From positions 352,001 to 416,000 of the forward strand of contig JAHQJS010000007.1 in NCBI GenBank assembly GCA_019057385.1: a stretch of 64,000 bases of DNA. The letters are read 5' to 3'. The translations under genes and the position numbers were made by a program. The DNA comes from Candidatus Borrarchaeum weybense. Its GTDB lineage: Archaea; Asgardarchaeota; Sifarchaeia; Borrarchaeales; Borrarchaeaceae. The notes under the pieces are model-generated. The model was not told the DNA's origin and did no database searches. It saw nothing but the letters and a program-made list of their open reading frames with translations. Shown here one piece after another: positions 1 through 64,000 of this stretch; the first letter of the stretch is position 1, and each line of letters starts with the position of its first letter.

Positions 1-47
1 AAATTCCTGCTGTAATCCTTCCTTCGAAAGAACCTAAATAAATCCAT
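1..47 (-). CDS. 5' fragment of a gene running off the window start (MDLFRFFRRKDYSRN...)
   Basis: ATG at 47 preceded by GGAGAG, 15 nt after the stop of 63..722; open to the window edge; amphipathic N-terminus; product not determinable. Confidence 0.45.
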   Translation of the reverse strand, partial: MDLFRFFRRKDYSRN

Positions 48-62
48 GAAATAATACTCTCC

Positions 63-722
63 TTAAAGTTTTTTAATTAATCCGTCATTTACATAACGTT
101 CGCAAATTGATTGTAGTTGTGGAATGTCAATTCGTTCTCCAAGCATTTCTTCAAAGGTAGCTATCCGTTGTCTTAGATGACGCAATGAAAGTGTTCCAGC
201 ATCACAAAGTACTCGGAGAATTGTTTTGTCTAATATGAAAGAGGTTTTTTCCCTTTCTTTAACTTCATCATAAGTATAAAGGGCTTGATAGTGAGGTTCT
301 CCACTCTGGAGCACTATTTTACGTGCCCTTGCATTCCATTCTTGTAATAGTTCATGTCCTATTTGCTGGTAATTTTCATTTAAACTTCTAGAAGTTACAA
401 GTCCACTAGAATGTTTTTCTAGGCAAACAATCGCAAATTTCTCACTCATTTCGTTGAGGCATGACTCTGCAATTTCATGAGGGACACTCATAGTGGTAAC
501 AAGCACGAATGTGCGACTTTTATTTGTATCGCGGAGAAGATAGAGTTGTTTTTCACGAAATTCAAGTCGTGATAATATATTGCCTTGCCAATAAGTCGAA
601 CTGACTTCATCTATTGCCGACATGATTCCAGCGGCCATAGTATCATTCCACATAGCATCAGGAGATCTTGCTTGACAAAGGGGCACTCCAGTCTCATCTA
701 GGACTAAAAAAACGTCAATCAG
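63..722 (-). CDS. longin-like domain protein with C-terminal winged-helix-like segment
   Basis: ORF track 63..686 extends in frame upstream to CTG at 722, behind a GGAGG Shine-Dalgarno, giving IDVFLVLDETGVPL...AAGIMSAI, a typical longin first strand and helix. Confidence 0.55.
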   Translation of the reverse strand: MIDVFLVLDETGVPLCQARSPDAMWNDTMAAGIMSAIDEVSSTYWQGNILSRLEFREKQLYLLRDTNKSRTFVLVTTMSVPHEIAESCLNEMSEKFAIVCLEKHSSGLVTSRSLNENYQQIGHELLQEWNARARKIVLQSGEPHYQALYTYDEVKEREKTSFILDKTILRVLCDAGTLSLRHLRQRIATFEEMLGERIDIPQLQSICERYVNDGLIKKL

Positions 723-1076
723 ATCTATAACCTCCTCTAGTTACCGCACCCAAAGGTAAGATAAAAATCTTCTGGTAAATTGCTTCTCATTTCAAACCTA
801 ATTTGTGCTAAGATAACTCTAGGAAAACGTTTTAAGGTAGTAAGGCATTTTCCTCTTCATTCGTTACTTAGTTAAGACAATACTAATATTCCAGGTATTT
901 TCAATATCTAAGATACAATAGACAATTGAGTTTTTTATTCTACAAATTTATGTCGGAGTAAGTGAATTATTGAAAGAACAAAAACCAAAAATCATTGATA
1001 TTAATCGCAAAATTTTTTGAATAGTCTACTTAAATACCATGAAGTTAAAGTAATACAAAATTTCAGTTTTTCCAAT

Positions 1077-1796
1077 TCATATATCAGAAAAATCTCGAAG
1101 TGTCAATAAGACTTCTAGTGAACGAAACATATCTTCAGAAACGCCAAATCTTAATAAATCTCTCCATATTCTAACCATTTTGAAACCCAATTTTTTTGAT
1201 GATTCGAAAGCATCATGTTCATCATTTTCCCTAAACTGCCACCTAATTTGATTAAAAAGTGTTTGATAGGCTTTTTTAAGTTCTCTGGTTTTAATTTTTT
1301 GTGCGTCTTTCGTTTCTAAATCACAAATAATCTTATCGCTCGTTTTATCAGAGATTAATTTAAAATTGTTATATATATTAGTTTGTGGTTTTAACTTATT
1401 TAGAATTTCTTCTAAAATTGAGCTAACTTGTTTCATTGTTGCCAGTTTTATACTTTTAAAATAGAAAATATACTCATTAATTAGCCACTCATAGAACATT
1501 TTAATGTCTTGCTTGAGTTCTATTTCATCTTTTAAGTCTGGTAAAGCACTTGATTTTAGATTTTCTAATGAGAGATCAGTATGAAATAATTTTGAACCCT
1601 CTGTTCCCCTGTGTGCAAGATCTGCGTCGAAATAACTAAGTACAGCATGAATTTCTTCATTTTCTTTGCATTTGTGAAGAAATATACCAGAATACAGTCC
1701 TCCTCCCCTGGGATGTAATTGTTCTTTCTTAATAGGATGTTTGATTGTAGTTTTACATATTTCACAATACTCTGAAAAAATCTTTTGTTTAGACAT
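1077..1796 (-). CDS. hypothetical protein with N-terminal CxxC...GGL...H...H...D...RG domain
   Basis: 239-aa ORF, translationally coupled (TAATG) to the upstream GTPase; N-terminus resembles 17177..17629. Confidence 0.7.
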   Translation of the reverse strand: MSKQKIFSEYCEICKTTIKHPIKKEQLHPRGGGLYSGIFLHKCKENEEIHAVLSYFDADLAHRGTEGSKLFHTDLSLENLKSSALPDLKDEIELKQDIKMFYEWLINEYIFYFKSIKLATMKQVSSILEEILNKLKPQTNIYNNFKLISDKTSDKIICDLETKDAQKIKTRELKKAYQTLFNQIRWQFRENDEHDAFESSKKLGFKMVRIWRDLLRFGVSEDMFRSLEVLLTLRDFSDI

Positions 1797-2344
1797 TATC
1801 CTGTCACCCTGCTATAAATCGCATTCAATAGTTGAGTAAATACGTTTTCAACGTTTTCTCCAGTTTTAGAACTTGTTTTAATAAGCGAGTTAGCCGATAG
1901 ATCGTATATTTTTATGAATTCCAAAAGCTGTTCATCATTTATTGCTTCGGCACCCATTTCCTTAACAAGATCTAGTTTTGATCCCATAAACATAAGATCT
2001 GTATTGTCAATTTTCTCTCTGATAATATCATACCATTCATGGAGATTAAATAAACTAGAGATTCGTGTAAGATCAAAAGCAAATATTATCCCTTGTGCCC
2101 CCTCACAATAACTGGGTAAAATAAATCGAAATCTTTTTTCACCCCCGAAGTCCCACACTTGAAGTGTAACCATAATATTTTCACGTATTTTTTTTTCAAA
2201 AAGATAAAAAGATGTACCGATAGTCTTCTTTGTGTCTTCAACAAACTTTTTGGTAGCGTATCTATTTATAAATGTCGTCTTTCCAACGCCTCCTTCTCCT
2301 ACGACAAGTATTTTGAATATATAGGTTTTTTTTTCGCTCTCCAA
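1796..2344 (-). CDS. Rab/Ras-like small GTPase
   Basis: G1 GEGGVGKT, G2 TIG, G3 WDFGGE, G4 SKLD, G5 SSK; TTG start after GAGGT. Confidence 0.92.
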   Translation of the reverse strand: MESEKKTYIFKILVVGEGGVGKTTFINRYATKKFVEDTKKTIGTSFYLFEKKIRENIMVTLQVWDFGGEKRFRFILPSYCEGAQGIIFAFDLTRISSLFNLHEWYDIIREKIDNTDLMFMGSKLDLVKEMGAEAINDEQLLEFIKIYDLSANSLIKTSSKTGENVENVFTQLLNAIYSRVTG

Positions 2345-2577
2345 AGATTTCTACCTCTACAGTTACAGTTGGCTACTCCTTCTTTAATTTTGATTATCAT
2401 AAGATCTTTGACGACACCGTCATATATATTTTTTATGCTGTTATTGCAGCACTCGACGTCAAAACAAATCTTAAAATTCTTCAATACCAATCAAGTTTAC
2501 AAACGTAGCCACAATTAATTTAAGTCTGTTAGCTAGAATAAATTGATAAACTTTTAGATCATATGGACGGATTTTTT

Positions 2578-3669
2578 ATGAGTATTCCTAAAGAAGAATT
2601 CAGTGAAAGGGTTGCGAAAGCGAAGAAAATGATAGAAAAAAGCGATTTAGGATATCTAATTGTTTCTTCTGTACCGGATATGACCTATCTCTCTAATTAT
2701 ACTCTATACACTGGGGCTGCGAGTGTCCTTATTCCAAAGGAAAACGAACCTGTGCTTTTGATAGATCAAGATTGGGACCTCTTAAGAGCTAAAGAAATCT
2801 CAGGTATTTCAGACACACAAGCTACTTCAGACCTAAAGGTTGGTGTTCCAGAGATTCTTAAAAATACCTATGTTGACGGTAAAATCGGGATTGTTGGCTG
2901 GAGCAATTTCCCTACTCCTCTCTACTTAGCCATCAAAAATAAATTTCCAAATGTAGAATTTATAGACGCAACAGATATTATAAGAACCTTAAGGATGATA
3001 AAAAGTCCTGCTGAGATATCATGCTTAAAAAATGCAGCAAGAATAACAGATGCTGGTGCAAAAACAGTCACCGAAGCTTTAGAGATAGGTAAAACAGAAC
3101 TTGAAATAGTGCTCCAAGCAGAAGCCACTATGAAATTAGCAGGTGCTCGTGAACTGTCATTTCCGACAGTTCTTGGATCAGGAGATAGAACAGAGTTAAT
3201 TGTTCCTCAGCCAACGGAAAAGAAGATAGAAATGAATGACCTCATTCTAATGGATCTTGGAGGTAGATATAATGGATATTGCGCAGATATTTCAAGAACA
3301 AAGATCGTTGGAACCCCAACTCAAGAACAGAAGGATCTCTTTGAAGTCGTGCTACAAATGCATAAAGAGGCTATTGAGACAGTGAAACCCGGGGTTAAGG
3401 CCTTTGAGGTGCACGAAGTTGGAAAACAGGTTGCACAAGAAGCCGGCTATGGAGAATATGTTGTGCATCTAATAGGACATGGTTTGGGGCTAGAAGAACA
3501 CGAACCCCCCATACTTGAAACGGAAGAAACTGAACTAGTTCCAGGAATAGTTCATTCGATCGAGCCAGGCCTTTATATACCAGGGGTCGGTGGGATAAGG
3601 GTTGAGGATACGGTTTTAGTGACTGAAACTGGTTGCAAATTATTAACTTCATTTGACAGAGATCTTTGA
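2578..3669 (+). CDS. Xaa-Pro aminopeptidase / prolidase (M24B)
   Basis: Creatinase-N domain followed by DLG..YCADISRT, GHGLGLEEHE, IEPGLY, GIRVED metal-binding motifs; start moved to ATG 2578. Confidence 0.93.
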   Translation: MSIPKEEFSERVAKAKKMIEKSDLGYLIVSSVPDMTYLSNYTLYTGAASVLIPKENEPVLLIDQDWDLLRAKEISGISDTQATSDLKVGVPEILKNTYVDGKIGIVGWSNFPTPLYLAIKNKFPNVEFIDATDIIRTLRMIKSPAEISCLKNAARITDAGAKTVTEALEIGKTELEIVLQAEATMKLAGARELSFPTVLGSGDRTELIVPQPTEKKIEMNDLILMDLGGRYNGYCADISRTKIVGTPTQEQKDLFEVVLQMHKEAIETVKPGVKAFEVHEVGKQVAQEAGYGEYVVHLIGHGLGLEEHEPPILETEETELVPGIVHSIEPGLYIPGVGGIRVEDTVLVTETGCKLLTSFDRDL

Positions 3670-3750
3670 ATTTCAGATGACACTCCCAATAATTAAAAAG
3701 GTATAGATGTACATGTAAAACCCAGTCTATCCAATTCGAGAGGTGAGTAA

Positions 3751-4050
3751 ATGTCTGAACATCCTTTAAAGATTATTGAAACGCTCGATCCAGAACTTCA
3801 CAAACTTGTACAAAATACTGCTGAATTTGCTCTTGAGGATGGTGCATTACCTCAGAAGTTTAAATTTCTTCTTGCGATGGCTCTAGATGCAGCTCATGGT
3901 GCAGTTCGAGGGGTAAAATTTTTAGCTCGAGCAGCAATGCAATCAGGTGCGACAAAAGAAGAGGTTATGGAAACATTACGTGTCACTCATTATGTTAGTG
4001 GTGCAGGGAGTATCTACACGGCAGCACAAGCACTAGGAGAGTTATTTTAA
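3751..4050 (+). CDS. carboxymuconolactone decarboxylase (AhpD-like) family protein
   Basis: GALPQKFKFLLAMALDA...GATKEEVME pattern; GAGGTGA SD. Confidence 0.85.
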   Translation: MSEHPLKIIETLDPELHKLVQNTAEFALEDGALPQKFKFLLAMALDAAHGAVRGVKFLARAAMQSGATKEEVMETLRVTHYVSGAGSIYTAAQALGELF

Positions 4051-4109
4051 CCAAAAAATTTACCGAGCGCTTGTTTTCACCCTTTTTGAAAGCAATAAAG
4101 GTGAATGGT

Positions 4110-4148
4110 TTGCATGTTGATACTCACATTCATGCTGACGGGATGAGT
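4110..4148 (+). pseudogene. orphan 5' end of a TatD-family gene (MHVDTHIHADGMS) interrupted by an IS200/IS605-type end
   Basis: AGGTGA SD, TTG start, DTHIH metal motif; matches the N-terminus of 4432..5202 in amino acids but differs at most third codon positions. Confidence 0.75.
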
Positions 4149-4431
4149 AAACTACCTCATGCTTAAGCATTAAGGCTTATAGCTATACTTAGGATCAATC
4201 CTCTTCCTAACAGAAGAGTTTCAACGTCATCATACGCTAAATAATGGGGGCGTTTACAAGACCCCAGCCCAGTAATCCTCATATAGAGTCGGGCTATACA
4301 TGTTTACTCATCACCATCATTAAGGTCATAAACCGTTTCCACTTCTATGAGAGGTGTGCCTTGAGACCACTTTCTTATACCCACGAAGACTTATTTAAAA
4401 TAGGAGAGACCTTCCTAAAAGTGAAAACATC
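4147..4431 (-). mobile_element. non-autonomous IS200/IS605 derivative with TnpB-type right end and structured RNA; left boundary uncertain (4431 or 4471)
   Basis: Minus strand ends AAGCCTTAATGCTTAAGCATGAGGTAGTTTAC, similar to the ends at 15035 and 61647; internal hairpins (CTCTTC..GAAGAG, GCCC..GGGC); no transposase ORF. Confidence 0.72.
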
Positions 4432-5202
4432 ATGAATCTTATTGACACCCACATACACGTAGACGGAATGAGTGAAGATGAACTGAGAGAAATGGTTTCT
4501 AATGGTATAACACGCGCAATCACTTGTGCTTATTTTCCCATTGAACCAAATTACACTCAAACCCTAATTGATTTGTTCACAAGGCTTATCGACTACGATG
4601 TGCCTAAAACCCGGGAGTGGGGCTTAGATCTATACGCTGCGATAGGAATTCATCCTCGTTCCATTCCAAAAGCCGGCTTTGACCAGATAATTGAGGTTAT
4701 GAAAACCTTATATAAACATGAATTTGTAGTTGCCTTTGGTGAAACAGGTCTACAATTAGGTTCAAACAAAGAAATTGATGCTTTAAAATCACAACTCGAA
4801 CTAGCAAAAGATTGTGACTTTCCTATAATAGTCCACACTCCAAGTGCCAACAAACTCAAAGTTACAGAAAAAACTTTACCTATAATTGATAAAATTCGAA
4901 TCAATCCCGAATTAGTAGTATTAGATCATGTTAATGACGAAACAATGTCTAAAGTGGATAAATCTGGTTATAACGTAGGACTTACAGTACAATCTGGTAA
5001 ATTACTACCAGAAACGGCCGCTGAGTTGATTATTCAATATGCTGATAGTAATATTATCGTGCTAAATAGCGACAATGGATTTCGTAAGTGTAATATCACG
5101 AGTGTTGCACAGACGATTGAAAGTCTAAAATCTCATGGAGTTGAAAAAAAACTTCTAGAAAGAATATCTCATAAGAATGCTGAAAAAATCTTCAAATTTT
5201 AA
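4432..5202 (+). CDS. TatD family hydrolase
   Basis: IDTHIH, GIHPR, FGETGL, IIVHTP, LDH, LNSD motifs. Confidence 0.92.
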   Translation: MNLIDTHIHVDGMSEDELREMVSNGITRAITCAYFPIEPNYTQTLIDLFTRLIDYDVPKTREWGLDLYAAIGIHPRSIPKAGFDQIIEVMKTLYKHEFVVAFGETGLQLGSNKEIDALKSQLELAKDCDFPIIVHTPSANKLKVTEKTLPIIDKIRINPELVVLDHVNDETMSKVDKSGYNVGLTVQSGKLLPETAAELIIQYADSNIIVLNSDNGFRKCNITSVAQTIESLKSHGVEKKLLERISHKNAEKIFKF

Positions 5203-5219
5203 AAACTAGAAGTGCACCG

Positions 5220-5678
5220 TTAGGTTTTCTTTTTTGCGGCTTCTAATCTCCTTTTCACAAGTTCATTGTTAGGATCGATTTCCACTGCCTTCTTTAAACA
5301 TTCAATTTCTTGAGCATGATTTCCTATTTCCCCGTAAGCAACTGCCATATTATACCATGCCCTTTCATGTTGAGGGTTGAGTTCTATTGCTTTTTCACAA
5401 TTTTCGACTACCTTTCTATGATCTCTAAGTGCACCGTAAGCTAATGCCATAGCGTACCATGCCTCTTCTAACTTAGGTGTGATATCTATAACTTTTTGAA
5501 AGCACTCAATAGCTTTATTATGCTCACCAAACATTCCGTAAGCAACACCCATATTGTACCAGACCTTATAGTGTTTTGGATCAATCTTTAACGCTTTTTC
5601 GTATTCACTTATTGCTTTTTGGTATTGATTTTGTTCAAAATACTCATATCCTCTTTTGAAGTAATCGTCTACTGACAT
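5220..5678 (-). CDS. TPR protein (about 4 repeats)
   Basis: 34-aa periodicity W..MG.AY...G....AI.C..KA.E..P. Confidence 0.92.
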   Translation of the reverse strand: MSVDDYFKRGYEYFEQNQYQKAISEYEKALKIDPKHYKVWYNMGVAYGMFGEHNKAIECFQKVIDITPKLEEAWYAMALAYGALRDHRKVVENCEKAIELNPQHERAWYNMAVAYGEIGNHAQEIECLKKAVEIDPNNELVKRRLEAAKKKT

Positions 5679-5691
5679 GGACCTCTCTTCC

Positions 5692-6456
5692 TCAGTGTAC
5701 TCGCCATTTTTTTCGATTAAAAAGTTTTTTGAACCTTCCCTTTTTTTCAGTTCTTGGTTCCATTACTTCTTCTATAACTTCTGAATTACTAGTATTAAGT
5801 TGTTCCATTTCATTCTGATTACTTGAAATTTCTTCAGTTTCAACTTCTAAGTTATCACTTTCGTTAATTAATCCTTTAGGGTTGGATGGGGAGTTCTCCA
5901 CCATTTTAGTGAAACTATCTAACATTAAGGATTCGTGCAGTTTCATTTTATCTGAAACATGCAAAATTCTACCTGATTTTTCTGTAGCATCAGCTTGCAA
6001 CGACATGGAACAACAGGTCTGAAACGAAGGTTTCCCATATTCTGAAATAAATAACCATGCTTCTTGATATGGACTTTTGTCATTTCGTAATTCTAATTGG
6101 CGATCAAACTGAATTCCACCACTCTTTACTCCTTCATGCAGTTCAACGACAATTTCACGAGGATATTCTGATAGAAAATCAACAAATTCTATGAATTCTC
6201 CAACACTCACACGTTTTTCAAGCCGGACTTCTCTAGCGACTTTCAAAGCAAAATCAACTGCTTGCTTCAATTGTTCGATCCCATGTTTTTGATAATACTT
6301 ATAAGCAGTAGCATACGCCTCAATAAAACCTCTTTTCTGAAGAAACTCTTCTACGTGCAATTCGCCAAGCCTGATTTGATTTTGAAGTAACCTAACATGG
6401 GTTTTCCCAAGTCCAGCTATCACGTCTACAGCGTTGCGAAACTCAATTATACTCAT
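5692..6456 (-). CDS. hypothetical protein with acidic low-complexity tail and basic C-terminus
   Basis: 254-aa ORF, co-oriented 13 bp upstream of the TPR gene. Confidence 0.7.
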   Translation of the reverse strand: MSIIEFRNAVDVIAGLGKTHVRLLQNQIRLGELHVEEFLQKRGFIEAYATAYKYYQKHGIEQLKQAVDFALKVAREVRLEKRVSVGEFIEFVDFLSEYPREIVVELHEGVKSGGIQFDRQLELRNDKSPYQEAWLFISEYGKPSFQTCCSMSLQADATEKSGRILHVSDKMKLHESLMLDSFTKMVENSPSNPKGLINESDNLEVETEEISSNQNEMEQLNTSNSEVIEEVMEPRTEKKGRFKKLFNRKKWRVH

Positions 6457-7182
6457 ATCTAGATCACTTGATTCTTCTTAAGAAAGGCACTACTTCGTTG
6501 TATTTTAATATTTTTAGAACAATTATCACTTGCTAGAATCAAACAAAATCAGAATTTTAGGATGAGAAGTTTTTTAACAAGGTCTTGGAGAAAAAAATAC
6601 TTGTATATCCTTTTTTTTGATTAAGGAAATAAAAAATAAAAACATGGTGACATTATCTGCGTTCTTTAGTAGACTAGACTTAACAACATCCAGCACATTT
6701 GGATACAGCTGACATTCTTCTTTTTGCTTTTTTCAAAATAATCACCTTTGAAGTAACAAGGATTTTTTTTTAAAAAGAATTTCGATTAAGGTAAAGCAAG
6801 CCAATGACTCTTGAAAACTAAATGAAGATATCATTTAAAATTCAATTTTCAAAAGTGTTGGCAGGAGTTTTTTAAGAATTTAAAAAGCTAAGAAAACTAA
6901 TCTTAAATAAAACTATCATTTAAAGAAATCATTTTTCATTTCTACCGCTAAGACTATTCAAATTATTGTCATAATCTATAATATAGCATTACCAAATAGG
7001 TTAGTTTTATATACTTATCGATCCATATCAATATATAGATATAAAAAAGGTATAGTTTGTGGGAACGTCATTTCCTGAAAATTACATACTGATGATCTGA
7101 TTTTCGTGAAGTATTTCGTGTCTATTAGCTCATATGCTCATCGTTAAACCTATACAGAAAACTAATATTAGGGGAATAAAAA

Positions 7183-8145
7183 ATGAGTGATATAGAGATT
7201 GAAAGAAGAACTAAAACTAATGAAGACATCAGCTTCTGTAGGGAAATTCGCTGTAATGAATGTGGCTCACTTAATGTTGTTTGTGATGATACTCGGGGAG
7301 AGATCATTTGTAATGACTGTGGATTGGTTATTGAAGAACATATGGTTGATACAGGGCCAGAATGGCGTAGCTACACGGCGGAAGAACGAAAAAAGAGAGA
7401 CCGTGTAGGCAGCCCCATGAATTATTCTATACATGATAAAGGCTTGTCCACAATTATTGGTCCAGAAAATAGAGATAGTTATGGAAACAATCTGGCACCT
7501 CGTCGACGAGCAGAAATCTATAGATTGAGAAAGTGGCAACGACGTACTAGAACGCACAGTTCAAGGGACCGAAACCTCATACAAGCTCTTAGTGAATTAG
7601 ATCGCCTAGCAAGTCAAATGGGCATTCCAAAATCCATTAAAGAAGAAGCAGCCATTATTTATCGAAAAGCATTAGAAAAAAAGATGAGTAGAAGCACTTC
7701 AATAGAATCCTTGGTTGCTGCTTCGCTTTATGCAGCCTGTAGAATTAGACAAATCCCCCGTACTCTTGATGAAATTGCAGAAAAGTCACATATTAGTAAA
7801 AAACAACTGGGACAAGCGTTTCGATTACTTGCAAGAAGAGTTAACATGTCTATTCCGTTAAGTACACCAATAGACTTTATCCCAAGATTTGCTAATGACC
7901 TAGGTCTCTCAGTAAGTGTATCTAGCAGAGCTAAAAAACTTCTGAAAAAAGCAAAAGAGGCAGGTATTACCGCAGGCAAAGATCCAACTGGAATGGCCGC
8001 TGCCGCGCTCTATATTGCTGGAATATTAGAAGATGAAAGAAGAACACAGCGAGAAATTGCGCGGGTAGCACGAGTCACCGAAGTTACAGTTCGAAATCGA
8101 TATAAAGAGCTAGTAAAGTATCTCCAGATTGCAGTTGCAACATAA
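7183..8145 (+). CDS. tfb: transcription initiation factor IIB (TFB)
   Basis: CxxC..CxxC Zn ribbon, GPEWR B-reader, two cyclin folds, VTEVTVRNRYKEL. Confidence 0.97.
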   Translation: MSDIEIERRTKTNEDISFCREIRCNECGSLNVVCDDTRGEIICNDCGLVIEEHMVDTGPEWRSYTAEERKKRDRVGSPMNYSIHDKGLSTIIGPENRDSYGNNLAPRRRAEIYRLRKWQRRTRTHSSRDRNLIQALSELDRLASQMGIPKSIKEEAAIIYRKALEKKMSRSTSIESLVAASLYAACRIRQIPRTLDEIAEKSHISKKQLGQAFRLLARRVNMSIPLSTPIDFIPRFANDLGLSVSVSSRAKKLLKKAKEAGITAGKDPTGMAAAALYIAGILEDERRTQREIARVARVTEVTVRNRYKELVKYLQIAVAT

Positions 8146-8483
8146 AACTCCTACAGAAGCTTTACTCTTTTTTTAACTGAATTTTTTCTTATACTGAACT
8201 GATTTCACTTTTTAAAATTCTCTTTCAACATTTAAGTTGAAAAAAATTGACTTTTTTTGCGTTAAATTATACCAACGATATGTTTATGCTTAAGAACTAA
8301 CAGAAAGTTATGAATTTGTTAACTCTTTTTTGATTGATAAATATCATCACTTGTTTTACTTTTTGCTTAATGCTGTTAATTGACTTAGAAATTAAACTAA
8401 TAATAGAAATACTTTTACTTTCACCGATCTCTCTATATTTAAAATACAAGATTTTACAAGTATATGTGAGATAGGTGATTATT

Positions 8484-9419
8484 ATGGTTGAACTGGAAGA
8501 ACTACCAGGTGTAGGCCCAGCAACAGCTGTAAAATTGAAAGAAGCAGGATACGCGTCTCTTGAAACATTAGCCGTAGCTTCACCCAAAGAACTATCAACT
8601 GCTGTCGATATTGGTGAAACTACTGCTCAAAAAATAATTCAAGCGGCACGTGAGCAATTAGAAATAGGATATTCCACAGCTCTAGAATTCTATGATACAC
8701 GTAAGGCTGTTGGGCGTATAACCACAGGTAGTCAACAATTAGATGCAGTACTAGGTGGTGGTGTAGAAACCAATGCCATTACTGAATTTTATGGGCCTTT
8801 CCGATCAGGTAAGACGCAACTTTGCCACGAATTATGTATAAAGGTACAACTTCCTCCAGAAAATGGAGGATTAAGTGGTGCAGCCTTATATGTTGATACT
8901 GAAGGTACTTTTCGTCCTGAACGTATTGTTCAAATGATGGAAAAGGAAGATCTTGAAATTGATTCAACCTTACAGAATGTAGTCTATGCAAGAGCCTACA
9001 ATAGTGATCATCAGATTTTACTTGTTGAGGAATCAGCAGCTATAATTAAGGAAAAGAATATTAAATTATTTATTGTGGATGCACTGACTAGTTATTTCAG
9101 GAGCGAATATACTGGTCGTGGAACACTTGCAGAGCGACAACAGAAACTTAATAAACACTTACACCAACTGCTCCGTCTTGCAGAAGTGAATAACTTAGCA
9201 GTTGTGGTCACCAATCAAGTGATGTCTAGACCAGATATGTTCTTTGGCGATCCCACAGCTCCCGTTGGTGGGCATATCGTAGCCCATGCATGTACTACAC
9301 GTATTTATTTGCGTAAATCCAAAGGAGATCGACGGATTGCACGAGTAATCGATAGCCCATGCCTTCCCGAAGCTGAGGCTGTATTTACAATCCAAGAAGG
9401 CGGTATTGGAGACCCATAG
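8484..9419 (+). CDS. radA: DNA repair/recombination protein RadA
   Basis: LPGVGP HhH, Walker [31 protein letters not shown]; ATG 8484 follows GGTGA. Confidence 0.97.
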
Positions 9420-9420
9420 A

Positions 9421-9438
9421 ACTTTTTTTCTTTTTCTT
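9421..9438 (+). terminator. oligo-T tract, probable archaeal terminator
   Basis: ACTTTTTTTCTTTTTCTT immediately after the radA stop. Confidence 0.5.
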
Positions 9439-9913
9439 ATGGCGTAGAAAGTTGTTAAATCATCTCATTCATTAGAAGTCTAGATTAGTGCCCAAAATTA
9501 AAGGCAAAATGGAAAATAGAAATGATTTCGAGTAAAATATGTGCTCTTTAACAACTTTAAAATGTTTAGATTTACCTTTATCCCAAATTGTCCATTTAGA
9601 AAAGCATCATAAAGATTTTTGTGGACATCGACTATATGAAAGAACTTTTCTAGAAATCAATCAATAAGACAAATAATTTTTTTATTTTCACCGCTAAAAT
9701 TTTACATTTTTTCCTTATAGTATCAATTTAAATACTTTATCTCCTTATATAGTAAAAAACTAATGATATTTATAGGATCTTTGGGAAAGTGCGAGAAAAT
9801 TATGAGACCTTTTTTTAGAGAGGCATTATGCGCACTAGAATAGTTGCGTCTACCCTTTAACTAATTTAGTTCTTTGATAAGTTAAAGTAGAGGCAGTTGC
9901 TAATAATGGAGGA

Positions 9914-10858
9914 TTGGTAATCATAGAAAAGTGTCAATTAAAACATGATGAAAATAAGTGTTCTGAGTTTGAATGTAGATCAATTAACCTCGTTTTTGAT
10001 GACTCCCGAGGTGAACTTATCTGTGATAAGTGTGGTCTAGTTATCGAAGAACATATAATTGATAGAGGACCTGAATGGCGAAGTTTCACAACTGAAGATC
10101 AAAAGAATAAAAGCCGCGTAGGAAGCCCTATTAATTATACTATTCACGATAAAGGATTATCTACAACACTTGGTTATGGGTACCGAGACGCCAAAGGAGG
10201 AAAAATCGCACCAGTGAGACGAGCAGAAATCTACAGATTGCGAAGGTTGCAAAGAAGAGCACGGATTACCAATTGTAGGGAACGAAATCTTGTTCAAGCA
10301 TTTAGAGAGTTAGGCCGCTTATCAAGTCAATTGGGTATTCCAAGATCTACGAAAGAAGAAGCAGCAATTATTTATAAAAAAGCGTGGGAGACTAAAATGG
10401 GAATAGGCATATCTACAGACGTTATGGTTGCTGCTACACTTTATGCCGCCTGTCGAATCAGAAAAAATCCTCTCACCTTAGATGAAGTTGCAAAAAAAGC
10501 ACGAATCAGTAAAAAAATACTTGGTCAATGGTTTCTGCGTCTTAAAAAAACGATAAATCTTTCAGTACCATTAAACACGCCTCGTGACTTTATATCACGC
10601 TTTTCTAATGAATTAAAACTCTCAGACAAAGTCGCCAGGAGAGCCATAAAAATCCTTGAGGATGCCAAAGACGAAGGTATCACAACAGGAAAAACGCCAA
10701 CTGGATTAGCTGCTGCTGCACTTTATTTTGCCGGAGAACTTGAAGATGAAAGAAGAACAAAACTAGAAATTGCAAAGGTAGCACAGGTCACAGACGTAAC
10801 CATAAGAAATAGATACAAGGATTTAGTAAAAAATCTTGAAATAGAAGTTACAGTGTAA
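9914..10858 (+). CDS. tfb: second, divergent TFB paralogue
   Basis: GPEWR, cyclin folds, VTDVTIRNRYKDL; first Zn knuckle is C-x4-C; TTG start after GGAGG. Confidence 0.95.
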   Translation: MVIIEKCQLKHDENKCSEFECRSINLVFDDSRGELICDKCGLVIEEHIIDRGPEWRSFTTEDQKNKSRVGSPINYTIHDKGLSTTLGYGYRDAKGGKIAPVRRAEIYRLRRLQRRARITNCRERNLVQAFRELGRLSSQLGIPRSTKEEAAIIYKKAWETKMGIGISTDVMVAATLYAACRIRKNPLTLDEVAKKARISKKILGQWFLRLKKTINLSVPLNTPRDFISRFSNELKLSDKVARRAIKILEDAKDEGITTGKTPTGLAAAALYFAGELEDERRTKLEIAKVAQVTDVTIRNRYKDLVKNLEIEVTV

Positions 10859-11307
10859 GTGCTTTTAAACCATTTTTATTTTATTCCATTTTCTTTTCAA
10901 TAAATTCTCCAATTTTTCTAGTTAGATTTCTAAATACTTATTCGCCCTTAAACTCAATAACTTCTTCGCAGTACTGGTTTCCCATTGGTATTGCCTTCGT
11001 GAGCTTGTATATTATCTTAAGATAAGGATATTAAAGTGTGTTATTAAACTTAAATACCAGAAATGCTATAGAATATTCGGAGATGGTGCTATGGCAACAA
11101 CCGACGTATTGACAAGGGAGGATTATAGTATATACACAATCTAAGCTTTTGAATTCTTCTGTACCAATGGTACAAAACCTTCTAGCAAAGGTTTGACAGC
11201 ATTTAAAAGTTTATTAGGAGACTTTGTTTTAGATTTTTTCATTCTACGGCATGGATGAAAATTTTAAAAGAATAAAAAATTTCAAAGAATTCAAATGGTG
11301 TTTAATA

Positions 11308-12012
11308 ATGAAGAAGAACACAATTATATTAGGTCTCATTTTTCTTCTTATTATTCTCATTTGTACACCAAATATAACGAGCGCAAAACCTGCGGAAAGA
11401 AAAGATTGGCACGAATTTGAGGATGAGGATGAGAATGTAGAATTAGTGATTATTACATATTTCACCTCCGATACCTTGAAAGAAACTGAAAGGTCAAATC
11501 TTCTTATCGAGGCAAAGATAAAATTCAAATCATCCAATATTGTTAATATAACGATAGCTGCACCTTATAGCATTATAGAACATCCCACTCGTAATGAAAC
11601 GAGATATGAGTCAGTATTTTATGCCGATCCAGAAGATTCTGTAAGAATATCAAGTTTGTTTAAGGAATTATGCTTATTATATAGTCCTAAAGAGCAAGAG
11701 GCGAATATTATGGGGAGTGTATGGTGCAGGCAGGGTACTTATGAATCGAAGATTAACTTTAATTACGAACTTTTTGTTATCATCAATTATGATGATGACA
11801 CGACCGCGAACCACACTATTTCTAATCAGGCACCGTTGACATTAGAGGTTTTTGGAGGAGGTGGAGGTTTTGCAGGGGTTGCTGATGAAGTGTGGACGTC
11901 TCTTCTCATTACGTTTGCTTTAACTATTGGACTTTCCATTGCTATCGTTATTATTAATAAGAAACGATCGAAACGTAAACGGGGACTAAAAAGGAAAGGA
12001 GAAATGGAATAA
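11308..12012 (+). CDS. secreted protein with C-terminal membrane anchor
   Basis: MKKN plus hydrophobic signal; C-terminal TM followed by a K/R-rich tail; first gene of the ABC operon. Confidence 0.8.
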   Translation: MKKNTIILGLIFLLIILICTPNITSAKPAERKDWHEFEDEDENVELVIITYFTSDTLKETERSNLLIEAKIKFKSSNIVNITIAAPYSIIEHPTRNETRYESVFYADPEDSVRISSLFKELCLLYSPKEQEANIMGSVWCRQGTYESKINFNYELFVIINYDDDTTANHTISNQAPLTLEVFGGGGGFAGVADEVWTSLLITFALTIGLSIAIVIINKKRSKRKRGLKRKGEME

Positions 12013-12013
12013 A

Positions 12014-12757
12014 GTGCAGAAGTTAAGAGGTATGATACTATCATTTTTATTGATTTTATTTATTTTCTCGATCGTGACTTCACCCTCCATTCAATCAAAT
12101 GGTCAAGACACATTCCCTCAAAATGAATTTGTGCTTGGATTCAGGCAATCTGCATTCACTGAAGTCTTTGGAAATGGGACTTTTTATGATACTGAAATAA
12201 ACCCAGTTGAGTTTTATGTCTGGTTTGAAAGTAAAGATGTAGATGGCAACAAAATAACGGTTGCAGATACTTACAAACCTGAAGAATGGCAGAGAATCAG
12301 AACATATGAAGTCGATTTATACTCGCGCCGAGGAGATGTGCAAGATCAGCAGGGTATTATGTGGTGGATAAATGTGGCTGATTTTTCCAGTGGATCGCGA
12401 ATTAAAATTGGCAGAGAGACTCTTCAAGCAATTGGTGAAGACACATACTTTGCATTAGGAGCTGTGCGTGAATGCTATATTTTTCAACGAAAAATACAGT
12501 CGATTGATGGAGAAAATAAAACTATTGAAACAAGATATGATCTGGAAAGTGGTGTACTTTTCGAATATCGATGGCGAAATGATACTTACGCCACCATAAT
12601 ATCGCTTACATTAGCTAAAAACGTAGATATGAGTATTCACATGTCTTACTACTTTCCTATCTTCATTCCTCTCGCAATAATCCCTCCTCTACTAGCTTAT
12701 TTCGTATCGAGACCTAAAATAACGAAGAAGAAAAAGATGATCAAAGAAGGACGGTAG
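12014..12757 (+). CDS. secreted protein with C-terminal membrane anchor
   Basis: Signal peptide, C-terminal TM, basic tail. Confidence 0.8.
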   Translation: MQKLRGMILSFLLILFIFSIVTSPSIQSNGQDTFPQNEFVLGFRQSAFTEVFGNGTFYDTEINPVEFYVWFESKDVDGNKITVADTYKPEEWQRIRTYEVDLYSRRGDVQDQQGIMWWINVADFSSGSRIKIGRETLQAIGEDTYFALGAVRECYIFQRKIQSIDGENKTIETRYDLESGVLFEYRWRNDTYATIISLTLAKNVDMSIHMSYYFPIFIPLAIIPPLLAYFVSRPKITKKKKMIKEGR

Positions 12758-12760
12758 CTA

Positions 12761-13738
12761 ATGGAATTTGCAATTAAGGTAAGAAATCTAGAAAAGTTCT
12801 ATGGAAACTTTCAGGCTGTAAAAGGAATAGATTTTGACGTTCCATGTGGATCATGTTTTGGATTTCTTGGTCCTAATGGGGCTGGAAAAACAACTACGCT
12901 TATGATTCTCGTAAACCTCCTGAAAGCATCAAAGGGCACTGCAGAACTTCTCGGTTTTGATAGCAGAAGTATTGAAGCACGCGAAAAAATCGGCTATCTT
13001 CCTGAACGACTCGGTCTTAATGATACTTGGACTTTATTTGATTTTTTGATATTCATTGGCGCACTATACGGACTCTCAAGAAAAACTTCCAAAGACAACG
13101 CCTTAGAGTTACTTGATTGGGTCGGTTTAGCAGGTTGGGAATATAACAAGATTGGTAGTCTATCTGGGGGAATGAGACAACGCCTAGGTTTAGCGCAAGC
13201 CCTTCTTAATGACCCTGAATTGCTTATTCTCGACGAACCTACTGCTAACCTTGACGCAATTGGCCGTGCAGAGATTTTAGATAAAATAAAACTTATGGTT
13301 GAACGTGAAAAGAAAACCGTCTTGATATCGTCCCACATTCTTTCTGAAGTCGAAAAAGTTGCAGACAATATTGCCATTATTAACAAAGGTAAAATCGTGA
13401 CTCAAGGTCAATTAAGTGCACTTCAAAATGAGAAAATGGCAACGTTTGAAGTAAAGGTAAGTGATCCTTATGCGTTAAAAGAGGAAATGGAAAAACTCGA
13501 TTTTATTTTATCTGCAGATATCAACGAGAGAAATCAATTGATTGTTGAATGCAACGACAAAGAAAGACTAAGTAAGGCACTTGTTAGAGTCATTGTCGAA
13601 CGCGATTTGGCCCTATATCAATTTAGTCCTATTAGGGAATCACTTGAGTCTCTTTTCATGAGACTTGTCCGGGAAATCGAAGTATCGCCAAGCCAAATTC
13701 AAGAAATAAATCCTTCATCGATCAAATACAAAGGGTGA
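12761..13738 (+). CDS. ABC-2 type exporter ATP-binding subunit
   Basis: GPNGAGKTT, LSGGMRQR, LILDEP, SSH. Confidence 0.95.
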   Translation: MEFAIKVRNLEKFYGNFQAVKGIDFDVPCGSCFGFLGPNGAGKTTTLMILVNLLKASKGTAELLGFDSRSIEAREKIGYLPERLGLNDTWTLFDFLIFIGALYGLSRKTSKDNALELLDWVGLAGWEYNKIGSLSGGMRQRLGLAQALLNDPELLILDEPTANLDAIGRAEILDKIKLMVEREKKTVLISSHILSEVEKVADNIAIINKGKIVTQGQLSALQNEKMATFEVKVSDPYALKEEMEKLDFILSADINERNQLIVECNDKERLSKALVRVIVERDLALYQFSPIRESLESLFMRLVREIEVSPSQIQEINPSSIKYKG

Positions 13739-14628
13739 TTTTTGCAATGAAAAGGATAAGGATTAAAACCATTTTGCGATTAGCCTTTGAGGAGATTTTA
13801 TTAGCGTTCCGAAGTAAAAAATTCTTAATCTTTGTCGCTGTAATGATTGCCCCTGTAATTGTAATTGCTTTAGTATTTGGAATTGCACTTGTTCCTGAAC
13901 AGATTAGGAATGGCGAGATAATTCTTTTCATACAAGGTGAAGAACTCGGAAGAGAACAAATACTAGAAAGCATGATTGATTCCTTGAAAGAGTTTGGAAA
14001 TTTCGCACGATTTTTCTGGGTAGGATTGCCAATTATCGCGATCACTTCAATTTTAACTAGTGAGTATATCGCTGGAGAATATTCACAAAGGACTCTACAC
14101 ACCTTCGTTTCTAAGCCTATATATCGATCCGAATTCGTTCTAATGAAGTTCTTATCCTTTGTAGTAGTTTCCTTTGTGTTGTTTTCTTTTGTATACTGCA
14201 GTATCCTTTTGTGCACTAGTATTGTTCCCGCACACTTCGGATTGCTTTCCGATTGGGTAGCGAGCGAGGAAATATGGAATACTTCTTTTGCGTGGATTTG
14301 GATCTCTGAGTTGTTTATATTAGCAATCGCTTCAATGTCCTTGCTTTTTTCCTCAATAACTAAAAGAGCAATTTTAGCAGGCATCTTGCCGATCTTTTTC
14401 TTTTTTGGAATGAATCTGGTTACCTCCATTTTTGGATTCTATGAGTATGCCTACTATGATGTCTTGTACAGCACGGGTATCATTTGGACAGTTGAAGTTT
14501 TTGGCGAAAACGCTCTTGAGGGAACTGTGCACATAGATCCAACAATAGGCGTTGTGACTCTAGTTTTATTCATAATACTACCCTTACTGTTCAGTATAAT
14601 TATTCTTGAGAGAAAGGATTTGGAATGA
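13735..14628 (+). CDS. ABC-2 type permease
   Basis: About 6 TMs; IAGEYSQRTL...KPIYRSEF..MKF motif; overlaps the ATPase stop. Confidence 0.9.
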   Translation: MIFAMKRIRIKTILRLAFEEILLAFRSKKFLIFVAVMIAPVIVIALVFGIALVPEQIRNGEIILFIQGEELGREQILESMIDSLKEFGNFARFFWVGLPIIAITSILTSEYIAGEYSQRTLHTFVSKPIYRSEFVLMKFLSFVVVSFVLFSFVYCSILLCTSIVPAHFGLLSDWVASEEIWNTSFAWIWISELFILAIASMSLLFSSITKRAILAGILPIFFFFGMNLVTSIFGFYEYAYYDVLYSTGIIWTVEVFGENALEGTVHIDPTIGVVTLVLFIILPLLFSIIILERKDLE

Positions 14629-14702
14629 CTGATTTTCATAATTTGTCCAAAGAAAAAGGTCAGCAAAATATATATGTAAAAAAAGTGTATACGTGGATTT
14701 AT

Positions 14703-15035
14703 AACCAATTCGCAAGAAGACCCCCCAACGTGTTAGGGGGATGAATTGCGTTTTTTACTTGTTTCACTTTCACACAGCTCTGCCTAACACTTAAATAGCA
14801 GTTAACTACTATCTCAGTGTGCAGTATGCCGAGGTGTCTGGCTTGGCGTTGGGAGCGTACACAAGACACAGTACCGATGAGGGTACTGTCGGACCTCAAG
14901 TGTCCCTTGAGGGACGGGGGCTGCCGTGGACCAGCCCGAACTGTCGATGACTAGGCTTCATGTGACCAACCGTGTTGGCTAAGCAGAACAGTCTAGGAGG
15001 GCAGAAGCCACCTAACTTGTTGGGTAGTAGTTCAC
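14703..15035 (+). mobile_element. complete non-autonomous IS200/IS605 element (333 bp) carrying a TnpB-type omegaRNA-like scaffold
   Basis: TTTAT target motif, then a left-end hairpin CCCCCCAAC..GTTAGGGGG; GC-rich stem-loops; right end GAAGCCACCTAAC..GTTGGGTAGTAGTTCAC; no ORF of transposase size. Confidence 0.85.
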
Positions 15036-15053
15036 CCTGAATCATTATAGATC

Positions 15054-15451
15054 GTGATTCTTAGTTCGAGATTCTTGGTTCTACAACCTCCAAATAATCA
15101 GAACCCACTTTTTATCTGTGCTTGTTGTGGATGTTGTAGTAAAGTTTTATTCAATATGAAGAAATTTCCTCGCCAAAATGAAGTTTATACATCAAACTAT
15201 TTTGCGGTAGTTGACCCCGAAGAATGTGCAGGTTGTGAAACATGGATAGATCGTTGCCAGATGGAAGCGTTATCCATGGTAGATGAGGTGTCAAAAGTAG
15301 ACTTGGACAGATGTATTGGTTGTGGTCTTTGTGTGACCACTTGCCCCTCAGACGCTATCCAACTCCAGAAAAGAGAAAAGGAAATAGTACCTCGAAGGAT
15401 ACGGCCGACCTTTATCAACAGATCATGATGAAAAAAATGGGAATGGCATAG
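15054..15451 (+). pseudogene. decayed C-terminal fragment of a 4Fe-4S dicluster protein
   Basis: ICACCGCC plus two ferredoxin motifs, one broken (CAGCETW); apparent frameshift near 15395 (alternative frame KDTADLYQQIMMKK); N-terminus missing next to the IS remnant. Confidence 0.72.
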
Positions 15452-15884
15452 TTTAAAACTGATTGGCAAGAAGATATTGGGTTGCGTATTAAAAAAATCA
15501 CTGGTTAGACCGTCTTGTTCAGTTTTATTTAGTTTTAATAATTTATTTTCTTTTTTCTTCTTTAAGAAGAAGGAATACGCGACGCCTTCAGGCGACCATA
15601 GTTTTGTTAGAACATATGTTCAAAGAAAGAGTTCCCTTTTCTCGATATGTCGCGACAGTCATCAAACTGTGCAGAACTCAATTCTTAGAGCACTTAAGGA
15701 TTTTGTTATAAGATCCTAAGGATGAATTTCTAAAAAACCAATTTGAAAATTTTGAAATCGGCTGCATGATTGTTTTTAAAATGGTCGGTTATTTCTATAA
15801 AAAAAGATGTGCAGGGATGTATAAAAGGAATGCATGGCACACAACATCCTTCTATACATAACCCTTATTCTTAACGGGATGTCC

Positions 15885-16169
15885 TCATCCATGGCTTTTG
15901 GTACGATCTTCATCTGTTCCATGCGATTGATAATTCACTTCTGAGGAATAATGCAAAAAGGTTTTCTGTAGGTCTTCTTTTGAAAACCACCCGGATTCGT
16001 AGGCCTCCACAGCTATATGGAGTAACTCAACTTTTGAGATATTGTTTTCGTGATTGCCTTGTTCGTCAACGTTATTCCAATAAAGAGAGAAACAATCCTT
16101 AATGGTAGAAAGAGGGACTTCTCCTTGTAGGAATTTATTCAATTCGTTACATAATTCCGAATATTGCAT
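15885..16169 (-). CDS. small hypothetical protein
   Basis: 94-aa ORF with strong purine-rich SD (GGAGGAAGGGAG); no recognisable motif. Confidence 0.5.
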   Translation of the reverse strand: MQYSELCNELNKFLQGEVPLSTIKDCFSLYWNNVDEQGNHENNISKVELLHIAVEAYESGWFSKEDLQKTFLHYSSEVNYQSHGTDEDRTKSHG

Positions 16170-17176
16170 GCCGTTCTCCCTTCCTCCTGTGTTTCCAGTC
16201 TACGAATGTGTAGACCACGATCTAGTGCCCCAACTTCGAGTGCGAATAGCAACGCTTTACCTGTCGACCATTACAACTGCTACCACAAAAAAGTCTTGAA
16301 AGTATGATAGGTCTTCTTTGAAAGAGTGTCTTAGCTTCAGAGATTCTGTTTCGTCGTATGAACGATGTATTTACTTATTTATGTAATAGAACACGCTTGT
16401 CGGTGTCTTAAATAGTTTGTAGAAAAATTCTACGCATGTTCTAAGATCGTAAAAGAATAGCAGTCTGAACCTATCACGTGCGGAATAATTCCGGGGAGAA
16501 GTCTATTTATTATAACTAACATACTCCTATAGGAGTAAATTCAGTATCGTTTCGATATCAATCAACTAAAAATAGTGTATTCGAGCGTTAATGTGGAGTT
16601 ATAGTGACACTTCCAAGACAATTTCCAAAAAATCAATGTGAAACTTTTCAAATTGGCGGCAGCATTGTTTTCAAAATGACATCGTTCCTCCGTCGATGAC
16701 GTAGAAATTTGGTAAAGCGGTGTCTCTGGAAACTTGAAATTCACGAAAATGAAGATCTTTGTTTTTTCAGAAATATAGTAGCATTTTTTTATGAGATCGG
16801 AGAGAATATCCTCACAGAGCCGGTTTTTAGTTCCAGGTCTCGGACCATAGCTTGAGCATAAAGTTCGAGGAAATTGACGCGCACCCTTTTTGAAAAACAA
16901 GTGTCCTGGGGTTAAAGTTGTTTCTGGCAAAAAAGATATAAGAAATTTCTCTTTCATGCAATTCAAATTGCATATCTCACTATTCGTTCATCCGTTTTTG
17001 TGGTTTTGTAAAAAAAACCATGTTTTGACAAAATCCTTATCTTCCCTAAGAATTGAGATAAATTCATTTTTGTCATTTAAATTGACGATTCAAAAACTAT
17101 TTTTAACAAAATAACAATATTTCAATCACTATCCTTTCGAATGTTGAATAATATCACAAATCAAGAGTGAATTCTA

Positions 17177-17629
17177 ATGGATAAGAGAACATATATTCTC
17201 TATTTTTGTGAACAATGCGGTAAAAGTGGAATGGCAGACTTCACAAAAGAAGACGAAGAATTTGCCCTGCAAAACGGTGGATTGTTTACAAGAATACTAG
17301 ATCATGGTGATCACATCTTAGAATTAAGAGTAGATGTTCACGGTGTTGTACGGCAAGAATATATTTTTAGGAAAATCGAATTTGAAACGTCAATGGAACT
17401 TTTTCGCATAATAAAAAAGAGTGATAGTAGGCAACTATGTTTTAACGCATTAGAACGACTAATTGGATTTACCTCTGAAAATGAAGATGAATTTAATCAA
17501 GATATCTATACTGTAAAAGAAATAAAATCCAAAATCAGCATGCTCAGATCGGTTTTTGAATCATTGAAAGAAGAAGTTGATGAAGTAGAGAAATGTTTAA
17601 GTGAATTCAAGACAGAAGTTCGCGTTTGA
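17177..17629 (+). CDS. hypothetical protein: CxxC...GGL...HGDH...D..G.VR domain plus coiled coil
   Basis: 152-codon-scale ORF (150 aa); N-terminus parallels 1077..1796; heptad C-terminus. Confidence 0.75.
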   Translation: MDKRTYILYFCEQCGKSGMADFTKEDEEFALQNGGLFTRILDHGDHILELRVDVHGVVRQEYIFRKIEFETSMELFRIIKKSDSRQLCFNALERLIGFTSENEDEFNQDIYTVKEIKSKISMLRSVFESLKEEVDEVEKCLSEFKTEVRV

Positions 17630-17877
17630 AATTTCCCTTGAACAAAATAGAGTAGAACTGTATTAGAAAACAATATTTCTTTCAGTTATTTAGCTTTATT
17701 GCAGATCAAGTGAACAATGCTAAAAAAGTGAAGAAATTCTAGATACAGCAGATAAACATGTTTTTGCGATCAATGACTCTCTAGAACTAGATTAATTATG
17801 CCAAATAGTTAATTTTATATATCAATTTAATGATTGACGTTAAACACAGTGATCCTGAAATTATTAGAGGAATGGAA

Positions 17878-19014
17878 ATGGCGTATAAGGTAGCAGTTAT
17901 TGATACATTTTATTCAAATGATTTGAGTACCCTTGAATCAGGATTAAATGAGCACAACATAGATGTTGATGTTTATCACCCGGATATAAAAGATTTTACA
18001 AAATTAGATGAATATGACGTTATTGTAATTCAGCATCTTGACTTTGGCAGAAAAGGTGCACATGAACATTTGGATCCAGATCGTTGTAAACTTGTTTTGC
18101 GAGCTGGCGTTGGTTATGATGAACTAGACCTCCCTGCATTGACAGAACTAGGAATTCCAGCGGTGAATGTTCCTGGTTATGGTCCAAATTCAGTTGGTCA
18201 ACATACCATTCAATATATTCTAGCATTAGCAGGTCATTCAAATGAGTATCACCATAGAGTTGTTACTGCGAGAGATCTCGACATAGGGAGAGAACAATCA
18301 GGAGAAGATAAATGGGTGAGTCAGAGTAGAATACCGAGTGCTCCCTTATATAAATCAGTTTTAGGAATATTAGGTTATGGGAGAATCGGCAGAAAGGTTG
18401 CAGAATTTGTTCAGCACGTTTTTAAAGAAATTGTGGCATATGATCCTTATCTCGACGAAGAAATTTTTCAGAAAGGTAAGGTAAGAAGAGTAGATCTTGA
18501 TGAATTACTTGAAACTGCTGATTTTATTTCTGTACACGTTCCATTATTTGAAAAACGTGAACGAGTCTATTTGGGATTCGAAAAAAACTATCAGCGTACT
18601 GAAATGTTTTATGAATCAACAGTAGGTTTAATCGACGAAGAACAAATTTCAAAAATGAAGGATGGTGCCTTCCTAATTAACACAGCCAGAGGACCGGTTG
18701 TTAACGAATCTGCGGTTATTAAAGCCTTAGAGAACGGAAAACTTGGTGGTGTAGCATTGGATGTTTTTGAAGAAGAACCTTTAGCAAGAAACCATTCACT
18801 AAGAAAAATGGCTGCGACTTCTCTACCTGCAGGACATCCTTTGAGAAAGACAGGGCAAGAAAAATACAATATAATTTTAACATGCCACAGTGCTTATCTT
18901 CTTAGAGGCACCTTTAATACAGTATTGGAATTATCTGTAGAGGAAATAGTGCGTGTCCTTATTGATAAACAGTTACCGCATAATTTATTGAACCCAGAAG
19001 TACTGCAAAACTAG
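17878..19014 (+). CDS. D-isomer-specific 2-hydroxyacid dehydrogenase
   Basis: RAGVGYD, GYGRIG, INTARG, LDVFEEEP, CHSA; start moved to the ATG after GAGGA. Confidence 0.9.
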   Translation: MAYKVAVIDTFYSNDLSTLESGLNEHNIDVDVYHPDIKDFTKLDEYDVIVIQHLDFGRKGAHEHLDPDRCKLVLRAGVGYDELDLPALTELGIPAVNVPGYGPNSVGQHTIQYILALAGHSNEYHHRVVTARDLDIGREQSGEDKWVSQSRIPSAPLYKSVLGILGYGRIGRKVAEFVQHVFKEIVAYDPYLDEEIFQKGKVRRVDLDELLETADFISVHVPLFEKRERVYLGFEKNYQRTEMFYESTVGLIDEEQISKMKDGAFLINTARGPVVNESAVIKALENGKLGGVALDVFEEEPLARNHSLRKMAATSLPAGHPLRKTGQEKYNIILTCHSAYLLRGTFNTVLELSVEEIVRVLIDKQLPHNLLNPEVLQN

Positions 19015-19228
19015 TAATTTTGCCTTTACAGATCGAAAGGATAGAATAAAAACAACTAATTAAGACTGAATAAGTTTTTACACTGAATACAAGCATTTAC
19101 ATAACAATTTTCAGGAAACATACTTGAGCTTAGGTTTAAATTACAGCTCCTAATGATAAGATGAAATTTTCCACAAGAATAATAATTAAATAGGTAGAAA
19201 TACAAGAGTAAGGTAAGGAGGCTCATAA

Positions 19229-19300
19229 ATGTCAGATCTTAAGAAGAAAATTAGAGGAAAAAAGGGCAAAGACATTCTTGGTAAGCTTAAGAAAAAGTAA
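19229..19300 (+). CDS. 23-aa lysine-rich microprotein (MSDLKKKIRGKKGKDILGKLKKK)
   Basis: AGGAGG SD 7 nt upstream; isolated ORF followed by T-rich tracts; below the ORF-track cutoff. Confidence 0.6.
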   Translation: MSDLKKKIRGKKGKDILGKLKKK

Positions 19301-19472
19301 ATGAATACAAGAATGAATTTTTATTCCTTTTCAATATCTTCTTTTTTACTTTAGAAGATACTTATTAATTTTCTATCCTGCGCTTAAATCATGTTCTAGT
19401 AATTTTAAGGTAATTTTTTTCTTAATCTGCCTTTCTCATGCATGTAATATTGGTTAGTTCACAAATTACGAG

Positions 19473-20063
19473 TTAAAGTGCCTCTAAATTACGCGTCTCT
19501 TTTGATAGAATTTCCAGAAAAGTCTCCATTTCTTTTTGTCTGATCTTACCTATTTGACGTGCTTGAGGCGTATGTAATTTTTCTGGGAGTTCTTTGATAA
19601 ATTGCTGAATTCTCTTTATTGCACTTTTCAAGTCTGGCGCCCAATCAGAGATACCAACGATCGACAACAGCCTTGTCACTCCGATTATGCCCATGAAATC
19701 TAAAACATCTGCGTCGTGAAAGATAATTGATTCCTTTCGTGCAGAAGGATTTTCATAAAACATATGACCGCTAATAATATCTTTAACAAGAGGAATTTTT
19801 TCCACCGGAAAGCCCATTGGGGTAAGGATTTCTTCTATAAGTTGAATTGATCGCTCTGCGTGGTCTATTTCTGGCTGCCTGTGGGGCTCAAATGCACCAA
19901 TGTCATGAAGATAGGCTGCTGCAAATAGTGCATCTTGATCAACATCAATATTTTGCTCCTTGGCTAATTGAAGTGATAATTCGTAAATTCGTTGAAAATG
20001 AGAAAAACCCCAAGCCGGATGCTTGAGTTGTTCTGTGAATGCAAGTAATTGCTGTTTCCACAT
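19473..20063 (-). CDS. HD-domain phosphohydrolase
   Basis: H..R, AAYLHDIG, DHA, HDADVLD. Confidence 0.9.
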   Translation of the reverse strand: MWKQQLLAFTEQLKHPAWGFSHFQRIYELSLQLAKEQNIDVDQDALFAAAYLHDIGAFEPHRQPEIDHAERSIQLIEEILTPMGFPVEKIPLVKDIISGHMFYENPSARKESIIFHDADVLDFMGIIGVTRLLSIVGISDWAPDLKSAIKRIQQFIKELPEKLHTPQARQIGKIRQKEMETFLEILSKETRNLEAL

Positions 20064-20205
20064 TAACGATCACCTTTTGAACCAACATTGACTTTATATA
20101 CAATAGATAAAGTTAACTATTCCTCACAATAAAATCGTTTTTGAAATACAATTTAGAATTATTGAATTTAAGAAGTTATTAGATGAATAAAAAAGAGGGA
20201 TCTCG

Positions 20206-20769
20206 GTGGATGTAAAGCAAGCGATATATGAAAGAAGAGCATTTCGCTCATTAGAGCCCATAGAAATAACTGACCATTTAATTAACGAATTAGCAGAAAG
20301 TGCTCAATTGGCTCCTTCCTGTTTTAACAATCAACCATGGAGATTTGTTTTCGTTAATGACTCTTTAGTATTAGAGAAGTTGCACTCATCATTGTCAAGT
20401 GGAAATGTATGGGCATTTAAAGCATCACTAATCGTTGCTATATTTAGTAATAAAGAGTATGATTGTTTTGTTAAAGGTAGGGAGTATTATCTTTTCGATA
20501 CTGGTATGGCAACAGCATTCCTGATATTAAGAGCGACAGAAATGGGTTTAGTTGCCCATCCGATTGCAGGATTCAACGAGGAAATTGTTAAAAGCGTTCT
20601 CGAAATTCCAGAAGATGTAACTGTTATCACTTTAGTGATTATTGGAAAGCATTCAGAGACTATTAGCCCTGTACTTTCAGAGAAATATGTAAAAGATGAA
20701 CAAAAACGACCAACTAGATTTCCCTTTGAAGCGTTCGTGCATCTCAACCGTTTTAAAGAGTTATTATAA
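20206..20769 (+). CDS. nitroreductase family protein
   Basis: ERRAFR, APSCFNNQPWRF. Confidence 0.93.
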   Translation: MDVKQAIYERRAFRSLEPIEITDHLINELAESAQLAPSCFNNQPWRFVFVNDSLVLEKLHSSLSSGNVWAFKASLIVAIFSNKEYDCFVKGREYYLFDTGMATAFLILRATEMGLVAHPIAGFNEEIVKSVLEIPEDVTVITLVIIGKHSETISPVLSEKYVKDEQKRPTRFPFEAFVHLNRFKELL

Positions 20770-20883
20770 AAGTTCTTTTTCTTTAACCTTTTTTTATGGG
20801 ATTAGCTCAAATATGCATTGAACATAAGCCTTATCATATGCAGTTCAATGTAAATTACGTTGTGCACTATTGAGGTTATAATA

Positions 20884-22992
20884 ATGTCAGATGAATCTGA
20901 ACCTAAGAAGGCTAATCGATTAATTAATGAAAAAAGTCCCTATCTACTTCAACATGCGTATAATCCTGTAGATTGGTATGCATGGGAACCTGAAGCATTT
21001 GAGAAAGCAAAAAAAGAAGATAAACCAATTTTTTTATCCATTGGCTACTCTACTTGTCATTGGTGCCATGTAATGGAGCATGAATCCTTTGAAGATCAAG
21101 AAGTAGCCAAATTAATGAATGATGCTTTTGTAAACATTAAGGTCGACAGAGAGGAACGACCAGATATCGACAATCTCTACATGACGGTCGCCCAATTACT
21201 TAAAGGTAGAGGTGGATGGCCACTTACCATAATTATGACCCCCGATAAGAAACCATTCTTTGCTGCAACATATATTCCTAAAAAAGGGCGTTTTGGAATG
21301 ACTGGTATGCTGGATGTAATACCCTATATCAAAGAACTTTGGACAAATCGACGAGACGAAGTTTTCAATGCAACGGATAAAGTCGTTTCTGCACTTGAAC
21401 AGGTGTCAAAGGGCGAAGTGGGTGAAGAATTGGAAGAAACTATGCTAAAAACTGCTTATAGCTCGCTTAAAAGCCGTTTTGATGATGAATATGGCGGGTT
21501 CAGCGATGCTCCAAAGTTTCCAAGTCCTCACAACTTGCTTTTCTTACTTCGTTATTGGAAGCGTTCTGATGATGAAAAAGCTTTGATGATGGTTGAAAAA
21601 ACTCTCCAATTTATGAGGCTTGGGGGAATGTACGATCATATCGGCTTTGGATTTCATCGCTATTCAACGGATTATCTCTGGCTAGTACCTCATTTCGAAA
21701 AAATGCTCTATGATCAAGCTATGTTGGCGATGGCTTATATAGAAGCGTATCAAGCAACTAAGAAAAAGGAATATGAACACACTGCTCGGGAGATCTTTAC
21801 TTATGTCCTGCGTGATATGACAGCACCGACAGGTGGTTTTTACTCGGCTGAAGATGCTGACAGTGAAGGTAAAGAAGGCAAATTTTATTTGTGGACTGAA
21901 GAAGAGATTAAACAAATACTCGAACAGGTAGACGCAGATTTAATCATTAAAGTATTTGATATCCAACCTCGTGGGAATTTTATAGATATGATGATTCAAA
22001 GAAAAACAGGGGAAAACATCTTTCATCTAAAGAAACCAATTGAAGATATCGCATCTGATCTAAACATATCAGTAAAAGACTTGAAGAAAAAAATTGAAAA
22101 CATTCGGCAACAGTTATTTTCAGAACGTGAAAAGCGTATACATCCTCATAAAGATGACAAGATTCTTACTGACTGGAATGGTCTAATGATCGCAGCATTG
22201 GCAAAAGGAGCACAAGTTTTTGATGAAACCAGTTATTTGGATGCCGCCAAAAACGCGTTTGAGTTTATTTTTAAAAATATGCGAACCCCAGAAGGACGAA
22301 TTTTACATCGCTATCGAGATGGTGAAGCAAGCATATTAGCTCAGGTCGATGATTACGCATTTCTGATTTGGGGCTTAATAGAACTCTATGAGGCCAACTT
22401 TAATGCGAGTTATCTTCAAACTGCTCTAGATTTGAATGAAGAGTTGATACAGCATTTTTGGGATAACGAGACAGGAGGATTTTATCTCACGCCAGATGAT
22501 GGGGAGGAACTCCTCGTTCGTCAGAAAGAGATTTATGATGGGGCAATTCCATCTGGCAACTCAGTTGCAATGTTAAATCTTCTCCGTTTAGGAAGAGTAG
22601 CAGCAGATGAAGATTTTGATGATAAGGCTTCTAAAATAGGGAAAGCTTTTTCTAAGAACTTAAATAACTCTCCAGCAGCTCATAACCAGTTAATGGTTGC
22701 ATTAGATTTTGCAATTGGGCCTTCATACCAAGTGGTTATAGCAGGAAATTCACAAGCAACAGACACAAAAAACATGTTAACTGCCGTCAAATCACATTTC
22801 ATTCCCAATTTACTCATCTTTCTTAATCAAACAGAACAAGAATCGCCAGAGATTCATGACATTGCAGAATTCATTAAATACATGCCAAATATCGAAGATA
22901 AAGCAACAGCATATATCTGTATTAACTATACTTGCAAAAAGCCGACAACAGACATAAATGAAATGTTGAAGCAACTTGATTTACACAGATGA
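20884..22992 (+). CDS. thioredoxin-domain protein, YyaL/SPATA20 family
   Basis: [44 protein letters not shown]. Confidence 0.95.
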
Positions 22993-23097
22993 AAGAGAAA
23001 TAAATGAATAGAAGACTATAGACGTATATACTCAACTTTATGCGTAGAAGGAAAGATTTAACAAAGTTTTTCTTTTTTTAGGTGATGGGGTTTTCAA

Positions 23098-23538
23098 TTG
23101 AATGTCAATAAAGAAAAAGTGCTATTTATTTGCACCCACAATGCAGCTAGATCGCAAATGGCAGAAGGTTTATTAAGAACGTTAAAAGGTGATCGTTATG
23201 AAACTTACAGCGGAGGATTAGAGCCATCAAGCGTAAACCTATATGCTATTAAAGTAATGGCAGAAATTGGTATTGATATCTCAGACCAACATTCGAAGGG
23301 CATTGTAGGTTTTTATGAAATGACAATTGATCATGTTGTCACAGTCTGTGATAATGCACATCAAAAATGCCCATTTTTTGCAGGCGGAAAAAATTATATC
23401 CATAAAGGTTTCGAAGATCCAGCAGAGTTTGAAGGGAGCGAAGATGAGAAATTAGAAGTTTTTAGACGAGTTAGAGATGAGATAAAGGATTGGATTGAAA
23501 GGACCTTTGTTAATGGCGTTAAATCGACGAAAGAATGA
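23098..23538 (+). CDS. arsC: thioredoxin-coupled arsenate reductase (LMWP fold)
   Basis: CTHNAARSQMAEG, VTVCD...CP, FEDP. Confidence 0.88.
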   Translation: MNVNKEKVLFICTHNAARSQMAEGLLRTLKGDRYETYSGGLEPSSVNLYAIKVMAEIGIDISDQHSKGIVGFYEMTIDHVVTVCDNAHQKCPFFAGGKNYIHKGFEDPAEFEGSEDEKLEVFRRVRDEIKDWIERTFVNGVKSTKE

Positions 23539-23756
23539 TTTTTTTGATGTAAATAATTTTCCCGTAATTAAAGTCAATTAGATAATAATATATACGCTTT
23601 TCTTAGAACAATACAACACAAATTTTTAAAATGATAATTTAGTTAATGTAAACTAATTTTGCAGTAGTATGTAGTTTTTCCGACTCATTAGCACTAAATT
23701 ATTTTAAGGGTATTAGTGCATAAATTCAATCAATTTCCTTTATTACTATATCAAAA

Positions 23757-26291
23757 ATGCAGATACGATGTGGCAGTATGAGTTTAGAAGACTATTTATA
23801 TAGAGATGACGTTCCGGCGAATCTAAAGGAAGCAATAAAAAGAACACTCACCGAATACAAGAAAACAGAGGCTGAATTGAATACTACAATCAAAGAATCA
23901 CGACAACGCCAAGCAGAACATAAGCAATTAGAGCAGCAATTGGTTGAGTCAGAAGCAAAATATCGAACTCTTGTTGAGAGAGATCCGAATATGATCTTTT
24001 ATATTGAAGGAAGGGTGCTTAAATTTGTTAACCAAGCATTTCTGGATATATTAGGGTATTCAAAGGAAGAATTATATGCCCCAGACTTCGATTTTTTCGC
24101 AAATATTATTCCCGAACAAAGAGAAATGTTTAAAGATCATTTGATTGAAATTCTAACTGGAGAAGATGTGCCAGCTTCTTATGAACTCTCTCTATTAACA
24201 AAACAAGCTGAAATTGTCCCTTGTCTTATCAATGTGACATCTTTTGAAAAGGAAGAAAAACAAATTATTCAAGGTGTTATGACAGATATAAGCTTAGTCA
24301 AAGAATTAGAAAAAGAACTCAAGGATTCAGAGGAACGTTATAGAGGTTTATATGAGTCCTCCATAGATGGTATAGTATCTTATGATATGGAAAGAAATAT
24401 CAAAGAATGCAATCAGTCCTTCGCAGATATGCACGGTTATTCCAAGGAAGAACTGCTTCAATTAACACTTTGGGATCTCATATATGAGAAATGGCGTGAT
24501 ATACCAGACAAGATTCGTGCTGAAGTACTTAAGAAGGGTTATTCGGAAGAATTTGACGCAGAACATATCAAGAAAGACGGAAGAATTTTCCCCGTCTCGG
24601 TAAGAGTATGGCTTATGAAAGATAAGAATGGAAGACCTACTGGAATGTGGGAAATCATTCGTGATATCACCGAACGCAAAAAGGCAGAAAATGCTTTGAA
24701 GATGGTAGCATATAATCTTCGCGAACGAGTCAAGGAACTGAGATGCTTCTTTAATATCTCTGAGCTTGTTGACACTCCAGACATTACATTAGAAGAAATC
24801 CTTCAAGGGGTAGTTGAATTCCTTTCCTCCGCCATACAGTATCCAGAAATTGCCTGTGCACGAGTAATACTAAAAAACCAAGAATTTAAAACCGAAAACT
24901 TCAGAGAGACTATCTGGAAGCAAGCAAGCGATATTATTGTGCACGGCAATCGAATAGGCGCTTTAGAAGTCTATTACTTAGAAAAAATGCCAGATAGCGA
25001 TGAAGGACCTTTTCTGAAAGAAGAGAGGAACCTAACAAATGCTATCGCTGAACGAATTGGGAAAATCATCACTCGCAAGCAAGCTGAGGAACAATTAAAA
25101 GAACATACTGAAAATCTAGAAAAAATGGTTGCAGAACGAACAAAAGCATTAAAAGAATCTGAGGAAAAACTTAAGGCGATCTTGAGTGGAATCGGAGACA
25201 TTATCACTATACAAAACAAAGATTTAGATATTATATGGGTAAATCAGGCGGTAAAAGATATATGGGGGGATGTTATCGGAAAGAAATGTTATGAAGTTTA
25301 CAAAGGGTTTGATACTTGTTGTCCTGAGTGTACTGCTGAGAAGGTATTTAAAGAAGGTAAAACTTCGATCTCTGAGGGAATGATCATAAAACCAGATGGA
25401 ACTAAATGTTTCATTATGACCACTAGTTCGCCTGTATACGATGATGAGGGAAATATAACTGCCGCCATAGAAGTAGTGAAGGATATTACTGAAAGGAAAC
25501 GCACTGAAGATGCGCTGAAGAGGAGCGAAACAAGTCTTGCTGAAGCACAAAGGATTGCGCATCTGGGGAATTGGGATTGGAACATTCAAACAAACGAACT
25601 TCACTGGTCAGACGAAATTTATCGCATCTTTGGGTTAGAACCTCAGGAATTTGGTGCAACATATGAGGCTTTTCTAAATTCTGTTCATCCAGAAGATAGA
25701 GAATTCGTTAAAAAATCGGTAGATAAAGCCTTATTTGAAAACGTACCTTATAGTATTGACCATCGCATAATTTTACCAGACGGTGAGGAGCGTATCGTTC
25801 ACGAACACGCAGAAGTTGTTTTTGATGAACTTAGAAAGCCAGTTCGGATGATTGGGACTGTCCAAGACATCACCGAAAGCAAAAAGTCAGAAGAAAGGCT
25901 TAGGGAAAGTGAAAATCGGCTTTCATTAATTTTCAACACCGTTTCCGATTCGATACTTTTTATTAAGATTGAGCCCGATGACCGTTATCAAGTCATTAGC
26001 ATCAATCAAGCATTTTTAACAGATACTGGTTTTACTGAAGAACACGTGGTTGGAAAAATGGTTGATGAAATCTTGCCAGAATCAGTTTATAAAGACTTAA
26101 TTCTTAAATACAAGGAAGTAATTCGAACTGGTAAACCCATTACATATGAAAGTTCTGTTGATTTACCCAAGGGACATCTTACATTTGAAACAACAATAAC
26201 TCCCATTTTTGACGAGAAGGGAAACTGCACTCATCTTCTTGGAGTTGCTCACGATATCAGCAAATTGAGTAACTACAAGAGCAGGATTTGA
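23757..26291 (+). CDS. multi-PAS/PAC plus GAF-like sensor protein with no output domain
   Basis: Five PAS/PAC units ending in DIT/DIS, a GAF-like ERVKEL...LKEER block, coiled-coil linkers; no HisKA or HATPase. Confidence 0.88.
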   Translation: MQIRCGSMSLEDYLYRDDVPANLKEAIKRTLTEYKKTEAELNTTIKESRQRQAEHKQLEQQLVESEAKYRTLVERDPNMIFYIEGRVLKFVNQAFLDILGYSKEELYAPDFDFFANIIPEQREMFKDHLIEILTGEDVPASYELSLLTKQAEIVPCLINVTSFEKEEKQIIQGVMTDISLVKELEKELKDSEERYRGLYESSIDGIVSYDMERNIKECNQSFADMHGYSKEELLQLTLWDLIYEKWRDIPDKIRAEVLKKGYSEEFDAEHIKKDGRIFPVSVRVWLMKDKNGRPTGMWEIIRDITERKKAENALKMVAYNLRERVKELRCFFNISELVDTPDITLEEILQGVVEFLSSAIQYPEIACARVILKNQEFKTENFRETIWKQASDIIVHGNRIGALEVYYLEKMPDSDEGPFLKEERNLTNAIAERIGKIITRKQAEEQLKEHTENLEKMVAERTKALKESEEKLKAILSGIGDIITIQNKDLDIIWVNQAVKDIWGDVIGKKCYEVYKGFDTCCPECTAEKVFKEGKTSISEGMIIKPDGTKCFIMTTSSPVYDDEGNITAAIEVVKDITERKRTEDALKRSETSLAEAQRIAHLGNWDWNIQTNELHWSDEIYRIFGLEPQEFGATYEAFLNSVHPEDREFVKKSVDKALFENVPYSIDHRIILPDGEERIVHEHAEVVFDELRKPVRMIGTVQDITESKKSEERLRESENRLSLIFNTVSDSILFIKIEPDDRYQVISINQAFLTDTGFTEEHVVGKMVDEILPESVYKDLILKYKEVIRTGKPITYESSVDLPKGHLTFETTITPIFDEKGNCTHLLGVAHDISKLSNYKSRI

Positions 26292-26402
26292 TGAGGAGTT
26301 ACTAAAGGAAAAAATTGAGAATTTCTTTGAGAGATTGTCATCACTAAAAAAGTCAAATAAAATGACAATAAATGTCTAAAAGAAATTTGAGGAAGGGATT
26401 TC

Positions 26403-27005
26403 ATGGAAGATGAAGGCATAATCATAAGCCCTGACACAAAGAGAGAAAATAGAGTGCCTCCTGGTCAAAGACTTACGGAAAAATTTCCAACTCTTCATGC
26501 AGGATCGGTGCCTCGTTATGATCTTTCCAAATGGACTTTTAAAATTACAGGACTAGTCGAAGAGAAAAAAACACTTAGTTATGAAGAATTTATGTCACTT
26601 CCAATGGTAAAAGTTTTTTCAGATGTGCATTGCGTTACTGGCTGGTCAAGATTGAACAATCTCTGGGAGGGTGTAAGCACTAGTGTAATAAAAGAACTTG
26701 TTAACATACTTCCCGAAGCCAAGTTTGTCATATTTCACTGTGCAGAAGGTTGGACAACTAATCTTACTCTAGAAGATTTCTTTCAAGCAGATGTATTATT
26801 TGTTGCCAAATTAGACAATGAACCGAATACTGCAAAGCATGGAGCACCTTGCAGACTTGTAGTACCAAGACTCTATTTTTGGAAAAGTGCAAAATGGGTC
26901 GAACGCTTAGAATTTACAGCAAAAGATAAGCCAGGATTCTGGGAAACAAGAGGGTATCATAACCACGGTGACCCATGGAAAGAAGAGAGGTACAGTTATT
27001 ACTAA
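26403..27005 (+). CDS. sulfite-oxidase-like molybdopterin-binding oxidoreductase
   Basis: PPGQ, DVHCVTGWS, HGAPCRLVVP, WKSAKW, GFWE.RGYH. Confidence 0.92.
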   Translation: MEDEGIIISPDTKRENRVPPGQRLTEKFPTLHAGSVPRYDLSKWTFKITGLVEEKKTLSYEEFMSLPMVKVFSDVHCVTGWSRLNNLWEGVSTSVIKELVNILPEAKFVIFHCAEGWTTNLTLEDFFQADVLFVAKLDNEPNTAKHGAPCRLVVPRLYFWKSAKWVERLEFTAKDKPGFWETRGYHNHGDPWKEERYSYY

Positions 27006-27071
27006 AAAACTTCATCTAGACAAAATATTTAGTCAAAATAACAATTAAAAAAAAGAAAAATATAAGTGATT

Positions 27072-27389
27072 TTATTCGACCATTACAGCGACAGCGTCTT
27101 CAAGGGCATCTTTATAAGGCACAGTTACCTTAAGTAAGCCATCTTCGTAAGTAGCCTTAGCCTTTTCAGGAACAATAGGGCAACATACAGCATAGGAACC
27201 GATATACTCAGTTCCTTCTTTGGTTGCATTTATATAAAAGCTATCTTCATGCATCTTTACTCTAACATTCTCTTTTTTTACACCAGGTAATTCTACTTCT
27301 ACAATTAAATTCTCATGGTTCTCATCACGAAATGCAAGCAATGCTGGAGATATTTTTACGACTTCTTCGGACATAGAATCATCCTCCAT
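27072..27389 (-). CDS. small heat-shock protein (Hsp20/alpha-crystallin)
   Basis: ELPGVKKE, ATYEDGLLKVTVP. Confidence 0.9.
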   Translation of the reverse strand: MEDDSMSEEVVKISPALLAFRDENHENLIVEVELPGVKKENVRVKMHEDSFYINATKEGTEYIGSYAVCCPIVPEKAKATYEDGLLKVTVPYKDALEDAVAVMVE

Positions 27390-27657
27390 TGTGCTTAAAA
27401 CACAGCATTATTAGCGATTTGCGCTGTTAATTAAGTTTATTGTGTTGGCAGAGCGAATATAAGAGAGACTGCTTTCTAATGACTTATAAGAATGGTTTTC
27501 AGATCCTTATCTTGAAATTAAAGTTCATTTTTTTAAATTAAACCATTAATAAACGCATTTAGCATCTTATCTTCGGTTATTTGCCCTTTTTACTCAATTT
27601 TATCGGAAAATTTTTATGTAAGCATGCAGTTGGATTAAATGAACATGGTGGAACCGA

Positions 27658-30600
27658 ATGGTTTTCTATTTAGTTAATTCTCCGAAAAAAAAGAAGCGAC
27701 TGATTTTCCATTATAGGCACGTAAGACGCCATTCGTTCGTATTTGCAAGTTTTGTCGTCCTTTTTATACTTTTCATGGGCAGTTTTTTCATAACACCTCA
27801 GTATCCTAATATGACTGAAGAACCAAATTCTACTTACAATATAAAATATCCCTCTATCAATGACGGAACACAATATGTTACTTCAGGTGTATCCGCTCTG
27901 GATAATGGAGATTCTCCAATAGATCCAAGTGGAACTGGTACCGCTTTGAGCGGGGTAAATGAATATCTAGCAAATGATACAACATTTAACGCTGTTCTTG
28001 TAAACAATACTGGTAATACTGACTATACGGGTAATGAATCGATTTATGTGTCACCCTTTGAACAAGGTGTTGGTCGAAAGGATCTCATCTACTTCAATTT
28101 TACAACAGATCGCATAGCAAATGCGACTGAAGATACTGAAAACATTGAAAATGACTATGCTGGAAACTCAATTGGGACAGGAACATATGCACAGGAGTTC
28201 GTTGTGTCTACATCAAGTGATTATTATTATTTGACTGAAGTACAACTTCGTGCTATAGGTGGAACTTCCGCAGTACAAGACGGATCATGTTATATACAAA
28301 TCAGAAATTCCACTACTGGAGGCGCACCCTCCGATGATCCTGATGAAATTTTTTACCAATCCGACCCCCTTACTGTGCCATTCGGTTTAAATGAGAATAT
28401 TCCCTTCGATTTATCTGATGAAAATATAATATTGAGATCTGATCGTTCCTATTTCATTGTAATTGTTGTAGGTTCAAACACTGAGTTTTACAGTATAGAT
28501 GATGTAACAGATCTAGAGGGAGATTATGGAGCTTCATATGTGTACTCAGGTGGATGGTTCGGACCAGGATCGGTTGATTTTAGTTTTGAACATGTTAAAT
28601 ACCAAGAGGCATTTTATGCAGATACGACCACCAATGACTATAACGATCTTAACATGAATGTCACTGTTTATGGTGCTGGGGTGAACGGTCCATATACTGT
28701 AAACTCTGCCGAGGGAGGATCAGGGGGAGATTGGTGGATCGGTGGGCAAGTATCTCACGTATTTTCACCAGATATTTCACCTACTGCTAGTGGAACATTC
28801 GAGTTTGATATTGACGTTGATGATGATGTCAGTGCTAGAAACCTGACGATAGATTTCAATGTAACGATCTATTATTTGTGGGCTGATACAACATCAACGG
28901 GCACTCCTACTTATAATGTCCTAAATGGAACTGATGTTACATGGACTGTAACTTATGATCCAAATGACCGTACACTTGATCCATCAACCCCAGCAACTTG
29001 GTATGATTATTTCTTTGTGATCGATAACATACCGAATGATTGGAACGCAACAGTAGTCAGAGATAATAATGGGATTAGACACACATCACTATGCGAATCT
29101 GTAGATGGTAGTTATGTAAACGTTACAAAAACCGCTGTCGGAAATTCAACAGTTGGGGACGATCCATGGACAGTAACCTGTGTTGCGCCAAACTATTTGG
29201 ATGAGGGAGGCGATATAACTGTTAGTCCAGCACAAGGAGTTTATACAAGTGGCGATACTTTAGACATTCAAGCCACATTAAGCGATAACGCCTTTGATAG
29301 TGGTCTTGCTGATATGAACTTAACACGACCAGATAGTTCGCTTCTCTATCAAGATACAGATGAATCACCATCCACAGGACAAATTGCCTTCAGCCCCACT
29401 TATGATATACCCTACGACATCGCCGATGGAGATTATGGGATTTATGTCCTCTGGGAAGGTGAAACTGGTCAAAACACAGAGAACAAAGTAGGCTTTAGGT
29501 ACGAAGAAATTTATATTGACGGTTTAAGTTCTGGAAATGGGGGTAATGGTGGAGGAGGCGGTAATGGTGGGGGTGGTAGCGGTGGTGGAGGAGATGGCGA
29601 TGGTGGCGGCACTTCAAGTAAAACCTTCACTGTTACCCCAGGTGCAAATCTTGATGATCTTGAATTAGAAGCGGGTACAACAGGTACAATAACAATAAAT
29701 GTAACTGGCTCTGGATTCGTTAGTAATTGTAGCGTGTCTTTAAGTATAGGAAACTCAAAGTTTGAAGCAATAGAAACAAACAACAGTTATGTAATTAACT
29801 ATGATCTCATAGATCTAGAGTCTGGTAATTATACTGCAAAACTTACCGTAGAAAAAACAGGATTCTCTACATACACTAAATTATTTGATATTCTCGTATC
29901 TCCGATGACTACAATAACTGCTATGCGAGTCTATGCCGTACGAACGACAGTTTTCGTTCAAGAGAACTGGTTATTGTCAACAACTTGGTTCATTTTAGCA
30001 ATAGTTTTTGTATCAATAATTCTAACGGTATATATAAGACCTCTAAATAGCGATTATCTTTTCGATCTCTATATTTTCGATAGAAACAACATGGCGATCT
30101 ATAAACAGAATTTCACCCCAATAGAAACATTACTCGATCCAGAATTGCCGAAAGAAAGTGTTGATGCACGAAAAGCCAAAGAAGAGCTAAAAGAGCAAGC
30201 TATTACGGGTATTACAGGTCTCCTAAAGGAATTAACAGCAGAAGAAACGCAAAATATTGATCTCAAGACATTAAGGATATCTATGGATGGTAAAGATGCA
30301 AAAGTAGCGGTGTGGACAAAACAAGCTAGTTCGATTCTCAAGCCCTTTGTAAATTACAAAGTGGATAGATTTTTGAGAAAACTACGACACAAATTTGAAG
30401 AATATTACTATGTTGACCTTAAACTTTCAAAACCAGGCGTATCCGAATATCTAAACATACCAAGTGTGTTTCTTGAAAGCTTCAAACTTACTTCCTCACC
30501 TGAGCTCTATAGCCTCTATATAGAGTATGCTGAGTATCTTGAAGCTGTAAAATGTCCAGTTCTTGCTTCTGACGCATATTTCAAAGCATTAGGAATATGT

Positions 30601-31089
30601 GTCAACGAACAAATGAAGGACGAAATAGATAGTTGCTATTTCCATTTGATGAAGTCGCTTGAAAATATTCGTGGTATGCTGGGCATACTAAGATGGGTTC
30701 CATTTCTCTCTCCGACATCTTTGTTTACGCCACACAATTTCTTCAAACTGCATATTTTGTTTAAAGTAACAAGTCTATTTCGTGATATTCGAAAAAGAAA
30801 AGAACTAAAATATATCCGTTCAAAGTGGATTGCTGAAAATAGCAGAAGAACTGCAACAGATTTAATTCAACCAGAAGTTGTCGTGTCGGTAAAAAGCAAA
30901 AACTATTCCAAGGCTCTCGCACAAATGGAGCAAGCCATATCGTTATTAGAGTATGCACAAAAGATATATACACAAATTAAAATGTCAAAAGAAGCCGACG
31001 CTGTTTCATCTGTTCTTTCCACATTCACAGACAAACGGGATGAATTAGTTAAAATGAGTGAAGGATTAGGCAATATAGTTAATTCTTAG
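27658..31089 (+). CDS. large membrane protein: extracellular beta-rich domains, Gly linker, TM, cytoplasmic longin-like and helical-repeat domains
   Basis: N-terminal TM; D/T/N-rich region with many NxS/T sequons; poly-Gly at ~29521-29610; TM at ~29965-30035; then LFDLYIFDRNNMAIYKQNF...AITGITGLLKEL...LRHKFEEYY. Confidence 0.8.
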   Translation: MVFYLVNSPKKKKRLIFHYRHVRRHSFVFASFVVLFILFMGSFFITPQYPNMTEEPNSTYNIKYPSINDGTQYVTSGVSALDNGDSPIDPSGTGTALSGVNEYLANDTTFNAVLVNNTGNTDYTGNESIYVSPFEQGVGRKDLIYFNFTTDRIANATEDTENIENDYAGNSIGTGTYAQEFVVSTSSDYYYLTEVQLRAIGGTSAVQDGSCYIQIRNSTTGGAPSDDPDEIFYQSDPLTVPFGLNENIPFDLSDENIILRSDRSYFIVIVVGSNTEFYSIDDVTDLEGDYGASYVYSGGWFGPGSVDFSFEHVKYQEAFYADTTTNDYNDLNMNVTVYGAGVNGPYTVNSAEGGSGGDWWIGGQVSHVFSPDISPTASGTFEFDIDVDDDVSARNLTIDFNVTIYYLWADTTSTGTPTYNVLNGTDVTWTVTYDPNDRTLDPSTPATWYDYFFVIDNIPNDWNATVVRDNNGIRHTSLCESVDGSYVNVTKTAVGNSTVGDDPWTVTCVAPNYLDEGGDITVSPAQGVYTSGDTLDIQATLSDNAFDSGLADMNLTRPDSSLLYQDTDESPSTGQIAFSPTYDIPYDIADGDYGIYVLWEGETGQNTENKVGFRYEEIYIDGLSSGNGGNGGGGGNGGGGSGGGGDGDGGGTSSKTFTVTPGANLDDLELEAGTTGTITINVTGSGFVSNCSVSLSIGNSKFEAIETNNSYVINYDLIDLESGNYTAKLTVEKTGFSTYTKLFDILVSPMTTITAMRVYAVRTTVFVQENWLLSTTWFILAIVFVSIILTVYIRPLNSDYLFDLYIFDRNNMAIYKQNFTPIETLLDPELPKESVDARKAKEELKEQAITGITGLLKELTAEETQNIDLKTLRISMDGKDAKVAVWTKQASSILKPFVNYKVDRFLRKLRHKFEEYYYVDLKLSKPGVSEYLNIPSVFLESFKLTSSPELYSLYIEYAEYLEAVKCPVLASDAYFKALGICVNEQMKDEIDSCYFHLMKSLENIRGMLGILRWVPFLSPTSLFTPHNFFKLHILFKVTSLFRDIRKRKELKYIRSKWIAENSRRTATDLIQPEVVVSVKSKNYSKALAQMEQAISLLEYAQKIYTQIKMSKEADAVSSVLSTFTDKRDELVKMSEGLGNIVNS

Positions 31090-31677
31090 TTACCACCAGT
31101 CACTTTTTGCGCGTTCCTTCCACTCAACTGCTTTTTCTACCTCAAAAAGTCTTTCTTCCAGCATCATACTACCAAGTTTAAGGAACACTTCCTCCACATT
31201 CTGATTGGTCTTGGCAGACGTTTCATAAAATGGAATGACTCTATTATATTGTTCCGAAAGTGTGTCTGCTAAAGTGTCGCCATCGCTTGCAGGCACCGCC
31301 CTCACAATATCTAGATCGCATTTGTTCCCCACGAGTATCATAGGTATAGACTGATCGATGTTGTTCATAAGGTCGTCTATCCATACCGAGATTTTCTTCA
31401 AAGACTCCATGCGAGTCACGTCATATACAAGAAGTGCGCCGTGAGCGCCGCGATAGTATGCTGACTGAAGAAACCTAAACCGTTCTTGTCCTGCAGTGTC
31501 CCAGATTTGCATCGTAATTTCTTGTCCTTCAATAGTATAAGGCTTCGTTCCAAATTCAACGCCGATAGTTGAAATGTAGGCTCTATCAAACTTGCCATAA
31601 CAGGTTCTGATTGTTATACTTGATTTCCCAACCGCACCGTCCCCAATCACTACAACCTTAAAGATATTTTTCTTCAT
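31090..31677 (-). CDS. Rab-like small GTPase (tandem copy 1)
   Basis: GDGAVGKS, IGVEF, WDTAGQE, YYRGA, NKCD, SAK; ends DWW. Confidence 0.95.
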   Translation of the reverse strand: MKKNIFKVVVIGDGAVGKSSITIRTCYGKFDRAYISTIGVEFGTKPYTIEGQEITMQIWDTAGQERFRFLQSAYYRGAHGALLVYDVTRMESLKKISVWIDDLMNNIDQSIPMILVGNKCDLDIVRAVPASDGDTLADTLSEQYNRVIPFYETSAKTNQNVEEVFLKLGSMMLEERLFEVEKAVEWKERAKSDWW

Positions 31678-31833
31678 CTTTCATGTCACCCTATCTGAAC
31701 ATGTTAATGAGGCGTAACAGAATCACCAGGAGAAGCATATCTAATCTTTAATTACCATTTTGACAGAATTATGAGTACATCTACACTAGGACTAATATTT
31801 ACAGAACTCACAATAATAATTAGTTTTTAGACT

Positions 31834-32424
31834 TTACCACCAGTCATTTTTTGCTCGTTCCTTCCACTCAACTGCTTTTTCTACCTCAAAAAGCCGTTCT
31901 TCCAGCATCATACTACCAAGTTTAAGGAACACTTCCTCCACATTCTGATTGGTCTTTGCTGACGTTTCAAAAAACGGAATATCCTGCTGATAGTGTTTAG
32001 AAAGATGTTTCGCTAAATGCTCCCCCTCATCTGTGTCAACTGATCTTATATCATCTAAATCACACTTATTCCCTATAATTATAGTCGGCAAAGAAGTGCC
32101 AACATTTCCCGTAAGGTAACCCATCCAGATTGGTATCCTCTCAAATGATTGTCGTCTAGTCACATCATATACGACCAAAGCACCATGTGCACCACTATAG
32201 TACGCTGGTTGCAGAAAACGAAATCGTTCTTGTCCTGCAGTATCCCAGATCTGCAGTTTGACTTTTTGTCCCTTAATTGTGCACATCTTCATTCCAAACT
32301 CAACGCCAATAGTCATTAAATACTCTCCGTCAAATTGACCATGGCATATTCTCACAGTTATACTTGTTTTTCCGACGGCACCGTCTCCAATAACGACAAC
32401 CTTGAAAAGATTTTGTTTCGCCAT
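31834..32424 (-). CDS. Rab-like small GTPase (tandem copy 2)
   Basis: GDGAVGKT, IGVEF, KLQIWDTAGQE, NKCD, SAK; ends DWW. Confidence 0.95.
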   Translation of the reverse strand: MAKQNLFKVVVIGDGAVGKTSITVRICHGQFDGEYLMTIGVEFGMKMCTIKGQKVKLQIWDTAGQERFRFLQPAYYSGAHGALVVYDVTRRQSFERIPIWMGYLTGNVGTSLPTIIIGNKCDLDDIRSVDTDEGEHLAKHLSKHYQQDIPFFETSAKTNQNVEEVFLKLGSMMLEERLFEVEKAVEWKERAKNDWW

Positions 32425-32462
32425 TATTTCACCATTTTAGTAAATTTTTTCTTTTTAAAAAA

Positions 32463-33050
32463 TTACCACCAAGTACCTTCTGCACGTTCTTTCCATTCTT
32501 CAGCATTCTTAAATTCAATAAGCCGTTCTTCTAGCATCAATGAGCCGAGTTTAATAAATAACTCCTCTACATTCTGATTGGTTTTGGCAGACGCTTCAAA
32601 GAAGGGAATTACTCTTTTATACTCAGTTGAAAGTTTTTCTGCTAAAAGTTTACCTTCCTCGAAGGTGACCACTCTCAATTCATCTAGATCACACTTATTT
32701 CCTACGAGAATAGTAGGAATAGGATCAGTAATTGTACTAAGAAGATTGTCCATCCATGAAGGAATTTTGTCGAAAGACTCCTTGCGAGTTATATCGTACA
32801 CAAGAAGTGCTCCATGTGACCCCCGATAATATGCTGGCTGGAGAAAACGAAACCTTTCTTGTCCTGCAGTATCCCAGATTTGCATTCTAATCTCGTCATT
32901 CTCAACCGTACAAGCCTTTGTTCCAAACTCGACACCAATAGTCATCAAGTATTCTCCGTCAAATTGACCATGACAAGTCCTAACTGTTATACTTGTTTTT
33001 CCGACAGCGCCATCTCCAATAACAACGATCTTGAAAAGACTATTGTCCAT
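32463..33050 (-). CDS. Rab-like small GTPase (tandem copy 3)
   Basis: Same G-boxes, LVYDIT; ends TWW. Confidence 0.95.
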   Translation of the reverse strand: MDNSLFKIVVIGDGAVGKTSITVRTCHGQFDGEYLMTIGVEFGTKACTVENDEIRMQIWDTAGQERFRFLQPAYYRGSHGALLVYDITRKESFDKIPSWMDNLLSTITDPIPTILVGNKCDLDELRVVTFEEGKLLAEKLSTEYKRVIPFFEASAKTNQNVEELFIKLGSLMLEERLIEFKNAEEWKERAEGTWW

Positions 33051-33320
33051 TTTTTATACCACCATGCCAAATACATACTTTCTGAACTAGTTCTTTACTT
33101 TTTCTTGAAAATTATCGAGGAATTATCTCTTCCTTTGTTCCCTTACGTTTTGATGTTCGGAAGTTATTCCCAAGATTCGAGCAGTTTGTTAATACTTAAG
33201 TTTTCTAGTAAATTTCTTCTCAATTAAAGAGCGAAAAAATTCCAATTTCATTTCTAGCTCTAATTTTAATTTCAATTTTGCTAACTAATTTATGTTATAT
33301 CACAATCTAGTTTTCGTAGA

Positions 33321-34415
33321 TTATTTCCACTCATCCCACAATTTAGAAAAAATACTTGCCAACGAGATGAGGTCCTGTTTATTGTGGTCAACGATAGGGA
33401 TTAAAGGTCCTGGATTTTCTGTTTTCAAATATGTATCATAAAAATCTGGAATTAGAGTATTTGGTACATCATCTTCCCTTTTGATTCCAAGCAGATGATT
33501 TTCTATGGTATTTAATCGACAATTTGGTAGGTGTTCTTTCCACGCACGCCTTGAGAAATGAAGTAAGTCAATGTTGAAATGCTTGAGATCTGCATCCATC
33601 CCATAATAAGCAACACGTTCCTGTATATAGGGAACATCAAAGGCACGTCCGTTATATGTAACTAAGGCAGCACTCTCTTTAAAATGAGAAAGGGTAGCTG
33701 CTATTGCTCCAGCCTCTTCTGAGATATCACGCAATAAATATTGACTTATTGAAATTTTTTTACCTGAAATATGAGCGATACCAAACAATATTATTGGCCT
33801 TGTAAAGAATCCAAGTGTTTCTATATCGAGAAACACAAAATCTTCCTTATTATATAGACCTGACGCATATAACATAAGTGGGTGCGACTTTGGAAAGCGT
33901 TTTCCAATCCAATCAATTATGTTGACAAGGTCAAATTCGTCAAAGAATGTCAAGAATTCTTTAGCTTTGCTTCTGAATCGTGGATGTCCAATAAGATCTT
34001 TGATAGTCTTGTATCCTTTCCGTTTTAATTGAAGTTCAGTTTTCTCTCTAATGCCAAAAATAAGCTTAAGATCTGATAATATTTTTTTTCTCATTTCATC
34101 TTTGTCTGGTTTTATTAGACTAACTTCGGTGTGATCTGATAGGCAATAACATGCACCCATTTCCGTTGTAAGTTCTTCTCCACTAAGCACATCTTCGATT
34201 TTTGCCCCTTCATACCTATCAAGCAAGTCGATCTTCAATTTTTGGGCTTCTAAATATTTAAAATCAAGTATAAACGAAGGGATAAATCCTGTTTCGACTA
34301 ATGGTTCTTCAGCAGTAATTTCAAATTCTTTTGCAATATCTACTCGTTCTCTGAACTTTCTTCCTATGTTATCGAAGAAATCTTCCATGCTATCCTTTGT
34401 CTCCTGCTTGTTCAT
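33321..34415 (-). CDS. RNase H-like (DEDD) exonuclease, YprB-like
   Basis: FLDIETLG, TYNGRAFDVP, HN.QD; HhH-like LIFGI. Confidence 0.85.
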   Translation of the reverse strand: MNKQETKDSMEDFFDNIGRKFRERVDIAKEFEITAEEPLVETGFIPSFILDFKYLEAQKLKIDLLDRYEGAKIEDVLSGEELTTEMGACYCLSDHTEVSLIKPDKDEMRKKILSDLKLIFGIREKTELQLKRKGYKTIKDLIGHPRFRSKAKEFLTFFDEFDLVNIIDWIGKRFPKSHPLMLYASGLYNKEDFVFLDIETLGFFTRPIILFGIAHISGKKISISQYLLRDISEEAGAIAATLSHFKESAALVTYNGRAFDVPYIQERVAYYGMDADLKHFNIDLLHFSRRAWKEHLPNCRLNTIENHLLGIKREDDVPNTLIPDFYDTYLKTENPGPLIPIVDHNKQDLISLASIFSKLWDEWK

Positions 34416-34637
34416 CTAATTTCCTTATTTTTGTCGCTCGTGACTTATGGATTATAAATATCTATATTCTATTAAGATTATAAAAAGATCGCCTTAAAAA
34501 TAGGAAAGCATGTTCTTTCTAAAGAATAAATTTTCCTAAAGATAGGAAACAACATTCTTTTAATCTGACATTAGATTCTAAAAAACAAAAAAATAAAAGA
34601 TTTTCACAGAGCCCAGACTTTTATAGTGCTCAAACAT

Positions 34638-35435
34638 TTAATTTAGTATTTCACCATTTATGTTAATGGTTACTGTTTCAAACGGAATGCTACTACCTGC
34701 CTCTTTCATTGCTTGTTCTACAACTCTTACAAGACCTGAGCAGCAAGGAACTTCCATCTTCACAATTGTTATGCTTTTAGGAGTTGATGTCTGAATTATT
34801 TGTGCTAATTTCATCACATAAGCATTGGCATCATCAAGTTTTGGACAACCAACTGCGATTGCGTTACCCTTTACAAAATCCTGATGAAAATTGCCATAAG
34901 AAAATGGAACACAATCTGCAATTATTGCTAAGTCTGCATTCTTAAAATATGGCGCAGATGGCGGAACTAAATGTATCTGTACAGGCCATTGTCGTAGCTG
35001 GCTTTCCAGTTTCACTGTTTCTTTAGGGGCAGTCTCCTCTTTATCCCATTGAAGCATCTGTACTGAAGGACAACCACCACATCCTCCTCCTGTTTCAGTT
35101 TTTTGTAATTGTAGTGCAGGTAATTCGTGTGCATGTTCTTCCATATGCTGTTTATGTGATTCTAGCATCTCAGGCGTCAATTCTTTTATTCGAGCGATTA
35201 CCGCATCTTCATTGTAAGCCTCTACTTCTTTTTCCTCAATTATCAACGCTCCAGTGGGACAGGCACCAAGACAGGCACCAAGTCCATCACAGTAAAACTC
35301 TTTTACTAGCCTGGCTTTAAGCCCATTAGGTGTATCAACTAGTTCTAAAGCCTGCTCGGCGCAATTGGGTATGCATTCGCCACAACCAGTACACAATTCT
35401 TCATCAATTGTGATGATTTTTCTTTTTACTTTCAT
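34638..35435 (-). CDS. 4Fe-4S binding protein
   Basis: CTGCGECIPNC, CDGLGACLGACP, QWPVQ, GCPKLD, MEVPCC. Confidence 0.88.
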   Translation of the reverse strand: MKVKRKIITIDEELCTGCGECIPNCAEQALELVDTPNGLKARLVKEFYCDGLGACLGACPTGALIIEEKEVEAYNEDAVIARIKELTPEMLESHKQHMEEHAHELPALQLQKTETGGGCGGCPSVQMLQWDKEETAPKETVKLESQLRQWPVQIHLVPPSAPYFKNADLAIIADCVPFSYGNFHQDFVKGNAIAVGCPKLDDANAYVMKLAQIIQTSTPKSITIVKMEVPCCSGLVRVVEQAMKEAGSSIPFETVTININGEILN

Positions 35436-35546
35436 TGAAACACCTCAAATCAAATCATCGTTTGAATATACCACTGTCATCTTTAAAAGACTGCGCATGA
35501 AGGCAGAAATACGCTAAGAAAAATAATGATATTAATTAAATGCGTT

Positions 35547-36395
35547 TCACGGGAGATAATCTATAAAAAACTTATCAAGTCCTAAATCTCGTATTCGATT
35601 CCAATCTTGTTTTAGATAGGGATGAATATGCTTTTTAAATTCTTCAGAATACTTCTTACTTCCCAGATACTCTTCAAGAACAACCAATGTAGATTTACAT
35701 AAATCATGAATGGTTGCCTTTACAGTTTCAGCACTTAATTCTGGATTAAAAACATTTACACTCAAGACATCTAAAAAAGTCTCTTTTATGTCAAAAATTT
35801 GCGAAAGTTCTTCCACATTTAGAATATGCTTATGATACTCTATCGTTTCTTTTAATTGATCCTCAAGTTTTTGCTTAATTTTTCCTTTTTTGAAAAGAGG
35901 GAAAGTCATTTTAGCGATTCTAGAAAAAAGCTGTTGAAATACTTCCAATATATCCATTTTTTCAGCAATTGAAGTTGTAATCTTAACATCCATCCATGAG
36001 TGTATTAAATCTTCAATGATATCGTTGAATTTTTGAAATATTGTTTGTTCACCGCTCCAATTCAACCAGAACTCCCTACCTCCTTTCACCACAAAAGGAA
36101 ATTCCTGCAGAAATGAACTTTTTATATAGTCTACCTGCATTTTAAGATTTGATCTCTTGTCTTCTTTGTCTGCTGCTAAAACAAAAAGTAAGTTATGACT
36201 GAAACAATAGACAAAAATGTATTCTCCCATTTCCATACTTTCTATACCGAAACCACTTATTTCACTTTCTGCAAAGGTATAAACTGCGGACAAAAAACCA
36301 GATAACAGAACATCTTGTGCTTCAATAGATCCAAATCTTTTATGAAATACTGGTCTTCCAGTTTCTTTTTCGAGTATCCAGACATTTTGGATCAT
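35547..36395 (-). CDS. longin-domain protein (paralogue A)
   Basis: MIQNVWILEKETGRPVF...LLSGFLSAV..F; start moved to 36395 by alignment with its paralogue. Confidence 0.8.
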   Translation of the reverse strand: MIQNVWILEKETGRPVFHKRFGSIEAQDVLLSGFLSAVYTFAESEISGFGIESMEMGEYIFVYCFSHNLLFVLAADKEDKRSNLKMQVDYIKSSFLQEFPFVVKGGREFWLNWSGEQTIFQKFNDIIEDLIHSWMDVKITTSIAEKMDILEVFQQLFSRIAKMTFPLFKKGKIKQKLEDQLKETIEYHKHILNVEELSQIFDIKETFLDVLSVNVFNPELSAETVKATIHDLCKSTLVVLEEYLGSKKYSEEFKKHIHPYLKQDWNRIRDLGLDKFFIDYLP

Positions 36396-36651
36396 GGGTC
36401 CTCCCCATAGCGAGTATAACCCTATTAATATTTGTGTTTTTCGCTCACGACAAAAAAGGCTATTTGCTATACTTAGTGTATTTGTATTTAACTCAATAGA
36501 ACTCATAAATTGAAGACATAAGATTCTTTTATCGCAATTTAAATTTCTTTTTAGCTCTTAGTCGAATGAGAATGCATTTTAATAATACAAAATATTGAAT
36601 ATTGTGATACTTTGGTGTACAAGATATTTAGTGTGCATTAAAATTGTTTAC

Positions 36652-36698
36652 AAGTCTCCATCAAGGAAACCCCTACCGTTTAGCATGAAATAGCTCAC
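36652..36698 (+). mobile_element. degenerate 47-bp fused-end IS200/IS605 mini-element
   Basis: TTAC then AAGTCTCCATCAAGGAAACCCC...TTTAG...TAGCTCAC; left-end-like and right-end-like motifs, hairpin decayed. Confidence 0.45.
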
Positions 36699-37549
36699 AT
36701 GACGTAATTAATGAAAAACTTATCAAGCTCCAATTCGCGTATTCTATCCCAATCTTGTTTAACGTATGGGAAGACATGAGTTCGAAATTCTTCACCAAAA
36801 CTTTTCTTTCCCATGTATTCCTGGAGAACATCTAGTATCGTTTTGCATAAATCTAAAAGTGTTAGCTTCAGTGTTGAAACAGTTAATTCAGGATTAAAGA
36901 CATTTACAGATAACACATCAAGAAAGGTCTTTTCACTATCATATATACTTGAAAGTTCTTCTATGTTTAAAACACTCTTATGAGCTTTTATTATTTCCAT
37001 TAACTTGAGCTCTAAATTTGCTTTAATTGACATCTCTCTAAAATATGGAAAGCTAATTTTTGCTATCCTTGAAAAAATCTGCTGAAAAACCTCTAAAAAG
37101 TCCATTTTTTCAGCAATAGATGTCGTAGCTTCGACCTCTACCCAAGAGCCTATTAAATCCCTCAAAGGAAACATAAATTTTTTGAATTTATCTCGATCTC
37201 CAAGCCAATTCCTGAGAAAGTCCTCATGATTTTCTTTGAGACCAGGAAATTCGTCTATAAAACTATCCCTTATTAAATCAATCTGTGCTTTAAGGCTAGA
37301 TGAACTATCTGTCTTATCCGCTGCCATAACAAAAAGAAGTCCGTGTGAAAGGCAATAAATCATATTATAGTCTCCCATTTCCATGCTTTCTATACCAAGA
37401 CCACCTATTTCCGTCTCAGCAAACGAATATATAGCAGATAAAAATCCTGATAGCAAATCTTCTTCCGTCTCGATAGAACCTAGTTTATCGTGAAACAGAA
37501 GCCTTCCACTTTTCTCTAGAATCCACACATTATGAATCATAGTGCTCAC
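36695..37549 (-). CDS. longin-domain protein (paralogue B)
   Basis: MIHNVWILEKSGRLLF...LLSGFLSAI..F; colinear with paralogue A over its full length. Confidence 0.82.
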   Translation of the reverse strand: MSTMIHNVWILEKSGRLLFHDKLGSIETEEDLLSGFLSAIYSFAETEIGGLGIESMEMGDYNMIYCLSHGLLFVMAADKTDSSSSLKAQIDLIRDSFIDEFPGLKENHEDFLRNWLGDRDKFKKFMFPLRDLIGSWVEVEATTSIAEKMDFLEVFQQIFSRIAKISFPYFREMSIKANLELKLMEIIKAHKSVLNIEELSSIYDSEKTFLDVLSVNVFNPELTVSTLKLTLLDLCKTILDVLQEYMGKKSFGEEFRTHVFPYVKQDWDRIRELELDKFFINYVM

Positions 37550-37744
37550 ATGACAAAATTAAGTATTTTTAAGACTTTTTCCGTATTAAACGCCCTATCC
37601 CTGCTTACTAGTATACTTATCATGGTTTAATAAAAAAGTTGTCCCTTAAAAAAGGAATATTCGAATGTAACTGTAACTTCTAAACTTCTGATAGTCTCGC
37701 TTCTTACGATAAGCTCAATTTTACTGATAATAAGCGTGCTAAAA

Positions 37745-39157
37745 TTAATTTCCTGGCAGTTTACATTCCGTTAACTCTTCGTCTCGTAATTTTCCTCTCA
37801 CGAGCGATGCAAAAACACCCACAATACAAAGGATGACGAAGATGATAAATGCTACTTGCACACTCATTAAGAAGAGTGGATAATTTTCAGGAGTTATTTG
37901 AACTCGTCCGATGAATAAGTTAAACAATAGCATTGCTGTTGCCATGCTGAGCAGTTGCCCAATCAGACGCATCGTTCCAACCATTCCAGAAGCTACACCG
38001 TAACATTTCTTCTCGACTGAGCTCATAATTGCATTTGTATTGGGAGATGAAAATAACGCAAAGCCTAAGCCAAGGAGACATAAACTCGCTATGATAAACT
38101 CCAATGCTGTTGTTTCTGATAGAATAAAAGCGAATATTGAAAGTCCTACGACGATCAATGTCATACCACTTGAGGCAACGATACGCGGTTCAATTCTGTC
38201 AGAAAGCTTGCCAGCAAATGGTGAAAAAATTGCTTGCATAACTGGTTGTGCCAATAGAATCATACCCGCATTTAGAGGGCTAAAATTTTTTATGTACTGT
38301 AAATATAAACTTAAAAGAAAACCTACAGCAAATGTTGCACTATAATTAATCAACGCAGCCATATTAGAGAAAGTAAAGACTCTGTTTGTTCTAAATAGAG
38401 TTACATCCAAAATAGGATGTTCCACCTTCAATTCCCAGAAAATAAAAAGAGTAAGTCCTAAAAAGCCTGCTAAAATTAACCATGCCCCCATTATCGCTGG
38501 CAACAAAGAAAGTCCATACATAATCGCTATAAGCATAACGCTCCAAAGTATAGAACCAGTATAATCGAATTTTTCTCCCTCTGCTTCTGCCCATTCTTTC
38601 CCTTTAAATTTCCAGAAAATAAAAATAAGTGTTATTGCGCCTAGAGGCACGTTTGAAAGAAATACGCTTCTCCATCCGAACTGTTGGGTTAGAAATCCGC
38701 CTAAGAATGGACCAACAGAAAGTCCAAAATAAACAGCGGCCACATTAATTCCCAATGCTTTACCTCGCTCTCCTGGAGGGAATACTGAAGTCAAAATTGC
38801 GACGCCTGTGCCGAAGATCATTGAAGCGCCAAAGCCCTCTATAAAACGAAAGGCAACAAGCCATTCTCCAGATGGTGAATTCGCTGAAAGGATGGCAGAA
38901 AGTGTGTAAATGAATATACCAATACTGAACACCTTTTTTCTTCCGTAAATATCAGCTATTCTTCCAATTGAGACCAAAAAAATTGCAGCTGCCAAAAGGT
39001 AAGCTGTAGCAACCCAACTTAATAACACAGCATCCATTCCATACTCATTGGCAATTGTGGGAAGAGCAATGTTAACAGCCGAACCCATGAAGGGTGTAAG
39101 GAATCCTGCCATAGTAGCTACAATTAACGCATACTTCTTGATTTCATCATCATTCAT
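37745..39157 (-). CDS. MFS transporter, DHA2-like (14 TM)
   Basis: VNIALP, GRIADIYGRKK, GPFLGG. Confidence 0.93.
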   Translation of the reverse strand: MNDDEIKKYALIVATMAGFLTPFMGSAVNIALPTIANEYGMDAVLLSWVATAYLLAAAIFLVSIGRIADIYGRKKVFSIGIFIYTLSAILSANSPSGEWLVAFRFIEGFGASMIFGTGVAILTSVFPPGERGKALGINVAAVYFGLSVGPFLGGFLTQQFGWRSVFLSNVPLGAITLIFIFWKFKGKEWAEAEGEKFDYTGSILWSVMLIAIMYGLSLLPAIMGAWLILAGFLGLTLFIFWELKVEHPILDVTLFRTNRVFTFSNMAALINYSATFAVGFLLSLYLQYIKNFSPLNAGMILLAQPVMQAIFSPFAGKLSDRIEPRIVASSGMTLIVVGLSIFAFILSETTALEFIIASLCLLGLGFALFSSPNTNAIMSSVEKKCYGVASGMVGTMRLIGQLLSMATAMLLFNLFIGRVQITPENYPLFLMSVQVAFIIFVILCIVGVFASLVRGKLRDEELTECKLPGN

Positions 39158-39241
39158 AACGGTCGATCACTTATGACCGACTTATATGTCTTGCTATTTA
39201 AGTTATTAAAAAACTAAAATTCATCCATTGGCTTTTTTAAG

Positions 39242-39661
39242 TTATTCTAAATCCATTTTGTATCCGCAGTCACGACATTCGTATAAATAAAATGCGACTA
39301 GCCCTCCACATTTTGGACAACAATATTTATTCAGTTGTTCTTTCAACCAGTTTATTTCACCGATTTCCTTAATTCTTTTGAGATTATCAACTATCTCTTC
39401 TCGATACCTAAACTTTTTGTCACCTAGGTGAGATTTTTGGAGACGAGTGATCAGCGTACACGGTAACTCACTACATTGATTACAAGAATCAAATTTGTGT
39501 TCATCAATACAACAGCGTCGAATTTTGCAACCCCACTTACTGGTGCGTTTCTGAGTTCTATCATCAGAACTACAGCCATAACAAGTTCCTTTATAGAACG
39601 ATGGACAAGCACCACAGTATACTCCACAGGGGGCTGCTAAATCTTCGAGTTCGTGCTTCAT
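39242..39661 (-). CDS. DUF3795-like Cys-rich protein
   Basis: APCGVYCGACP, CKIRRCC, C..C.ELPC, C-terminal Zn ribbon. Confidence 0.8.
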   Translation of the reverse strand: MKHELEDLAAPCGVYCGACPSFYKGTCYGCSSDDRTQKRTSKWGCKIRRCCIDEHKFDSCNQCSELPCTLITRLQKSHLGDKKFRYREEIVDNLKRIKEIGEINWLKEQLNKYCCPKCGGLVAFYLYECRDCGYKMDLE

Positions 39662-39689
39662 AGCAATCAGCCATTGTAGTTTGCTATTG

Positions 39690-40316
39690 TTATTTTGACT
39701 TGACAGGCTGTCTTATTACCGTCTTCCATTTTTCTTCTGGAGTTCGCCTTGGATCTGATAAATATATTTCGTGGTGTTTTTCTATTAAGCCATCAAACTC
39801 GCAGTCATTATTTCGAATGAACTTGTGCAGTTTCTCTATTGTTGGTCCTTCGGCAGAATAATGACCGATATGCATTATTTGTGCGGATAATCCTTCTTGA
39901 AAACTCTCAAATCTAAGCTTAGGAAGAGCTGGTGGATTCTTTTTTTCCTTAACTTGTTCGATAGCTTCCTTGATTAAAGTTTTTGTCACTTGTGAAGGCT
40001 GTACGATCATTGCAGTCCATTTCCACGCATCTTTATTACCGACCAGAAAATCTTTCATGTTGTTAGACCACCAAAGACCTTCCAGTGGCATTACGACGTA
40101 GTCTTGTGCTGGTTTTTTCTTTTTCACCATAAACTTGACGGTGTAACTAACACTATAAAGTGCTTCAATTGCCACCTTGTATTCTTGAGCAGTATTAGGA
40201 TCGCCTTCACCGTCTAACATTAAAAAATTCATTTCAGGAACGTCAACAAAGACGCATTCTTTTGTTGATGGAAAGTATAAATGTTTTAGTTCTTTCTTTA
40301 AGTCTTTTTTTGCCAT
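39690..40316 (-). CDS. GyrI-like small-molecule-binding protein
   Basis: DGEGDPN, MPLEGLWW, HHEIYLSDPR. Confidence 0.9.
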   Translation of the reverse strand: MAKKDLKKELKHLYFPSTKECVFVDVPEMNFLMLDGEGDPNTAQEYKVAIEALYSVSYTVKFMVKKKKPAQDYVVMPLEGLWWSNNMKDFLVGNKDAWKWTAMIVQPSQVTKTLIKEAIEQVKEKKNPPALPKLRFESFQEGLSAQIMHIGHYSAEGPTIEKLHKFIRNNDCEFDGLIEKHHEIYLSDPRRTPEEKWKTVIRQPVKSK

Positions 40317-40331
40317 AAGTTTTACCTCCTT

Positions 40332-40880
40332 TCATTTTATAATATCTTCTTCTATAAATTTGACAAATAATTCAAGCCACAACTTTTCTGTTTTTAAATA
40401 TGCTAAAGGTCTGCTAAAAAGTGCAGTTACAAAATAAGGAGAATTATTTTCTTCATGTTGATAGTGTGCTTTTTCAATGAAGTCAATACTTTGATCTAAA
40501 GATTTTATATACTTCTTTAAGCACTCAACAACTACATCAGGTTTTAAAATTGGGATATGAGCAATACCAAGGTCAAGAGGAGAGATTAATTTTGCGGGTT
40601 CTGATAGTAATACTCTGACTTTTTTTTGTAAAACTGAATTACCCTTTTTTGTTAGACTATAAACCCTCCTAGACGGTTTACCCTCGATATCCATCATCTT
40701 GCTGCCAATTAGACCTTTATCTTCGAGTTTATTCAACAAATAATAGATGCTCGAAAAACCTATTTCAGTCCAAGCACGATATCCTCTTTCCTCTATTACT
40801 TTCTCAATTTCGTAGCCATAACGAGATTTTTCTGCCAGTAATCCAAGTATAGCTGTTTCACGATTGGTTATTTTGGTCAT
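40332..40880 (-). CDS. PadR family transcriptional regulator
   Basis: ILGLL..YGYEI, SIYYLL.KLE, R.VY.LT.KG. Confidence 0.92.
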   Translation of the reverse strand: MTKITNRETAILGLLAEKSRYGYEIEKVIEERGYRAWTEIGFSSIYYLLNKLEDKGLIGSKMMDIEGKPSRRVYSLTKKGNSVLQKKVRVLLSEPAKLISPLDLGIAHIPILKPDVVVECLKKYIKSLDQSIDFIEKAHYQHEENNSPYFVTALFSRPLAYLKTEKLWLELFVKFIEEDIIK

Positions 40881-40897
40881 TTATATTCCGATTTTTC

Positions 40898-40917
40898 ATA
40901 TTCTAATTTTAGAATAT
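40898..40917. promoter_or_regulatory. palindromic operator, probable PadR autoregulatory site
   Basis: ATATTCTAA-TT-TTAGAATAT perfect inverted repeat 17 bp upstream of padR, with degenerate half-sites on both sides. Confidence 0.6.
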
Positions 40918-40973
40918 ATATTATAGTACTAGAATATTAACTTTATCTTCATCAATAGACAATGTATTAAAAC

Positions 40974-41411
40974 ATGTCACCAGAACAAAGAGAAATAAAA
41001 TTAAGGCCACATCACGTTTGGGGATTACATGACATTCAGGAAAATACTGATCACTATTATCTCCCCAATGAAGAATATATAGTTAAATGGAGAGAACAAG
41101 AAGGGGAAATCAAATATACTGAGAAATTGATATTGCATGGTAGAGATACAATTAGATTTCTTTTTGAAAATCCAGATTATGAGTTCACATATATTGATGG
41201 AAAAACTGAAGTTGATACAATCTGCTTAGAATGCAATACTTTCGAAGAATGCCACGATCCCGAATGCGAATCATTTCACAATGCACAGAAATGGGATGAA
41301 GACGCACTAAAAGCAATGCCATTTTTGAAAACGATGGAATTCGGAAAAAAATACAATCTGAATAAGTTCAATGAAATTCGAGACGCATTTCAAAGAAGTG
41401 TAAGCCAATGA
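40974..41411 (+). CDS. hypothetical protein, DUF1284-like
   Basis: LRPHH...D.IC..C...C...D pattern. Confidence 0.6.
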   Translation: MSPEQREIKLRPHHVWGLHDIQENTDHYYLPNEEYIVKWREQEGEIKYTEKLILHGRDTIRFLFENPDYEFTYIDGKTEVDTICLECNTFEECHDPECESFHNAQKWDEDALKAMPFLKTMEFGKKYNLNKFNEIRDAFQRSVSQ

Positions 41412-41508
41412 TGGACTCTGAAAAACAATCTCTCTTCTCTAGGAAAACATTTGATGACCGTTTCTTGACAAAATAAGCTCTTACATGCGATAGGTTTTAA
41501 AATACAGG

Positions 41509-42039
41509 CTATATTGGCTTAGCTGGTATCACGTTATTAATAATCTGTTTTGTTAATGCAAAAAAAGGTTTTTTCAAATTGAATCCACTTTTCGAAGACG
41601 TTTCAAAGAAGTATAAATCCCTTTCCATCGCAAAATTGCGTCCTTCTTCCTCTGTAACAACCCTGAATTCCTCAAGATCCTGCTTTGTTGCAACTAAAAT
41701 TTTTGGAATATTTCCGCAATAATTCTCAACATTTCTAATCCACTTTGGAACATTCTCGAAGGATGCTCTTTTTGTAATATCGTAGCAGCAGAGAGCCCCA
41801 AGCGCCCCTCGATAATAAATTGGACTCACATATTGAAAGCGCTCCTGACCTCCAGTATCCCAGATCTGCAGTTTTACTGTTGTCTGCTTTATTTTGAGAA
41901 ATTTTACCGAAAGGTCTACACCTAATGTCATTTTGTATTTTGTCTGAAATTTTCCTGTGATAAGTTTTTGTGTTAACGTTGTTTTTCCTACTGCGCCGTC
42001 CCCGACGACAATCATTTTGAAGAGATAATCCGCTGTCAT
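41509..42039 (-). CDS. Rab-like small GTPase
   Basis: DYLFK, GDGAVGKT, LGVDL, KLQIWDTGGQE, YYRGA, TKQD, SSK; start moved to ATG 42039. Confidence 0.93.
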   Translation of the reverse strand: MTADYLFKMIVVGDGAVGKTTLTQKLITGKFQTKYKMTLGVDLSVKFLKIKQTTVKLQIWDTGGQERFQYVSPIYYRGALGALCCYDITKRASFENVPKWIRNVENYCGNIPKILVATKQDLEEFRVVTEEEGRNFAMERDLYFFETSSKSGFNLKKPFFALTKQIINNVIPAKPI

Positions 42040-42266
42040 TGAAATTCCCAAATAAAGCAATTCTATAAGTTTAACATCGATTTTTTATTTAAACTCAATT
42101 ATAAGCTGCAGTCAGCTGAAGAAGTTTCATATATTCTTTATCAATATTTCTCTAATTAACCAGCTTTCAAACAATATTATATATTTTCTGAGAGAAATCT
42201 CAACAATTTCTGTAATATATGCAACGATCTTTTTAGAAAACGCCGTAAATTCTGTGTATTTACAAT

Positions 42267-42722
42267 CTAATTATCTTTATCTGCTTCAAATCGTTCTTCT
42301 TTTAATGTTTTAATGGTCAGAATATGTATAGTAACCCCGATGGCTATTATAACTAAGATTATCCGTACTATCAAATCGTTAACAATGAAATAAGTTGAAA
42401 ATCCTATGGTAAGCCATAAGAATGTTATAGACAATAATTTTGCTTTTAGAGGAATACCTTTTCCTTCGTAATAATTTCTAATATAGCTACCAAACCATTT
42501 ATTGCTTATTAACCAATTGTATAGTTTCTTTGAACTCCTTGCATAACAATATGCAGCAAGCAGGAGAAAAGGCGTAGTAGGCAAAAGCGGTATAAAAATT
42601 CCAATAATCCCCAGTGCTAAAGAAAGAGTTCCGGTAACTACCAATGCACCTTTGAACAGTTTCTGTCGAAAAGTAATAGTTATATTGGCATCATTGATAT
42701 CCTTTTCTTCGCTTTTATCCAT
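42267..42722 (-). CDS. YbaN/DUF454 family membrane protein
   Basis: PLLPTTPFLLLA..C..RSS. Confidence 0.92.
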   Translation of the reverse strand: MDKSEEKDINDANITITFRQKLFKGALVVTGTLSLALGIIGIFIPLLPTTPFLLLAAYCYARSSKKLYNWLISNKWFGSYIRNYYEGKGIPLKAKLLSITFLWLTIGFSTYFIVNDLIVRIILVIIAIGVTIHILTIKTLKEERFEADKDN

Positions 42723-42750
42723 TGTTCCACCATCATTTCAACATTGAACA

Positions 42751-44028
42751 CTATAGTTTACCTGTTTTGAAGTACGTTGCAATTTTCTCAGCGACTTTTT
42801 CTTGTTCTCTCCAATTACCATAGATAATGTCTTTTGAAATCAGTTTTTTTATCATTTTTCTAATATTTTTGTCTATTTTTCCTGCTGGTGCGTTCTTGAA
42901 AGGTGTTGAAGGTAAGGGCATAAATGTATGTGCATGAATTCTTGCCCCCATTTTTACTAAATCGCTCATAACCTTTATTGTTAATTCAATATCTTCTTCA
43001 TTTTCTTCAGGTAATCCAAAGACAAAGTCTACATTAGCATTAAGACCTTTTTTTAATGTCAGTTCAACAGAATTATATACATCTTCAACAGTATGACCTC
43101 TATGACACAAATCTAATACCCTTTGACTTCCGGATTGTGCACCGATAATTAAGTTGTCGTTATGTGCATATTTTAAAACTAAATCTATGGTTTCCTCGGT
43201 TACATGCTTTGGTCGGACTTCTGATGGAAAAGATCCTAAGAAAACTTTTCCTGAATCAAAAATTTCACTAACATCACTGAGCAATCTTTCTAATCTTGAA
43301 ATGTTTAATTTTTTTCCATCTAGTGAGCCGTAGGAAAACGCACTCGGTGCAATGAATCTAAGAAATGTAAGGTTTCGATTTTTCATAATTTGAACATACT
43401 TACAAATTACTTCTATACTTCGATGTCTTATTTGCCCTCCAAATAAATAAGGTGTTTGACAGAAATAGCAGAAATAGGGGCAGCCTCTCGTTATTTCGAT
43501 ATAGCCGAATCGATTATGTTTGACAGCAAAAGGTGGGTATCTATCTAAATCGATAGGAGGTCTTCGACCAGTATAGCAGTATTCACCTTCGTCGTCTAAA
43601 AAGGCTATTCCTTTGACAGTACTATAAGTTTCATTGTTATCTATCTTCTTAAGAAGTTCAATTAGGGTTTCTTCCCCTTCTCCTCTTATGACTACATCAA
43701 ATCCCATTCTAAGCGTTCCTATTGGATCTCCTGTTGGATGAGGACCTCCTGTTATGAATAGTGGTTTATTTTTGTATTTTTCTCTCAAATCCCTAATCAG
43801 TCTATAAGTTTCCCAAAGTTGAGGTGTACAAAATGAAATTCCAACGATCACTTCTTCATGTTTATTGATTATAGTCCCTAATCCTGAGATTAGTTCATTT
43901 TCGCGGCTAATGAAATAGATTGGTAAATTATCAAAATACTCATCTGTTTCTAGTGCTCCAACTAAAGCATTGAAACTGAACCTAGTCTGTTTGTTATAAT
44001 ACAGCACTAAAGCTATGTTTTTTTCCAT
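42751..44028 (-). CDS. B12-binding domain radical SAM protein
   Basis: [25 protein letters not shown]. Confidence 0.92.
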
Positions 44029-44203
44029 AATTAATCATCCTTTTCTCTTAACAGCGAAAACAGAGTTTGGATAATTTGGTTAATGCAAACAGCGTTTTGT
44101 TTTTTGGTCTAGTTGGACGTTTTTATTGAAATAAATTTATCTATAGAACCATAGTAATCGAATCTACAATAAAATAATATTCAACTTCAGGTAGGGAGTT
44201 CAA

Positions 44204-44782
44204 TTGCGAGAGTTTACAAGACCTAATATAGTTGTTAGTAAATGTCTCGGATTTGCCGCATGCCGATGGAATGCTGAAATAATTCAAGCGGACAATATTA
44301 AAAAACTTGAACCGTATGTAAATTTCATTCCCGTGTGTCCAGAGGTTGAAATTGGCCTAGGAATCCCTCGTGATCCGATACAAATTGTCTCCATGAATGG
44401 TGAAGAGAAACTTATACAGCCTGCAAGTGGAAATGATTTAACAGAAAAGATGATTAAATTTACAGACTTATTTTTGTCCTCCTTGGATGAAATTGATGGT
44501 TTTATCTTAAAAAGCCGCTCTCCTTCGTGTGGTATTAATGATGTAAAGATATATCCAAGCTTAGAAACAACAGATCCAATAAGTTCTAATAATTCAGGCT
44601 TTTTTGGTAGAAGAGTTCTTGAAATTTTTCCTGATTTAGCGATAAATGATGAATGTCAACTAAAAGACAGCAAAATAAGACAAGATTTTCTAAAAAAACT
44701 TTTTACCCGCGCTTGTTTTCGTGAAGGCCAAAAAGTCAATAAAATAGAAGATTTTGTGAAACGTAACTTCAAGAATTTGTAA
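44204..44782 (+). CDS. DUF523 / 2-thiouracil desulfurase family protein
   Basis: SKCLG...CRW, CPEVEIGLG.PR, LKSRSPSCG. Confidence 0.88.
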   Translation: MREFTRPNIVVSKCLGFAACRWNAEIIQADNIKKLEPYVNFIPVCPEVEIGLGIPRDPIQIVSMNGEEKLIQPASGNDLTEKMIKFTDLFLSSLDEIDGFILKSRSPSCGINDVKIYPSLETTDPISSNNSGFFGRRVLEIFPDLAINDECQLKDSKIRQDFLKKLFTRACFREGQKVNKIEDFVKRNFKNL

Positions 44783-44852
44783 CCGATTTGCCTATATAAC
44801 AAATTTAAAAGATAATTGGGCTCGTTTATCATTATCTAAAATAGGAGGAGAT

Positions 44853-45398
44853 TTGTTTATGATGCCAATCGGTCCTTTAATGATTGAACACAGACTTATC
44901 GAACGTATAGTTCCTGTACTTAAAGAAGAACTCCGTAGAATTAACAATACAAACGAAGTGAATCCTGTTTTAATTGAAACTGCAGTTGATTTTTTTAGGA
45001 CATATGCAGACAGAACACACCATGGTAAAGAAGAAGATATTCTTTTTCGAGAACTTAAAAAAAAGCTACTCTCGCCTGAACATCAAAAAATTATGGATGA
45101 ATTAGTAGAAGAACATGTTTATGCAAGAAAAACTGTGGGCAATCTGCTTAAGGCTAAAGATAGCTTTATGCAGGGCAGTAAAAATGCTTTAAAGGATGTT
45201 ATAGATCGTTTAAGTGATCTTATTGAACTTTATCCTGCTCATATCGAAAAGGAAGACAAGAGGTTTTTCATACCAGTAATGGACTATTTCAGTAAACAAG
45301 AACAAGATGACATGCTTCAGGAATCATGGGAATTCGACAGAAAAATGATACATGAGAAATACGAAAACATTGTTGAACATCTTGAAGGTGCAGGCTAA
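44853..45398 (+). CDS. hemerythrin-domain protein
   Basis: EHR, HHGKEE, EEH, HIEKED. Confidence 0.9.
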   Translation: MFMMPIGPLMIEHRLIERIVPVLKEELRRINNTNEVNPVLIETAVDFFRTYADRTHHGKEEDILFRELKKKLLSPEHQKIMDELVEEHVYARKTVGNLLKAKDSFMQGSKNALKDVIDRLSDLIELYPAHIEKEDKRFFIPVMDYFSKQEQDDMLQESWEFDRKMIHEKYENIVEHLEGAG

Positions 45399-45435
45399 TT
45401 CATTAATAACTCTAAAACAATATAGACAATAAAAC

Positions 45436-46329
45436 TTATGGTAATTGAAACTCTTCTTCGGTTTTCTTTACCAAACCCTCTTTTTGTAACTGCTTGAGAT
45501 TTCTTTTTATTTTTTCTGATTCTACACCAAGTTTATTAATCATTTCTGATTCAGAGAGACTTTTTTCTTTTAGAAGTGCTTTTAAAATCATTCCTCGAAT
45601 TTCTCTGTTAGATCCTTTGAAAGATTTCTGTTTTCTATAATGGGCACTTCGTCTTGTGGGATTTTTATATCGTTTTTTAAGTAGAACCCCATAATCCATC
45701 ACCATATAGTACCATATGCGAGGATTTGAAGCATCGAGAGTTTTTTCTATCAAAGGAAAAATTTCGGCATCTTTAACATCATCTCTATCACTAAAGAAGA
45801 AGTGTAAAAATACACTTCGTATATTTGTTTCGATAAATACCGTAGGCTTATTGAAGGCAAAGGTAGCAACTGCAGAAGCCGTATATTCACCGATGCCTGG
45901 AAATTTTATCAAAATATCTGGAGAGGAAGGAAGTTTACCTTTAAAATCCGTTACTACCATATTTGCTGTTTCTTTTAAAGCCTTAGCCCTTCGATTATAT
46001 CCCAGCCCCTGCCATAATTCAAGTACTTCACGGAGAGACGCCTTAGCCAGTGATTCAAAATCTGGAAACGCTTCGATAAATTGTTCATATTTCTTGATAA
46101 CCCTTTTCGTTTGAGTTTGCTGAAGCATGATTTCTGAAACCAGAATATAATAGGGATCCTTCGTTTCTCTCCACGGAAATTTACGTCCATTTTCTTGATA
46201 GTAGTTATAAATGATTTTTTGAAAAAGACTGACTGCCTGTGGTGTTAGGCCATGTTCATTAAACTCATTTCTTAATTGTGAAGTAATATCCTTTTCTATT
46301 TGCCATGATGTTATGAAATCCTTCTTCAT
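45436..46329 (-). CDS. mutY: A/G-specific adenine glycosylase (MutY-like, no Fe-S cluster loop)
   Basis: VSEIMLQQTQ, WQGLGYNRRA, PGIGEYTA; lacks the four-Cys cluster. Confidence 0.88.
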   Translation of the reverse strand: MKKDFITSWQIEKDITSQLRNEFNEHGLTPQAVSLFQKIIYNYYQENGRKFPWRETKDPYYILVSEIMLQQTQTKRVIKKYEQFIEAFPDFESLAKASLREVLELWQGLGYNRRAKALKETANMVVTDFKGKLPSSPDILIKFPGIGEYTASAVATFAFNKPTVFIETNIRSVFLHFFFSDRDDVKDAEIFPLIEKTLDASNPRIWYYMVMDYGVLLKKRYKNPTRRSAHYRKQKSFKGSNREIRGMILKALLKEKSLSESEMINKLGVESEKIKRNLKQLQKEGLVKKTEEEFQLP

Positions 46330-46449
46330 ATGTATCCCTATGCGCTTGATATCGTAAACGAATAAGCTGTAGCACGAAGACTTTTAAATTTTTATGAAAT
46401 TGTAGTTCATATTAAATAATTCAAATAATGTGTTTTGGGTGGATATAAT

Positions 46450-46800
46450 ATGCCATGGATAAAACAAGAAGATTGTGTTGGTTGTGAAACTTGTATTGAT
46501 GAATGTCCCGTTGATGCAATTTATTTGGAAAACGAAACAGCACATATAGATAAAGAACTTTGTGTTCGTTGCGGAATATGTCATGATATATGTCCAGAAG
46601 AGGCAATAAGACATGATAGTGAAAAAATACCTGAAGACGTGGAAGCCAACGTAGAGTGGACAAAAAAGCTGTTAGAATATTATGATAAAATAGAAGAAAG
46701 AAGGGCATTCCTCATAAGAATTGGTAAGTATTTCAACAAAGAAAAAGTAGTCGCAGAAAAGACAATCGAGCAAATAGAATTGTTGAAAGGGCAGTTATAA
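46450..46800 (+). CDS. 4Fe-4S dicluster ferredoxin-domain protein
   Basis: Two CxxCxxCxxxCP motifs. Confidence 0.88.
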   Translation: MPWIKQEDCVGCETCIDECPVDAIYLENETAHIDKELCVRCGICHDICPEEAIRHDSEKIPEDVEANVEWTKKLLEYYDKIEERRAFLIRIGKYFNKEKVVAEKTIEQIELLKGQL

Positions 46801-46818
46801 CGAGGTCGAACCGCTAGA

Positions 46819-47391
46819 ATGAGAGATGAAATGGAAAGGTGGGAACAAGAAAAGGGAGTAAGGTTTCTAAGGAAAATTGGCATTAGAAAAGGCCAGACTG
46901 TTTTAGATTTCGGTTCGGGAGTTGGTCATTACAGTATCCCTGCGGCAATTATTGTTGGGATCAGAGGCAGAGTTTATGCCATCGATAAAGATCACAATGA
47001 TTTGAACAAATTAGAGCAAAAAGCAATTTTTCTAAATTTAGTGAGTATTAGACCAATTGGGACCTCTGGAGAATTAAGACTTGATTTAGAGGACAAATCA
47101 ATCGATGCAGCATTAATTTATGATGTCTTGCACTATTTAAAAAAATATGAAAGGAAAATATTATACACTGAAGTTCACCGTGTCTTAAAGTCAAATGCTT
47201 TGCTTTCAATCTATCCCAAACATACAGCTGAAGATTTTCCAATGTGGGAATTTAGAAACATGCGTTTAAATGCTGTTATCAAAGAAATCCAAGATTCTGG
47301 CTTTATCTTCGAAAAAAAATATTGTAATAAAATCATCCACTATGACTGGCTTACTCAGGGTTGTGTCTTTAATTTTAAGAAGATCAATTAA
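46819..47391 (+). CDS. class I SAM-dependent methyltransferase
   Basis: VLDFGSGVG, VYAID, RVLK. Confidence 0.88.
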   Translation: MRDEMERWEQEKGVRFLRKIGIRKGQTVLDFGSGVGHYSIPAAIIVGIRGRVYAIDKDHNDLNKLEQKAIFLNLVSIRPIGTSGELRLDLEDKSIDAALIYDVLHYLKKYERKILYTEVHRVLKSNALLSIYPKHTAEDFPMWEFRNMRLNAVIKEIQDSGFIFEKKYCNKIIHYDWLTQGCVFNFKKIN

Positions 47392-47415
47392 AAGCAAATA
47401 GTTTCTCTAACAAGT

Positions 47416-47853
47416 CTATTCTTTTAATGAGTTTCTTATCATAGTAGAAATTTTATCCAGCTCTTCTCTTGGTGGCTCTAAGAAGTTATTTGGACCATAT
47501 TTCACCTCGAATCCGTCTCCAAAAAAGCGAGGAACTACATGTAGGTGGATGTGGAATATTTCTTGAGCCGCCGCCTTGCCGTCGGATAGAAATAGGTTAA
47601 TTCCTTCGCATTCTATTCCTGATTTTTTAATTGCCTTTACGATGCGTAATGCGACCTTAAACATATGTGCACCCATTTCTTCGTCTAATTCTGATAAGCC
47701 AGGAGCATGAGTTTTTGGAATCACTACTAGATGTCCAGGGTTAATTGGTCGGATTACCATGAATGCGAGTACTTTTTCATCTGAATACACGATACTCGCA
47801 GGTTTTTTGTCATTTATAATTTCGCAGAACACACAATTTTGTTCCATAAGCAT
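47416..47853 (-). CDS. HIT family hydrolase
   Basis: CVFC, PGH..VIPK.H, HIHLHVVP; start moved downstream. Confidence 0.92.
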   Translation of the reverse strand: MLMEQNCVFCEIINDKKPASIVYSDEKVLAFMVIRPINPGHLVVIPKTHAPGLSELDEEMGAHMFKVALRIVKAIKKSGIECEGINLFLSDGKAAAQEIFHIHLHVVPRFFGDGFEVKYGPNNFLEPPREELDKISTMIRNSLKE

Positions 47854-48048
47854 CCCTTCATTCTCCTTAAGCTGAATTATCTTTAACTGATTTACCTTTA
47901 AAAAGTAATGAGATACGAAAACATTAAACCAAGAAAAGAAATGAAATAACACCGATGCCACTTTAACAAAGTTTTTATTTTTCATTCTCTGATACAAGAG
48001 GCTATCAATTGAAATTTAAGGTTCTGTGAATATTCAGGAGGACATTTT

Positions 48049-48263
48049 TTGAACGAAAAAATAAGAGAGAGAATGAGATTAAGTCAATCACCCCCTAACA
48101 AGTTGGGGGGTCTCCTTGCGGTGGTAATTATGAACAGGAGAAAAAACTAAAAGAGATAGATTGGGACAACTTAGATTGGCAGGAATATCTTTGCGATTGT
48201 TGTCATGGAGGTAGTACTGCGCCTACAATTCGAAGCAAGGATAAAGATGCCAAACATGATTAA
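48049..48263 (+). pseudogene. small CDCC-motif protein gene interrupted by a 47-bp mini-element
   Basis: AGGAGG SD and TTG start; removing 48083-48129 restores a 55-aa ORF (...WDNLDWQEYLCDCCHGG...). Confidence 0.6.
48083..48129 (+). mobile_element. 47-bp fused-end mini-element of the IscB-type IS200/IS605 family
   Basis: GTCAATCACCCCCTAACAAGTT matches the start, and GGGGGGTCTCCTTG.GGT..TAATT the end, of 61670..62075; both are followed by ATGA. Confidence 0.88.
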
Positions 48264-48315
48264 GGATTTACTTGGACCAGTGATAAAAGACATATTATGA
48301 GAATGTAAGAAAAAT

Positions 48316-49185
48316 GTGATAAAAATGGATCCAGAGGATGAAAAAAAAGAAGTTGAAATAAAAAAGATGGTACGAGAGGGTTATGCTAAGGTAGTTAAAG
48401 AAGAGAGTTCCTGTTGCCCTTCAGTAGATTCTTGCTGTGAAGGAGGCACTAGTACATTAGAAGATATGAGTAAAATGGTGGGATACACTGAAGAAGAACT
48501 CAAGGAAGTTCCTGCAGGAGCAAACCTAGGACTCGGATGCGGCAATCCCGTTGCTCTCGCTTCATTACAAAAAGGTGAAATCGTACTTGATCTTGGCTCA
48601 GGTGCTGGCTTTGACTGTTTTCTTGCAGCAAACAGAGTAGGAAAAGATGGTAAAGTGATTGGCGTAGATATGACACCAGAAATGATAGACAAAGCCAGAA
48701 TGAATGCAAGAAAAGGAGATTACGAAAATATAGAATTTAGGCTTGGAGAGATCGAAAATCTTCCTGCAGCTGATAATTCAGTAGATGTCGTTATTTCAAA
48801 TTGTGTAATTAACCTCTCACCAAATAAAAAAAGAGTTTTTGAAGAAGCATATAGGGTATTAAAGCCTGGAGGAAGGTTGATGGTCTCTGATATTGTATTA
48901 TTGAAAGAACTTCCAGATTTCATAAAGAAATCCGTTGAAGCCTATGTTAGTTGTGTTTCCGGAGCGATTATGAAGGACGAATACCTTAATCTAATACAGA
49001 TTGCAGGATTTGAGGAAGTAAATATAATTGATGAAACAGCCTTCCCTGCGGAATGCGTTACTAATGACCCGACTGTAAAAAGAATTATAGATGAGTTAAA
49101 AATTCCACTTGAAACAGTAGAAGATGCGATTAATTCGGCAGTGAGTATAAAACTCAATGGGATCAAACCAATTATAATCAAATAG
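48316..49185 (+). CDS. arsM: arsenite methyltransferase
   Basis: N-terminal CC pairs, LGLGCGNP, LDLGSGAGFD, ISNCVINL. Confidence 0.92.
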   Translation: MIKMDPEDEKKEVEIKKMVREGYAKVVKEESSCCPSVDSCCEGGTSTLEDMSKMVGYTEEELKEVPAGANLGLGCGNPVALASLQKGEIVLDLGSGAGFDCFLAANRVGKDGKVIGVDMTPEMIDKARMNARKGDYENIEFRLGEIENLPAADNSVDVVISNCVINLSPNKKRVFEEAYRVLKPGGRLMVSDIVLLKELPDFIKKSVEAYVSCVSGAIMKDEYLNLIQIAGFEEVNIIDETAFPAECVTNDPTVKRIIDELKIPLETVEDAINSAVSIKLNGIKPIIIK

Positions 49186-49226
49186 TGATCATCGTTAAGG
49201 ATGAGGGAATTCATTTTATTCCTTCT

Positions 49227-49273
49227 GTAAACTACCTCACCCTATCGGAAGGGGACTTCCTGCCGATTAAGTT
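49227..49273 (-). mobile_element. ~47-bp fused-end IS200/IS605 mini-element
   Basis: GTAAACTACCTCA is identical to the end at 4147; GGGGACTTCCTGCCGATTAAGTT parallels the left end of the 14703 element. Confidence 0.7.
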
Positions 49274-49333
49274 TAAATAAGTATAAACAATAGTGTTAAT
49301 AGTAGTGAGATGTATCTAAGGAGATGAGAACTT

Positions 49334-49519
49334 ATGAGTAGAAGAGGACGAGGTGGCGGAGCAGGAGGAGGCAGAGGAAGAGGCGGTGGATATGGTCTTG
49401 GTCCTGGAGGACAATGTGTATGTCCTAGTTGCGGCTACACAGCTCAACATATAGTAGGACAACCCTGTTATTCGATGAAATGTCCTAACTGTGGTTCACC
49501 TATGACAAGGGGAAGCTAA
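49334..49519 (+). CDS. small RG-rich, Cys-rich Zn-ribbon protein
   Basis: RGRGGG repeats then CVCPSCG...PC...CPNCG..M.R. Confidence 0.8.
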   Translation: MSRRGRGGGAGGGRGRGGGYGLGPGGQCVCPSCGYTAQHIVGQPCYSMKCPNCGSPMTRGS

Positions 49520-49602
49520 ATTCATCAATAATTTACTTTTGCAGTAACACAAAAGATGAATTTGATATTGAGGGTTAGTGCCTTTTCAAGGTAGCAAAGA
49601 TT

Positions 49603-51840
49603 TCAAATTACCTCTTTTTTATTGATTAAATCTGCAACGGTTTTAATACCAAGTTCGTATAAGCGTCTTAGTTTCTTTCTTTCAGTGTACTCAAAAAATG
49701 GTGAGACGGCGATTAACTCCTCTTTGACACCTACCCGAATTCGTTCAGTTAAAGATTTCACAATTTTTTCTAATGCCTTTTCAATATCACTGCTCATGCT
49801 ACGTCCTATTCCTAAGATAGCATTAAGAATCCAATTAATTGAAGATCTAATTGATTCAAAATCCCCAGGCTCAATGATTTTGAGGGCCTCATTTAATTCT
49901 CTTTCATTGATCCAATCCCAGACGCAATCAAATAACTCAGTAGCTAAATATTTGCTAGAAAACTCCTCTGTTAGGATTTTCATTCCCAGCAAAAGAATGT
50001 TTTCTGTTGTGTAAACTGAAGTATTAAGAAGAACGTTACGTATGATTTGGCTTGTTTCAGGTCGAATATAATGCAGCACTGCAGCCCTACCAAAGTCGGT
50101 GACAAAATATTTTCCATCTCTTATTTTTATCATATTTGCTTGGTTTAAATAAGTAAAGATATCTTTTTCAAGCGCATTTCTCACAATAGTCTTTTTGTAG
50201 GCTTCTAGTTCTTTGTGAGCATCACAGAATAATGAGAACGCTATACGATGAAGGCACATTTTTGAATTCTTAATTCCACAATTACAATAATGGCCCTTAT
50301 TTTCATCAAAAGAAACTATGTAATTTCCAACTCTACCAAGTAATCTATTTTTTGAAGCACTAAGCAACTCAATATCGGAGAACAGTAACTTTGCCTTATC
50401 AATCGATTCTGTGGATTCAATATCAGATAAGATTTCTTCAATTCCTCTCCCTGCATACTTTGGAAGTGCATCGCTATTAGATTTTTGCTCTAAGTATGCC
50501 CAAAATGTTCGTTTAAAGAATGATATTAGTTCATCTTCAGTTAATCCATATTTTCGTTTCTCGTATATCTTTACGAGTACTTGCTCACGTAAAGTGGAAA
50601 CATTGTTAAATTGACTAAGGATAGGTTCATAGTCTTCGATTTTCTCGCCCACAGAAGTTTGAGTATACATATATGCCTCAATAAACTCTTTGTCTTTCTT
50701 ATCCTCTGCTAATATAATCCCTATTCCCTCTTCATCTAATCCTGGACGCCCTGCTCTTCCTAATATCTGAAATATTTCATTTGATGTGAGTGTTCTAAGT
50801 GGTTTTTCCGAATCACCTATTCTTATATCCTTTATTACAACAAGCCTTGCCGGAACATTGATACCTGCAGAAAGAGTTGTTGTACAAACAATTACTTTAA
50901 TAATACCTTGTCTAAAATAACTCTCTACAATTTTCCTATCACTTGAAATAAGCCCTGCGTGATGATATCCAACACCTTTTGGCAGTATGGTTTTTAATTT
51001 AATAGATAGATTTGATACAAGATCTGCATCAATTTCATTACCTTTTGGCTTCAAAATACGTTCTAGTTGATTTGCTATACGTTCAGCTAAAAATTCAGCA
51101 TCTCTCCTTGTCATAGCAAAAATTAATACTTGCCCGTTTATTAAAATCGTTTTTTCTACAAGCTTAAGTATCAAATTAAGTTTATTTTTATTTTTAGATA
51201 CAAGGGTTTTAATTGTTAACGGTACTGTTCTTTCATTTGAAATTATTGGATATGCTTGTAACCAGTCAGATAACTCTTCCCAATTCTTTACTGTCGCGCT
51301 TAAGCAAATTAACTGTGTATACGGGAGATATTCCTTTAAACGAATAATGACACTTTCTAACCTTGAACCTCTCTCTTTTTGACCAATCATATGAACTTCA
51401 TCAATAACAATTACAGCTATGTCCGGTAACCAATCCGGTTTGGTTCGCAATAAACTATCAAATCGTTCATAAGTAGCTATAATTAAATTTGCAGCGCTTA
51501 ATTCCTCTGGAATAGTCTCGAAATCACCTGTTGAGACTTTAACGGCAAAAAAATCCTCATATTTCCTACAAAATTCATCATATTTTTCATCAGCAACAGC
51601 TTTTAGTGGAACAAGAAAAAGTGCCTTTTGATTTTCATTACCTAAAAGATGTTTAAGAATCGCTAACTCACCAATAAGAGTTTTACCTGAACCTGTAGGG
51701 GCTGAGATTAATAGATTTTTTCCTTTCAACAAACCTTTTTCTATAGCTTGCTCTTGAAATTCTCTAAAATCACTAATACGTTGTTTCTTCATGATTTCGA
51801 CGATTTGGGGATATGCTGACAATAATTCAAGCGCTGACAT
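49603..51840 (-). CDS. Ski2/Hel308-like DEAD/H-box helicase with internal SWIM-like Zn finger
   Basis: APTGSGKT, DEVH, LSAT, HHAG, QILGRAGRPG; CNC-x7-CLH insert. Confidence 0.9.
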   Translation of the reverse strand: MSALELLSAYPQIVEIMKKQRISDFREFQEQAIEKGLLKGKNLLISAPTGSGKTLIGELAILKHLLGNENQKALFLVPLKAVADEKYDEFCRKYEDFFAVKVSTGDFETIPEELSAANLIIATYERFDSLLRTKPDWLPDIAVIVIDEVHMIGQKERGSRLESVIIRLKEYLPYTQLICLSATVKNWEELSDWLQAYPIISNERTVPLTIKTLVSKNKNKLNLILKLVEKTILINGQVLIFAMTRRDAEFLAERIANQLERILKPKGNEIDADLVSNLSIKLKTILPKGVGYHHAGLISSDRKIVESYFRQGIIKVIVCTTTLSAGINVPARLVVIKDIRIGDSEKPLRTLTSNEIFQILGRAGRPGLDEEGIGIILAEDKKDKEFIEAYMYTQTSVGEKIEDYEPILSQFNNVSTLREQVLVKIYEKRKYGLTEDELISFFKRTFWAYLEQKSNSDALPKYAGRGIEEILSDIESTESIDKAKLLFSDIELLSASKNRLLGRVGNYIVSFDENKGHYCNCGIKNSKMCLHRIAFSLFCDAHKELEAYKKTIVRNALEKDIFTYLNQANMIKIRDGKYFVTDFGRAAVLHYIRPETSQIIRNVLLNTSVYTTENILLLGMKILTEEFSSKYLATELFDCVWDWINERELNEALKIIEPGDFESIRSSINWILNAILGIGRSMSSDIEKALEKIVKSLTERIRVGVKEELIAVSPFFEYTERKKLRRLYELGIKTVADLINKKEVI

Positions 51841-51974
51841 AATCTATACAACTCTTCTAACATATATAAGAAATCCTAATTTAAAAAAACCAGCAAATAT
51901 TAAAAAAGCAAATAAATTGCCCTCAAGAAAACCACAAAATTAAAAACTTCTTGAATCAGGAGTTCTAATTCTCT

Positions 51975-52745
51975 TTAAGAATCTAATAAGACTTCTTTAG
52001 CAACTTGAAAGAGAGTTTCTAAATGATCTTTGGTCAAATGGAATTTAAGTTCCCATTCCAGTTCTGCTAAATAATCGCTAATTGTAAAAATAGATCCTGC
52101 CTCAACACCTCTGTATTCTGCTACTGAAAAAATTGCTGAGGCTTCCATATCAACTGTTAAAACTCCTTCTTTTTGATACTGCTTAACTTCCGTTATTGTT
52201 TCTCTATAAGGAGTATCGATAGTCCATGTGGTCCCAACCGAATACTCTAAGTTAAATCTAGTTAATGCTTCTTCTATCTTTTTAGTCAATGTTTTTGAAG
52301 CAAAGGAATATTTTGATGATTTAATGTAATGATGAGATACGCCTTCGTCCCTTATTGCTTTGTCACAAATAATGATATTGCCAACTCTAAGATCTTTTTG
52401 TAATGATCCTGCTATACCAACCGAAATAAATTCCTTGACACCAAAAGCAATGAGTTGTTCCAGTAGTATTACCACTACAGGAGCCCCCCAGCCGAAGTTT
52501 CCAAGGACACCTATCCTGTTATCTGTTTCTTTTAATAGATAGAAGTCTCCATGGAAGCCACGAACTTTTACTATTTCGTGATTTTTTATTATATACTCCA
52601 ACAATTCCTTCTGAAATAAAAGAATCACTCCTTTAGGTGGTTTATAATCCGGATACTTTCCTCTTTTCTTTAAGTAGTCCAAATATTTCTGTGGTGTAAG
52701 CAGTGCAGCTTCTTTATGTTTGTTTTTCAGATTTGGAAATGACAT
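51975..52745 (-). CDS. nucleoside phosphorylase (PNP/UDP family)
   Basis: GAP, RDEGVS, TIDTPYRET, DMEASA. Confidence 0.92.
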   Translation of the reverse strand: MSFPNLKNKHKEAALLTPQKYLDYLKKRGKYPDYKPPKGVILLFQKELLEYIIKNHEIVKVRGFHGDFYLLKETDNRIGVLGNFGWGAPVVVILLEQLIAFGVKEFISVGIAGSLQKDLRVGNIIICDKAIRDEGVSHHYIKSSKYSFASKTLTKKIEEALTRFNLEYSVGTTWTIDTPYRETITEVKQYQKEGVLTVDMEASAIFSVAEYRGVEAGSIFTISDYLAELEWELKFHLTKDHLETLFQVAKEVLLDS

Positions 52746-52798
52746 TATCTTTCAGTTAATTTGATATTATATATAATTTAGCATTCAATTAAGAAAAC

Positions 52799-53257
52799 TT
52801 ATAAGAATTCCAAATCTAAAAGCTTTGGTCTCGGAATCATATTTCTGATATGATGTCCTTTCAATAAGCCACACCCGACTGGGAAATCAAGGTAGGTGAT
52901 CAAAACATAACCATTTAATGCATCTTGAACTTCATTTTTAGTAAGATCCAAATTTTCTCCTTGTATAAAACGGATTGTATGTTCTTTATTGAGTCTGATC
53001 TTGTTTTTGGTAGCATTCTTTCCAAAGAACTGTAAAAAAATAGTAGTAGGTTTGATGTCACGACTAATTCTTGCGATAAGGATGCCGCCAGTAACTGGTT
53101 TTGGCTTTTCAATAAGATTTTTCGGACCAATATAGATTCTACCTTTTGAAGCAGAATAAAACCTAAAATCTTCAAATAATTGTCTTTGGATCCCAAATCG
53201 TTCTTCAAAATAAATAAGAATCTTTTCTTGATCCTGAGGGGAACATTTGATAATCAT
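52799..53257 (-). CDS. RsmF C-terminal/NIP7-like PUA-domain protein
   Basis: YFEERFGI, ATKN, G.VL....PVGCG; overlaps the stop of the m5C MTase gene. Confidence 0.75.
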   Translation of the reverse strand: MIIKCSPQDQEKILIYFEERFGIQRQLFEDFRFYSASKGRIYIGPKNLIEKPKPVTGGILIARISRDIKPTTIFLQFFGKNATKNKIRLNKEHTIRFIQGENLDLTKNEVQDALNGYVLITYLDFPVGCGLLKGHHIRNMIPRPKLLDLEFL

Positions 53258-54177
53258 TTTCTCACCTTAGCAATGAAAAATCCATCTGTATCGTTATGAT
53301 GTGGCCAGATCCGCACAGTTTTCTTGATCTCTGAATTAAATTGCTTACCATTGTATTCAAGAATTCCAGGTGAGAGTTTCATTTTCGGGATATTGATCCT
53401 TTCTATTGAAGCAGGATGATTTTCTAGTAGCCAGTTGATGACTCCTTCGTTTTCTTCTGGAGCAAATGTACATGTAGAATAGACTAGGCACCCTCCTGGT
53501 TTTAAAAGATTAAATGCTTTGACAATAAGTTGTTGTTGAAGGTTTGCATAGCCTGGGATCCTTTTTTCCTGATTAGACCATTTTGATAGCATGGTAGGGT
53601 TTTTTCTAATAGTTCCTTCTGAAGAACAGGGTACATCAACTAAAATAACATCAAAAGAGTTTTTTCCTGGAAAAAGCCGTAGATCTCGATTCGTGATGAC
53701 AACATTCAACGAGCCAGTTTTTTCGATATTAAATTTTAAAGCACGAATCCTGTTATAGTCAATATCATTAGCGATGATTATATCATTATTTTTCATCATT
53801 GCTGCAAGTTGAGTAGTTTTTGATCCAGGAGCTGCACAACCATCTAAAACAAATTCTGAATTTTGAAGTTCTGCATGCAATATTAGAGGAGGCAACATTG
53901 ATGTTAACTCTTGAATGTAGATATAACCTAAGAAGTTCTCCAAAGTGTTGCCAATAGAATTGTTTTGCGAAATAAAGGCATCTGAATGCCAAGGTACTTG
54001 TTTGAGATGTATACCATATTCTTCGAACCTCTCTTTCACAACTTGTTTGTCTGTCTTTAAAGTATTGACACGAAAGGTTTTAGGAAGATGTTGGAGTAAA
54101 CTTGTGAAAAAAGCATCTTGATCATCAACAATTTGTCCATATCGTTCAATAAATTGATCTGGAATAATCAGTTTCAT
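53254..54177 (-). CDS. RsmB/NOP2 family RNA m5C methyltransferase
   Basis: RVNTLK, CAAPGSKT, DVPCS, YSTCT...EENE, DGFF. Confidence 0.95.
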   Translation of the reverse strand: MKLIIPDQFIERYGQIVDDQDAFFTSLLQHLPKTFRVNTLKTDKQVVKERFEEYGIHLKQVPWHSDAFISQNNSIGNTLENFLGYIYIQELTSMLPPLILHAELQNSEFVLDGCAAPGSKTTQLAAMMKNNDIIIANDIDYNRIRALKFNIEKTGSLNVVITNRDLRLFPGKNSFDVILVDVPCSSEGTIRKNPTMLSKWSNQEKRIPGYANLQQQLIVKAFNLLKPGGCLVYSTCTFAPEENEGVINWLLENHPASIERINIPKMKLSPGILEYNGKQFNSEIKKTVRIWPHHNDTDGFFIAKVRK

Positions 54178-54210
54178 AACATCACAAAATTCTAGTGAAA
54201 AGGATTAATA

Positions 54211-54903
54211 TTATTTTGTCTTAAAACTTCTTGTTAATCTTTTTTGAATCTTTTCACTTGTTAGCTCCCTAATTGCATCAGAAGCAATCCATTTGGCACT
54301 TTTAGAGTTAATTGTTTTTATTTCTGTAGCTGTTTCAATAGCCTTCCTATTAAGAATAAGGTTTCTTTTTCCAATTTGTCTTAATGCCCAATTAATTGCC
54401 TTCTTAACAAAGTTTCTTTCATCAGTTGCTTCTCTTTTGATAATCTCAAGAAATTTGATAAATTCTTTATCTTCTTTCTTTTTATCGTGAACCGCTAGAG
54501 ACGCTAATATAGCGAAACCAGTCCTTTTAATAAACTCCTCTTTTCTGCTACTCCATTCAGCTACCTTTTGATAGGCGAATTGAGTTTTTCTAAAAAGATT
54601 ATTGGCACATTGGTCGCAAATATCCCAAGAATTAAAATCTTGCGCCCAACTTTCCATTTGTTGTTCAGTTACTTTCTTAGGGTCATCAATCAGGCTGGCA
54701 AGTAATCTAGCATCGTGGATACCAGACGACCATAGTTTTAATGCTAAAGGATGATTTTTACCAATTTCTTTTGATAAAATTCTCAAATCGGGTATTGATA
54801 CACCGTATGTATTGTTAGCAGTAATTCCAAACCTTTTCATCTTGTCTACTGCTTCTGGATTAGCTAAAGTCTTAAGTCTATCTAAAACTTCTTCAAATTG
54901 CAT
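54211..54903 (-). CDS. DNA alkylation repair protein (AlkD-like)
   Basis: GVSIPDLR, SWDICD, DERNFVKKAINWALR. Confidence 0.9.
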   Translation of the reverse strand: MQFEEVLDRLKTLANPEAVDKMKRFGITANNTYGVSIPDLRILSKEIGKNHPLALKLWSSGIHDARLLASLIDDPKKVTEQQMESWAQDFNSWDICDQCANNLFRKTQFAYQKVAEWSSRKEEFIKRTGFAILASLAVHDKKKEDKEFIKFLEIIKREATDERNFVKKAINWALRQIGKRNLILNRKAIETATEIKTINSKSAKWIASDAIRELTSEKIQKRLTRSFKTK

Positions 54904-54921
54904 TAAAATCTTCCACCATTA

Positions 54922-56469
54922 TTAGGGTGATCTTTCAATAACTAAATCAGCAGCCAAGTTACCAGTGTACATTGCTGTGGGATAACCACCTAAGAACAGT
55001 TCGGAGGCAGCATACATACCTACCATTAATAAATTTTCAATTGGAGTTTCTATCAATAATTTGCCTGGAAGTTTTTTAGATTCATTTACATTCCATGACC
55101 AGCCTGCTATAGAACCCTGAAATCGCTGACTAAAGTCTTCATAAGTTAGCGGAGTTCCGCTATCCATAACTTCAATTGCAGAAGATAAGCCTGGTATAAT
55201 ATTCTCAGCGGTTTTTATTAGCTTCTCAGCTAATTGTTTCTTATAAGAAATATATCCCTCTTTACGTTTCATTTCGCCTAATTTCCAATGAGCAAAGGGT
55301 TCATAAGGAAAACCTGAACGAAGAACTAAGGTTAATTTTTCAAGGGGTGCAGAATCGCGTGCATTTTCTGACCAAAAACTTATCTCAATTTCTCGATTAT
55401 CAAAGTCTTCTAAGTCAAATTTCTCAGGTGGTTTTATTTCTTTACGAAAATAAACACGTTGGGCTTTGATTTTGCTTAAATCAACTTTCTTTGAATCAAC
55501 ACCTAAATAGACACAGAATTCTGAATCGAAAAAGGCTGCATCCTTAATCACATTCAAATATTCTTCCGGAATTTTCTTGGGGTCTACTAACTCTAAAAAA
55601 GTCCTCTTATAATCAGCATTTGATATTACCCATTTAGATTCAAAGATTTCGTTTTTTATGGTCTTTACACCAGTTACACGGTTATTTCTATCGATTAAAA
55701 TTTCTTTGACGGACGAAGCTACTTTAACTTCCCCATTATAATTTAGAAATGTATCATAGATTGATCGGTTAATTCCGTGCATTCCGCATGAGGGATACCA
55801 TATCCCTTTTTCTGAAATTAAGCACCACATAATTGCAAGTAGTAACATAGACATATTGGGTCTATATGTGCCTTGAGATCCCAGAAAATTCTGTAATATC
55901 TCATTAGAAATATATTTTTCGAGTATTTGTTTAGCTGAAATTTTGGAATATTTTTCTATAAGTTCAAACTCATGCTTATATTTTAAGAGTAAGTTCTTAC
56001 GTGCGTTGTCTCTCTTTTTTCCGATTAAATAATCTGGGTGCCATTGGTGAACGTTAACGGTAGCTTTCATGATTTTTTCTAGTTCATCAAGAAATTTATC
56101 AATCCCATCTTGCTCCTCGGTGAAAATTTTTTTCAGACTTATTCTTAATTCTTGAATTGGCTGGGAATACACAATATCAAAAAGGGGCGTTATCAGTTGA
56201 AAGTTATTCTTACGGAATTCAATCTTCTCCTCAATTCCAAGTTCCGTTAATATTTCAATTAGCAAATCAGGATAACTAAATGATAAGGGGCCCATTGGGA
56301 AATAAAACTCGCCTCTCTTGAAAATGTGGCTAGTTCCACCGATAACGCGCATTTTTTCTAACAACAATACCTTCTTACCATTCTTAGCTAACTTTGCCGC
56401 ACATGTTAACCCACCAATCCCCGAACCAATAACTATGACATTATACAATCCATACACACCTGAATACAT
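54922..56469 (-). CDS. phytoene-desaturase-like FAD-dependent oxidoreductase
   Basis: IGSGIGGL...EK...GG, TPLT....G, IENL..VG. Confidence 0.85.
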   Translation of the reverse strand: MYSGVYGLYNVIVIGSGIGGLTCAAKLAKNGKKVLLLEKMRVIGGTSHIFKRGEFYFPMGPLSFSYPDLLIEILTELGIEEKIEFRKNNFQLITPLFDIVYSQPIQELRISLKKIFTEEQDGIDKFLDELEKIMKATVNVHQWHPDYLIGKKRDNARKNLLLKYKHEFELIEKYSKISAKQILEKYISNEILQNFLGSQGTYRPNMSMLLLAIMWCLISEKGIWYPSCGMHGINRSIYDTFLNYNGEVKVASSVKEILIDRNNRVTGVKTIKNEIFESKWVISNADYKRTFLELVDPKKIPEEYLNVIKDAAFFDSEFCVYLGVDSKKVDLSKIKAQRVYFRKEIKPPEKFDLEDFDNREIEISFWSENARDSAPLEKLTLVLRSGFPYEPFAHWKLGEMKRKEGYISYKKQLAEKLIKTAENIIPGLSSAIEVMDSGTPLTYEDFSQRFQGSIAGWSWNVNESKKLPGKLLIETPIENLLMVGMYAASELFLGGYPTAMYTGNLAADLVIERSP

Positions 56470-56621
56470 CTTGTTTTATTTTCTATTTTTGAAAATGCGA
56501 CCCTCATTAAAATTCAAAAATATATCTTAATGATTTCATATGTATAAAATGTAGTTTTTCACTGCTACGCCTCAAGGAAGCCCCGATCCTTTCCTACAAA
56601 AATCAGAATTGTGGGTATTTA

Positions 56622-57815
56622 TTATTTGAGATTAAGGAATTGTTTTAAGTCTTCTAAATTCCTTTTAACAAAAAGCAAATTAGGATCAATTTCTAATGCT
56701 TTTTTATAACACTTTAACGCATTTTTGTGTCGATTTAACGCTCTGTAAGCAAGTCCCATAAGCCCCCACGCTTTTGCATTATTTGCATCGATCTCTACTA
56801 CTTTTTCAAATTGTTTAATAGCATTATGATACTTTCCTAAATAGTAAAAAGCAGTTCCCATTAGATTCCATGCATCTACATACATTATGTCGATTCTTAG
56901 TGCCTTTTCACAGTTTACAATAGTTTTACTATGATCTCCTAGTTTTCCATAAACAACACCCATATTATACCAAGCTTTGGCGAATTTCGGATTGATTTTA
57001 ATAGCTTTTTGAAAACATTTAATTGCTTTTTTGTGCTCTCCTAAATGATCATAGGCCAGACCAATAAGATTCCATGCATCTAAATAATCAGGATTGATTT
57101 CAAGCACTTTTTCAAGACATTCAATAGATCTTGTATGCTCACCTATCTCACCATGGGCTACTCCCATACTATACCATGCATCAGCATCTTGAGGATCAAA
57201 TTTTAACGCTACTTGATAACTGTTAATAGCATTTCTGTGTTCACCTAGCCTTCCATATGAGACCCCCATTTTATACCATGCATCAACATGATCTGATTTA
57301 AGATCTATTGCTTTCTTAAAACATTCAAATGCCTTATTGTGATCTCCCACCTCACTATATACTACACCTAAACTATACCACGCATCAGCTTTCTCTGGAT
57401 CGATTTCCAGTGCTTTTTCATAGGAATGAAGTATGTTTTTATAATCATTTAACCTCCCATAAGCCACTCCCATCATTAGCCAGGCATCTGAATTGTTAGG
57501 ATTTACATCCAAAGCTCTATGGTATGCTCCTACTGCATTTTCATATTCACCTAAATAGTAATAGGCACCACCCATGAGTATCCAAGCATCTACAAATTCA
57601 TAATCTATTTCTAAGGCTTTTTGATAACATTCAATCGCTTTCTTATAATCATCCAGTTTCCCATATGCTTTTCCCATAAGCGCTAAAATAATAGACTGTT
57701 TGTTATTTTCGTTAACCTTTAATGCTTTTTCGTATTCTTTTATAGCTTTTTTATATTTTCCTTCTTTATAGTGTTTATTTCCTTTGTCAATCATATTTTT
57801 AGGGCTTATCTGCAT
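56622..57815 (-). CDS. TPR protein (about 11 repeats)
   Basis: Continuous TPR periodicity; tandem paralogue of the next gene. Confidence 0.93.
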   Translation of the reverse strand: MQISPKNMIDKGNKHYKEGKYKKAIKEYEKALKVNENNKQSIILALMGKAYGKLDDYKKAIECYQKALEIDYEFVDAWILMGGAYYYLGEYENAVGAYHRALDVNPNNSDAWLMMGVAYGRLNDYKNILHSYEKALEIDPEKADAWYSLGVVYSEVGDHNKAFECFKKAIDLKSDHVDAWYKMGVSYGRLGEHRNAINSYQVALKFDPQDADAWYSMGVAHGEIGEHTRSIECLEKVLEINPDYLDAWNLIGLAYDHLGEHKKAIKCFQKAIKINPKFAKAWYNMGVVYGKLGDHSKTIVNCEKALRIDIMYVDAWNLMGTAFYYLGKYHNAIKQFEKVVEIDANNAKAWGLMGLAYRALNRHKNALKCYKKALEIDPNLLFVKRNLEDLKQFLNLK

Positions 57816-57911
57816 CCCTCTATCAATCTATTGAGTAATCATTTTTCGAATAACATTGAGATATTTTGTTTAGTCTTGTGCTAAATAAAAAACCCATCTA
57901 ACTATGAAGTT

Positions 57912-59099
57912 TCACTGGATGCTTTCTAATATTTCTAAATTCCTTTTAGCCAAGACCAATTCTGGATCTAGTTCTAGCGCCTTTCCATAATATTTGATCG
58001 CCTTTTTGAATTCATTCAAAGCCTCACAGGCAATTCCTAAAAGTTCCCATGATTTTGCATTCTCAGGTTCAATATTCAACGCTTGTTGATAGTATTTTAC
58101 TGCCTTTTCGTACTCACCTAAATTATAATAAAGTTGTCCTAAAAGATTCCATGGATCTGTATTCCTCGGATTGAGTTCCACGGCTTTCTGGCAATATTCT
58201 ATTGCCTTATCACGATCACCTAATTTTCCATAAGCTTCTCCTACATTATACCATGCTTTTGCAGATTCAGGATTGATTTTTAGCACTTTCTGATAAAAGT
58301 CAACAGCTTTATTATATTCGCCTAAATGGTAGTAAGCGTCTCCTAAATTGTACCAGAGGTCTGAATTTCCCGACTTCACTTCCAAGAATTTTTCATACCA
58401 TTCAATTGCTTTGTTATATTCACCTAACTCCCCGTACGCTATACCCATATCATACCAGGTAATTGTATCTTCAGGATTGATTTTTAAAACTTGATGATAA
58501 CAATTAACCGCATTCTGATGCTCACCTAATTTACTATAAGCGATTCCCATTTTGTACCAAGGATCTGAAAACACAGGTGTTATTTCCAATGAATTTTGAA
58601 AGCATTCGATGGCTTTGGTATGCATAAATAATTCTTCATACACCAAACCCATGCCATACCAAGCATCAGGATCATTTGGGTTTATATCAAGTGCTTTTTG
58701 ATAGCAATCAATGGTTTTTTCATGCTTGTCTAAAGTGCTGTAAACTACACCCATAAGAAGCCATGTATCTGCATTATCAGGCTTGATTTCAGCCGCGTGA
58801 TGATAGCAGTCAATGGCTTCTTTATATTTGCCTAAATAGTAGTATGAACCACCCATGAGCACCCAAGCATCTGCTTTTGTAGCATCGATGTCCATTGCTT
58901 TTTGATAGCAATCAATAGACTGCTGATGTTCACCTAGCTTTCCATGTGCCTTTCCCAAAAATATCCATGCAATATAGATATCTTCTGATTCTTCCAAGGC
59001 TTTTTTGTATTCTTTAATGGATTCTTTATATTCTCCTTGATCATAATAGGTTTTTCCTTTCTCAAGATGAATATTGTTTAGCATTTTAGCTTCACTCAT
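57912..59099 (-). CDS. TPR protein (about 11 repeats)
   Basis: Continuous TPR periodicity; start moved to MSEAK so it no longer overlaps the upstream gene. Confidence 0.92.
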   Translation of the reverse strand: MSEAKMLNNIHLEKGKTYYDQGEYKESIKEYKKALEESEDIYIAWIFLGKAHGKLGEHQQSIDCYQKAMDIDATKADAWVLMGGSYYYLGKYKEAIDCYHHAAEIKPDNADTWLLMGVVYSTLDKHEKTIDCYQKALDINPNDPDAWYGMGLVYEELFMHTKAIECFQNSLEITPVFSDPWYKMGIAYSKLGEHQNAVNCYHQVLKINPEDTITWYDMGIAYGELGEYNKAIEWYEKFLEVKSGNSDLWYNLGDAYYHLGEYNKAVDFYQKVLKINPESAKAWYNVGEAYGKLGDRDKAIEYCQKAVELNPRNTDPWNLLGQLYYNLGEYEKAVKYYQQALNIEPENAKSWELLGIACEALNEFKKAIKYYGKALELDPELVLAKRNLEILESIQ

Positions 59100-59172
59100 T
59101 CTTATGCTAAGAAAATCCCCTTCCCGGTGAATAATAAATTTTGTGGAGGGAGAGCTGATCGAGTTTGATGGA

Positions 59173-61038
59173 TCACATTTTAGGGGCTTTACTGTGCATT
59201 TTACATAAGTTATTGTCCATATCCCAACATTGCAAGCAAACCCAGCCCATGCATTCTGGGCAATAGTGAATTTCTTCAAAAATTTTCGATGCTCTAAGTT
59301 TTTCCAGTAATTTATCTTTCTCCTTTTGTGTAAGAAAAAAAGTTTGATCTGGAATCGTTTCCTTTTGCTTATAGAGATCTAATGCTTGCTGTAAATCTGT
59401 AGTTGCATGTCCATAGTCTCCTACTACAATTTTCGCTCCAAGTTTAATTCCATATGCTAACAGTTTTACCCATTTTCGCCATTCTTTATCGCGAATTTCA
59501 CCTATATGTTCTCCGTTGCAGCTACACGTAAAAATTAGCCGAAGCGTGTCCCTCAACTTTCCTGATATCACTTCTACGCGTGATGGAAGAGGAATTGTTT
59601 TCGCAATCTCACCAAGTTTTTCCCTAATAGCCATATCATGCTCTTCAATTCTTGAAATTGTTGTATGCAGTTTTTTAGCAATTTCATTAAGAAATCCGAC
59701 AATTAATTTTTCTGCTGGTGACAAAGCTGTTAGTTCTGCATCATTTCCTACCTTCTTGAGTAGGAGACCGAAAAATTCATGTTTTAAACTTTCACCAGAA
59801 AACTGTGCGTTATCCTCATTTACGTTTACTAAAGATAAGCCGCAGATCCTTTGAATTTCTTGAATGAGAACATCAAAATCTTCAACATTTTCTAGAACAA
59901 TAGTATTCTTTTTTAACGAATCTCTTGTACTTTCTTGCTGAAAGACATCTTGAGACACGAATTTCGGCTTTACAAACTGACACGCTTCAATAAACTTCCC
60001 AGGAACTTCTTTAATGATTCTATTATCCTGATAATCCCGGTAGAATAGAACTGCTCCAATCTTGCTGACTGTACAGATTCTAGGTCTTAAATAATAAATA
60101 GCTGTACGAGCTTCTCCTGGGCGAATTTTTTGAAGATAGACAAGACGACCTTCGGTTTGTGATCCTTCTGCACGTTTAAGATCAAGAATATCTTTCGGGT
60201 AATCCAGTTTAATATCCACGTCATGTATAACATATCGAGTATGATTCTCTACCCGAAAACCAAACTTGATAGTATCTCCCCATGGAACAAAACCCCGTTT
60301 CACAACAACTTCATTCTCTGTTTTCTCACAAATTAAAATCTTTGAAAATACCTCAGTGTCATCTTCTGAAACAATTACTTCTGTATCTGGAATGACATCA
60401 GGAAATGAATCAGAAGGAATTTCATTAGGTTTTGTGACTTCTTTTCTTTTTTGATCCAGTTCATGGAGTGCATGTTCTAGATTTTCTTTTGCACCCTTAT
60501 GATCGGGATTTATTTCTAAAGCTTTTTCATAGTAATAGATTGATCTGCTTAAATCTCCTAGATTTTGATATGCCTCTCCCATGTAATTCATAGCATTCTC
60601 AGATCTGTTATTGATTTTCAATGCTGCGTGAAAACACTCAATTGCCTCTTTATATTCCTCCATAGCCATCTTACACCAGCCTAAGTTGACCCAAGTATGC
60701 GCATCTTCTGATTTTAATTCCAGAACTTTGTCAAAACTTTCAATTGCCCATTTATACTTGCCCAATTCTTTGTATGCCATTCCCAAATTACGCCATCCCT
60801 CAATATTTTTAGGATAAAGATTTACGACTTCTTGAGCGCATTCAACAGCTTTCTTATAATTACCGATCATTCTATATGTGGCGCTTAGGGCATTCAAACC
60901 ATCAGCAAATTTGGGGGCAAGCTTTACAGCTATTTCGAAGTGTTCTTTGGCTTTTTTATAATTCTCTTGTGAAAAATGATACTTTCCGGTCCAAAAATAA
61001 TAATTTGCCTTTACAACATCAAGCATTTTTGGATACAC
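59173..61038 (-). CDS. TPR plus adaptin/COP-appendage-like (Ig and platform) plus Cys-rich C-terminal domain protein
   Basis: About 5 TPRs, acidic linker, IKFGFRVEN...I.DV.I.L.YP...I.PGE...Y.L.P, FVKP..VS..VF, then CxC..H and CxxC..CxxC..C..H. Confidence 0.75.
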   Translation of the reverse strand: MYPKMLDVVKANYYFWTGKYHFSQENYKKAKEHFEIAVKLAPKFADGLNALSATYRMIGNYKKAVECAQEVVNLYPKNIEGWRNLGMAYKELGKYKWAIESFDKVLELKSEDAHTWVNLGWCKMAMEEYKEAIECFHAALKINNRSENAMNYMGEAYQNLGDLSRSIYYYEKALEINPDHKGAKENLEHALHELDQKRKEVTKPNEIPSDSFPDVIPDTEVIVSEDDTEVFSKILICEKTENEVVVKRGFVPWGDTIKFGFRVENHTRYVIHDVDIKLDYPKDILDLKRAEGSQTEGRLVYLQKIRPGEARTAIYYLRPRICTVSKIGAVLFYRDYQDNRIIKEVPGKFIEACQFVKPKFVSQDVFQQESTRDSLKKNTIVLENVEDFDVLIQEIQRICGLSLVNVNEDNAQFSGESLKHEFFGLLLKKVGNDAELTALSPAEKLIVGFLNEIAKKLHTTISRIEEHDMAIREKLGEIAKTIPLPSRVEVISGKLRDTLRLIFTCSCNGEHIGEIRDKEWRKWVKLLAYGIKLGAKIVVGDYGHATTDLQQALDLYKQKETIPDQTFFLTQKEKDKLLEKLRASKIFEEIHYCPECMGWVCLQCWDMDNNLCKMHSKAPKM

Positions 61039-61494
61039 TCCCCCAATAACCAGATTTCAACTCACGTAACATCTCATATTCTTGATATAAAATATCCTCT
61101 GAAGTTCTTGAAGTCTGCTTAGTTAAATACTACATTATTACTTATAAAACCCCATCAGCTTTCGGAAAATCTACAGCTAATCTTATATATGAAGGAAGCG
61201 TTTATATCTCAACCCGTGGGCGGGTTCTCAATACCAAGAAGAAAATACGTTAAATGTTCTAAAAACCGCTTTTTGACTAATACTGCACTTAAGCTAGGAG
61301 TGTGTGTACTAGTAACTGCGCAAGCAAGCACCAAAGCTTCAATGTGGTGATGAATTGAGTGAGTGTGAACGTTCATCACTTGCATCGAAGGGTCTCCCTA
61401 ATAGTTATATAGAAGGTATGAAGAAAATAGTAACAGTAATTGGAGGGATAATACACATACTTGTAGACATGGTGCATACTCCGATTGCATTAAA

Positions 61495-61647
61495 TAAAAG
61501 CAGTACCTACGGGACGTAGGGATGTTAAGCCTGTGGAGACTAAATCCTCTACTGAGGCCGTGGAATACCTCAATAGTATCCCCTAGGTCATAGCAAGTTC
61601 GGGCGTCGAAGCAGGATGCCTCAACGCTTTAGCGTGAGGTAGTTCAC
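61495..61647 (+). ncRNA. TnpB-type omegaRNA scaffold / IS200/IS605 right end, tnpB deleted
   Basis: GTACCTACGGGACGTAGG..AAGCCTGTGGAG (reads VPTGRRDVKPVE, like a TnpB C-tail)...GAAGCAGGATGCCTCA..TTTAGCGTGAGGTAGTTCAC; left end not located. Confidence 0.82.
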
Positions 61648-61669
61648 TAAGATGGAAATGCTAGAAGAA

Positions 61670-62075
61670 GTCAATCACCCCTTAACAAGTTAAGGGGCTT
61701 GTTCCGTGAGGAATAAGAGTAATTGGTTGATTAGCCTAAGAGAGGTCATGGTGGAAACAACATGACGGTATCTACGTTATCAGGAGAGTTAAAGAACGCA
61801 CCAAGGGATGCTTCTCTAGTCCCTTGCTCTGTAAACGGTGGTTTAAACAGAGAGGAAACTCTCAGTGATCATCGTATAGTACTGACTGATAACCTTGGCG
61901 AAGAGAACCTACTCCCTTGATGTTGGGAGCGACGGGACTTGCGAGTACCCGTCATTAAAACACCACCTGAGGTTAGGTATATCATCCCCTGTCTTCGTAG
62001 AAAGGGTTGTGTGAGCAACGCCCGGGATCAATTCCTCACCCCAACAAGTTGGGGGGTCTCCTTGAGGTAATAATT
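61670..62075 (+). mobile_element. non-autonomous IscB-type element carrying a HEARO/omegaRNA scaffold (406 bp)
   Basis: GTCAATCACCCC hairpin, GTTGATTAGCCTAAG, CTACGTT, GGATGCTTCTCTAGTCC, TTAAACAG, TTGGCGAAGAG blocks typical of IscB omegaRNA; terminal hairpin followed by ATGA; no iscB ORF. Confidence 0.88.
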
Positions 62076-62447
62076 ATGATGCCATTTCAAGAAATGATGG
62101 AACAGATGAAAAAACAAATCCGTGAAGGCATCAAACTAAAACGTCCTTCTCCTAATTCCATACAAATGTCAATTGATAAAAACATTGTGGATGAGAATAC
62201 AAGCTCTCAAATTCTGAATCTTGATGAGATGAAGAAAAACATAGGTGAAATCACAGGCAACCCTGAAGATTTGATTTCATTTGAAGCAGGCGATGATAAT
62301 ATTAAACTAGGTTTCAGTGGAGAGGAACCAGCTAATAAAGTGTTTCAGTTTCTAAACGAATTTCTTTACGGGGATATGTTAGATAAACTTATGAAGCCAT
62401 TTCTTGAAATGATGGAGCAGATGAAAAAGAGTTTTGGCGCTGAGTAA
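62076..62447 (+). CDS. hypothetical protein with terminally repeated PF.EMMEQMKK helix; original first 6 codons displaced to 61652-61669
   Basis: ATG directly after the element, with GAGGT inside the element end; the track start at 62007 lies inside the element. Confidence 0.75.
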   Translation: MMPFQEMMEQMKKQIREGIKLKRPSPNSIQMSIDKNIVDENTSSQILNLDEMKKNIGEITGNPEDLISFEAGDDNIKLGFSGEEPANKVFQFLNEFLYGDMLDKLMKPFLEMMEQMKKSFGAE

Positions 62448-62715
62448 TTCAATTAATAAGGTTAACAAGAAACTAACGATAAGTTATAGCCCATTTAATC
62501 TCTCTTTTTTTATCTTTAGTTTTCTATAATGTTCTTACTTACTTTATTCCAAAATAGTTGATTCTTATCGAAATTTTCAAACTGAAATCTCTTATAAAGA
62601 GATGTAACAGAAAAAAGATTTATAAATTTCACTTCAATGATTTTCAAAATAGTTTGTATTTAATTTACAAACTTCATTCTACCGAAAGAAGGTCCTGAAA
62701 AAGGATGAGTACCTT

Positions 62716-62838
62716 ATGGTGTCTGTTGGACCATTGGATTTAGGAATTAGCATTGGAATCATTATCGCTATTTATTTACTTCTTTTAAAGCGAAATGCAG
62801 ATTCTCTTGAACGTTTTATGTCCAAATTATATCTTTAG
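62716..62838 (+). CDS. possible 40-aa single-TM microprotein
   Basis: MVSVGPLDLGISIGIIIAIYLLLLKR...; weak SD; overlaps the convergent MTase stop. Confidence 0.35.
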   Translation: MVSVGPLDLGISIGIIIAIYLLLLKRNADSLERFMSKLYL

Positions 62839-64000
62839 AAATCTTATTAATCGCGTCATCAATTTTATCAATGTTTTTCAGCAGCCGTTCTTTAGTAGGT
62901 TTTCTCCCTCTAATAGAAGTTCCCTGTGAATGCTTTAGTTTTTCCCTAAATTGCATCATCTGTTGTGTGACAGTTTCGGCTATAAAAACATCGCTCTCTG
63001 GGGTAACATTGATATTCTCAATTTTTTGCAATATAAGTATGAACTCATCGTCGATTTTTCCAATATCTGCGCTAGTATATTTTTTTGTTTTATCAATTGT
63101 TCTAAAAATCGTTTTTATTGTCTTGAAACCTATATCCTTAGACATTTCTGCAAAAAATTTATGACTTTCAATCAACTCGTATTCTAAGCTGGAATTCCCA
63201 ACGACAATAACGCAGAACTTGTTTTGTTTTAAAATCCGATTCATTTCTATCATGGAGCGGAGCATGGCTCCTAAATACTCGGAAAACAATCTAAATCTAT
63301 TATTAATAAAACGCGAATGTGCTCCTATTTCATGTTTTTTGAAGGCATTAAAATCCATATCTAACCAGAACATGTTATACATGTGTACTCGATAGTAATC
63401 TAGTGCGTTTACGTAAGGGGGAGAAGTAACTATCAAATCTATGGATTCAGATTCAACTTCTAGCTTTCTTGCATCACTATTCAAGACTAATACATTGGGT
63501 ATATTTTTCATAACTTTGGCAGTTTTCTTTAGTTCATTTTCCATATGAGCCACTTTTCTTAGAAATAAATCCTTCACATCAACGATTCCATGTTCTACTA
63601 ATGACCAAATGGTTGCAGATAAAGCTACTTGTCCGAGATCATATATATCAACAAATCCTTCTGCTCTAATCTCCAATAAAGTCTCCCGAATTGCTTCCAA
63701 TTGTGAAATGATCTTTCTATCGAAAAGTTTGCTAATCTTTCTGCGGGGCATGTTTCTTAATCTTTCATCAATTTGACTGTTATCTACATCCAATTTACTC
63801 TTTATGCTCGCAAGTCTTTCATTTAAATACAATAGTTCTTCTTTATTGATTAATGTTGTTTTTACTTTAGTAATTAGTGCTGCTAGAGGGTTGAAGTCAT
63901 TTCCAATAGAATGCCGGTTGTTTAAGAACGCTTCAACGAGGGTCGTGCCACATCCACAAAAGGGATCTGCGATTGTTTCCTTTTTTTTCGAAAATAATTT
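62816..64000 (-). CDS. DNA methyltransferase (N4-C/N6-A type), 5' end outside the window
   Basis: Frame is open to 64000 and contains DPFCGCGTT (motif I) ahead of TSPPY (motif IV). Confidence 0.9.
   Translation of the reverse strand, partial: KLFSKKKETIADPFCGCGTTLVEAFLNNRHSIGNDFNPLAALITKVKTTLINKEELLYLNERLASIKSKLDVDNSQIDERLRNMPRRKISKLFDRKIISQLEAIRETLLEIRAEGFVDIYDLGQVALSATIWSLVEHGIVDVKDLFLRKVAHMENELKKTAKVMKNIPNVLVLNSDARKLEVESESIDLIVTSPPYVNALDYYRVHMYNMFWLDMDFNAFKKHEIGAHSRFINNRFRLFSEYLGAMLRSMIEMNRILKQNKFCVIVVGNSSLEYELIESHKFFAEMSKDIGFKTIKTIFRTIDKTKKYTSADIGKIDDEFILILQKIENINVTPESDVFIAETVTQQMMQFREKLKHSQGTSIRGRKPTKERLLKNIDKIDDAINKISKDIIWT

Follow-up and report, generated by a model that had tools for sequence, protein, structure and literature searches.

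A tatD gene interrupted by an IS200/IS605 mini-element and probably restored from a divergent allele in Candidatus Borrarchaeum weybense

PATEs, the closest described relatives of the element reported here, likewise have no protein gene, carry subterminal hairpins, use a tetranucleotide target and show a core deletion of tnpB (PMC3119063; PMC10055086). Their omegaRNAs are expected to rely on TnpB in trans (PMC10055086). In TnpB retention and homing (PMC10055086), as at the present locus, the right-flank guide and the TAM match the empty allele exactly. The archaeal SisTnpB1 cuts 15-28 nt from the TAM; its seed comprises positions 1-10, and single changes except at +1 have little effect (PMC10640517). 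SXT/R391 ICEs also hit the 5' end of a gene, prfC, where a replacement start restores a hybrid protein (PMC7251087). TldR dead-TnpB repressors (PMC10705468) resemble the locus in having a guide that matches the 5' region of a nearby host gene.

We analysed a window of 64,000 nt from the genome of Candidatus Borrarchaeum weybense (host genome G000; window G000:C7:352001-416000; positions below are those of the window unless a contig is named). An earlier note, made from the sequence alone, had proposed that tatD in this window contains an omegaRNA-bearing insertion with its own recoded gene start, possibly a cleave-and-rescue element. Sequence comparison points to insertion followed by one-sided recombination with a divergent tatD allele, which would have restored a full tatD; we put the probability of this reading at roughly 0.7.

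The tatD operon and its mini-element

A Pfam search of the window gave the operon order peptidase M24, CMD, tatD. The TatD protein clusters with that of a named Candidatus Borrarchaeum sp., an Asgard archaeon. The CMD-family gene (3751-4050, plus strand; PF02627) is the upstream operon member, and the gene order is constant in all relatives. It is followed by the native 5' end of tatD (4110-4146, plus), now orphaned, whose SD, TTG start and codons 1-13 match the empty allele of L092 and L095 at 36 of 37 positions. The TTG start at 4110 gives LHVDTHIHADGMS and runs into the IS, yielding an 18-aa peptide that ends with TAA at 4164-4166. As the earlier note had described, with correct coordinates and sequences, this start and its SD halt at an IS200/IS605 right end at 4147, and the same peptide restarts downstream with changed third positions. 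Deletion of 4147-4471 does produce an in-frame tatD of 257 codons, and GTGA stands directly after 4471, so that the junction is preceded by TCAC on the minus strand. The restored tatD (4432-5202, plus) is complete, encodes 256 aa with a PF01026 match over residues 4-255, and is the sole tatD match in G000; the HxH, GETG, HTP, DH and SD motifs could all be read from its sequence. The mundane alternative that the note had offered, the remnant of a tandem tatD paralogue, was discarded: G000 contains one tatD, and every relative has a single tatD after CMD. Elsewhere in the window, radA is flanked by two TFIIB paralogues (7183-10858). At the equivalent of window position 6457, by the start of a 254-aa gene, L050 carries a 1.3-kb insertion with an IscB-like ORF (L050:1628-2924).

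The stretch duplicated beside the TAM is 23/30 identical, compared with a maximum of 19/30 for 74 other G000 right ends and 26 congener siblings, indicating that the duplicated tatD start is not a chance resemblance. Two Logan contigs assembled from the short reads of SRR14802572, L093 (0 mismatches over 3042 nt) and L058, reproduced both junctions without a mismatch. The same right-end junction was present in a second MAG, L094 (GCA_019058475.1), for which a search for the downstream contig found none. Together these contigs ruled out an assembly artefact or chimera.

Judged by its sequence, 4147 to about 4429 is a protein-free IS200/IS605 mini-element of the PATE type with an intact omegaRNA scaffold. 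It shows 76-86% identity to about 25 mini-elements of ~340 nt each in G000 and four congeners; the element was present in 10 of the 301 phylum genomes searched. The siblings are arranged as right end, omegaRNA scaffold common with full-length tnpB copies, tnpB remnant, TATA-like box and left end. In the window copy, sibling alignment placed the right end, with a subterminal hairpin and a terminal TTAC, at 4147-4177 (minus). The omegaRNA scaffold of a TnpB family spans 4147-4310 (minus), stops at the right end and is homologous to a tnpB 3' end, with ~80% identity to that of the copy at G000:C7:821405. This scaffold keeps 32 of 32 base pairs of a consensus that included the window row, despite 18 private substitutions, and it gave no Rfam match. 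A tnpB coding remnant left by the core deletion occupies 4311-4370 (minus), matches C7:821873-821892 inside tnpB at 20 of 20 positions and is found in all mini-element siblings. The conserved, nearly palindromic TATA-like box at 4392-4402 also occurs in the full-length copy, 32 nt before the tnpB ATG. On the minus strand it is a predicted omegaRNA promoter with a start near 4367, and on the plus strand a possible outward promoter for tatD, 38 nt before the ATG at 4432. The window copy is the most divergent sibling, with 18 private changes in 280 nt that sit in both halves (7 in 4164-4210 and 11 in 4310-4414).

Intact siblings have a terminal hairpin, then GTGA and then a variable fifth base, which identifies the TAM as TCAC, as the earlier note had supposed. 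The target motif is fixed and not duplicated: TCAC adjoins about 25 siblings, and the L092 empty allele joins exactly at TCAC. The motif originally targeted lies at 4472-4475 (minus), forms the Ser-Glu codons of tatD and is kept in most tatD alleles. A ~55-nt left-end hairpin segment ending in GTGA is present in the siblings and missing from the window copy. The IS sequence breaks off at the base of the left-end stem in a putative illegitimate joint (4421-4440, plus) that holds the ATG at 4432, where siblings run on into the hairpin; no second source of 4426-4446 was found in G000. The element had been delimited as 4147-4471. Its right end at 4147 holds, but IS homology ends at about 4429 (at most 4440), not at 4471. 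The lack of a left-end hairpin near 4471 had been seen correctly; the hairpin is replaced by tatD sequence, so the element is immobile, and the window copy reads as a truncated PATE member.

Matches to the TnpB-type zinc ribbon number 41 in G000, which also has at least 75 IS200/IS605 right ends and a single Y1 transposase. The sole cognate tnpB of the TCAC family in G000 (G000:C7:821405-822700; L002; C7:822566, minus) has intact RuvC residues and a TAA at codon 52. Sec and Pyl recoding use TGA and TAG, not TAA. Both types of recoding are described for Borrarchaeum (PMC9723677). No further cognate TnpB was found in G000, the next tblastn matches being at most 27% identical; intact D-E-D TnpB homologues are present in G001 and G004 (L071, L088). 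Separately, L090 (G004:C13) encodes a full-length TnpB in which the second RuvC acid is changed from E to K, a candidate natural dead nuclease. One insertion site is occupied in two species (G000:C8:29172-29513 and L066, G004:C19), and the right flank there resembles the left end of another IS, a nested insertion. At G000:C4:921860-922260, a right end and a truncated body are followed by an inverted left-end segment, giving a rearranged IS-end pair.

Origin of the divergent tatD start

A search of related genomes for the empty allele, as suggested in the earlier note, was successful. The window is 99.6% identical to L092 (GCA_019058535.1) over 1251-4151, and both L092 and L095 run uninterrupted across the insertion junction. 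This empty allele, from which 4110-4146 differs at one base in L092, identifies the upstream fragment as the native tatD start and the ancestral N-terminus. The TCAC-targeted insertion at tatD codon 13 splits the HxH off from the rest of the gene. The omegaRNA guide is the reverse complement of the native start at 4110-4146. As predicted, it is perfect against the empty allele, which exists exactly in L092 and L095, and matches the downstream tatD copy at 15/20, with mismatches at TAM-proximal positions 5, 11, 12, 14 and 17.

The 'recoded' start and 101 nt beyond the TAM (4440-4572, plus) match L059 and L060, IS-free tatD alleles from two ENA metagenomes, at 133 of 133 positions, and thus appear to be a patch of a natural divergent allele; 22 of these 133 positions differ from the empty allele L092. 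The divergent stretch does begin inside the insert, as had been noted, but it ends at 4572, not at 4471. Within the patch, mismatch clusters at 4496-4511 and 4545-4560 are as dense as the guide site, which is therefore not singled out. Downstream of 4572 the window represents a third type, 3.5% from L056, 6.7% from L092 and 9.2% from L059. The neighbouring genes change affinity block by block, with lineages exchanging blocks of 100-1000 nt. By these comparisons the tatD region is a recombination mosaic, and the synonymous differences can accordingly be seen as ordinary allelic divergence. Recoding de novo or by a DGR-like process, considered in view of 5 of 8 changes at minus-strand A, was rejected, as the allele is a natural one and a third-position T bias accounts for the pattern. 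The segment 4430-4439 with the new ATG may be the decayed start of the IS stem, which it resembles, or the donor's own start. A relative (P0005, P0031), apparently with an L059/L060-type downstream gene, has an MNHIDTH start and 256 aa, which shows that a native start of the MNx kind can occur; a donor contig carrying exactly the 4430-4439 sequence did not turn up.

Comparison of window positions 3250-6450 with L048-L060, L092, L033 and L034 revealed block-wise allele exchange among Borrarchaeum lineages that differ by 4-28%; for example, tatD genes only 66% identical in protein follow CMD genes that are nearly identical. After tatD, L059 and L060 carry an extra gene for a 193-aa VIT1/CCC1-like (TIGR00267) membrane protein before the TPR gene, which is not in the window.

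In the favoured sequence of events, a ~340-nt protein-free element, with promoter, tnpB remnant and omegaRNA between its ends and presumably moved in trans by TnpA, entered the native tatD at codon 13, on the 3' side of TCAC, and severed the metal-binding HxH. The disrupted intermediate would be a full element that keeps its left end and is followed by GTGAAGATG. The IS-bearing allele would then have recombined with an IS-free, ~16% divergent tatD allele from a related population, homologously on the tatD side and illegitimately, by microhomology, where the left-end hairpin begins at its foot. The mechanism was probably either homology-facilitated illegitimate recombination or template switching at that hairpin. 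Such an event accounts for the deleted left end and for the heteroallelic duplication of ~31 nt that flanks the remnant on both sides. Selection presumably keeps the restored full tatD, which is probably transcribed via operon read-through or the TATA box of the element. This reading is supported by the exact empty allele in conspecifics, by the patch running 101 nt past the TAM and by the siblings with a normal left end.

Three histories fit these data: the patch entered the disrupted allele; a chromosome with an L059-type allele already in place received a copy of the right part of the element; or L059 and L060 derived from a window-like allele by deletion of 4116-4439. At CMD sites 3813 and 3831 the window is like L059 and L060, and L094 carries the IS on the L092 haplotype. 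L059 and L060 have the recipient-type TTG start and may therefore themselves be derived. Each of the three histories calls for homology on one side and, at the left-end stem, an illegitimate joint. The combination of the most divergent element with flanks 99.6% like the empty allele requires an unsampled subfamily or an older history.

Two other readings assume a different kind of insert or donor. The least probable of all those considered is that 4147-4471 is a mobile element whose gene start was recoded for the purpose, comparable to site-specific ICEs that come with a replacement for a gene end. Deleting 4147-4471 would regenerate the in-frame gene with TCAC at the joint, and the guide mismatches the replacement start. 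However, no left-end hairpin or guide tetranucleotide is left for TnpA, the arrangement is single copy in G000, and the patch reaches 101 nt outside and exists IS-free in L059 and L060, which largely refutes a cargo. The proposal that the insert carries its own recoded start fails on the same natural allele and on the siblings, 0 of which hold such cargo; the genome-wide search for other copies returned cargo-free siblings at unrelated TCAC sites. It is very unlikely that the donor held an old, left-end-deleted copy upstream of tatD and that a crossover inside the element joined it to a fresh codon-13 insertion. Such an exchange would account for how divergent the element is and for a native ATG, with no need of a new illegitimate joint, and the likeness of GTGA to the archaeal SD core makes gene starts common targets. 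Yet homologous genes would have to have been hit twice, independently, at sites 50 nt apart, the private changes are spread over both element halves, and no such donor was seen.

Overwritten left tips and the role of TnpB

For each of the 25 siblings with both ends preserved, the left tip was compared with the right flank. In two of the 25, the left tip is replaced by an exact copy of the pre-insertion flank, 11 and 9 nt long, while the maximum tip-flank identity was 4 nt in 600 mismatched pairs. The 11-nt copy at G000:C4:1213869-1214190 (L109, L122) rebuilds the ATG of an 83-aa Cys-rich gene, and this C4:1214190 copy retains an 11-nt perfect seed and the TAM. The 9-nt tip at L064 (G004:C113:32416-32758; empty homologue G000:C7:330578, L129) rebuilds an SD; this case is weaker, as the normal tip already resembles the L064 flank. 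Uninterrupted homologues (L127, L129) bear out both contexts, and by sequence both tips look like short versions of the window event. A 6-nt tip in the TTAT-target family (G000:C4:893129) was rejected, since the same tip occurs in the copy of a relative (L176), and no other overwritten tip was found in 41 pairs of that family. A position-free search for flank repeats at 148 right ends gave nothing above the null except the C4 copy. In the literature, of which coverage was incomplete, overwriting of left tips was not found described for IS200/IS605 elements, and this is weak evidence for novelty. GTGA resembles the archaeal SD core, so gene starts are frequent landing sites of the TCAC family, and repaired copies would be favoured there.

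TnpB may conceivably have helped, in the past, to form or select these joints. In aborted homing, TnpB would cut the empty allele, copying from the right end would stall at the left-end hairpin and rejoin to the other side, and uncleavable products, those with a short or mismatched target, would be selected. We consider this unlikely. The position of the joint at the foot of the left-end stem fits it, as do the 9- and 11-nt tips, shorter than the 15-28 nt cut distance (PMC10640517), and a scaffold that keeps all consensus pairs. The guide fully matches L092, L095 and L048, of which L095 comes from the same study site, the cassette is found on two CMD haplotypes (window versus L094, sites 3813 and 3831), and congeners hold intact cognate TnpBs (L071, L088). 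But 32 nt remain on the guide side of the patch in the window, more than would be left by a cut at this site, and the sole cognate tnpB of G000 has its TAA at codon 52. The haplotype switch is explained by ordinary recombination, common here, and long perfect repeats are also lost through plain deletion. The patch keeps the TAM and has 5/20 mismatches to the guide, a single one within positions 1-10, and SisTnpB1 tolerates most single mismatches; the patched allele may thus not be protected, and its immunity is not assured. It would be a still bolder claim, and an improbable one, that homing set off by TnpB and stalled at the hairpin repeatedly leads to left-tip overwriting in the TCAC family, rebuilds the beginnings of interrupted genes and, when a divergent allele serves as the patch, leaves a home-and-rescue omegaRNA cassette for TnpB in trans. 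Were aborted homing true, the window allele would be a natural home-and-rescue cassette, converting guide-matching alleles at no cost to tatD. Cleave-and-rescue as such is unsupported by the sequence of this locus: the left end is gone, and no intact cognate nuclease linked to the cassette or present with it was found in G000. Highly improbable, too, is a domesticated omegaRNA that guides a nuclease-dead TnpB to repress tatD in the manner of TldR, a form of the non-cutting regulation raised in the earlier note. The promoter-like box and scaffold are intact, and the best TAM-adjacent target in G000 is the tatD start, at 15/20, the next best being 13/20. Against this, the way in which the element inserted produces the guide match automatically, conspecifics are polymorphic for the allele, and G000 yielded no intact protein of the family (next tblastn matches at most 27%) and no dead TnpB of it.

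Comparison with known systems

Known processes largely account for the locus, and the window holds one repaired insertion; the main interest lies in recurrence, as three cases in one small family make the event testable at scale. Overwriting of the left end by host sequence would be a route to neutralise IS200/IS605 gene-start insertions without excision or splicing. The element is immobilised and its guide RNA still aimed at the ancestral allele, a plausible first step toward domesticated guide RNAs. Should TnpB prove to cause or select the joints, homing could be read from genomes by this footprint. The comparisons also document fine-scale allele exchange between Asgard lineages that differ by 4-19%.

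Homology-facilitated illegitimate recombination uses one homologous anchor and one microhomology joint, at which recipient DNA is deleted. The process (de Vries and Wackernagel 2002, cited in PMC2884548) is known from transformable bacteria, whereas here it is inferred from sequence in an Asgard archaeon, at an IS hairpin. TldR systems (PMC10705468) differ from the locus in that G000 lacks an intact or dead cognate protein and the guide has no conserved gene association. TnpB homing normally copies the full element (PMC10055086); the window copy is truncated, tatD is whole and the cognate tnpB of G000 is broken. Like that of PATEs, the omegaRNA of the element would depend on TnpB and TnpA in trans (PMC10055086), but the left end of the window copy has been replaced by host gene sequence, with a flank duplication that PATE insertion does not make. 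Finally, the replacement start of SXT/R391 is fixed cargo placed by a site-specific integrase (PMC7251087), whereas that of the window is a one-off patch next to an element whose specificity is only TCAC.

Follow-up and report, generated by a model that had tools for sequence, protein, structure and literature searches.

The question raised by this locus is whether a large surface protein and a triplet of Rab-like GTPases, whose genes meet end to end in the uncultured Asgard archaeon Candidatus Borrarchaeum weybense (class Sifarchaeia), also work together at the cell membrane. The window (the whole stretch of 64,000 nucleotides that was analysed) bears at 27658-31089 of the plus strand the gene of a 1143-aa product, labelled here P0001. 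The earlier note had pictured this protein as a receptor which passes an external cue to the adjacent GTPases; no published description was found in the literature. The reading which we favour, with a rough probability of 0.45, is that P0001 would be a platform, tethered to the membrane, on which its own Rab-like clade docks or is regulated. The features on which the discussion turns are as follows.

27658-31089, plus strand: P0001 gene (open reading frame and translation, 1143 aa)
27730-27792, plus strand: signal peptide or signal anchor, aa 25-45 (Kyte-Doolittle peak 2.66)
27793-29970, plus strand: ectodomain, aa 46-771, sequon-rich, acidic, rich in T/G/D/S/N
29527-29610, plus strand: Gly-rich hinge, aa 624-651 (read from sequence)
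29611-29907, plus strand: membrane-proximal Ig-like stalk, aa 652-750 (own-genome paralogues, E 1e-9 to 3e-14)
29971-30036, plus strand: transmembrane helix, aa 772-793 (Kyte-Doolittle peak 2.37)
30049-30432, plus strand: putative diverged longin-like domain, aa 798-925 (hhalign against the in-genome family; secondary structure)
30433-30807, plus strand: helical TPR/SNAP-like region, aa 926-1050 (AF2 helices, pLDDT 58-83)
30808-31086, plus strand: terminal three-helix bundle, aa 1051-1143 (pLDDT 77-94; motif RRxATDxxQP...AIxxLE)
31090-31677, minus strand: Rab-like GTPase 1, 195 aa, ends EWKERAKSDWW (Pfam Ras, 6e-56)
31834-32424, minus strand: Rab-like GTPase 2, 196 aa, ends EWKERAKNDWW (Pfam Ras)
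32463-33050, minus strand: Rab-like GTPase 3, 195 aa, ends EWKERAEGTWW (Pfam Ras)

The architecture described in the earlier note (1143 aa, the ectodomain rich in sequons, with a Gly hinge and one transmembrane helix) is borne out by the open reading frame, hydropathy and sequon count. Kyte-Doolittle analysis gives a hydrophobic segment at aa 25-45, which follows a K/R-rich N-terminus, and a second one at aa 772-793. Between them (aa 46-770) lie 20 N-x-S/T sequons, against 11.2 +/- 2.8 in shuffled sequences, and just 2 are present in the 350-aa C-terminal part. P0001 reads as a predicted surface glycoprotein that crosses the membrane once and continues, in the cytoplasm, into a longin-like domain and a helical tail. 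The Gly run does not lie directly beside the transmembrane helix; it separates the ectodomain head from the Ig-like stalk, and an equivalent hinge precedes the stalk in the paralogues of P0001. The stalk itself is common to at least five other surface proteins of the genome, and residues 297-721 have paralogues both in the same genome and in genome G004. Weak matches to MG2/DUF4625 beta-sandwiches were seen at about aa 526-610, before the hinge. No homologue of similar length to the ectodomain was present in a set of 5.8 billion proteins, and neither that set nor Pfam identified a ligand-binding fold in it.

The cytoplasmic longin-like fold, claimed previously, received remote support, namely from paralogy, profile comparison and secondary structure, and neither a Pfam match nor a confident AF2 model was obtained for it; with the limit relaxed to E <= 10, Pfam still matched no stretch of P0001. 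When aa 798-925 were compared by hhalign with a 30-member longin-like family of the same genome, the alignment (Prob 48.7, P 1.8e-4, 102 columns) scored 28.4, above all 250 controls (maximum 19.8 among 150 native segments and 17.6 among 100 shuffles). In hmmsearch with the profile of that family the domain was the first below threshold (E 0.14). Eight of the 26 aligned family members match Pfam Fuz_longin_1, the first longin domain of FUZ/MON1/HPS1. The order of secondary-structure elements is that of longins in two AF2 runs, both of low confidence: beta-beta-alpha-beta-beta-alpha without family rows (pLDDT <50), and beta-beta-alpha-beta-beta-beta-alpha-alpha with them (pLDDT 55). At these values the models are no reliable guide to the 3D packing. 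Structural searches with the low-confidence model were non-significant (Foldseek best E 0.05, TM about 0.2; Atlas comparison TM <= 0.31; VIA without any match at Z >= 5, Mon1-Ccz1-Bulli and BLOC-3 reaching Z 4.1). The top 44 Foldseek rows, weak as these matches are, are nearly all longin or roadblock proteins (TRAPP C1/C2/C4, MglB, zeta-COP, sigma-adaptin, LC7, SRX, Mon1-Ccz1); TRAPP longin subunits and Mon1-Ccz1 lead this non-significant list, and SRX (1nrj) and Gtr1-Gtr2/EGOC are among its weak rows. A longin-like identity of aa 798-925 is plausible, because transmembrane-longin paralogues exist in the same genome, the hhalign P value of 1.8e-4 stands above the controls, and the secondary-structure order agrees.

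The paralogues P0008 and P0009 possess a stalk of the P0001 type (E 1e-12 to 3e-14), with a clear member of the longin-like family right behind the transmembrane helix (E 1e-27 to 1e-31). MAFFT aligns P0001 colinearly with both at 20-25% identity, so that its domain has the position and context of that in bona fide family members. P0001 seems, by this sequence comparison, to be one of a few related membrane proteins of modular, single-pass build in which a variable ectodomain is followed by Gly hinge, Ig-like stalk, transmembrane helix, longin-like domain and helical tail. Two soluble members of the in-genome family, encoded by tandem paralogues, lie further along the window:

35547-36506, minus strand: soluble longin-like protein, 319 aa (Fuz_longin_1 25.6 bits; in-genome family E 6e-45)
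36695-37549, minus strand: soluble longin-like protein, 284 aa (Fuz_longin_1 26.3 bits, above cut-off; in-genome family E 1e-44)

The first of them possibly belongs to the same system as P0001.

The last 200 residues of P0001 are helical (AF2, pLDDT 58-94), as had been stated before; the TPR/SNAP likeness attached to that statement proved non-significant. For aa 926-1050, Foldseek listed gamma-SNAP, Sec17, NASP, MamA and CTPR at a non-significant E of 0.06-0.3, a profile search of PDB sequences gave the helical-repeat region N-terminal to the mTOR kinase domain at E 0.04 and YrrB at E 3.1, and no TPR or SNAP family of Pfam matched. The terminal three-helix bundle is MIT-like in shape, with VIA Z of 9.2-11.3 to ten MIT domains, among them those of Vps4, katanin, MITD1, NRBF2, ULK3, calpain-7 and archaeal CdvC, and generic, designed and unrelated bundles score equally.

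That the neighbouring genes are three tandem Rab-like genes, as proposed earlier, is confirmed by Pfam Ras (E about 1e-56) and by matches to Rabs in PDB: of 595 matches that passed E <= 1e-20, each of the 60 listed is a Rab, at E 1e-41 to 5e-38, with Rab1 and Rab10 on top for GTPase 1 (E 1e-41). All three carry the G1-G5 motifs of the Ras fold and are closest in similarity to Rabs; GDGAVGK[ST], the switch I T, DTAGQE, NKCD and SAK are invariant. They end in a conserved acidic C-terminal helix with EWKERAxxWW, below called the WW tail, and a prenylation cysteine (CC or CxC) is absent from all 11 WW-tail Rabs, each of which ends in [DT]WW. We call them Rab-like since they have no C-terminal Cys, as is the case for other Asgard Rabs, for which a route to the membrane is unreported (PMC10933270). 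Within the genome the WW tail occurs in three of 35 Ras-like ORFs, exactly those beside P0001, and of 400 Asgard genomes only the four of the class Sifarchaeia were seen to have it. By its helix properties (muH 0.19-0.28, net charge -2 to -3) it is a poor lipid binder. The last 135 nt of Rab2 are 93-96% identical to Rab1, versus 51-82% elsewhere in the gene, and this pattern is that of 3'-end gene conversion which keeps the two tails alike.

Codon positions confirm that the stop codons abut, the TAG of P0001 occupying 31087-31089 and the stop of Rab1 (TTA on the plus strand) starting at 31090. The genes are convergent and therefore not co-transcribed. Regarding conservation of the neighbourhood across Asgard genomes, the pair was kept in one distant relative and its partners were found only in one small class. 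That relative, Ca. Sifarchaeum subterraneum, is the sole one found outside the genus (n=1, one 2.6 kb contig). Its homologue of P0001, 28% identical, once more converges on a WW-tail Rab, here a single one, and the other neighbour of the pair differs. This homologue contains an additional RING finger, which points to another activity. The contig holds the gene without its 5' part, and hence without the stretch in which a transmembrane helix and a longin domain would lie; as it ends just downstream of the expected longin region, the stretch compared between the lineages is the C-terminal helical tail. The best kept parts are the terminal bundle, at 33-37% identity versus 20-25% for aa 926-1050, and the C-terminus of the Rab, its last 12 residues being 83% conserved versus 57-63% for the G domain. 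The helical tail of P0001 was found only in three of the four WW-tail genomes, a shared narrow distribution which is of little statistical weight because the P0001-type family is tiny (3 representatives among 1.84 billion). P0001 reads, on this distribution, as a lineage-restricted surface glycoprotein of the Sifarchaeia.

Proximity to Ras-like genes extends to other longin-like genes of the genome: 9 of 31 longin-like ORFs have a Ras-like ORF within 3 kb, versus a background of 4.6%, and 4 of 31 have one within 100 nt, versus 0.54%. At a second locus the P0008 gene is followed by a Ras-family gene after 52 nt, and in G004 this Ras-family gene overlaps the transmembrane-longin gene. These figures bear on an alternative, somewhat unlikely in our estimate, that P0001 is a surface glycoprotein or adhesin and the Rab triplet a mere neighbour, the cytoplasmic part being used for anchoring, turnover or ubiquitin-type signalling, as the RING finger of the Sifarchaeum homologue may hint. 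Asgard GTPases lie mostly outside operons with their regulators (PMC10933270), and the convergent orientation and the single distant instance of the pair agree with such an explanation. So does the presence of the stalk module on a surface protein with no longin tail (C3:114990-117926) and on another with a TPR-RING tail (C7:443459-454120), as well as the more distant transmembrane-longin homologue P0017, which has no GTPase neighbour. However, about 0.5% of ORFs would be expected to have an immediate Ras-like neighbour, within 100 nt, and two independent transmembrane-longin loci of this genome have one; the pair was kept in Sifarchaeum though its other neighbour changed, and the WW tail was found only on Rabs adjoining P0001.

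If the proximity is functional, the manner of contact has to be considered. The mechanism of the earlier note, in which an external cue at the ectodomain would trigger longin-driven nucleotide exchange on the Rab-like GTPases, we regard as very doubtful. Longin GEFs work through pairs or heteromers of longins, in many cases joined by further modules, whereas the P0001 chain has one longin-like domain, which is highly diverged and in which about 26 aa are inserted between beta2 and alpha1. GAPs (MglB, FLCN-FNIP, GATOR1) or GTP-dependent anchors, such as SRX of SR-alpha with its partner SR-beta, are just as common among longin and roadblock proteins, and the ectodomain offers no recognised ligand-binding fold. 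The adjacency to Rabs, being conserved, and the longin-like character of the domain speak in favour of exchange, as longins constitute the GTPase-binding core of the Mon1-Ccz1, TRAPP and DENN GEFs (PMC10152722, PMC3521125). It is also possible, though quite improbable, that the dedicated peptide tail EWKERAxxWW replaces the missing lipid anchor and is recognised by the MIT-like bundle, the longin-like domain being secondary or regulatory. MIT domains bind C-terminal helices of their partners, and the resemblance of the bundle to them, the preferential conservation of bundle and Rab tail, the equally narrow distribution of both, the poor lipid binding predicted for the tail and the likeness maintained by the gene conversion would all fit; but many unrelated and designed three-helix bundles match at similar Z, a Pfam MIT match is absent, the Atlas/ESM feature search reaches at most 0.84, and the sequences are too few for covariation. 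If true, this would mean protein-based recruitment of Rabs to the membrane, possibly regulated by an ectodomain, in close archaeal relatives of eukaryotes.

The platform reading accommodates both contacts. The longin-like platform of P0001 would bind the Rab G domain, and/or the conserved terminal bundle would bind the WW tail, and either contact could keep the GTPases at the cell membrane or regulate them there, possibly according to the state of the ectodomain. The architecture, the paralogy, the conserved adjacency and the shared narrow distribution are observed; that P0001 binds the Rabs, whether it would act on them as GEF, GAP or anchor/effector, and that its ectodomain senses anything are inferred.

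Among known systems, P0001 would share a longin-type alpha/beta platform with the eukaryotic longin Rab regulators Mon1-Ccz1, the TRAPP core (Bet5/Trs23/Trs20), DENN, Fuz/CPLANE and HPS1-HPS4, its own being paired genomically with Rab-like GTPases, and the in-genome family that it remotely matches also matches Fuz_longin_1. It differs in having a single longin-like domain behind a transmembrane helix and a large ectodomain, with no paired longins in the same chain; the sequence similarity is detectable only via intermediate paralogues. The proposed docking resembles that in SR-alpha SRX/SR-beta and Ragulator/LAMTOR-Rag, where a membrane-anchored longin or roadblock partner tethers a GTPase free of a lipid anchor. 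However, in the SRP receptor the transmembrane helix belongs to the GTPase, SR-beta, and here the platform itself would be the transmembrane glycoprotein; Ragulator is lipid-anchored through LAMTOR1, whereas P0001 has a transmembrane helix; and the GTPases of those systems are Arf-like or Rag-like, those beside P0001 Rab-like.

Prokaryotic roadblock-GTPase modules, such as MglB-MglA, the Streptomyces conservon (CvnA-D) and Group 1 Rup (Wuichet and Sogaard-Andersen 2014, PMC4316618), likewise encode small Ras-superfamily GTPases in the company of a membrane protein and a protein of the roadblock/longin class; they have been read as membrane-linked signalling units (PMC4316618). Their membrane component and roadblock are encoded by separate genes, for instance the histidine kinase CvnA and CvnB, while in P0001 the membrane and longin-like functions appear fused in one eukaryote-style single-pass glycoprotein; their GTPases are of MglA or Rup type, and those of our locus Rab-like (Rab1/Rab10). 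The soluble Asgard longin and roadblock proteins and the Rab-like GTPases of Thor and Loki lineages (Tran et al. 2024, PMC10933270; Liu et al. 2020 preprint, 10.1101/2020.10.19.343400) are members of the same protein families in the same phylum. In Asgard, longin domains have been recombined widely into architectures peculiar to single lineages, and these two sources report no membrane targeting and little operon linkage for Asgard Rabs, the word 'transmembrane' being absent from both (PMC10933270; 10.1101/2020.10.19.343400). Unlike those soluble proteins, the longin-like protein described here is predicted to be anchored by a transmembrane helix, and it adjoins Rabs of a clade that has a C-terminal tail of its own.

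P0001, the gene of a single-pass surface protein, ends with a TAG stop (31087-31089). Directly against it lies the stop codon of Rab1, one of three Rab-like genes on the minus strand whose products share a helical C-terminus of the pattern EWKERAxxWW (the WW tail).

27658-31089, plus strand: P0001, single-pass surface protein
31090-31677, minus strand: Rab1, Rab-like GTPase with WW tail
31834-32424, minus strand: Rab2, Rab-like GTPase with WW tail
32463-33050, minus strand: Rab3, Rab-like GTPase with WW tail

The linkage of P0001 to the Rab genes, claimed in an earlier note, was borne out, as the stops abut and the pair recurs in relatives. In every case where downstream DNA was available, the gene next to a P0001-type gene was a convergent WW-tail Rab.

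Convergent WW-tail Rab genes beside P0001-type genes
G002 (same genus): WW-tail Rab
Locus L005: two Rabs
Locus L074: three Rabs, abutting stops
Ca. Sifarchaeum: one Rab

Past the pair, the next gene in Sifarchaeum is an unrelated methyltransferase-like ORF; thus, across two families, the P0001-Rab pair alone is conserved. Conservation of the neighbourhood across Asgard genomes, which the earlier note had raised, therefore held for the pair, in Sifarchaeum as one distant instance, and failed for the other neighbour, which differs there.

Four further genes flank these loci.

23757-26291, plus strand: 844-aa multi-PAS protein, upstream of P0001 on the same strand
26403-27005: small molybdopterin-oxidoreductase-domain gene, following the multi-PAS gene
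27072-27389, minus strand: HSP20/CS-domain gene, next in order
33321-34415, minus strand: RNase_H_2 / PolB-exonuclease-like gene, directly after the Rab triplet

For the three upstream genes no tie to the P0001/Rab finding was seen. The position of the RNase_H_2 / PolB-exonuclease-like gene is kept in the same genus (contig C100 of G004, L072 and L075) and not in Sifarchaeum.

All three Rab proteins match Pfam Ras at about 1e-56, and all 60 PDB matches listed for the triplet are Rabs (about 1e-41). The WW tail occurs on three of the 35 Ras-superfamily ORFs of the source genome, just those adjoining P0001, and among 400 Asgard genomes it was found only in the source genome, G002, G004 and G005 (Ca. 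Sifarchaeum subterraneum); a scan with the tail pattern returned same-genus contigs only, apart from one sequence of a high-GC bacterium that was a false positive. Between lineages the last 12 residues are 83% identical, and the G domain 57-63%. Over the final ~135 nt at the 3' end, identity between Rab1 and Rab2 is 93-96% (7 differences in 138 nt; 31090-31227 and 31834-31971), against 51-82% in the remainder of the genes. Because these ends are so much more alike than the rest, the comparison points to a recent gene conversion confined to the tail-coding part. Binding of lipid by the WW tail alone seems unlikely, given its low hydrophobic moment (0.19-0.28) and negative net charge.

The distribution of P0001 is similarly narrow. 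An exhaustive phmmer search with its cytoplasmic part against 1.84 billion representatives gave three proteins, all close relatives or fragments, and whole-genome searches found this part only in the source genome, in G002 (Promethearchaeota isolate DZ3M.366, same genus) and in G005 (same class, another family). Searched with a profile, 400 Asgard genomes yielded no credible match outside the class, the six weak ones there (E 1e-4 to 5e-3) covering short stretches only. Neither the cytoplasmic part nor the ectodomain had a match among proteins of similar length in word-indexed searches, and none was found in a metagenome scan with the P0001 profile. We rejected reading the missing P0001 match in G004 as absence, as the contig begins 84 nt beyond the Rab2 orthologue.

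The P0001 ORF encodes 1143 aa, in which hydropathy marks two hydrophobic segments, one (aa 25-45) preceded by a K/R-rich N-terminus and one at aa 772-793. Between them lie 20 N-x-S/T sequons, where shuffles of matched composition have 11.2 +/- 2.8; there are two in the C-terminal 350 aa. The head of the ectodomain is set off from the membrane-proximal stalk by a run of Gly (aa 624-651). The architecture described earlier was recovered where it had been placed, and Pfam gave no match for any part of the protein. The stalk has paralogues in the source genome (E 1e-9 to 3e-14), three of which (P0008, P0009 and a split copy) pass from the TM helix directly into a longin-family domain. A stalk module of this type also occurs outside the window, in a giant surface protein of 3553 aa (contig C7, 443459-454120) that combines its TM helix (aa 3189-3207) with a TPR-like region and a RING finger on the cytoplasmic side. 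In the arrangement of its Cys and His residues this RING finger is much like the one at the C-terminus of the Sifarchaeum homologue of P0001. Since the giant protein pairs a P0001-type stalk and TM helix with TPR-like and RING parts, stalk and helix appear to be a chassis joined to differing cytoplasmic modules: none, longin, or TPR-RING.

The juxtamembrane domain of P0001 (aa 798-925) is probably longin-like. This assignment is indirect, and rests on paralogy, a profile match, predicted secondary structure and weak structural rows. The TM-adjacent domains of the P0001 paralogues match the profile of a 30-member in-genome family at E 1e-27 to 1e-31. That family takes in the two soluble longin genes of the window, and eight of its 26 aligned members match Pfam Fuz_longin_1, and others Longin, Sybindin or Robl_LC7. 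The P0001 domain itself reaches E 0.14 against the profile, as the first match below threshold. Its hhalign comparison with the family (102 columns, Prob 48.7, P 1.8e-4) scored 28.4, well above the maxima of 150 random native segments (19.8) and 100 shuffles (17.6); the alignment requires an insert of ~26 aa in P0001 between beta2 and alpha1, and the signal arose only with the iterated 30-member family, the comparison with the first 9-member longin set being not significant. AF2 modelling gave pLDDT <50 with a shallow orthologue alignment, and pLDDT 55 and pTM 0.33 with family members added; the order beta-beta-alpha-beta-beta(-beta)-alpha(-alpha) was common to both runs. Structural searches returned no significant match (Foldseek best E 0.05; Atlas TM<=0.31), and with the second model VIA-align stayed below Z 5. 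Longin or roadblock proteins make up nearly all of the weak rows from Foldseek and Atlas, which are not independent evidence, since family sequences went into the second model. ESM Atlas features of the region reached 0.86, one row at 0.83 being named Roadblock/Fuz_longin. Among PDB sequences, neither phmmer nor hmmsearch with P0001 queries found anything better than E 0.04.

The part shared by P0001 and the Sifarchaeum protein is the helical tail (aa 946-1143, helical in AF2 at pLDDT 58-94). The two proteins are 20-25% identical in aa 915-1040 and 33-37% identical in aa 1041-1136, with RRxATDxxQP...AIxxLE invariant. The Sifarchaeum homologue carries an extra C-terminal RING finger (zf-RING_2, 30.6 bits), its 5' part being absent at the contig end. 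Resemblances of the tail to TPR or SNAP proteins were not significant, and hhalign detected no similarity to the tails of P0008 and P0009 or to soluble longin C-domains. The terminal three-helix bundle (aa 1051-1143; ESM Atlas features up to 0.84) can be superposed on ten MIT domains (Z 9.2-11.3) and just as well on designed bundles. On an 824-nt ENA contig (L004), the 189-aa P0006 is 55% identical to the P0001 terminal region over its C-terminal 135 aa and unrelated to P0001 in its first ~50 aa; P0006 may stem from a chimera or a wrong gene call, the contig being very short, or may be a divergent relative in truncated form.

The TM-longin/GTPase design is not unique to the window, as the source genome holds a paralogous locus.

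Contig C7, 182519-189167: second TM-longin locus
Contig C6, 961188-964301: P0009, third TM-longin paralogue (1037 aa), 234 nt from the contig end

At the second locus a split copy (597 aa and 157 aa, with a stop or frameshift between 184312 and 184319) precedes the intact 1095-aa P0008, followed after 52 nt by a Ras-family GTPase gene on the same strand. In G004 the layout is the same, the orthologous GTPase gene overlapping the TM-longin gene by 14 nt. The amphipathic tail of the GTPase that follows P0008 is polybasic (net charge +10, muH 0.62) and looks suited to direct membrane binding. More distant TM-longin relatives, represented by P0017 (53% identity), are without a GTPase neighbour. 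Among ~30 longin-like and 35 Ras-superfamily ORFs of the source genome, a Ras-like ORF lies within 3 kb of 9/31 longin-like ORFs (4.6% for all ORFs >=150 aa) and within 100 nt of 4/31 (background 0.54%), which are rough measures, tandem copies not being independent.

Examples of neighbouring ORFs in the source genome (longin-like/Ras-like)
C4:613488/612857
C4:620035/621014
C4:649572/648620
C7:728455/727799

The leading explanation, to which we assign a probability of about 0.45, is that P0001 is a platform tethered to the membrane, on which a Rab-like GTPase clade of its own would dock or be regulated. The main rival, adjacency of P0001 and the Rab genes with no functional link, draws support from their convergent orientation and from the single distant instance of the pair; we consider it unlikely. 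Complex prediction for the cytoplasmic domain with a Rab (ipSAE 0.02) was counted neither for nor against. A more specific version of the platform reading, in which the terminal bundle would be the receptor of the WW tail and thus a lipid-free anchor, is quite speculative and less probable still. The GEF role proposed in the earlier note is not supported, as nothing measurable here backs the step from longin-like to GEF. Longin/roadblock platforms have roles besides that of GEF: some are GAPs (MglB, FLCN-FNIP, GATOR1), and others provide GTP-dependent anchoring, as SRX does for SR-beta and Ragulator for Rag.

Asgard archaea possess many Rab-like GTPases and longin/roadblock proteins. At stake is how their unprenylated GTPases come to a membrane, and how regulators and GTPases are matched. 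The locus offers a matched, bench-testable pair, a membrane-anchored, probably longin-like protein and its own WW-tail Rab-like clade, with the second TM-longin/GTPase locus as an internal comparison. It is distinguished by a longin-like domain that has diverged, by an additional helical tail that is conserved, by a Rab clade with the WW tail, and by the narrow distribution that these have in common. Studies of longins and GTPases in Asgard archaea describe no membrane targeting, one of them also finding little operon linkage (PMC10933270); the word 'transmembrane' occurs neither there nor in 10.1101/2020.10.19.343400. If binding is true, a prokaryotic single-pass surface protein would be directly coupled to a Rab-type switch, with a membrane route that needs no lipid modification, whereas in the bacterial roadblock-GTPase modules already known the membrane component is separate (PMC4316618).

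Follow-up and report, generated by a model that had tools for sequence, protein, structure and literature searches.

Facing TnpB-type and IscB-type mini-elements around a 22-nt segment of probable ancestral host DNA in an Asgard archaeon

Introduction

Meers et al. (preprint, 10.1101/2023.03.14.532601) locate the omegaRNAs of IS200/IS605 elements, HEARO included, at the right end of the transposon. According to the same work, the usual role of the nuclease is to cut the donor joint after excision, which lets recombination restore the element, and PATEs are ORF-less IS200/IS605 elements which keep the omegaRNA and have their nucleases supplied in trans (10.1101/2023.03.14.532601). The IscB omegaRNA corresponds to the HEARO family (RF02033), and among the TnpB omegaRNAs of the IS605 family that of ISDra2 (Karvelis et al. 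2021, PMC8612924) is used here for comparison.

We analyzed a stretch of 64,000 nucleotides (the window; G000:C7:352001-416000) of the Candidatus Borrarchaeum weybense genome G000, which has 4.18 Mb, ~37% G+C and 8 contigs. Near the end of the window, a TnpB-type and an IscB-type element face each other. Like PATEs (10.1101/2023.03.14.532601), they have no protein gene, show conserved ends with subterminal hairpins, keep the omegaRNA, occur in many copies per genome and necessarily depend on mobilization and loading in trans. Unlike PATEs, TnpB-type and IscB-type mini-elements are found together in one Asgard genome, and two of them have their right ends facing at a distance of 22 nt. Such an arrangement of facing TnpB and IscB mini-elements is not described in the literature examined. 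Judged from their sequences, the elements are omegaRNA carriers of the PATE-like kind, one of the TnpB class and one of the IscB class.

In relation to HEARO, the IscB-type scaffold gives a full-length match above threshold, has its 5' edge at the transposon end and shows a variable 5' flank in the position of the guide, but the iscB ORF is missing and the scaffold is joined directly to a 163-nt tail. As in ISDra2 (PMC8612924), the TnpB-type scaffold overlaps the tnpB 3' end in full-length copies and terminates at the right-end cleavage site, with the 3' flank as guide and a TAM (TTAC) 5' of the left end; in contrast, at this locus tnpB is deleted, the site motif is GTAC and the scaffold belongs to no curated RNA family. 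A short variable segment between structured RNA scaffolds is also reminiscent of CRISPR repeat-spacer units and dual-RNA guides. Unlike these, the locus has no acquisition machinery, array or foreign spacer, and the segment is host DNA set by the insertion sites.

Results

An IscB-type mini-element with an orphan HEARO scaffold

A first-pass annotation of the window had proposed a TnpB-type right end at 61647, an IscB-type HEARO scaffold from 61670 and, between them, 22 nt (61648-61669) which would be the guide of both, with neither nuclease encoded at the locus. The features delimited in the present analysis agree with this layout and are collected in Table 1. RF02033 was the sole Rfam family matched anywhere in the window, with 130.8 bits against a gathering score of 83 and model positions 1-211 covered, which is the full length and bears out the proposed scaffold. 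The genome contains 36 HEARO copies; their similarity starts exactly at GTCAA, while the 60 nt upstream are unrelated among copies. Therefore, 61670 is a true element boundary and the sequence 5' of it is flank.

Table 1. Features of the facing mini-elements and the interrupted host gene (window coordinates).
Feature	Position	Strand	Basis
GTAC, target/transposon-adjacent motif of the TnpB-type element	61306..61309	+	left-end alignment; GTAC also at the G004 empty site
ORF-less TnpB-type IS200/IS605 mini-element	61310..61647	+	precisely absent from G004, L045, L046 and L047; left-end, right-end and fold homology
Left-end hairpin of the TnpB-type element	~61328-61349	+	
TnpB-type omegaRNA scaffold, terminating in GGTAGTTCAC	~61442-61647	+	
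22-nt spacer, read as ancestral host DNA: TAAG + ATG GAA ATG CTA GAA GAA (codons 1-6, MEMLEE)	61648..61669	+	four empty sites; homolog N-termini
ORF-less IscB-type mini-element	61670..62075	+	HEARO score; sharp 5' boundary; recurring architecture; absent at four related loci
HEARO omegaRNA (RF02033)	61670-61912	+	covariance model, 130.8 bits
End hairpin of the IscB-type tail	~62034-62067	+	
GAGGT motif in the IscB-type tail, 7 nt upstream of the next ATG	62064-62068	+	
ATGA, target motif (TAM) at the far side of the IscB-type element	62076..62079	+	follows the conserved end in 8 copies; abuts the spacer in empty sites
30-nt in-frame segment MMPFQEMMEQ	62076..62105	+	absent from four readable related loci and all homolog N-termini
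Rest of the conserved small host gene, MKKQIREG... to stop codon	62106..62447	+	96% identity to G004; protein alignment A1

No ORF separates the HEARO scaffold from its tail, and 61913-62075 contains no IscB ORF; furthermore, the ORF list gives neither tnpB nor iscB in 61039-62075, as the annotation had stated. A same-strand IscB ORF (RRXRR + HNH) lies directly downstream of the scaffold in 16 other HEARO copies, in relation to which the copy of this locus is an orphan. The ORF-less architecture of HEARO plus tail was found in 8-9 other genomic copies with 84-91% identity, and this repetition indicates that the element transposes as a mini-element.

Directly after the conserved end of the IscB-type element, most copies have ATGA, whereas copies with a second tail type have ATAAA. 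The second type ends in ...TTGCG...ATAAA (e.g., C7:349017, C4:144544 and C5:140902), and in reverse complement its hairpin corresponds to the left end of TTTAT-type TnpB elements. This match suggests ends, and presumably also a transposase, common to the TnpB and IscB classes.

Three further observations were made on IscB-type copies. At this locus, the ATG of ATGA now opens the interrupted host ORF and is preceded, at 7 nt, by GAGGT (62064-62078), and one idea is that the element supplies a putative ribosome-binding site; among the other IscB-type copies, this ATG opens a frame in roughly half, judged by eye. At G000:C7:540617-540666, a HEARO/IscB element begins directly at a TnpB-type right end which is truncated and lies on the other strand, as a nested insertion. 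In addition, an IscB-type micro-element ends at C7:400133 (window ~48082-48133), as a counterpart of the TnpB-type ones described below.

A TnpB-type mini-element with a deleted tnpB

The 10-mer GGTAGTTCAC occurs 99 times in the genome; about 92 of these have a hairpin before them and unrelated sequence after them. Positions 61503-61647 match the right ends of five tnpB-linked copies with 86-89% identity, directly at the 3' ends of their tnpB ORFs, and a long tnpB frame (436-445 aa) is kept in three of the five. The TnpB-type right end at 61647 is borne out by both results and, together with the sharp boundary at 61670, it delimits the 22 nt. In the full-length copy L002, the TAG within GGTAGTTCAC is the tnpB stop codon: the frame crosses the entire omegaRNA scaffold and ends at that terminal triplet (L002:1636-1648, G000:C6:870813-870825).

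The element of this locus is made up of a left end, a short piece left over from the 3' end of tnpB, and the omegaRNA region; tnpB itself is deleted. Its left end resembles ~38 genomic copies, and in the alignment of 38 left ends TTAC is found directly 5' of the conserved sequence, with GTAC in the copy of this locus. BLAST of 61039-62100 against the genome identified one further copy which matches nearly the whole TnpB-type element, as well as ~25 copies which match only its left part (61307-61549). The recurrence of ORF-less architectures elsewhere in the genome argues that the elements transposed as mini-elements.

No Rfam match to the TnpB-type scaffold was obtained even at E<=10 in a scan of 60500-63000. 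The model searches suggested in the annotation therefore succeeded for HEARO, which matched above threshold, and not for the TnpB-type scaffold, which has no Rfam family. RNAalifold predicted a fold of 35 pairs from 16 copies, with compensatory changes in 13 of the 35, in an alignment composed mainly of two sublineages and hence holding few independent covariation events. In the scaffold of this locus, 3 nt are deleted and the GGAAGCC motif, which is invariant in the other copies, is altered. These changes at conserved positions and the presence of GTAC instead of TTAC suggest that the TnpB-type RNA of this locus may be impaired or weakened.

Micro-elements of ~50 nt, which join the left arm of a left-end hairpin to the right arm of a right-end hairpin (TTAC...GCAAGAAAGCACCAC...GTGAGGTAGTTCAC), were observed at more than 12 loci, e.g., C4:585219, C5:230574, C6:592026 and C7:814190.

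Nucleases and transposase encoded elsewhere in the genome

The genome encodes 41 TnpB matches and 16 IscB (RRXRR) matches. One TnpB and one IscB were verified with Pfam, both from copies with RNA scaffolds 88-89% identical to those of the locus, and tnpB and iscB loci with related scaffolds, which the annotation had asked for, were thus found. Only a lone Y1 TnpA gene (G000:C7:194221-194586) is present for ~92 TnpB-type right ends and 36 HEARO copies. As the cognate TnpB and IscB, and one TnpA, are encoded elsewhere in the genome, action in trans is feasible, and it is plausible that nucleases act in trans on both scaffolds.

Empty sites in four relatives

G004, a genome of the same genus, aligns to window positions 60002-61312 and 62091-62813 with 96% identity and with nothing between the two blocks. 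Its empty site reads ...GTGTGTAC, TAGATGGAGATGCTAGAAGAA, ATGAAAAAACAA, which correspond to the TnpB-type motif, the spacer and ATGA, and its spacer differs from that of the window by one indel and one substitution. Motif, spacer and ATGA are likewise contiguous in two metagenomic loci (L045 and L046) and in an NCBI MAG (L047). The consensus of the four relatives is ...(GTAC)TA(A)G ATGGA(A/G)ATG(C/T)TAGAAGAA, followed after the junction by ATGAAAAAA. Both elements are precisely absent and no target-site duplication is seen, the junctions being GTAC to TA(A)G... and ...GAAGAA to ATGA. From these empty sites, both mini-elements are taken to be lineage-specific precise insertions.

In all four relatives, the spacer comprises the final 5'-UTR bases and the first six codons of a conserved protein of 119-120 aa. 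The N-terminal sequences MEMLEE, MEQIEE or EEQIE(E/D) were found in six out of six protein-database homologs and in the G004 copy, and one of the homologs (P0002) is a 97% identical protein. The homologs of a local gene carry the name Promethearchaeota, which identifies the organism as an Asgard archaeon. As the same ~22 nt stand between GTAC and ATGA in four empty sites and code for this conserved N-terminus, the spacer is best read as ancestral host DNA left between two right-end-to-right-end insertions. Of the two origins that the annotation had considered, independent insertion is thus strongly supported by the four relatives, in which both elements are missing and the 22 nt still form the beginning of a conserved gene.

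The upstream region of the small gene (61180-61305) is strongly conserved in the four relatives as well; the conserved features include two TATA-like boxes (61183 and 61201), the hairpin AACCCGTGGGCGGGTT and, at 61270, a T5 run.

One feature stands against a simple picture: the 30 extra nt past the IscB-type element, which encode MMPFQEMMEQ between its ATGA and the ancestral ATGAAAAAA, do not fit a simple insertion. Their best match is a C-terminal repeat of the same gene (62389-62428, 36 out of 40). No donor paralog was detected by tblastn or blastn, and the segment is not found beside other IscB-type copies. The 30 nt may be a scar of repair or of template switching, or a flank brought from an earlier site.

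Integrity of the junction

In a genome as rich in repeats as this one (~92 right ends and 36 HEARO copies), the facing scaffolds might belong to a composite mobile unit which includes the spacer, or might have been joined by a chimeric repeat join in the assembly. We consider this reading barely credible. A DNA contig from an independent public sediment run spans 61512-61744 with zero mismatches, which argues against an assembly artefact confined to this record; furthermore, no second copy of the unit exists in the genome. A composite transposon was rejected because the empty sites of the relatives are collinear with the spacer and with the outer flanks on both sides. Public runs with the stretch came from sediment and mangrove samples. 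In runs X1 and X4, neither an empty nor a half-filled junction was seen among the DNA contigs; rare variants are lost from contigs, so that these do not address polymorphism.

Other facing pairs: chance or coupling

Two facing pairs of a TnpB-type end and a HEARO were found in G000: this locus (22 nt) and C6:788402/788455 (52 nt). When HEARO starts were placed randomly in non-ORF space, a crude model, 0.11 facing pairs within 60 nt were expected against the two observed (P ~0.005); a looser estimate expects ~0.3 within 100 nt. A pattern search in 301 genomes of the phylum, which bears on the annotation's question of whether the layout recurs, found facing pairs only in G000 and at another locus of G004, with a spacer of 25 nt and the HEARO shortened to ~76 nt. 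G000 has the empty site of this G004 pair (TTAC, same spacer, ATAAA), and G004 has that of the 52-nt pair, with the spacer kept. Three lineage-specific double insertions are thus distributed across two sister genomes, each around ancestral DNA. No facing TnpB-TnpB or HEARO-HEARO pairs were detected within 150 nt.

Right ends this close are rarer in the crude random model than in the genome and a third pair exists in the sister genome, so strict independence of the insertions is not certain. The transpositions could be real and yet coupled, with the first insertion promoting the second and the guide-side flank acting as a landing hot spot, for example through ssDNA beside the structured right end, or ssDNA exposed when the vacated site is cleaved by an RNA-guided nuclease and then resected, with a polarity fit for TnpA. 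Such coupling would account for three facing pairs (22, 52 and 25 nt) in two sister genomes, each with its empty site in the other genome, for the marginal excess over random placement and for the lack of same-class facing pairs within 150 nt. We nevertheless hold it to be unlikely: the numbers are tiny, spacer lengths differ, no known mechanism joins the two element classes, and permissive sites together with target motifs, which are probably common at 37% G+C, could suffice. The close pairs of all orientations (three within 100 nt) are also about as many as intergenic-restricted placement predicts. Among 142 markers of element ends, 14 pairs lie within 2 kb compared to ~10 expected genome-wide, and a general clustering of element ends is not convincing.

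A further form of this idea, to which we give a rather low probability, is that the guide-side flank of an omegaRNA is the preferred facing landing site for a second IS200/IS605 element, so that pairs recur and jointly guard one ancestral allele, possibly via a read-through transcript. The ssDNA of the polarity which TnpA needs would then be exposed by TnpB or IscB cleavage of the vacated site and resection, or by stalling at the right-end hairpin.

Transcription of the locus

Among the public RNA runs, metatranscriptome contigs contain related copies with other flanks only; none spans the junctions of the locus, and they do not address its expression. A single joint transcript of both scaffolds is plausible, and read-through from the conserved upstream region of the host gene (TATA-like box at 61201) is possible. 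Records 10 and 11 of RNA run X15, which match 61670-62001, derive from a related HEARO copy with permuted joins: 62001 is joined back to 61715, and 61963 is followed by 70 nt and then by 61670. These joins could correspond to circular omegaRNA isoforms or to tandem copies. Circular isoforms have been reported for archaeal TnpB omegaRNAs (PMC12558985).

The spacer as a dual guide

The guide geometry proposed in the annotation, with the TnpB guide 3' of its scaffold, the IscB guide 5' of its scaffold and the same 22 nt serving both, is correct, in line with the location of both omegaRNAs at the right end (Meers et al. preprint). Each class of omegaRNA lies at the right end and takes the adjoining flank as guide, so both RNAs inherit the same 22 nt.

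From this geometry the annotation had also drawn its second origin, a retained dual-guide RNA. In terms of selection, one transcript would have been kept because a single spacer programs the Cas12 ancestor and the Cas9 ancestor on a common target. Both scaffolds do share their strand with the host gene, no T run >=5 occurs from 61310 to the ORF end, and the HEARO score is on a par with those of IscB-linked copies. Against these points, the spacer is read as ancestral host coding sequence and the layout is missing at the locus in four relatives. The spacer occurs once in the window and once in the genome, and a genome-wide search (22-mer with <=5 mismatches, either 16-mer with <=3) detected no site with matching motifs, so the genomic search proposed in the annotation gave no other target. 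Public metatranscriptome contigs hold no transcript of the locus.

Guides have lengths of ~16-20 nt. One RNA cut inside 22 nt would not give both effectors a full guide, and alternative processing of different transcripts would be needed. The spacers of 52 and 25 nt in the other pairs cannot be shared guides in full, and one of their HEARO scaffolds is cut to ~76 nt; a series of 22, 25 and 52 nt with one broken scaffold disfavors a designed shared guide. Taken with the evidence from the relatives, a retained dual-guide RNA is very improbable.

Discussion

The locus is most probably explained, with high confidence, by two non-autonomous, protein-less IS200/IS605 derivatives which inserted independently, with their right ends facing, in a small conserved gene of a member of Promethearchaeota (Asgard), at its 5' end. 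Boundaries, families, empty sites, cognate nucleases, TnpA and spacer uniqueness were observed; mobilization by TnpA, transcription, loading in trans and cleavage are inferred.

Both mini-elements would have been mobilized by TnpA in trans, presumably the single copy of the genome. The TnpB-type element inserted 3' of GTAC on the + strand, and the IscB-type element 3' of TCAT on the - strand, which is ATGA on the + strand. The 22 nt left between the right ends automatically take the position of a 3' guide for the TnpB-type RNA and of a 5' guide for the IscB-type RNA, and both RNAs would be loaded in trans by the TnpB and IscB proteins of the genome. The TnpB RNP would read TAM plus spacer and the IscB RNP spacer plus ATGA, so that each would target only the vacated ancestral site (GTAC + spacer + ATGA), as found in G004. 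Cleavage of this donor joint, followed by recombination, would restore the element, according to a homing-guard logic.

In this explanation by two separate insertions, the eye-catching dual guide for the ancestors of Cas9 and Cas12 is a geometric by-product, as the empty sites reveal: with the omegaRNAs of both classes at the right end of the transposon, a common flank is inevitable when two insertions face each other. As to the choice of insertion sites, the small excess of facing pairs is a lead and not a result. ORF-less omegaRNA elements of the TnpB and IscB types, described as active, occur here together in an Asgard archaeon with a single TnpA, and the locus, whose empty allele is known, is a natural test case for nuclease action in trans.
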